In this document: positions 1 through 27,696 of the stretch, piece after piece | How positions within the stretch are numbered: position 1 is the stretch's first letter | Layout of the letters: each line of letters starts with the position of its first letter | From: Myxococcota bacterium | Lineage (GTDB): Bacteria > Myxococcota_A > UBA796 > GCA-2862545 | DNA: 27,696 bases | Direction of reading: 5' to 3' | Assembly: GCA_039208735.1 (NCBI GenBank) | Contig: JBCCQY010000122.1 | Coordinates: 1-27,696 of the forward strand | Program-made: the position numbers and the translations under genes | The notes under the pieces: generated by a model | Told to the model about the DNA's origin: nothing | Seen by the model: only the letters and a program-made list of their open reading frames with translations | The model's database searches: none

Positions 1-561
1 GAACAGTCCAACATGGCGAACCTGATCTCGGGCGAGGAGATGGACGCGTTTTCGGACCACGATCACACCCGCGGTGATGGAGAGGGGCGCTTCTCAACCG
101 AAGATCACCACCGCGATCGGGTCGAGGTGGGCTCCCTTCATCAACGACGGACCCCCGAACTCGCAGTCCGCTACAGCTCCCCCGTGATCTCCGAAGCCGA
201 GGCCACCACGAAAGTGCATGTGACCAATGAAGTCCTTGGGGCCGTGGTTCGTGCATTCGATGATTCCGAGGGGGCTGGCCGAGGCCGCGCCCTCGTTCAA
301 CTTCTTGTGACCGGAGCCCCCATCCGGTTTTCTGCCCTCCTTCGCGACCTGGTGGTTGACGAAACGGGCGCTCTGCCCGAGCGGCAGGTCCTGCACAACC
401 TCTTTGGCCGCCCGGCCGGAGAGCACCGCCAGCTCCTCAACGGCGGTCTCGTCGATCTCATCGATCGTGCGCTTTCTTCAGCTGCCGACGAGCTTCCTGA
501 AGAGCACCTCGACGAAGTCCTGACACAAGTTGCAGGTTACCGACAGCGCCTTGGCGTCTGA
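1..561 (+). CDS. Hypothetical protein, probably 5'-truncated by the window edge (acidic linker plus C-terminal helical domain)
   Basis: Frame is open from base 1 (gaa cag tcc aac ATG...) to TGA 559-561. Protein-like composition, no recognisable motif. Confidence 0.7.
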   Translation, partial: EQSNMANLISGEEMDAFSDHDHTRGDGEGRFSTEDHHRDRVEVGSLHQRRTPELAVRYSSPVISEAEATTKVHVTNEVLGAVVRAFDDSEGAGRGRALVQLLVTGAPIRFSALLRDLVVDETGALPERQVLHNLFGRPAGEHRQLLNGGLVDLIDRALSSAADELPEEHLDEVLTQVAGYRQRLGV

Positions 562-585
562 CTCACCGAGGATAGGACCTCTCCC

Positions 586-1521
586 ATGCTCCTGACCCTA
601 CTTTCGAGCCTCGTCCGTGCCGAACCCGGGGCCCTCGAAGCAGATGCTCCCGTTCCCGAGTTACCCCCTCGGGAAATTGTCGATCTGGGAGCGATTCCTC
701 CCGACATCGCTCAGATCGCACGCTCGGTGGGCCACCTTCCGCTGCCCGACCGGATGGCCCGCATTTCGGAAGCCATGCTCGGCAAACCCTACGTGAGCGA
801 CCCGCTCGGTGAGGGCCAGGGCATCGATCCTGACCCCATCGCCCGCTACGACGCATTCGACTGCCTGACGTTCACCGAAGAGGTCCTTGCCCTGTCCCTC
901 GCTGGCGATCCGGTGCAGGCTGCACAAATCCGCCGTGACCTGCGGTATGGGCCCGAGAACACCATCGCCTACGTGAACCGCCGGCACTTCATGGAGCTGC
1001 AGTGGATTCCCGGGGTGGTGCGGGACGGATGGCTCCGCAACACAACAGCCGAGTACGGGGATGTGATCCTTCTCGAAAAGGAAATCACGGACCAGACTTG
1101 GAACACGTGGCGTCCGCGCAAGCGGTTTGCCCACAAAGACGATGAGTTGCCGAAAGGCATGATGCGTCTTGAGGTGCTTCCGCTCGCCACCGCCCGCGAA
1201 GTCGCCGGCAAAATCCGGCCGGGAAGCGTCATCCTCACCGTTCGGTCGGACCGCCCGACGGTGCCCATCTGGGTCACCCACGTCAGCTTGGTGGTCCCCG
1301 GGCCCAATGGCAAGGCGGTGCTCCGTCACGCCACCAAAATCGGGAAGGGCGGCACTCGCGACCACGGCGTCGATTGGTACCTCGGACACCTCGAGTCCTA
1401 CACCAATTGGAAAGTGGTGGGCATTTCGATCCTGGAGCCCGTTGAACCGCTGGTACGCAGCGTGCCGAATCCAGCGACCGACGCCTCGGCCTCGACGGAA
1501 GGTGCCGACCGCACGCCGTAG
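586..1521 (+). CDS. DUF1460 / NlpC-P60-superfamily N-acetylmuramoyl-L-alanine amidase-like secreted protein
   Basis: LGKPY...FDCLTFTEEVLAL (catalytic Cys), RRHFM, VTHV (catalytic His) and LRHA motifs typical of DUF1460. AGGA SD upstream. The start is bounded by the in-frame TGA at 559-561. Confidence 0.85.
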   Translation: MLLTLLSSLVRAEPGALEADAPVPELPPREIVDLGAIPPDIAQIARSVGHLPLPDRMARISEAMLGKPYVSDPLGEGQGIDPDPIARYDAFDCLTFTEEVLALSLAGDPVQAAQIRRDLRYGPENTIAYVNRRHFMELQWIPGVVRDGWLRNTTAEYGDVILLEKEITDQTWNTWRPRKRFAHKDDELPKGMMRLEVLPLATAREVAGKIRPGSVILTVRSDRPTVPIWVTHVSLVVPGPNGKAVLRHATKIGKGGTRDHGVDWYLGHLESYTNWKVVGISILEPVEPLVRSVPNPATDASASTEGADRTP

Positions 1522-1607
1522 CGCGCAGGCAAGGCTTCGGGTACATTGCTGGGCGGACAATCGCGCGAAAGCGTTGGATGTCTGCACTGTCAAGGAGTCG
1601 GCGCGTG

Positions 1608-2480
1608 ATGAATCGCTACGGTGGGGCCGGAGTGGCCGGAGCCCTATTAGCGCTTGTGACAGGATGTTCCACCGGTCTCGAGGTTGCGACCGACCTCGGC
1701 ACCGTTCCCTTAGATACGGGCGTCGACAATCCGACCGCCCCAACCAACTTTGGTCCTGGCAACAATTCCAATCCCGATGGCAACCAAGCCCCCGTGGCGG
1801 ATGCCGGAGAGGACTTTTCGGCCATCGTGTCGAACGAGGTGTTTCTCGACGGCAGCAATTCGTTCGATCCAGATGGCGACTCTCTGACCTACACCTGGAT
1901 CCTTCAGCAACTCCCCCCGGGCTCGTCGAGCTTTCTCATCAACGAGACCAGGGTCGAATCTAGCTTTTTCATCGATCGCGCCGGTTCTTATCTCGTCGAA
2001 CTCGTGGTGAGCGACGGATTCGAAAGTTCACGTGACACCGTCGAAATCATGGCCGAGGTCCTCAACTCCGGACCTGTGGCCGTCGCGGGACCCGACCAAA
2101 ACGTCCGCATCGGCGAGCAGGTGTTGTTGTCGGGCGGCGACAGCTACGACCCCGACGAAGAACCCATCACGTTCGAATGGGAGTTGGTGTCGGTGCCTCC
2201 GGGCAGCTCGGCATCGTTGTCGACCCCCTCCTCGTCGGTCACCACCTTCATTGCCGACCGCACCGGCACCTACACCGCTGAGCTCGTGGTGACCGATGGC
2301 AATGACTTTTCGGCCCCCGATTCGGTCACGATCTTTGCGTCCGAAACTGGCGGTAGCGGCGGCGCCAATGGATGCCTGTCGTGCCAGGGCACCACGCTCA
2401 CGAGCGGTGGCGTGGCGGGTGGGTTTGGCCTGGCCGGCCTGCCCCTTTTGCTCCTGTGGGCGACTCGCCGACGTCCCTAG
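1608..2480 (+). CDS. Lipoprotein with two PKD/K319L-like Ig-fold repeats and a MYXO-CTERM-like C-terminal sorting signal
   Basis: AAGGAG SD at 1592-1597 favours GTG1605 or ATG1608 over 1578. Lipobox LVTG-C. Two repeats of PVAxAGxD...LxGxxSxDPD...YxxELVVxDG. Tail GCLSC...GLAGLPLLLLWATRRRP. Confidence 0.85.
   Translation: MNRYGGAGVAGALLALVTGCSTGLEVATDLGTVPLDTGVDNPTAPTNFGPGNNSNPDGNQAPVADAGEDFSAIVSNEVFLDGSNSFDPDGDSLTYTWILQQLPPGSSSFLINETRVESSFFIDRAGSYLVELVVSDGFESSRDTVEIMAEVLNSGPVAVAGPDQNVRIGEQVLLSGGDSYDPDEEPITFEWELVSVPPGSSASLSTPSSSVTTFIADRTGTYTAELVVTDGNDFSAPDSVTIFASETGGSGGANGCLSCQGTTLTSGGVAGGFGLAGLPLLLLWATRRRP
1782..2333 (+). repeat. Two tandem ~90-aa PKD-like protein repeats (about 1782-2048 and 2064-2333)
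   Basis: NQAPVADAGEDF...SFDPDGD...PPGSS...DRAGSY..ELVVSDG aligns with NSGPVAVAGPDQ...SYDPDEE...PPGSS...DRTGTY..ELVVTDG. Confidence 0.85.
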
Positions 2481-4369
2481 CCTGCAGCGTCTTGCAGCCA
2501 CGTGCGAGCGGCATCGGTCAGTGCCGTTAGCGCGCTGTCGACGCCTGCGCGTCCTGCATCATCCAGGCCCGAGCGCCCCTGAACCTCAGCGTAGATCTTG
2601 AGCTTCGGCTCGGTGCCTGAAGGACGTAGCAGCACCCGAGCCCCCACATCATGCTCGCCGCCGACAAGATCGTAGCAGAGCATGTTGCGTGACGCCCGGT
2701 CCGACGCGCTCTTGAACGGGCCAAAGCGGCCGGTCTCATTCCAATAGTCGCGTGAGCCCTGAACCGACCGTCCTGCAAACACATCGGGCGGGGACTGCCG
2801 CAGCCGTTCGAGCAGGGCTCGCATGGCCCCTGCGCCCTGGGCTCCCTCGAACCGAAGCGCGACCTGGCCGTTCACGACGTAGCCATGGGTGTCTTGCAGC
2901 CTACGCAAGACATCGATGAGCGTCTTCCCTTGGGCCTTGGCCTGGGCTCCCCGCACGGCCAGAGCCACGGCCCCACCCGCGGCGTCCTTGTCCCGGATGC
3001 GATCCGTGACCAAGACCCCGTGGGATTCCTCGCCCGCCGCGGCAAAGCGAACGCTTCCCGACGCGATGCCCTGCCACTCACCGGTGTCTTCGAGCGTACC
3101 AAGGCCGTCTGCGACGTATTTGAACCCGACCAGCAGGTTGTCGACGACCGCCGCCCCATGCGATTCAGCAACGGCACGCACCAAGCGCGACGTCACTTCG
3201 GTGACGATGACGAGGGGCCGATGTCCTGCGGCGGCCAACGAACGACAAGTCTGGTCGGCCACCAGGACCGCGATGTCATTGCCCGACAGATGGACGAAGC
3301 CCCCTTCGTGCGCCACCTCACACCCCAATCGGTCCGCGTCGGGGTCGGTGCCAAACACGAGATCCTGACCTTGCGCGGCGGCCAACGCGTGGGCCATGGC
3401 CTCAGGCTTCTCCGGGTTGGCCACGCCTTCGGGGACGGTGGGAAACGCCCCATCGGGGGTCGCCTGCCCCTCGTGAATGGCCACCGTGAAGCCGGCCGCA
3501 GTCAAGGCCTCATGGACCAGTCCCACCCCATGCAGCGGGGTGTAATAGGCCTTGAGGGCACGCAAGGCCCCTTCATCGACCGCCTCAGGCCCGCGCCCCG
3601 CTTCAGCCACCGTCTGGATGTAGGCGGCATGGGTTGCGTCATCGAGCCAGCGCAAATGGGGTTGCGCGGCCTCCCACGACAGGCTTTCGACCTTCTGGAC
3701 GGCGTTCACGATGTCGAGCAAGGCCTGATCTTGAGGAGCGACCAGCTGCCCCCCCTTTGCGTCATAGACCTTGATGCCGTTGTCGTCGGGGGGATTGTGG
3801 GACGCCGAGAGGTTGAGCCCGCCCTGCGCTCCGAGGGTTCGAATCGAAAACGAAAGTTCGGGCGTCGACAAGTATCGGGCGACGCCCCGTGCCAGCAACC
3901 ACACCGTGATGCCATTGGCGGCGTAGATGCGGGCTGCATGCTCCGCGAGATCCCGCGAAGAAACATCCTGCAACACCCCCGCATGACCGCCGTACCGCCC
4001 CGCGACATCGACAAACCGGCGCACATCATAGGCAATGACCACCGATAGATCGGCGTCGCCGTGCTGCTTCCGCAGCCAGTCCGCGTGACCCTGCACCGAA
4101 GTGCCTACGGTATGGGGATTGAGGCGGTTGGGGCCCACCCCCACACGACCGCGACGTCCTCCGGTGCCAAAGGGAAGCACCTGGCGAAACGCATCGGTCA
4201 GTTCGTCGAACTCCCCGCGCGTCACCAGCGTCTCGATGAGAGGTCGGTAGTCTGCGTAGCGGTCGTCGGTCCACCAGGTCTGCAAATGGTCCAACGCACG
4301 GGCCCGAATGTCATCGGGTACGTCCACACGTTGCAGTCCGGCCTTCGCACGGTCGATCACGTCCGTCAT
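2477..4369 (-). CDS. Phosphoglucomutase/phosphomannomutase family alpha-D-phosphohexomutase
   Basis: FGTGGRRG, catalytic SASHNP, metal loop DPDADR, sugar loop GEESHG and RPSGTEPKLKIY. The ATG overlaps the stop of the upstream gene (4366-4369). Confidence 0.93.
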   Translation of the reverse strand: MTDVIDRAKAGLQRVDVPDDIRARALDHLQTWWTDDRYADYRPLIETLVTRGEFDELTDAFRQVLPFGTGGRRGRVGVGPNRLNPHTVGTSVQGHADWLRKQHGDADLSVVIAYDVRRFVDVAGRYGGHAGVLQDVSSRDLAEHAARIYAANGITVWLLARGVARYLSTPELSFSIRTLGAQGGLNLSASHNPPDDNGIKVYDAKGGQLVAPQDQALLDIVNAVQKVESLSWEAAQPHLRWLDDATHAAYIQTVAEAGRGPEAVDEGALRALKAYYTPLHGVGLVHEALTAAGFTVAIHEGQATPDGAFPTVPEGVANPEKPEAMAHALAAAQGQDLVFGTDPDADRLGCEVAHEGGFVHLSGNDIAVLVADQTCRSLAAAGHRPLVIVTEVTSRLVRAVAESHGAAVVDNLLVGFKYVADGLGTLEDTGEWQGIASGSVRFAAAGEESHGVLVTDRIRDKDAAGGAVALAVRGAQAKAQGKTLIDVLRRLQDTHGYVVNGQVALRFEGAQGAGAMRALLERLRQSPPDVFAGRSVQGSRDYWNETGRFGPFKSASDRASRNMLCYDLVGGEHDVGARVLLRPSGTEPKLKIYAEVQGRSGLDDAGRAGVDSALTALTDAARTWLQDAAG

Positions 4370-5253
4370 GGCGTCGCCTTCTCCTCGGCTTCGAGCGGGG
4401 AATAAGGGCGCAAGACCGAGCTGTCGGTCCAGGCTCCCTCCAGTGCGATGCGGTAACGACGGATCCGCGAGTGCGCTGTTGCATGCTCGGCTCGCTGGAC
4501 CGCCTCAAGGGCTCGTGCGGTACGACCATGGATCTCGTGGAAGACCGCAAGATCGTGATGGGCTCGTCCGTGAACGGCCGCCGGCGCCGAGGGGTCATTC
4601 ACGACCGTTTGCCAGGTCGCGGCGGCGGCATCCCAATGGCCCTCCCGGACCGCCTGCGAGGCGAGCCTCAACCTGGGATCCCCACGTTTGAACCACGGGC
4701 GCCTGACGCGTCCCCTCGAGCGCACGAACCGTCGAGCAAGTACCTGACCGCTGGCGACCCTTAGCTCCTCAAGCAGACCCTCTGGGAGCCCGGCTCGGGC
4801 ACGCAACGCCTCGGTCGCCCCTGCGGTTCGAGCTCCCGCCACGGTCACCGGGCCAACGGACTCCACGACCTGGCCGTCACATCGCTCCAATTTCCACGTC
4901 AGGTGAACGCGCCCCTGCCAGGTCAGGCTCACCCACGGATCCGCGATGGCCTCTTGCCGAACCTCGCCAGAGGGCAACACGAACCGCATGGGCTTGGTTG
5001 AGACCGCACTTTCGAGTTCCCGCTCTTCGGAGCGCACCCCGAGCAAACGCAAGATCCCACCGTCGGGGCCACAGCGTTCGCTAAGCCACCCGGCCACCGC
5101 AAGCGTCTCTCGGAGGGACCTTGCCACGTCGTCGGTTCCGGGCGAGGCCTCGACCACGAGCGTCCGCAGACGCTCGGAGACCACATCCGGCCGCGTTGAC
5201 CATTCCACCTCAACCCGAGGGACGCACGCGAGCGTCCCTACGAGCCAGATCAC
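4366..5253 (-). CDS. Hypothetical lipoprotein with C-terminal TPR-like helices
   Basis: GTG at 5253 overlaps the TGA of the upstream gene (GTGA, 5250-5253), giving MIWLVGTLA-C. Alternative TTG start at 5277. The C-terminal segment WDAAAATW...AHHDLAVFHEIHG...AL is TPR-like. Confidence 0.7.
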   Translation of the reverse strand: MIWLVGTLACVPRVEVEWSTRPDVVSERLRTLVVEASPGTDDVARSLRETLAVAGWLSERCGPDGGILRLLGVRSEERELESAVSTKPMRFVLPSGEVRQEAIADPWVSLTWQGRVHLTWKLERCDGQVVESVGPVTVAGARTAGATEALRARAGLPEGLLEELRVASGQVLARRFVRSRGRVRRPWFKRGDPRLRLASQAVREGHWDAAAATWQTVVNDPSAPAAVHGRAHHDLAVFHEIHGRTARALEAVQRAEHATAHSRIRRYRIALEGAWTDSSVLRPYSPLEAEEKATP

Positions 5254-5900
5254 CAGTCGCCGTCGCAGGTTCCACAATCAACGTCAACAAGCCGCCAGCG
5301 CCCCTTGCCCTCTTCGTCAGAGAACTCGATGGTGGCGGCGCCGTTGCCCCGCGCCACCAACCAGGTGCCCAACACGGGATTCGGCGAATCGACCGAGCTG
5401 CTGGCGATCGCAAACGAGCCACACTCGTTCCAGCCTTGCGCGAAGTTGGTGTCGCAAGGCACAAGCCCCCCGAACGTCGACGTCCAGGTACGGCCCGCCG
5501 ACACCGTCTCGACCATCTCGTCGAGCTGCATGGTCGGCCTCGCAACCTGCAAAGGAGGCGCGAAGGTCGTGTTTCCGTCGGGCGAGATGACGGTGTGAAT
5601 GCGCACCCCGAGACCCGGCGTGCTCGACCAGCGAATGCGGTAGCGCTCGAAGTCTTCGCACTTTGGGTCGTTGTTGACGCAAACTTCGTTGTAGGACACC
5701 GTGTAGACCGCGATCGAATCTTCGATATCGGGCTTGCCTTCGAGTTCGGCCACGAGCTTGTAGGGCAGCGTGCGGTCGCTACTGACGTATTCCCACACCC
5801 GCCCCTGCTCGAACGGGAACATGTTCCAGACCGTGACCCCGTCAAAGACGACCGTCGAGTCACAGCCGAAGAGGAACGGGGCGATCAGGATGGGATTCAT
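5250..5900 (-). CDS. Hypothetical beta-rich, Cys-containing lipoprotein
   Basis: GGAGG SD just upstream of ATG5900. MNPILIAPFLFG-C lipobox, then FPFEQGRVWEY. Six further Cys, including a terminal CGTC. Confidence 0.7.
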   Translation of the reverse strand: MNPILIAPFLFGCDSTVVFDGVTVWNMFPFEQGRVWEYVSSDRTLPYKLVAELEGKPDIEDSIAVYTVSYNEVCVNNDPKCEDFERYRIRWSSTPGLGVRIHTVISPDGNTTFAPPLQVARPTMQLDEMVETVSAGRTWTSTFGGLVPCDTNFAQGWNECGSFAIASSSVDSPNPVLGTWLVARGNGAATIEFSDEEGKGRWRLVDVDCGTCDGDW

Positions 5901-6036
5901 CGAGCCTCCAGACCGCCGGTGTAGCACCTCGACGGGGCCCTTGGCAACGGCAACGTGAAGGTCACGGGGCGTTTTCACCCCCATCGACAGATCGCGACAC
6001 GTTCCTCCGGGAGCCTCTGTCGGCGCACCGGGCACA

Positions 6037-7767
6037 TCAGGGAAGATTCACCCGCCAAACCTGGGATTTGCTACCCCGCATGTACTGACCCTCGAGCACC
6101 TGACCGCTGAGCTTTCCACTAAAGACAAGGCGCGAACTAGGCGAACGAAGAAGGAGTTCCCGACTCGTCGGGTCAAAGGTTCCCTCAAGCGCTTCGACCC
6201 GCGGGGACCCTAAGCCCACCAGCGGCAGGAACACGGCGTCTGCAACAACGCGACCTCCGTTGGAAACGGTCACGCGAAGCTCAAAGGGTCTCCCATCGGC
6301 TTCGCCCTCGTACGTTCCGATGGGCAACGACGGTCCTTCGGGAACCGGGGCCGGCCCTTCGACGTCCTGTGGCGCGGTCTCCTCCGCAGGAACGGCCACG
6401 CGCATGGGACTCGGCTCACTCCCCTCTTCCTCGGCAGCTTCTTCCGGGGTTTCCGTCCCCTCTTCGGGAGCTAGCACCTCGATGAGCTTGGGTTCAACGG
6501 TGGGGGAGGGCTTAGGGGCCGCGGTCGCCTCCGGAAACGCAAGCGGAGGATGCGCGGGAGCGGGAATGATGGCGGGCGAACCCTTTTGCGCTTCAACCTC
6601 GGCCTTCACAGGGGGAAGCGGTTTGGGCGAGGGAGGAGGTTCGACCACCGTGACCACGTTGGCCTTGGCGGCTTTGGCGGCCTCGCGCGCCTTGCGAGAC
6701 TCGAGGACGGGCTGGGTGAGCAGCGCCGTGACGACAACGGAGGCCAGCACGGAGCCCAGGACCGCCAAGACCGCAACGGGGCCTGCGGTACGCGGGGGGT
6801 CAGAAGCAGGCTCTGTAAATGGCGGGGTGGTTTCCTGGCTTCGGACCATGGCATCGGCAGAAGGATCCGAGGGGTAGGTGCTCGGGTCGAGCGCCAAAGG
6901 CACCGGCACGAGGTCGGGCGCCGCCGACAACGACGGATGGGACTCGATCCCGAGTGCCTTGGCAAACGCGCGTGCATCATCGAATCGAGCGTCGCGTTCA
7001 GGTTCCAGCGCCTTGGAGATCGCGTTCCAAACCTCGACGGAAACATCCTCCAGGGGTGGAGGACGGCGATCGATGGTGGCGGTCAGCTCGATTTCGGAGC
7101 CGTCCGGTGGTGCGTACGCCCGTCGGCCCGCAATCATCTCGTAGAGAACAGACCCCAGCGCGAACACATCGGTGCGCACGTCGGCCGATGCGGAATTACG
7201 CACTTGCTCGGGCGGCATATACCCAGGCGTCCCCATGGAAATGCCCGTTCGGGTGTTGGGACCGAGCCCATCCTCGACCACCTTAGCTAGCCCAAAATCC
7301 GCCACCTTGGGCACCCACCCTCCGGGCGCTCGGGCAAGCAAGACATTGGCCGGCTTGAGGTCTCGGTGGAGCACCCCTGCATCGTGAGCGTGAGCCACCG
7401 CGGCGAGCACTGGCGCAAAGAGACCCAGGGCATCGGGAACCGACAGCGCACCGTGATGCTCGAGGAACTCTTCGAGCGAGGGTCCTTCGATGAACTCGAG
7501 CAGCAGGCCCACGCGCCTTTCGATCCGAACCACATCGGTCACCCGGACGATGTGGGGATGGGTGAGCTGCGCCTGAATGCGCCCTTCGAGGAGCAGCCGC
7601 TCCGTCAGGCTCTTCCGATTCCACGTGAGCAATTTGAGCGCATGTACAGAGCCGAGTTCGAGATGTCGAACGCGGTACACCTCCGCCAACCCGCCCAAGC
7701 CCACCAAGGCTTCGACGGAGTAGCGGTCGCCCACCACCATACCGAGATCGAGGCTTGCCTCATCCAT
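6037..7767 (-). CDS. Membrane-anchored Hanks-type Ser/Thr protein kinase (kinase, TM, Pro/Glu-rich linker, small beta domain)
   Basis: GLGGLAEVY, ALK, HRDLKPAN, DFGLAK, GTPGYMPPEQ and DVFALG. TM segment VAVLAVLGSVLASVVVTALL. ATG7767 overlaps the end of the upstream gene at 7760. Confidence 0.93.
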   Translation of the reverse strand: MDEASLDLGMVVGDRYSVEALVGLGGLAEVYRVRHLELGSVHALKLLTWNRKSLTERLLLEGRIQAQLTHPHIVRVTDVVRIERRVGLLLEFIEGPSLEEFLEHHGALSVPDALGLFAPVLAAVAHAHDAGVLHRDLKPANVLLARAPGGWVPKVADFGLAKVVEDGLGPNTRTGISMGTPGYMPPEQVRNSASADVRTDVFALGSVLYEMIAGRRAYAPPDGSEIELTATIDRRPPPLEDVSVEVWNAISKALEPERDARFDDARAFAKALGIESHPSLSAAPDLVPVPLALDPSTYPSDPSADAMVRSQETTPPFTEPASDPPRTAGPVAVLAVLGSVLASVVVTALLTQPVLESRKAREAAKAAKANVVTVVEPPPSPKPLPPVKAEVEAQKGSPAIIPAPAHPPLAFPEATAAPKPSPTVEPKLIEVLAPEEGTETPEEAAEEEGSEPSPMRVAVPAEETAPQDVEGPAPVPEGPSLPIGTYEGEADGRPFELRVTVSNGGRVVADAVFLPLVGLGSPRVEALEGTFDPTSRELLLRSPSSRLVFSGKLSGQVLEGQYMRGSKSQVWRVNLP

Positions 7768-8680
7768 CGTCACGCCGCCGTTGCACGAGGGTCTGTAGGC
7801 CTGCGCTAAACGAGAGCACATCCGAGGGATTGTTGACGGCTGCGATCGTCCGCAAGATGGTGAAGGACGCGGACAGCGCCCTCGGGCCACGGACGACCGC
7901 GGTTGCTCCCACCCGCATGTTCAAGACACGCAAGACGCCAAGCCGGTCTCGGTCCGTCAGGTCGACCTCATCCCAGTCCAGACCATTGGGACGCCAGAGC
8001 AGGGTTGCTACCGGACCAACGACCACTCGCCGTGAACCAAACACCGCCTCGGCATTGGCGCCGAGTTCAGCCCCCGGCACCGAACCCGCAAACCCCGGGA
8101 AGTTGCGGGTCGTGGGAAACCGGTAGCGCCCTGTGACATCGAGGAATCCGCTCCAGTACCCCTGGTCCCCAACCCGTCCGGTACGCCCTGCGGTGATGAA
8201 TCCGCCGAGGTCGAGCGCCCCTTCCCCCGCGTTGGTGATGCGCTGACGCGTGGCCAGGGTGAAGTCGCCGGCACGAATCTCGGGGCCGATGGCCAGGCTC
8301 AACGGTGCACCGAACAATTCATCGAGGAGGAGCAGCTTGCCGCGGAACTCCAACACCCCCACCGTCGTCGTGGTCTGGCAGGCGCCCAATCCGAGAATCT
8401 CACAAACCGCGGTGTCCGTCCGATTGGCCTGAATCCGCCACCACGGCAGGATGCCCTGCAGCTCGAAGTGGCGCGTGATGCCAAGGGTGACAATGCCCTT
8501 GAGCCCAAAGGACGAAAGCCCCTCCCCCACGTCGATGACGTCGCGCTCGCCACCCACCTGTATGGCCAGGCGCTCGAGCCGTTGGGACTCGGCGCCCACG
8601 TAAATTGAGGCATTGCCCTCGCCGACCACCCACGGACCGGACCCCGCGAGGGCACTGGAGGCTGTGAAAATGAGCCACAT
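7760..8680 (-). CDS. Hypothetical exported protein, probable outer-membrane beta-barrel
   Basis: GGAGAG SD 5 nt before ATG8680. Signal peptide ending ALA-GSGPW. Many alternating amphipathic beta segments (FELQGILPW, LDVTGRYRF, LSFSAGLQ). Confidence 0.65.
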   Translation of the reverse strand: MWLIFTASSALAGSGPWVVGEGNASIYVGAESQRLERLAIQVGGERDVIDVGEGLSSFGLKGIVTLGITRHFELQGILPWWRIQANRTDTAVCEILGLGACQTTTTVGVLEFRGKLLLLDELFGAPLSLAIGPEIRAGDFTLATRQRITNAGEGALDLGGFITAGRTGRVGDQGYWSGFLDVTGRYRFPTTRNFPGFAGSVPGAELGANAEAVFGSRRVVVGPVATLLWRPNGLDWDEVDLTDRDRLGVLRVLNMRVGATAVVRGPRALSASFTILRTIAAVNNPSDVLSFSAGLQTLVQRRRDDG

Positions 8681-8851
8681 ACGGTCTCTCCATCGACGTC
8701 GCGGGTAGGTGGATTGAACACGCCGTGCGATCGGATCGCAACCGTGGGCACGGACGTCCGACGGTTCAGGACATCCCGACACGAAGCCTGCGCGATCGTT
8801 GCCCGAACGACACTGTAGTCATGGTTACGCCTAGTCTATCGGAGGATCCGC

Positions 8852-9325
8852 ATGATCTTCGGCGGCGAGGTTTTGCAACAGGGCATCTCAGTCCTCTTCC
8901 TGTGCACCGGCAACTACTACCGCAGCCGGTATGCCGAGGTCCGACTTGAGAATTGGGCGAAACGGCACGGCTTGACATGGCAGGCGGAGAGTCGAGGGCT
9001 CGCCGTCGATTTTGAACAGAAAACGAACAAGGGCCCGATGTCGCCTTTCGCGATTTCACGTCTGAGTGAGCGGGGCATTGACCCAAGTGCCTATCTGCGG
9101 ATGCCCCAAGACCTCACGGTGGCTGACCTAGCCGAGCATCCACTTCGCATCGCGGTGGACCGGACGGAACACGTCCCGATGCTCGAACGCCGGTTCCCCG
9201 ATTGGGTCGATCACATCGAGTACTGGAACGTGGCCGACGGCAACCCGACCGACGCTCGACACCCGTTAGCCGAGATCGACCAGCACCTGGAAACGCTTTT
9301 CGATCGCCTGATGCTTCACGGCTGA
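8852..9325 (+). CDS. Low-molecular-weight protein tyrosine phosphatase family protein
   Basis: VLFLCTGNYYRS P-loop (CX5R), AESRGL and distal WNVAD. GGAGG SD at 8841-8845. Confidence 0.85.
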   Translation: MIFGGEVLQQGISVLFLCTGNYYRSRYAEVRLENWAKRHGLTWQAESRGLAVDFEQKTNKGPMSPFAISRLSERGIDPSAYLRMPQDLTVADLAEHPLRIAVDRTEHVPMLERRFPDWVDHIEYWNVADGNPTDARHPLAEIDQHLETLFDRLMLHG

Positions 9326-9461
9326 CGACCATGCTGGCCCCCGACAGCGTCAGGACTTCCGTCATGACGGACTCCCGGCCAGCGGCCATGACCCAGGACT
9401 GAAGTGGATCGCAGTCTTGGACCAATGTGTGCAGAGGCCCCGCGAACACGGGAGATTCGCG

Positions 9462-9851
9462 ATGCGCGGCATGAACAAGATCTTCTTGGTCGGACGGGTC
9501 GGTCAGGACCCTGACATTCGGCGGAGCAAACTCGGGCGGCCCTGGTGTCCCCTTCAAGTGGCTACCCAACGCGATGGCTGGGAGCCTGACGGCTCGTGTG
9601 TCGAACGGACGGACTGGCACGAGGTGCAGCTCGTGGGGCAAGCCGCCGACGTCGCGGAGCGCTGGGTCCGTCGAGGCACCATCGTCGCCGTCGAAGGAAC
9701 CCTGACCTACGACGCCTGGGAGGACGAGCACGGCCACCGTCACCGCCAGCCCACGATCCTGGCCAGCCGAATCGTCGTTTTGGGCCCGCGAACACCACAT
9801 GAGCCAAACCGCTACGCCCAGCTCCCTCCGGTTCATCAGCACCGTCCGTGA
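9462..9851 (+). CDS. ssb: Single-stranded DNA-binding protein (OB fold only, no acidic C-terminal tip)
   Basis: MNKIFLVGRVGQDP, ERTDWHEV, AVEGTL and WED motifs. GGAGA SD before ATG9462. Confidence 0.88.
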   Translation: MRGMNKIFLVGRVGQDPDIRRSKLGRPWCPLQVATQRDGWEPDGSCVERTDWHEVQLVGQAADVAERWVRRGTIVAVEGTLTYDAWEDEHGHRHRQPTILASRIVVLGPRTPHEPNRYAQLPPVHQHRP

Positions 9852-9921
9852 TACGGCGCCGGTGGCAGCCCCTGGATCCAACCGAACTCGGGAAGACCGG
9901 GAGGCCCGCTAAGGAGACATC

Positions 9922-10755
9922 GTGAAACAGAAGACCGTGTTGGACCTTCGCAAAATGAAGGCCGACAGCAAGAAGATCGTGATGATCACGGCGTACGACG
10001 CCACCATGGCGCGACTCGTCGACGCAGCCGGGGTCGACGTCATCCTCGTTGGCGACTCCTTGGGCATGGTGATCCAAGGCCACGACAGCACCCTACCGGT
10101 GACGCTCGACCACATGGTCTATCACTGCGCCAACGTCGCCCGCGGCACGAAGCGGGCCCATCTCGTGGGTGACATGCCATTTCTCACCTACCAAGTGTCG
10201 CCTGAAGATGCGCTCCGAGCGGCCGGCCGCCTGGTTCAGGAAGGCCAGGTGCAAAGCGTGAAGCTCGAGGGTGGTGAGCGCGTCGCGGAATCCATCCATC
10301 GCATCGTGGGAGCGGGCATCCCGGTCGTGGGCCACGTTGGCCTCACACCCCAGTCGGTGCACGCGATGGGGGGCTACCGCATTCAGGGCCGCACCGAAGC
10401 CGCCCAGGAACGATTGCTCGCCGATGCACGGGCCGTCGAAGACGCCGGGGCCTTCCTGTTGGTGCTCGAAGGCATTCCCACCGATGTCGCCAAGGCCATC
10501 ACCGACACCCTCACCATCCCCACCATCGGCATCGGGGCGGGTGTGCATTGCGACGGCCAAGTGCTGGTGAGCAACGACGTCCTCGGCATGGATCTGTCGT
10601 TTGAACCCCGCTTCGTAAAGCGGTTCGCCACCCTCGAGACCCACATCGTCGAGGCGGTGCAGGCCTATGCGGGAGAGGTTCGCGCAGCGTCGTTCCCCGC
10701 GGCGGAGCACAGCTTCGAACCAAAACCCAATCCACGCCTCGCCCGGCTGTATTGA
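9922..10755 (+). CDS. panB: 3-methyl-2-oxobutanoate hydroxymethyltransferase
   Basis: [33 protein letters not shown] and IGIGAG..CDGQVLV. AAGGAG SD and GTG start. Confidence 0.97.
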
Positions 10756-11591
10756 TGGAGATCGTGACCGAACCGGAGGCCATGCAGGCATGGGCTCGGG
10801 AGCATCGCCGCCCCGACGTCACCATCGGGTTCGTGCCCACGATGGGGTTCCTCCACGCAGGGCATCGGTCGCTGATGGATGCGCTGCGCCCCCGCGTTGA
10901 CCATTTGGTGGTCAGCATCTACGTGAATCCGCTGCAGTTTGGCCCCAACGAAGATCTCGACCGGTACCCTCGCGACCCGGAAGGCGACGCGGCGCTGTGC
11001 ACCGAGGCGGGGGCCGACGTGCTGTTCATGCCCACGTCGCTCTACCCGTCGGGCTTTGCGACGTCGGTGAGCGTCCACGGGCTCACCGAAGGCCTGTGTG
11101 GTGCGTCTCGTCCTGGGCACTTCGAGGGGGTCGCCACGGTGTGTGCGCGGCTCTTTGGGCTAACCGGGTGCACCCACGCGGCGTTTGGCGAAAAGGACTT
11201 TCAGCAGCTCGCGGTCATCCGACGCATGGTGACCGACCTTGCGATCGACCTGCAGATCGTCGGCTGTCCGCTCATTCGCGACGACCATGGTCTCGCGCTG
11301 AGCAGTCGCAACAAGTACCTGTCCGATGCCGATCGGAACCGAGCGCAAACCCTGTCCCGCGCGCTGTTTGCCATTCAAGACGCCGCGAACGATCCGCGCG
11401 ACGTGTCGCGGCTGCGGGCTCTGGGGGCGGGTATGATCGATAGTGATCGGCTCGAATACTTCGAAATCGTGGACGCCGCCTCGCTCGAGCCCCTTGCCAA
11501 ACTCACGAGCGGTCGACCCGCTCGAGCCTTGGTGGCTGCGCACTATGGCCAGACGCGCCTGATCGACAACGTGGCGGTGGAGGTAGGGTGA
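10755..11591 (+). CDS. panC: Pantoate--beta-alanine ligase
   Basis: FVPTMGFLHAGH, YVNPLQF, RPGHFEGV, FGEKDFQQ, LSSRN and RLIDN. The ATG overlaps the panB TGA. Confidence 0.97.
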   Translation: MEIVTEPEAMQAWAREHRRPDVTIGFVPTMGFLHAGHRSLMDALRPRVDHLVVSIYVNPLQFGPNEDLDRYPRDPEGDAALCTEAGADVLFMPTSLYPSGFATSVSVHGLTEGLCGASRPGHFEGVATVCARLFGLTGCTHAAFGEKDFQQLAVIRRMVTDLAIDLQIVGCPLIRDDHGLALSSRNKYLSDADRNRAQTLSRALFAIQDAANDPRDVSRLRALGAGMIDSDRLEYFEIVDAASLEPLAKLTSGRPARALVAAHYGQTRLIDNVAVEVG

Positions 11592-11920
11592 CGGTTGACC
11601 TGTGGGTGTTGTTTGCCGTCGTGGCGGCGTTGGGTGCCAACTCCATCCTCATGGCGTTGCCCATCGCGCGGCGGTCTGACACCTATTTCTGGGCCGTCAA
11701 CGGCTTCAACGTCCTCATGGGTTCCCTGATTTTGGGCTTTGGGCTGCCCGGCTTCGGGCACTTGCCGCCACCCGCCGACACGCTCATCAGCTTGATGGTC
11801 GGCGGGATGTTCTTCTTTCACGTGGCGCAGTTCTTCAACCACCGCGCCCGCTGGGCTCAGGAAGCACGCATCGAGGCGCGGGAAGCCCGCCGCGCCGAGC
11901 GTGATGCCGCCGAAGAGTAG
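11588..11920 (+). CDS. Small hypothetical membrane protein (about 3 TM, charged helical tail)
   Basis: GTGA overlap with the panC stop. Three hydrophobic segments, then an E/R/A-rich tail. Confidence 0.7.
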   Translation: MTVDLWVLFAVVAALGANSILMALPIARRSDTYFWAVNGFNVLMGSLILGFGLPGFGHLPPPADTLISLMVGGMFFFHVAQFFNHRARWAQEARIEAREARRAERDAAEE

Positions 11921-11946
11921 CGGGGGGTTACTCCGCCACTTCATCG

Positions 11947-12468
11947 CTAGGGTAGCAGCGGGTTTTCGATGAGCGCCTGCAGCGCGGCTCGAGCGGCTTC
12001 GCGCGGGGGAGCATCGGCTTCGGCCTCGCGGTACCGACCAAGACGAGTCCGAATCTGCGCTACGGTGTCCTCGACGACCTTGGCATCGCGGCGGCAGGGC
12101 ACCCATCGCGTGAGTCCGTCCCGAAAGTACAGGGCGATCCAAACCCCATGCGCTTCCACCGCCTCAAGGTCAGCGAAGGGCACAACCTCGCGCCGGGCCG
12201 GCGTTCCGTCGCCAGGCAGTTCCCGGCCGTAGCCCAAGACCAACCCGTGCGAGGCGATGGTCAACCAACGAGCATGACGTCGGACGACCCGCCAGAGAAC
12301 CCCGAGCACCAATGGAATGGCGACCAGGGTCCATCCGACCAAGGGAAAGCAGGCCGAAAGGTAGAGCACGACCCCCACCATCCAGGTGCCGCTGCCAGCA
12401 AGCAGGCTGTCCCGTCGAAGGTCGACGGTAGGGCCTTCGAACGGAGAATCCGGCGGAGCAGCAAACAT
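11947..12468 (-). CDS. Hypothetical membrane protein (2 TM plus small soluble domain, possibly bacterial PH-like)
   Basis: Two adjacent hydrophobic helices followed by LTIASHGLVL...VPFADLEAVE. Lies 48 bp downstream of the leuA-like gene. Confidence 0.6.
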   Translation of the reverse strand: MFAAPPDSPFEGPTVDLRRDSLLAGSGTWMVGVVLYLSACFPLVGWTLVAIPLVLGVLWRVVRRHARWLTIASHGLVLGYGRELPGDGTPARREVVPFADLEAVEAHGVWIALYFRDGLTRWVPCRRDAKVVEDTVAQIRTRLGRYREAEADAPPREAARAALQALIENPLLP

Positions 12469-12516
12469 AGAAACCTATGGTCTTGCGCTCCGATGACCGC
12501 AAGGCCCCGCAACTCG

Positions 12517-13746
12517 TCAGTGCGCGACCTGTCGCTCCACGAGGGCCGTGACTTCGGCATTTGAGAGGAGTCGGTTTTCTTTTTTGGCTGCGTCGAAGAT
12601 GACTTGTACAAGCCGCTCATCGACGGGATAGCCGCGCGCTTCGAGCCAGAAGCGGACGTTCGAAAGCCCAGATTGGTGGCCGATTTCGATTTCCTGTTGT
12701 CGTCCAAACCAGGCGGCAGGAACGCCGCTGTAAATCCGGTCCGCAAGCCACGCATCGCCCTTCGCCTGCGCCTTGATCACCGCGGCGGCATGGACGCCCG
12801 TGCCGGTACGGAACGCGTCTCGCCCAAACACGGGGTAGCTCACAGGAATCGGCACCTCGACATGGCGACTCACGAGGTCCACCAGCTCGGCCAAACTGGC
12901 CAATTCGGCCGTCGGCAGACCCTCGAGCTTGAGGTTGACCAGCATGAGGTCGACGGGGGTGTTGCCCACCCGCTCGCCCACCCCAAGCACCGTGCCATGG
13001 ACCCGGTCGCACCCCGCGTCGGCCGCAACCAGTCCATTCACCAAGGCCAACCCGCGATCGTTGTGCCCATGCCAGTCGAGCAGCACCCGGTCGCGAACCC
13101 CGAGTCCCCGCAGGTGGGCATCCACCCAGCCCACGAGGTTGCGCACGCCCTCGGGGGTGACGTGACCCACCGTGTCGCAAAGCACCAGGCGCGTCGCTCC
13201 CTCCTCCACGGCGGCATCGAACAGGCGCCGCAGCGTTTTGGGATGGGACCGGACGGTGTCTTCGGTGACGAAGCTCATCGGCAGGCCTGCTTCGACCCCC
13301 ATGCGAATGGCCGTGCGCGTCAGCGACTCGAGTCGGTCCTCATCCCACGATTCGGCGAGCATGCGGATGGGTGAGGACCCGAGAAAGGTCATGATTTCGA
13401 TGGGCACACCGGTCTTTTGACTGATCTCAATGACCGGAGCGATGTCGTTGGGATGGGTCCGTGCCGCACACCCCACGCGGATGGGCAGCTTTTCGTCCCG
13501 CACCATTTCGACCAGCCGCATGGAGTCTTCAACCGCTCGGGGACCTGCACCGGGCAGGCCTACGTCGACGCTGTCGACTCCGAGCTTCGCGAGGAGGCGG
13601 ACGATGTCTTCCTTGACCTCAATGCTCGGATCCGTGACCGAAGGGCACTGGATGCCGTCGCGTAAGGTCTCGTCGTGAAGTTCAACCTTCTTGGCCGAGA
13701 ACTGTGCAGTGCCCTCGACATTCCAGTCGTACATCATGTCGTCCAT
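12517..13746 (-). CDS. LeuA-family DRE-TIM Claisen-condensing enzyme (isopropylmalate/homocitrate/citramalate synthase-like), short form without regulatory domain
   Basis: HDETLRDGIQ, LCDTVG, HGHNDRGLA and GVGERVGN. 409 aa. AGGAG SD. Confidence 0.88.
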   Translation of the reverse strand: MDDMMYDWNVEGTAQFSAKKVELHDETLRDGIQCPSVTDPSIEVKEDIVRLLAKLGVDSVDVGLPGAGPRAVEDSMRLVEMVRDEKLPIRVGCAARTHPNDIAPVIEISQKTGVPIEIMTFLGSSPIRMLAESWDEDRLESLTRTAIRMGVEAGLPMSFVTEDTVRSHPKTLRRLFDAAVEEGATRLVLCDTVGHVTPEGVRNLVGWVDAHLRGLGVRDRVLLDWHGHNDRGLALVNGLVAADAGCDRVHGTVLGVGERVGNTPVDLMLVNLKLEGLPTAELASLAELVDLVSRHVEVPIPVSYPVFGRDAFRTGTGVHAAAVIKAQAKGDAWLADRIYSGVPAAWFGRQQEIEIGHQSGLSNVRFWLEARGYPVDERLVQVIFDAAKKENRLLSNAEVTALVERQVAH

Positions 13747-13767
13747 GATCGCTCCTGTGCTGTTGCG

Positions 13768-14964
13768 TCAGACCGCCTCGACGATGACCGCGATGCCCTG
13801 TCCGCCGCCGATGCAGGCAGACCCCAGGCCGTAGCGCTCACCTCGGCGACGCAATTCGTGAATCAGCGTGGCGGTGATCCGAGCTCCCGAAGCGCCCAAC
13901 GGGTGCGCCACGGAGATCGCTCCGCCGTTGACGTTGGTGATCGAGCGATCGAGGCCAAGCTCCTTTTCGACCGCGATATATTGGGCGGCAAACGCCTCAT
14001 TCACCTCGATCAGGGCCATATCATCAAGCCCCAGGCCCGACATTTCGAAGGCACGACGAGCCGCGGGCACAGGGCCGATGCCCATGATCGTGGGATCGCA
14101 TCCCGAAACCCCCCAGCCCACCAGGCGTGCGATTGGCGTGAGACCTTTGCTTTCCGCCCACTCGCCGTCGGCCAGCACCAGGCTCGCCGCCCCATCGCCA
14201 ATGCCGCTCGCGGTACCGGCGGTCACGGTGCCATTTTCCTTAAAGACGGGCGGGAGCTTGGCCATGCCCTCGGGCGTAGCGGCTCGTGGGTGTTCGTCGA
14301 CCTCGAAAGTCACCATGCCCTTGCGCGTCTTGATCTCGATGGGCACGATCTCATCAGCAAACCTGCCCGCCTCATGAGCCGCGGCCCACCGTTGCTGGGA
14401 AAGCAAGCCGTACGCATCCGCATCCTCGCGGGAGATTCCGTACTTCTCGGCCAAGTTCTCCGCGGTGATGGCCATGGGCATCTTGGTGTGGGTGTCGGTC
14501 AACGACTCCCAAAGGAGGTCTTGCATCTTGGGCGACTTGCCGAACCGCGCCCCATCCCGCAGGCCGTACATCACGTGGGGCGCCATGCTCATGTTTTCCG
14601 TGCCCCCACAGAGCACTGCCTTCGCCTGCCCGGTGAGAATCTCGGAGGCTCCGGTGACCAAGGCCTGGAACCCCGAACCACACAGCCGGTTCACGGTGAG
14701 CGCGGGAACTTGTTGCGGCACATCGGCGTGCAGCCCGACGTGGCGGGCCAGGTAAATCGCATCGTTGCTCGTCTGAAGCACGTTGCCGTAGACCACGTGA
14801 TCGATGTCGTCGGGGGCGACCCCGGCCTTCGTGAGCGCAGCCTTCGCGGTATGGGTGGCGATCTCGGTGGCGGTCAGCTTCTTGAGCGACCCGCCCATCG
14901 TGCCGAAAGCCGTCCGCACCCCTGAGAGGATGACGAGCTCGCGCGAAGCGACATTGAGGGCCAT
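13768..14964 (-). CDS. Thiolase (acetyl-CoA C-acyltransferase)
   Basis: NRLCGSG (nucleophile Cys), GGTENMS, EVNEAFA, AHPLGASG and SACIGGGQG. AAGGAG SD. Confidence 0.95.
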   Translation of the reverse strand: MALNVASRELVILSGVRTAFGTMGGSLKKLTATEIATHTAKAALTKAGVAPDDIDHVVYGNVLQTSNDAIYLARHVGLHADVPQQVPALTVNRLCGSGFQALVTGASEILTGQAKAVLCGGTENMSMAPHVMYGLRDGARFGKSPKMQDLLWESLTDTHTKMPMAITAENLAEKYGISREDADAYGLLSQQRWAAAHEAGRFADEIVPIEIKTRKGMVTFEVDEHPRAATPEGMAKLPPVFKENGTVTAGTASGIGDGAASLVLADGEWAESKGLTPIARLVGWGVSGCDPTIMGIGPVPAARRAFEMSGLGLDDMALIEVNEAFAAQYIAVEKELGLDRSITNVNGGAISVAHPLGASGARITATLIHELRRRGERYGLGSACIGGGQGIAVIVEAV

Positions 14965-15011
14965 GATGCTTGCTCCTTATTCAGTCATTGAGGGCCCTAA
15001 CCCCCCGCAGG

Positions 15012-16067
15012 CTAGCCCCACGCCAGGCGCGCAAGCAGGGCGTCCGTGACCTCGGAAGTGGCGAGGGTCCCACCGATCTCTTTTGTGACCTCATCGTTTT
15101 CGAGACAACCACGAACCGCATCCTGAATCGCGATTTCAAGGTCCGGGTACCCAAGGTGCTGCAGCAGCATGCCTACCGACAGGAAGGTGGCGATGGGATT
15201 GGCAATCCCTTGTCTGGCGATGTCGGGGGCACTGCCGTGAACGGGTTCGAACAGCGACACCTGGCCCGGATGCACGTTGCCAGAGGCCGCAAGCCCGATG
15301 CCTCCCTGGAGCTGCGCTCCAAGATCCGTCACGATGTCGCCAAACAAGTTGTTGGTGACCACCACATCGAACCGTTCGGGCGCCCGGACCATCTCCATGC
15401 ACAGCACATCCACATACAAGTGGAAGGGCTCGATCTTGGGATATTCCTCGGCTATCGCGCGGAAGGTGCGCTGCCATAGATCGTGCCCATGCCGCATGGC
15501 ATTCGATTTGTCGGACATGCAGACCGAAGGCAGATCGTGCTTGTCCGCGTAGGCGAAGGCCGCCCGAATGATGCGCTCCACCCCTTTGCGAGTGTTGATC
15601 TCGGCCTCGATCGCCACTTCATCGGAGGTGTCACGCTTGAACTGTCCGCCCACGCCGGTGTACAGCCCTTCCGTGTTCTCCCGAAACACCACGAAATTGA
15701 TGTCGTCGACACCTTTCCCAACCAGCGGACTTCTCCGCCCATCGAGCAACCGAATGGGGCGAAAGTTCACGAACAGATCGAGCTGAAACCGACATCCAAG
15801 CAAGATGTCCTTGGCGTGGACGTTCGACGGAACTCGAGCATCTCCGAGCGCGCCGAGGAAGATCGCATCAACCTGGTCGCGAAAGTGCGCCATGAGTTCG
15901 GGCGGCATGGTCGTGCCGTCGCGCAGATAGCGCTCAGCCCCAAGGTCGTGCTCTTCGAGGGTCAATTCGAAGCCCTCATGAGCCGCCGCCGCCCGAAGCA
16001 CTCGAAGGCCCTCGGCAATCACTTCAGGTCCGATGCCATCGCCGCCGATGACCGCGACGCGCGCCAT
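15012..16067 (-). CDS. Beta-decarboxylating dehydrogenase, LeuB type-2 / tartrate / homoisocitrate dehydrogenase-like
   Basis: GDGIGPEV, RENTEGLY, DKSN, NLFGDIVTD and EPVHGSAPDIA...ANP. Strong SD GGAGGAAGGAG. Confidence 0.9.
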   Translation of the reverse strand: MARVAVIGGDGIGPEVIAEGLRVLRAAAAHEGFELTLEEHDLGAERYLRDGTTMPPELMAHFRDQVDAIFLGALGDARVPSNVHAKDILLGCRFQLDLFVNFRPIRLLDGRRSPLVGKGVDDINFVVFRENTEGLYTGVGGQFKRDTSDEVAIEAEINTRKGVERIIRAAFAYADKHDLPSVCMSDKSNAMRHGHDLWQRTFRAIAEEYPKIEPFHLYVDVLCMEMVRAPERFDVVVTNNLFGDIVTDLGAQLQGGIGLAASGNVHPGQVSLFEPVHGSAPDIARQGIANPIATFLSVGMLLQHLGYPDLEIAIQDAVRGCLENDEVTKEIGGTLATSEVTDALLARLAWG

Positions 16068-16147
16068 CTCCTTCCTCCATTGCCACCATTACGCGGGGCA
16101 CCCAGCTTACACCGGGGCGTCCTGGATCGGTTGCGACAAACCCACGA

Positions 16148-16163
16148 AATGTATATGCAAGTC
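16148..16163. promoter_or_regulatory. Candidate MarR operator 1 (AAATGTATATGCAAGT) immediately before the marR start
   Basis: AT-rich imperfect palindrome TGTATATGCA at 16150-16159 in GC-rich DNA. It matches site 2 at 13/16 positions in reverse complement. Confidence 0.6.
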
Positions 16164-16165
16164 GA

Positions 16166-16609
16166 ATGAGCGAGCCCCCGCGAACCCCCGCCGACGTCGC
16201 TGCCGACATCACCTCCCACTGTTTGGCGATGCGGGTGCGCATGATCGAACGCGCCTTCACCAAGCGCTACACCGAGGTGACCGCTCAACATGGAGCGACC
16301 GTGGCCCAGATGACGTTGCTCGCCGCGATTACGCGGGTGCCCGGCGTGCGCGCCGCGGATCTCTCGAGTCGACTCATCCTCGACGCATCCACGTTGTCGA
16401 GGAACCTCGACCGACTCGAGCGCATGGGCTGGATCGAGGTTCGCAAGGGAGAGGGCCGAAACCGTCATCTCTTCGTCACGTCGCAAGGGGAAGCGATCCT
16501 CTTGGCCATCGACGACGGGTGGCGTGCGGTCCAAGCTGAAATGCACGCGTTGCTGGGCGAACAGGCCGATGCCGTGGCCTCGATCGCTCAGGCGGTCCAA
16601 GACCGCTGA
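16166..16609 (+). CDS. MarR-family winged-helix transcriptional regulator
   Basis: CLAMRVRMIER, TVAQMTLL, LDASTLSRNLDRLERMGWIE and LFVTSQG. Confidence 0.92.
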   Translation: MSEPPRTPADVAADITSHCLAMRVRMIERAFTKRYTEVTAQHGATVAQMTLLAAITRVPGVRAADLSSRLILDASTLSRNLDRLERMGWIEVRKGEGRNRHLFVTSQGEAILLAIDDGWRAVQAEMHALLGEQADAVASIAQAVQDR

Positions 16610-16645
16610 CCTTCGCGGGAGTTCCCGCCCAACCCGGAGACCCAC

Positions 16646-18460
16646 ATGTTCCGAGTCCTTGGCACTATAAGTTGTATATACATATTAGGATGCAGCGAAC
16701 CGCTAGTGCCCCAGACCCCGACGGAACACGTCGACCTTGAAGCGTTCAAGACGGCGGTGGCGTGGCCCAATCCCACCGTCGACAGCTTTACGAACCTCGT
16801 GAACCGCTACAACGCGGCAGGACTTCATGGAGAGGCGGCGGGGTACTTTGCCGAGCGTGAAGCGGCCACGCGCGGAAGCGAGGCTCACCCTTGGATGCTG
16901 GCCGCTGCGGGACTGTTTGAGGCGCTCGATGCGGGGTCGGTGCCGCTGCTTCGACGGCGCGGTGCGGTGCGCGAGGCGGTGGCGAAGCTTGATGACGCGG
17001 TGGCTGAAGAGACGGGCCTCTCTCGGTACCTGCGCGGCGTGGTGCTCGTGAACCTCCCCTCCAGCTTCGAGGAGACCGAGCGCGGAGTCGAGGATCTGAA
17101 TTGGGTGATTGCGAATCAGGAGTCGTTTCCGCCGGGCATCGTGCGTGCGGCCTGGCGAGAACTGTCCAAGGGCTACACCGCGCTCGGCGATGAGGCTCGC
17201 GCTGCAGATGCGCTCGCCATTTCAGGGCATGCCGCAACGACGCACGAAGGCACCTTCTCGACACCATCCAGCGTTCGGGCACAGGAGGGGTTCCGGTTTG
17301 GGATTCCTCGCGTGCTCGAACTGGGCTCGGGCATCTACCAGGTCGAGTCCCATGACTTTGGCGACATCGGATTCATCGAGACCGATGAAGGCTTCGTAGC
17401 CATCGATGCGGGCACCTTTCCTGAAAATGCGGCCGCCGCCCTCGAGGCAGTGCAGGGCTTCGCCGACGCCCCCGTGCACACCGTCGTGCTGACCCATGGC
17501 CATTGGGACCACATCGGCGGCGTTTCGGCCTTCACCGACGCAGGAGCGACCGTGGTGACCCAGGCCGACTTCGAAGCGTCGGTCGAAGCGATCTCGAGGT
17601 TCGAGCCTCCACCGTTTTCGTGGTTCTTCGGCCAACAGTCCGTGAATCTCGACGTCACGCCTGACGTGGTCATCGGCGAGCTACGATCCCTTGGCACTTC
17701 GCGGCTCATCAACCTCGTCCCCGTTCGAGGCGGAGAGACCGAGGATGCCTTGCTCATCCATGTTCCCGATGCGGGCGTGGTGTTCGTGGGCGATGCGTTC
17801 ATGCCGTTTTTAGGTGCGCCGTTCACCGAGGAGGGCAACCCGGTGGCGCTGCTTGACACCATCGACACGATTGTCAGCCTCGAGCCCACGCGAATCGTGC
17901 ACGGCCACCCGCCCTTGACCGAGCTGTGGACGATCGAGGTGCTGCCCGATCTCCGAAACGCCTTGGCCCAGCTCATCGATGCCACCACAGTGTCCATTGC
18001 GTCGGGTCGCACGTTGGCAGAGTCTCTGCGCGACAACGTCCTTCCGGAGTCGCTCCGCGAAGCGCCCAAGGCCGTTCTGCCCTACATCACGATGCGCGAA
18101 GGCGTCATCAAGCGGCTCTATGACAACAGCACGGGCTACTGGCAGGCCGATCGAGAAGGGCTTGAGACGCTGGCTCTCGAGGACTGGTCGCGAGCCCTTG
18201 ACCTCCTCGGGGGCAATGAACGGTCCTACGTCCGCGCCGTGGAAGCCCTTCTCGAAGGTGGCGAAGGCGCGTTGCCGCTCCGCCTGGCAGACATCGGGCT
18301 CGTGTCTTACCCAGAATCGACGAAGTTAGCGGATCTTCGTAAGCAGGCGTTGCAACGGCTGCGCAGCGTGCACCACGTCTCGAACCCCTTCAAGTTCATC
18401 GTCTACAGCGAGACGGTGGGCGACGAACTCGCTCCATTCATGGCCGCCGAGCCCCTTTAG
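16646..18460 (+). CDS. Lipoprotein metallo-beta-lactamase-fold hydrolase, alkylsulfatase (SdsA1/Pisa1-type)-like, with an N-terminal helical extension
   Basis: ILG-C lipobox. IDAG, THGHWDH, GET, FVGD and VHGH motifs. Helical C-terminus (YDNSTGYW...LLGG) resembles the alkylsulfatase dimerisation domain. GGAGA SD. Confidence 0.8.
   Translation: MFRVLGTISCIYILGCSEPLVPQTPTEHVDLEAFKTAVAWPNPTVDSFTNLVNRYNAAGLHGEAAGYFAEREAATRGSEAHPWMLAAAGLFEALDAGSVPLLRRRGAVREAVAKLDDAVAEETGLSRYLRGVVLVNLPSSFEETERGVEDLNWVIANQESFPPGIVRAAWRELSKGYTALGDEARAADALAISGHAATTHEGTFSTPSSVRAQEGFRFGIPRVLELGSGIYQVESHDFGDIGFIETDEGFVAIDAGTFPENAAAALEAVQGFADAPVHTVVLTHGHWDHIGGVSAFTDAGATVVTQADFEASVEAISRFEPPPFSWFFGQQSVNLDVTPDVVIGELRSLGTSRLINLVPVRGGETEDALLIHVPDAGVVFVGDAFMPFLGAPFTEEGNPVALLDTIDTIVSLEPTRIVHGHPPLTELWTIEVLPDLRNALAQLIDATTVSIASGRTLAESLRDNVLPESLREAPKAVLPYITMREGVIKRLYDNSTGYWQADREGLETLALEDWSRALDLLGGNERSYVRAVEALLEGGEGALPLRLADIGLVSYPESTKLADLRKQALQRLRSVHHVSNPFKFIVYSETVGDELAPFMAAEPL
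16670..16685. promoter_or_regulatory. Candidate MarR operator 2 (AGTTGTATATACATAT) inside the first codons of the hydrolase gene
   Basis: Perfect palindrome TGTATATACA at 16673-16682, a near copy of site 1. Confidence 0.55.
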
Positions 18461-18542
18461 CGCTGCGCCTCGGGAGCTGCGCCATCGTCAATCTCGATCA
18501 TCCGTTGCCGATTCGAGCGGCGCCGATGTGGTTGAGCCCTCA

Positions 18543-19610
18543 TCAACGATAGAGAAACCGACTGCGCAACGGAGAATCGCTCGGTACCCAGCGCTCGAGC
18601 TTCGGCCCCAGAACCACCGGTTGGGTCGCGAGGTCGCTCGGCGTGCGACTGCCGGAAAGCAAGCAGGCTACGCGAAGCTCCTCGATGAGTTCCTCCCCTG
18701 CCGCTTTCACACCGTCGTAGCCACCTTCGTTGTACGCCATCAGAAACGGTCGGGCGAGCCCCCCCAATCGGGCGCCAAGCGCAACGGCGCGGGCCACATC
18801 GAGGCCGTGCTTGACTCCCCCGGTGGCGACCACGTTCAGCCCCAAGCCCGAAAGCTGGGCCACGCTGGCCGCGGTGGGCACGCCCCAATCCCAGAACAGC
18901 TCGCCAAGGCGACGGGTTCGCGCCCGGGCTCGAAGGGTTTCCACCCCGACCCACGATGTCCCGCCGGCACCCGACACATCGACGTTGGCCACCCCAAGAT
19001 CGATCAGTCGCTTCGCGGTTCGTCGCGACAGGCCGCACCCCGTCTCTTTTACGACGACAGGAACGGGGAGTTCCTTGACGTAGCGTTCGATCGTAGGCAG
19101 CCCGTCGGTAAAATCATCGTCGCCCTCGGGCTGGATGACCTCCATCGCCGGATTGAGGTGAATGGCCAGCGCATCGCACCCCACGTCGGCGACCATCGCC
19201 GCGACCTGGCTCGTCGACGCCGCGCGGGCCTGCACGAGCCCCAAGTTGCCCAACACAAGGGCGTTGGGGGCGACTTCGCGCACTTCGTAGCCCGTCTTGA
19301 TGCCCGCCTCGAGCAAAGGTCGCATCGACCCAAACCCAAAGCCCAACCCCAATTCATCCGCCACTTGGGCCAGGGTCTGGTTCACTGCTTCAGCGCGCTC
19401 TGTGCCCCCCGTCATCGCAGCAATCATCACCGGGGCGGACAGTGTCTTGCCGAGGAAGGTCGTGGTGAGATCCACGTCGGCCACCGACATTTCGGGCAGG
19501 GCTTCATGGACGAGCGAGACCTCTTCGAACAACGTGGTCTTGCCCTGGAAGGCCACTTCGTCGGTAGCACAGAGGTCCAGGTGCTCAGCTTTGCGCTGTG
19601 AGATGCTCAT
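18543..19610 (-). CDS. fni: Type 2 (FMN-dependent) isopentenyl-diphosphate delta-isomerase
   Basis: RKAEHL, HEALPE, AMTGG, IHLN..ME.IQPEGD, VKETGCG, DVSGAGGTSW, WGVPT and ATGG. GGAG SD before ATG19610. Confidence 0.96.
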   Translation of the reverse strand: MSISQRKAEHLDLCATDEVAFQGKTTLFEEVSLVHEALPEMSVADVDLTTTFLGKTLSAPVMIAAMTGGTERAEAVNQTLAQVADELGLGFGFGSMRPLLEAGIKTGYEVREVAPNALVLGNLGLVQARAASTSQVAAMVADVGCDALAIHLNPAMEVIQPEGDDDFTDGLPTIERYVKELPVPVVVKETGCGLSRRTAKRLIDLGVANVDVSGAGGTSWVGVETLRARARTRRLGELFWDWGVPTAASVAQLSGLGLNVVATGGVKHGLDVARAVALGARLGGLARPFLMAYNEGGYDGVKAAGEELIEELRVACLLSGSRTPSDLATQPVVLGPKLERWVPSDSPLRSRFLYR

Positions 19611-19680
19611 GGGTTCTCCGAGGAGCAACGCGACAAGACGTCACGAGGCCCGATGAGCACGGCGTATCAATCCCACCGTC

Positions 19681-20538
19681 CTATGCGTCCGCAAAGGGAG
19701 CCACCGCACGGCCTCGCAGATCGTCGAGCGCCCCCCGGTCGTCGACCCCTTCCTGCGCCTTCAGGAACGCATCCAGCTCCTTAGGAACGTCCCCTTCGGC
19801 GAACAGCCGTCGGGCATGGACCGCAGTTCGGCCTGGAAGGGCTTGGATCGCGCGAAGGCAGGGCAGCCGTGGCGGGGGCAACGAGCCGGGCAGCTGGCGT
19901 GCGGCTCCGTAGTACGCGGTTTGAAGCGCAACCCACACCGCTCGTCGACGTCCGAGGTGCCCCACATCAAAGGGCAAAGGGGCAGGCGCGGGCGACGCCA
20001 ACGCTTCAAAGAGTCGCCCAATCCACGCCGCGGGGCCCGCACAGACCTGTTCCTCACCCACCAACCACCGCTCGCGGTCGAGCAGCTCAAAAAAGGCATC
20101 GGCGGTGCCCAAGGCCTCGAGTCGACAATCGGCGACGCCGTCCTCCGACAGCAACATCGCGGTCAGCACCTGTGAAAACCCAAGCGACGTCTTGTAGATG
20201 GCCGACCATCGACGAGGCACCGGAACCCCGGGCTGTGTCCTGGCCCACTCGCCCGGGAGCGCGGTGCCCGCGAGGGCCGTTTGCCACGCCCCCGCGACGG
20301 TTCCCGGTCGCAACGCACACGCGGCCATGGCCGAGACGGTGACAGGGACGTCCCCCCACACCTGCGACAGCTGCCGGAGCGCGCTGCGGTTCATGGGCCG
20401 CCCCCGTCGGGCATCGGCGTAGGGACAAGACCCAACCTCGGTCGGCACCGACGCGTAGGCGGATGACCCGAGTTCTCCTACCGGACGACCATCGACATCG
20501 ATCAGGTCGCTACTGTCATCATGGTCCGGCGTAAGCAC
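19681..20538 (-). CDS. Hypothetical protein inside the mevalonate cluster
   Basis: 285-aa ORF that fills the gap. GTG start 4 nt after the upstream stop. Motif-like segments DVDGRPVGE, CPYADARRGRPMN and VCAGP. Confidence 0.65.
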   Translation of the reverse strand: MLTPDHDDSSDLIDVDGRPVGELGSSAYASVPTEVGSCPYADARRGRPMNRSALRQLSQVWGDVPVTVSAMAACALRPGTVAGAWQTALAGTALPGEWARTQPGVPVPRRWSAIYKTSLGFSQVLTAMLLSEDGVADCRLEALGTADAFFELLDRERWLVGEEQVCAGPAAWIGRLFEALASPAPAPLPFDVGHLGRRRAVWVALQTAYYGAARQLPGSLPPPRLPCLRAIQALPGRTAVHARRLFAEGDVPKELDAFLKAQEGVDDRGALDDLRGRAVAPFADA

Positions 20539-20542
20539 CGAA

Positions 20543-21070
20543 TCAGCTGGCCTTCATCCCGAAGCGCACCGTCTCGTCGAACTCGATGAAATGGCCTTGT
20601 GCATCGATGCCCCCCGTGAGTCGAACCGGCAGGTCAGGCACGCCATCAGGCCATTCGAACGACGAGGGGCCGACCTCCAGGGACTGACCCGCGAGCAACT
20701 GGCTGTACTGCGGAATCGGTCCCGCGCGGGTGATGAACTGTCGTCGATCGCCCTCGAAAACGGCGGGCAACTCGAATCGATGGCCATCGATCGTGATGGC
20801 AGCTCCCACGTAAGGTCCCGGTCGGGTGCCTCGCGCCGATACAAACTCGATCGTGCCGCGCCCACGGTTTGTCACGGTGGTGAAGACTTCGAGGCGACGT
20901 CCCTGACGCTGCACCCGAAAGCGCGTGTCGATCTTGGGTGGCCCCGACGGCTCGCGAACGGGCGGAGCCGCTTGGGGAACGTCCAGTTCCGGGATGCCAG
21001 CACGGGCGGTCGAGCTTCCGGTCATCGCAAGAATCATAGAGCCGAAGGTGAATTCGCGGCGACTGGCCAT
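20543..21070 (-). CDS. Hypothetical Tat-exported beta-rich protein
   Basis: GAGGAGG SD. MA-SRREF twin-arginine motif, hydrophobic stretch, ARA cleavage site. Confidence 0.72.
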   Translation of the reverse strand: MASRREFTFGSMILAMTGSSTARAGIPELDVPQAAPPVREPSGPPKIDTRFRVQRQGRRLEVFTTVTNRGRGTIEFVSARGTRPGPYVGAAITIDGHRFELPAVFEGDRRQFITRAGPIPQYSQLLAGQSLEVGPSSFEWPDGVPDLPVRLTGGIDAQGHFIEFDETVRFGMKAS

Positions 21071-21132
21071 GCGGACCTCCTCGGGACGTCGGCGCCCCTC
21101 CCCCTTTCAACGTACGACGAGACGCGGAGCTT

Positions 21133-22020
21133 TCACTCCATCGAAGAATCGAGAAGAGAGCCCGCCGCGCCGTTGGCCGTGGATACCTCGATGGGCAGAA
21201 AGCCCGCCGATCGCGCGGCGCGTTCGTACGCCTCTCGGGCTCCCGGATCGTCGAAGATCGCAACGACAATGTCGCCGCCGCCCGCTCCCGAAGGCTTCGC
21301 AGCTCCTCCGTGGTCGGAGGCGAGCCGAACGAGGTCTTCGATCTGCGGCGTCCAATACGCGATGCCCGCCTGATCAGCCATCGCTCGTAAGGCCTCGGCG
21401 CCAGCTCGGATCGCGTCGATCGGCGTAATCGCAAACGCCTCCACGATGCGCTGGGTTTCATCCACAAAGGCCCGCCGCACCGATTCGTTGAGCGCGAGGT
21501 AGCGCTGAACGCGGGGGCCCGTAGTGGCAGACTGGCCGGAAAAGACCACCGCACACTCCGGTCCGCCCCCCAGTGGCCGTGCTTGACCCTCGGCAAACGA
21601 AAGCCAGCCCCCGTGCGCCGACGCGGCCACGTCGATCCCAGAGCCACTGCCCTGCACCGCGTGGTGAACCGCAAAGGCCGCGGCGAACACTTCGTCAGCG
21701 ACCACGGGGCGACCCGCCTGCCGCGCCGCCGCCACCACCGCGGCAACCGTCGCCGCAGCGGAGCCTCCCAATCCGACCTTCTCGCTCGATTCGACCGGCC
21801 GCCAGTCCGAGAACGTGTAGTGAGCCGCGGGCGCCTCCACCGCTTCAAGGGCTCGCGCTACAAACCGGTCATCCCCGGTTGGCGTCGTCCATTGCACGGT
21901 CGGCGACGCGGTGACCGTGCAGCGCACGCCTCGGTCGACGGCGCGAACGATGGCCTGGGCCCCGTCGACAACTGCGTACTCGCCCAAGATGACCACCTTG
22001 CCCGGCGCATCAACGATCAT
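21133..22020 (-). CDS. Phosphomevalonate kinase (GHMP family)
   Basis: APGKVVILGEYAVVDG, KVGLGGSAA, GSGIDVAAS and KPSGAGGGD. ATG22020 overlaps the end of mvaD. Position in the cluster supports the call. Confidence 0.87.
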   Translation of the reverse strand: MIVDAPGKVVILGEYAVVDGAQAIVRAVDRGVRCTVTASPTVQWTTPTGDDRFVARALEAVEAPAAHYTFSDWRPVESSEKVGLGGSAAATVAAVVAAARQAGRPVVADEVFAAAFAVHHAVQGSGSGIDVAASAHGGWLSFAEGQARPLGGGPECAVVFSGQSATTGPRVQRYLALNESVRRAFVDETQRIVEAFAITPIDAIRAGAEALRAMADQAGIAYWTPQIEDLVRLASDHGGAAKPSGAGGGDIVVAIFDDPGAREAYERAARSAGFLPIEVSTANGAAGSLLDSSME

Positions 22021-22969
22021 CGGCCACCACGTGAGCCCCCTCGCCAGGACCATGCACGTAGACCTCGATCGCATAGGGCCTCAGGGCTTCGGCGACCCGA
22101 TCCGCATCCGCCGCTTCGCAGAGCACCTTGACCTGAGGCCCGGCGTCCATCGTGGCCCACGCGCCAACCCCCTTGGCTCGGAGCCCAAACACGGCGTGCA
22201 ACACCGCGACCGTGGCGGGCTGCCAGTACAGCAACGGAGGCGTGGCCGTCTGCATCGTCGCGTGCATCGCAAACGTCGATTGCTCCATGATCGTGCCGAG
22301 ACGTTCGAGGTCCCGGGCCTCAATGGCCTCAATGGCCCCTTGAACCGCCCCCGGCCCTTGCTCAACCCAGGCGGGCCAAAGGGGCGACGTGGTGCGACTC
22401 CGCTCCATCCCTGCGGTGCTGCCGACGGCCTTGGGACCATCGGCCACCACGGCAACCACCATTCGGACATCCCAATGGATAGGCGATGCAAGTGGGCGCG
22501 CGTGATCGTCGAGTCCATCCGCGCGGTCGCCGAGGTCCCACGCGACGAATCCCCCAAAGATCGACCGACAGGCCGAACCCGACCCCTGCCGCGCAAGCAC
22601 CGAAAGCGAGGTCTCGTCCAGCGTTTGACCGGCCGCCCGAGACGCGGCGAGCGCCAATGCGGCAAACCCCGACGCAGACGAGGCCAACCCCGCCCCGGTG
22701 GGGAAGTTGTTGGTGGTCACGACTTCACAGGGAGGACGATCGGCATCGATTCGGTCCAGAAAGGCCAACGCCCGGGGGTCTGACCGTACTTCCCCGTCAA
22801 ACACGACCCGATCCGACGGTGCCCCCCATGTCACCGTCGTCGTCGTGACGAAGCCATCCAGGGTCAGCGAAACGCTTGGAACGGCCGGTAGGTTCAACGC
22901 AAGGTCGCGTTTGCCCCAGTACTTGACGAGCGCGATGTTGGGGTGCGCGCGTGCCGTCACCTTGCCCAC
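22010..22969 (-). CDS. mvaD: Diphosphomevalonate decarboxylase
   Basis: HPNIALVKYWGKRD, NNFPTGAGLASSASG, GSGSACRS and TMDAGP. Confidence 0.96.
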   Translation of the reverse strand: MGKVTARAHPNIALVKYWGKRDLALNLPAVPSVSLTLDGFVTTTTVTWGAPSDRVVFDGEVRSDPRALAFLDRIDADRPPCEVVTTNNFPTGAGLASSASGFAALALAASRAAGQTLDETSLSVLARQGSGSACRSIFGGFVAWDLGDRADGLDDHARPLASPIHWDVRMVVAVVADGPKAVGSTAGMERSRTTSPLWPAWVEQGPGAVQGAIEAIEARDLERLGTIMEQSTFAMHATMQTATPPLLYWQPATVAVLHAVFGLRAKGVGAWATMDAGPQVKVLCEAADADRVAEALRPYAIEVYVHGPGEGAHVVADDR

Positions 22970-23847
22970 GGTCGACTCCCAAAGGCCTGTACGCCACGTG
23001 CAGCAGCCTTGGCCAACACCGGCGCAGGGTCCTCCACCAACGCAATCACGATGCCGCCCCCTCCCGCTCCCGAGAGCTTCGCGCCATAGGCCCCCGCCTC
23101 CATGGCCAGCGCCACCAGCTCGTCGAGTTCAGGGGTGCTCACACCAATCTCCCGCAAGTGCGCATGATTTTCGGTGAGCAGCTCGCCCAACTGCCGAGGA
23201 TCATGGATGGCGGTTCGCGCTTCTCCAACCAAGGCTCCAATCCGGTCGAGCACAGGGTCGATGCCGGGTCGGCGACCGGCCACCCCCGCCACGAGCTGCT
23301 TGGTGTCGCCAGCGCGCCCCGAATCGAGCACCACCAGGGACCATGGCCCGATGGCCACCGGCTCGCGTTGGGCCCTGACCGTTCCGTCCGGCCCCTCAGT
23401 CCGCTGAAACCACAGGCAACCGCCCTCGCATGACACTGCAACGTCCACCCCAGAGGGGTTGCCGTGGAATTCCCTTTCGAGGGGCATGGCGCGGTCGTAG
23501 GCCTGCTGGGGAGTGAGCGGAGGGCCCTCCGCCACGTCCGACATGGCATGGGCCAACGCAACGGCGAGCGCGGCCGATGAGCCCATCCCTCGACCCACCG
23601 GAAGCGTCGTTGTGATCTGAACCCCGTAGCCTTCGGCTCCGATCACCCGTCCGATTGCGTCCACCACGCGGTCGTCGCCAAGCGGTGAATCGACCGAGGT
23701 CGGGCCCGGGCGGACCGTCACATCCACCATGGTTGTGCGATCGACCGCCAACGCGAGGGCGGGATGGCCATAGACCACCGCGTGCTCTCCACAGAGCAGC
23801 ACCTTGCCGTGGCCCTCACCTCGACCCCTCCGAAGCGAGGCGCTCAC
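22957..23847 (-). CDS. mvk: Mevalonate kinase
   Basis: HGKVLLCGEHAVVYG, PVGRGMGSSAA, HGNPSGVD and KLSGAGGGG. GTGA overlap with the HMG-CoA reductase stop. Confidence 0.94.
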   Translation of the reverse strand: MSASLRRGRGEGHGKVLLCGEHAVVYGHPALALAVDRTTMVDVTVRPGPTSVDSPLGDDRVVDAIGRVIGAEGYGVQITTTLPVGRGMGSSAALAVALAHAMSDVAEGPPLTPQQAYDRAMPLEREFHGNPSGVDVAVSCEGGCLWFQRTEGPDGTVRAQREPVAIGPWSLVVLDSGRAGDTKQLVAGVAGRRPGIDPVLDRIGALVGEARTAIHDPRQLGELLTENHAHLREIGVSTPELDELVALAMEAGAYGAKLSGAGGGGIVIALVEDPAPVLAKAAARGVQAFGSRPWAR

Positions 23848-25127
23848 TTCGCACGAAGCCGTTCGATCACATCCTTGGCGTGATCGACGGAGAAGTCGCG
23901 ATGTCGAACGAGTTCGACCGTCACGTGTCCGACCTCGGCCGGCGTCGCCCCGGCCGTCGCTGCAACCGTTCGCGCGTGCATGCGCATGTGTCCGTGCTGA
24001 ATGCCCTCGGTCGCCAATGCCTTGAGTGCGCCGAGGTTCTGGGCCAGCCCCACGGCAGAGGCGATCGCAGCGAGTTCACCGGCGGTCGTCACCCCAAGCA
24101 GCGCCAGGTTCGCCTGAACCGTAGGATGGACCTTGATTGGACCCCCGACAGTACCAAACTGCATCGGCACCTCGATGGTCCCCACGAGGTGGTCCTCTTC
24201 ATCGAGTTCCCATCGGGTCAGGGGCCGGTATTGGCCGGAACGAGCCGCATAGGCATGCGCCCCCGCTTCGATCGCCCGCCAGTCGTTGCCAGTGGCGATG
24301 GCAACGGCGTCGATCCCGTTCATGATGCCTTTGTTGTGCGTGGTCGCCCGGTAGGGATCCACCCAGGCGAACCGCCACGCGGCGGCAATGTGCTGCGCCA
24401 CTTCAAGACCGTCTGTGGCGGTACGACCGAGGTGTTCTGGCGCCAACCGGACCTTAGCGCGAGAGCAACGTCGGTCAGCGAGGTTGGAGAGGATGCGCAG
24501 CCCCACGCGCTCGCCGGTGACGTCCGCCACGATCGGAGCAAGGTGCTCACACAGCGTGTTCACCATGTTCGCGCCCATGGCGTCGACCACATCGAGGATG
24601 ACATGCAGCACAATCATGTCTTCGGAGTCGCGTCCACGCTCCTCGTAGCGCAAACGCCGCACCTCGAAATCGACAAGGCCGCCACCGCGTTCCTCGAGGC
24701 GAGGGTGGACGCCCTGGGCCTCGTGTCGAAGTCGCGGCAACGCCGCCTCAAGCGCGGCCGCGGCCCGGTCCGCCTCCTGGACCGCGGCGAGTTGGATCTG
24801 ACCGATCATGTGGGAGGGGTCGGAAGACGCCTGGAACCCACCGGACGCCCGAGCCAGCTTCGCCATGTGCGAGACCGCGGCCACGACCGACGGCTCTTCG
24901 ACGACCATCGGCACCAGGCGATCGTGGTCGTTGATGCGGAAGTTGACGGCAACCGCATTGGGGAGGCTGAACGTAGACACCACGTTCTCGACCATAAGGT
25001 CGGCTGCCTCGAGCGATAGCCCACTCCGAAACGCCGCGGCATCGGGAGCATCGGGGGCCACTTCCGTAAGACGGGCGAGTCGCGCGTCGGGGTCGAGCTT
25101 GTAAAAGCCTGGAATTCGAGAACTCAC
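23844..25127 (-). CDS. mvaA: Class II hydroxymethylglutaryl-CoA reductase
   Basis: SRIPGFYKL, ENVV, EEPSVVAA, DAMGANM, THNKGIMNG, GTVGG and EGIQHGHMRMH. AAGGA SD favours GTG25127 over ATG25184. Confidence 0.96.
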   Translation of the reverse strand: MSSRIPGFYKLDPDARLARLTEVAPDAPDAAAFRSGLSLEAADLMVENVVSTFSLPNAVAVNFRINDHDRLVPMVVEEPSVVAAVSHMAKLARASGGFQASSDPSHMIGQIQLAAVQEADRAAAALEAALPRLRHEAQGVHPRLEERGGGLVDFEVRRLRYEERGRDSEDMIVLHVILDVVDAMGANMVNTLCEHLAPIVADVTGERVGLRILSNLADRRCSRAKVRLAPEHLGRTATDGLEVAQHIAAAWRFAWVDPYRATTHNKGIMNGIDAVAIATGNDWRAIEAGAHAYAARSGQYRPLTRWELDEEDHLVGTIEVPMQFGTVGGPIKVHPTVQANLALLGVTTAGELAAIASAVGLAQNLGALKALATEGIQHGHMRMHARTVAATAGATPAEVGHVTVELVRHRDFSVDHAKDVIERLRAK

Positions 25128-25187
25128 CGCGGTCCTTCGGGGTCGGTCGTGGTCAGGCGTATCGATTGTGGGGCCGCGATGCACGGG

Positions 25188-27014
25188 TCACAGCGTGGGC
25201 GCAGACCCTGCTTCAGACGTGTACAGTTCTTCAAGCGCATGCCAATACCGCGCTTCGATCGCACTTCGTCGAAGCTTCTGGCTCGGCGTGACCAACCCCG
25301 CCGCCTCGGTCCAGGGTTCCACGATGACCGCAAACCGTCGCACTCGCTCGAAGGCCGACAACTCGCGATTGACCGCATCGACGTAGCCTTGAAGCAAGCT
25401 CCGAAGCTGGGGGTGCCGCACCAAATCCGAATAGGCCTCAAACGCAACTTCTTGCTCATGCGCCCAGGTCACGACCTCGGATTGGTTCAGTGTCAGAAGG
25501 GCGGTACACCAGGGCCGACGGTCACCATGGACCAACACCTGCGCCACATACGGACACGTCCCCCGCAGCCGCGACTCAAACCGGATGGGGGCCACGTTCT
25601 TGCCTCCGGACGTGACAATGATGTCGCGCTTTCGGCCGGTGATTTGCAGGTGCCCATCCACCAGGAGCCCAATGTCTCCTGTCTTCAGGAAGCCATCGTC
25701 GTCGAACAGCGCTTCCGTCGCCTCTGACGCATCGAGGTAGCCCTTCGTCACGCCACGGCTCTTGACGAGAATCTCGCCATCATCCGCGATGCGAAGGTCG
25801 CATCCGAGCACCGGGGGGCCCACCGTCCCGATGCGAACGTCATCGATGCGATTCACGCACGTCGCGCCCGAGGTCTCAGTGAGCCCGTAGCCCTCGAGCA
25901 CCGGCACCCCTAATGCCCGGAAGAAATGGCCCTCTTCCACTCCGAGAGGACCGCCCCCACTGATGAAGAAGCGGAGTCGCCCCCCGAGCCGTTCTCGCAA
26001 GGGCCCGAGCAGGAGCCGATCGGCCACCGAGTGCTGGGTCCGCAGGGCTAACGAGGGCGGTGCCTCGACCGCAAAGCGATCGCCAACCTCGAGCGCCCAG
26101 GCCACCGAGCGGCGGACCAACCCTCCCTGGTCTCTGGCGGCACCCAAGATCCGCTTGCGAAGGCGCTCGAGGATCTGGGGTGTGGTGGCCAGGTAGGTCG
26201 GACGCACCGTGGCCAGGAGTTCGGGCAGCATGCGCATCCGCCCATCGATCGCGGTGGGAATGCCGAGCCGTACGAACGAAAACTCGAGGACTCGCGCAAA
26301 CACATGGGCGAGGGGCAAGCACAACAACTGCACGTCAGCCGGCGTGACGAGCTGCAGCGCGTCGAGGGCTTCGGTTTCAAAGACCCATGCATCGTGCGTG
26401 AGCACGACACCCTTGGCCCGTCCCGTGGCCCCCGAGGTGTAGATGATGGTGGCCGTGTGGTGTTCGCGGAGCGCCTTGTGGGATTCCGCATAGGCCTCGG
26501 GGTGGGCCGCGCCGAAGTCTCGTCCGACTCGCACGAACGACTGAAGCGACGTGACCCACCCATCCGATTGCGCAGCTGCGGAATCGAAACAGATCACCCG
26601 CTCGACCGTCGGCAACGTGGCCTTGATGCGAAGCAAGCGCTGGACCTGTTCGACCGTGTCGACAAACACGATCCGGGCATTCGACTCGGACACGGCCAGC
26701 GCGAGATCCTGGTCCGTAATCGAGGGAAACAGGGTCGTTGTGGCCGCACCCGCACACATGATGGCGATGTCTGTGCAGACCCAGTCCGCCGACGTTCCCG
26801 CCAGCAGCACCACAGGTTCTTCCTGCTTAACGCCCAACGACAGCAGGCCGTTGGCAATGGCCCGAACTTGTGCTGCCGCCTCTGCCCAGCTCCAAGAGTG
26901 CCATACGCCGTCGCGAACGAAGCGCATGGCAATGGCGCCGGGGGTGCTTCCGACCCGATGGTGCCAAAGATCGGGCACCGACCGAAACGCACTCGCAAAC
27001 CCGACTTCACCCAT
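25188..27014 (-). CDS. Long-chain fatty acid--CoA ligase (AMP-dependent synthetase)
   Basis: IIYTSGATGRAKGV, LPLAHVF, EGYGLTET, KTGDIG, ITGRKRDII and TPSQKLRR. Confidence 0.92.
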   Translation of the reverse strand: MGEVGFASAFRSVPDLWHHRVGSTPGAIAMRFVRDGVWHSWSWAEAAAQVRAIANGLLSLGVKQEEPVVLLAGTSADWVCTDIAIMCAGAATTTLFPSITDQDLALAVSESNARIVFVDTVEQVQRLLRIKATLPTVERVICFDSAAAQSDGWVTSLQSFVRVGRDFGAAHPEAYAESHKALREHHTATIIYTSGATGRAKGVVLTHDAWVFETEALDALQLVTPADVQLLCLPLAHVFARVLEFSFVRLGIPTAIDGRMRMLPELLATVRPTYLATTPQILERLRKRILGAARDQGGLVRRSVAWALEVGDRFAVEAPPSLALRTQHSVADRLLLGPLRERLGGRLRFFISGGGPLGVEEGHFFRALGVPVLEGYGLTETSGATCVNRIDDVRIGTVGPPVLGCDLRIADDGEILVKSRGVTKGYLDASEATEALFDDDGFLKTGDIGLLVDGHLQITGRKRDIIVTSGGKNVAPIRFESRLRGTCPYVAQVLVHGDRRPWCTALLTLNQSEVVTWAHEQEVAFEAYSDLVRHPQLRSLLQGYVDAVNRELSAFERVRRFAVIVEPWTEAAGLVTPSQKLRRSAIEARYWHALEELYTSEAGSAPTL

Positions 27015-27696
27015 CAGGCCGCAACCACCACGTCAGCCTTGCGCAATTGCGCGACAACGGCGACGAGCAATGGGGATTGAAGGCTTGTGGCCTGTGCTTC
27101 GTCAACCTCAACCCGCAGCCGGACCGCCACACCTTTCGCGGTAATCCCTTCGATGGTGACAACAGGCGGCTGCTCCACCCCTTCGACAGATGCGGCCGCA
27201 TCGCGAAGCACGGCCGAGACCGACTCGAGGTCGGTGTCAAGCGCCAGCGTCAGCGGCACCTCGATCACCACTTGGCCAGGCTCACTCACCGTCTCCACCG
27301 GCCGCATCAACAGCCACAAGTAGGGCAGCAAGACCCGGGAACCGGTTCGCGTCTGGAGCCGTACGCCCAGCCATTCCAAACCGACCACCTCACCCTCGAA
27401 CGACCCAGAGCGCACCGTGGTGCCCATACGCACGGAATCGCGGGCGCGAAGGGCGAGCCCTCCCAATGCGGTGGCCAACACCGGCACCGCAGCCAGGGCT
27501 ACCGCGATCAACACGGCGGCAAACGTCGCCCCGACGCTGATCATGGGCAGGCCGAAGAGGTATTCGATGCCAAACACGATCCCTAAGGCCAACGCCAATG
27601 CAGGAATCGCGCTTTCGAGGGCTCGGCTCGTGCGTTCGGACAGCCCCTGACGGGTTGCGGCGACGCTCGCAATGACCGACAACCACCCGCCCACGA
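27014..27696 (-). CDS. MscS-family mechanosensitive channel (5'-truncated by the window edge)
   Basis: TM helices followed by GGLAL...VRMGTTVRSGSFEGEVVGLEW..VRLQT, plus the C-terminal domain EQPPVV...VRLRV. The stop overlaps the ligase ATG. Confidence 0.8.
   Translation of the reverse strand, partial: VGGWLSVIASVAATRQGLSERTSRALESAIPALALALGIVFGIEYLFGLPMISVGATFAAVLIAVALAAVPVLATALGGLALRARDSVRMGTTVRSGSFEGEVVGLEWLGVRLQTRTGSRVLLPYLWLLMRPVETVSEPGQVVIEVPLTLALDTDLESVSAVLRDAAASVEGVEQPPVVTIEGITAKGVAVRLRVEVDEAQATSLQSPLLVAVVAQLRKADVVVAA

Follow-up and report, generated by a model that had tools for sequence, protein, structure and literature searches.

Short, largely uncharged predicted signal peptides across an order of Myxococcota and a SecY pore-ring change that may permit them

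We analysed a window of 27,696 nucleotides from a Myxococcota bacterium (GTDB lineage Bacteria; Myxococcota_A; UBA796; GCA-2862545), covering positions 1 to 27,696 of the forward strand of contig JBCCQY010000122.1 (assembly GCA_039208735.1). A basic n-region and a length near 20 residues are textbook traits of bacterial signal peptides; four genes of the window begin instead with predicted leaders of 9 or 12 residues that have no basic n-region. The features concerned are the following.

559..561, + strand: stop codon (TGA) of the preceding gene; it shares the frame of the 586 gene and limits any N-terminal extension to 8 codons
586..621, + strand: predicted Sec/SPase I leader of 12 residues, MLLTLLSSLVRA, followed by EP; ATG start, no basic n-region
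586..1521, + strand: AmiA-like amidase gene (PF07313, DUF1460; E 1e-17), the cargo of this 12-residue leader
1608..2480, + strand: counter-example, a predicted lipoprotein with a PKD domain, whose leader has 19 residues and carries Arg
4366..5253, - strand: DUF6340/TPR predicted lipoprotein gene (PF19867, E 7e-13)
5227..5253, - strand: predicted lipoprotein leader of 9 residues, MIWLVGTLA, followed by Cys (codon 5224-5226)
5250..5900, - strand: Cys-rich predicted lipoprotein gene; its DUF3108-like look-alikes are a lead only
5865..5900, - strand: predicted lipoprotein leader of 12 residues, MNPILIAPFLFG, followed by Cys; SD GGAGG at 5905-5909, 4 nt upstream
7760..8680, - strand: probable outer-membrane barrel gene; in one cluster of its look-alikes, 41% of the sequences carry PF13557 (a lead only)
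8645..8680, - strand: predicted Sec/SPase I leader of 12 residues, MWLIFTASSALA, followed by GS; SD GGAGAG at 8686-8691, 5 nt upstream

All four N-termini were found where the preliminary description had placed them, with the starts, the in-frame TGA, the stop/start overlap and both SD motifs as described. The single Arg of the 586 leader lies at -2, outside any n-region. The amidase is present in 56 of the 61 genomes searched, and the same short N-termini are seen in most of 120 homologues, read by eye from independent public gene calls. A Pfam search gave no match for either the 5250..5900 or the 7760..8680 gene; orthologues of the former have leaders of 9-18 residues, while the 8680 orthologue at the nearest related locus, L033, carries a leader that is likewise uncharged and 12 residues long. 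Short leaders are not universal among the exported proteins, the predicted lipoproteins at 1608 and 16646 having longer, Arg-bearing ones (15 residues for the latter).

The GTG start at 5253 overlaps the TGA of the 5250..5900 gene (GTGA). A coding-score gene finder, blind to signal features, chose the starts at 586, 5900 and 8680, and 5277 instead of 5253. In the ORF list, three of the four genes start too far upstream, at 5277, 6035 and 8782, as had been claimed. Such over-extension by simple ORF calls bears on annotation, and the exported proteome of the lineage may be undercounted. The choice between 5253 and TTG5277 had been named beforehand as one point on which the proposal could fail. 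L033 keeps the GTGA overlap and its codon matching TTG5277 is a non-start, and the longer start was rejected for not being shared. L033 has a further GTG upstream of the overlap start, and because this GTG meets a stop at the corresponding place in the window, the overlap start is the only one common to both.

Leaders across the genome were called by our own rules, controlled with fake starts, and start positions were taken from stop/start overlaps (coupled starts, n = 1,245), which are independent of signal features. This survey recovered the short class: 67 of the 124 lipobox-type leaders at coupled starts had 12 residues or fewer (median 12), compared with 1, 4 and 0 such leaders at fake starts (n = 1,255, 1,234 and 1,199). 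Without filters for hydrophobicity or charge, 91 of the 1,245 coupled starts qualified vs 15-16 at fake starts, and Cys after Gly, Ala or Ser at positions 8-13 was about 6 times commoner than at fake starts, again with no hydrophobicity filter. The distance from an in-frame stop to the Cys was 12 codons or fewer (7-12) in 16 of 7,021 frames and 14 or fewer in 35, and SD motifs preceded 40-71% of starts lying 8-16 codons from the Cys, vs 9% of internal starts. Among AxA-ending leaders, 167 of 322 had 13 residues or fewer (5,183 starts) vs 35-38 at fake starts, with the reservation that the rule takes the first AxA and may render some leaders 1-3 residues too short; polar mature starts follow the AxA. 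Short leaders thus counted, of 7-13 mostly hydrophobic residues, are genome-wide, on hundreds of genes, and about half as long as those of E. coli, whose signal peptides have a median of 22 and a minimum of 15-16 residues (excerpt of PMC5963308). We regard it as close to certain that the short N-termini on exported proteins are real.

The leaders fall into two classes, one uncharged, Trp-rich and 7-11 residues long, the other Arg-bearing and 11-17 residues long with a peak at 12-16. Lys and Arg are absent from 50 of the 67 short coupled lipobox leaders and from 160 of the 167 short AxA leaders of 8-13 residues (160 of all 322 predicted AxA leaders). The loss of charge is more than a product of our filter: at unfiltered positions, 46 of 48 leaders with nine residues and 45 of 53 with ten lack both, compared with background fractions of 0.76 and 0.66. 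Trp makes up 8.7% of short leaders vs 2.2% of the last 10 residues of long leaders, and position 2 is less often a small residue (0.12 vs 0.46 at coupled starts, 0.29 vs 0.48 at SD starts). No twin-arginine motif occurs in any of the four window leaders, which rules out the Tat route for them. A strict Tat-like pattern was seen in 3 separate, long leaders among 5,183 starts.

The cargo of AxA leaders includes TonB receptors, TolC and OmpA-family proteins; leaders of 13 residues or fewer were read by eye on 4 of 22 TonB receptors and 6 of 15 TolC-family genes. Because such proteins carry short leaders, the short-leader cargo is taken to be exported and, judged by family only, leaves the cytoplasm. 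The preliminary description had proposed that the lineage may use minimal signal peptides. This is supported, with two corrections: short leaders occur alongside Arg-bearing ones, orthologues alternating between 9-residue uncharged and 14-18-residue Arg leaders, and most leaders of BamA and BamD have 14-28 residues, the BamA leader of this genome carrying Arg.

As a lineage trait, minimal leaders are borne out by the genome-wide excess, by cargo families that need export and by their occurrence, among the genomes sampled, in each of the order's 7 families, if not in each genome; outside the order they are hardly seen. Short leaders made up 35 of 123 in sampled relatives of the order and 1 of 37 outside it, where the control comprised 5 genomes (about 0.8 Mb), no named Myxococcus among them. 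The Fisher p value of 5e-4 for this comparison is too strong because related genomes are not independent. None of the 37 outside leaders lacks Lys and Arg. Per genome, short leaders ranged from 8 of 9 in G037 to 0 of 7 in G049, 0 of 6 in G060 and 0 of 9 in G051.

The genome encodes SecA, SecY, SecD, SecF, YajC, YidC, Ffh, FtsY, LepB, Lgt, LspA, Lnt, Lol and deformylase, with 4 Lgt-family and 2 LspA genes; a tblastn search of the genome gave no match for SecB. The presence of Ffh and FtsY rules out loss of SRP, and two def genes rule out a formyl group retained through loss of deformylase.

Within the order, SecY residue 187 is Ala in 40, Ser in 30 and Thr in 1 of the 71 matched genomes (of 86). 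It is Ile in all 22 matched genomes (of 24) of the class outside the order, and in the rest of the phylum, counted by eye, 4 of 111 matched genomes (114 in all) have a small residue there. Of 225 conserved SecY columns, 9 differ in the order, this one included; of 117 outgroup-invariant columns, 3 were lost there, and this one is the sole non-conservative loss. I187 belongs to the isoleucine pore ring (PMC2171872, in part), and most prl mutations map to the ring, gate and plug (excerpt of PMC3164448); its replacement by Ala, Ser or Thr is a substitution of this prlA type. The ring residues 86, 191, 278 and 408, which have strong effects in E. coli, are unchanged. In a cell-free E. coli library, from which I187A/S were absent, the gain in transport was small for I187M (log2 +0.47, p 0.054) and F192S (+0.28) compared with I191S (+2.4) (PMC13537251). 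The departures from E. coli at residues 64, 37 and 405 are found outside the order too, and were set aside; Thr192 is also seen outside it.

SecA residue 372 is Tyr in 114 genomes of the order, Phe in 1 and Leu/Val in none (127 genomes, 12 unmatched), and outside it Leu/Val in 18 and Tyr in none (26 genomes, 8 unmatched). It is the sole such column among 407 conserved ones. Of 150 diverse SecA representatives, 10 lacked the motif, and 15 of the other 140 have Tyr or Phe at this position. None of the known SecA Prl sites 134, 373, 484 and 507 has changed, and 488 is almost constant. The 288-294 stretch, in which we place the acidic groove residues by assumption, is missing in nearly all of 30 genomes, inside and outside the order, so that its loss fails to separate the groups and was rejected. 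At Ala373, next to residue 372, bulky residues give Prl phenotypes (bioRxiv 10.1101/2021.08.31.458331, in part). That the export machinery may be adapted, as had been proposed, is supported by sequence at SecY Ile187 and more weakly at SecA Leu372. The evidence is correlative and confined to a single branch, and changes that arose once in this way cannot show cause.

The reading that we prefer, at a probability of about 0.55, is that the short leaders are minimal Sec signals, consisting of a hydrophobic core plus a cleavage box, the basic n-region being absent, and are predicted to pass through a SecY whose proofreading the order-wide Ile187-to-Ala/Ser change has likely loosened. That they follow the Sec route with ordinary processing is probable; that a permissive channel is the enabling cause is slightly less than an even call. 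SecA would take the chain late in or after translation, aided by signals in the mature domain, since SRP likely needs more than 7-10 residues. The sole charge at the N-terminus would be that of the Met amino group, which is retained, and the extra Trp would keep the leader at the surface of the membrane. With a thinner isoleucine ring, the channel would open more readily, as in prlA mutations, and SecA Tyr372, next to the Prl site Ala373, may help. LepB would then cut after AxA, whereas Lgt would lipidate the Cys and LspA cut before it; cleavage, lipidation and location of these proteins are predictions. The SecY change is fixed across the order, yet the share of short leaders varies among genomes, which counts against the permissive channel. 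Also counting against the preferred reading are the further SecY columns changed in the order, the unchanged ring residues of strong effect, the small I187M gain, the presence of SecA Tyr/Phe372 and SecY Thr192 beyond the order, the mostly longer BamA and BamD leaders, and the inability of a 7-residue helix to span the bilayer.

More tentatively, the whole order may possess a naturally permissive Sec system (SecY Ile187 to Ala/Ser, SecA Tyr372) that exports and lipidates hundreds of proteins whose leaders are made of Met and 6-9 uncharged residues. The standard picture of Lgt and LspA substrates assumes a leader that spans the bilayer, which a 7-residue helix cannot do (excerpt of PMC8048626). 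Lgt, LspA and LepB might on this extended reading act on a substrate geometry so far undescribed, because such leaders are too short for a membrane-spanning helix.

The strongest alternative, which we nevertheless consider unlikely, is that an ordinary translocon already accepts short Sec signals, the n-region only tuning efficiency and being lost by drift that tight operons favoured, with the SecY and SecA changes as unrelated marks. A basic end improves efficiency while the apolar core is essential (PMC9360617, in part), and mature domains bear targeting signals of their own (PMC5412566, in part). The free exchange of leader types among orthologues fits this explanation, as do several genomes of the order that have the SecY change and no short leader in the sample. 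Uncharged leaders of 11 residues or fewer occur at 50 of 137 coupled vs 122 of 665 SD starts, which also points that way, although the SD rule favours longer starts. Against it, the E. coli minimum and the lack of uncharged leaders among the 37 outside the order suggest that something forbids such leaders elsewhere, and it was on this branch that an almost invariant ring residue was replaced.

It is improbable that the proteins use another route, by SRP/YidC or mature-domain targeting, with the leader left in place as an anchor, either uncut or with lipidation alone. In its favour, the genome encodes Ffh, FtsY and YidC and SecB went unmatched, 7 residues make a short leader for an LspA substrate that spans the membrane, and the 4 Lgt-family and 2 LspA genes make a specialised pair possible; but the leader ends are precise, in the Cys enrichment as in the polar residues after AxA, and outer-membrane barrels require leader removal. 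An artefact of wrong starts (upstream non-AUG codons, read-through, frameshift fusions) or a cytoplasmic location is largely refuted and very improbable: 5253 does have an alternative TTG eight codons upstream, but in-frame stops hold 16 leaders to at most 12 codons regardless of start codon, TGA terminates 4,294 called genes, which also rules out a changed genetic code or stop read-through, SD motifs peak at the short starts, the public gene calls agree for the 586 protein and the cargo includes outer-membrane barrels.

Under the preferred reading of minimal Sec signals, several hundred natural leaders that drop both n-region and length would form a library on minimal signal needs and on what the SecY ring checks. 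They would also bear on how Lgt and LspA engage a leader unable to span the bilayer, and on engineered secretion tags. A search of openly listed literature found no description of such short uncharged leaders, though subscription journals and preprint supplements may hold one. No prl allele at SecY I187 was found in the passages considered of PMC3164448, PMC7530735 and bioRxiv 10.1101/2021.08.31.458331.

The lipoprotein leaders resemble Sec/SPase II signals (PMC8048626 and PMC9360617, both in part) in their hydrophobic core, in a lipobox whose most frequent -3 residue is Leu and whose Cys, after the hydrophobic stretch, is invariant, and in the accompanying Lgt, LspA, Lnt and Lol genes. They differ in that the short class has neither the n-region charge nor the length of about 15 residues, being Trp-rich and 7-11 residues long, and even the Arg-bearing class peaks at 12-16 vs a median of 21 outside the order. 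The AxA leaders share with Sec/SPase I signals (n-h-c; excerpt of PMC5963308) the hydrophobic core, small -3/-1 residues, a polar mature start and TonB, TolC and OmpA-family cargo, but about half of those predicted have 8-13 residues with no Lys or Arg, and so lack the charged n-region. With E. coli prlA/prlD mutants (PMC3164448, PMC7530735 and bioRxiv 10.1101/2021.08.31.458331, each in part), the order has in common a ring Ile changed to a small residue and a SecA change adjoining the Stem Prl site Ala373. The signals in use would likely be defective to a normal cell, as are those that prlA/prlD cells accept, the phenotype here being a prediction. Unlike the prlA mutations, the change is natural, fixed across an order, and affects I187 rather than I191, I278 or I408.

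The four short leaders of the preliminary description were found at the starts that it had proposed, on contig C122 (the window) of the 9.4 Mb, 64% GC host assembly:
586, plus strand: 12-residue leader, AmiA-like amidase
5253, minus strand: 9-residue leader, DUF6340/TPR protein
5900, minus strand: 12-residue leader, DUF3108-like protein (lead only)
8680, minus strand: 12-residue leader, probable outer-membrane barrel (lead only)

The 586 leader, with a single Arg at position -2, can be extended only as far as an in-frame TGA eight codons 5' of its start. The 5253 start and the stop of the preceding gene overlap, and the longer alternative, TTG5277, was rejected, as the closest related locus, L033, has the overlap start in common and not TTG5277. 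SD motifs precede the starts at 5900 and 8680, each of which was picked by a coding-score gene finder blind to signal features. By eye, mostly short uncharged leaders, and some longer ones with Arg, are seen both in the 586-protein orthologues from 29 related loci and in 120 independently called homologues; leaders of the 5900 family range from 9 residues, uncharged, to 18 with Arg. Ordinary-looking leaders are also present in the window, at 1608 and 16646. The gene at 13-561, directly 5' of the amidase gene, has no Pfam match, and many relatives couple the amidase start to the stop of the preceding gene by an overlap. The twin-arginine leader of a protein without Pfam match at 20543-21070 (minus strand) is of normal length; no shortening of Tat leaders is apparent. 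The region 18543-25184 presumably corresponds to a mevalonate-pathway cluster, with IPP isomerase, two kinases, a decarboxylase and HMG-CoA reductase named from motifs.

The genome-wide survey of overlap-fixed starts bore out the proposed use of minimal leaders. Among 1,245 coupled-start genes, 124 exhibited a lipobox-type leader with the Cys by position 26, with a median of 12 residues; 67 were of 12 residues or shorter, compared with 1, 4 and 0 at fake (control) starts, and 50 of these 67 contained no Lys/Arg. As the lipobox rule bars charges in the six residues preceding the Cys, the count was redone without that filter. In 91 of the 1,245 coupled starts, versus 15-16 at fake starts, the first Cys then lay at 8-13 and followed Gly/Ala/Ser; K/R were absent in 59 of the 91, against a background of 531/1,245. 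The absence of basic residues, the other half of the earlier claim, is real for leaders of nine (46/48) and ten residues (45/53) at unfiltered positions, and not for those of eleven (27/59) and twelve (24/75). Two classes are distinguished: uncharged leaders of 7-11 residues, in which Trp makes up 8.7%, and leaders of 11-17 residues that contain Arg. An in-frame stop lies within 12 codons of the Cys in 16 of 7,021 frames, SD motifs are most frequent 8-16 codons 5' of the Cys, and leaders of 12 residues or fewer amount to 289/802 when the start is the coupled one or the most upstream SD-supported one.

AxA leaders behave in the same way, 167 of 322 having 13 residues or fewer (160 of the 167 uncharged), compared with 35-38 among about 5,100 fake starts. 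TonB-dependent receptors and TolC-family proteins necessarily cross the inner membrane; judged by eye, 4 of 22 receptors and 6 of 15 TolC-family genes have leaders of 13 residues or fewer, and 9 further receptors have 14-17 residues without N-terminal K/R. Short leaders are not universal, those of BamA and BamD in the order being mostly 14-28 residues. By eye, BamD presents an AxA-type leader without clear lipobox in 23/23 sampled genomes of the class, compared with a retained lipobox Cys in 7/7 genomes from other parts of the phylum; within this class the protein may reside in the periplasm in soluble form.

In sampled regions treated with the same pipeline, leaders of 12 residues or fewer made up 35/123 within the order (families f1-f7, delimited by kinship labels) versus 1/37 outside, where the single case looks doubtful and all 37 contain K/R; short AxA leaders (13 or fewer) were 14/53 versus 0/10, these being small samples from kin, hence non-independent, genomes. 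The share per order genome ranges from 8/9 to 0/9. The trait is real, genome-wide and shared by the lineage, as had been suspected, although unevenly.

We then considered the export machinery. SecA, SecY, SecD, SecF, YajC, YidC, Ffh, FtsY, TatC, LepB and Lol genes are present, with four Lgt-family, two LspA, two Lnt and two deformylase genes; tblastn with E. coli queries gave no match in the genome for SecB, SecM, TatA or TatB. There are 3-4 LepB-family genes, and the two best Lgt copies lack E. coli His103. It is possible that the gene copies split short and long leaders between them.

SecY Ile187 is described as part of the isoleucine ring in PMC2171872. This residue is Ala, Ser or Thr in 71/71 matched genomes (86 order genomes), Ile in 22/22 matched genomes of the class outside the order (24 genomes), and small in 4/111 matched genomes (of 114) elsewhere in the phylum. 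The outside-class genomes with Ser/Thr, G251, G223, G215 and G243, offer natural tests of whether the change is accompanied by short leaders. Genome G144, one of the 71, has two SecY matches, on contigs C32 and C138, one with order-type Ala187 and one with outside-type Ile187, either from bin contamination or as a second copy. When 9 SecY proteins of the order were aligned with 8 from outside it, position 187 was among 3/117 invariant columns lost in the order and among 9/225 conserved ones. Further order-wide changes are Gly123 to Leu/Met/Ala, Phe192 to Thr/Ser, Thr168 to Ala/Ser, Cys329 to Ala/Thr/Ser and Glu110 to Gln (loci L291-L305); those at 123 and 192 may amount to an exchange of residue size.

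SecA Leu372, which we take to line the signal groove, is replaced by Tyr in 114 of the 127 order genomes and by Phe in one; outside the order, 18/26 genomes have Leu/Val. This is the sole column of its kind among 407. It adjoins Ala373, where bulky residues cause Prl phenotypes, according to bioRxiv 10.1101/2021.08.31.458331. In family f37, 8/8 genomes match neither SecA pattern, which points to a different sequence at its SecA Stem. As the SecA tree shows the order as one clade, the SecY and SecA changes each represent a single event.

The leaders are likely minimal Sec signals undergoing ordinary processing, with the channel likely made permissive by the ring change. Their starts, lengths, composition, cargo families and lineage range are observed, as are the SecY and SecA residues; the steps of the route are proposed. 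SecA targeting would be aided by signals in the mature domain, of the kind outlined in PMC5412566, the Met amino group would be the sole charge on the leader, Trp may anchor it at the surface, and the channel would open more easily, after the prl model as presented in PMC3164448, with cleavage and lipidation following. As the main alternative, an ordinary translocon would already accept short leaders, the machinery changes being incidental; against a machinery link, SecY ring residues 86, 191, 278 and 408 are unchanged and Tyr/Phe at SecA 372 also occurs in 15/140 diverse SecA proteins. Among the E. coli variants considered from PMC13537251, I187M and F192S had small effects and I187A/S do not occur. 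The permissive channel that we infer is testable.

The openly accessible literature searched yielded no description of such leaders, and the trait is apparently undescribed there. Compared with Sec/SPase I and II signals, the leaders would work alike and differ in two textbook features, charge and length, E. coli leaders having a median of 22 residues and a minimum of 15-16 in PMC5963308; these two differences set them apart from canonical members of both groups.
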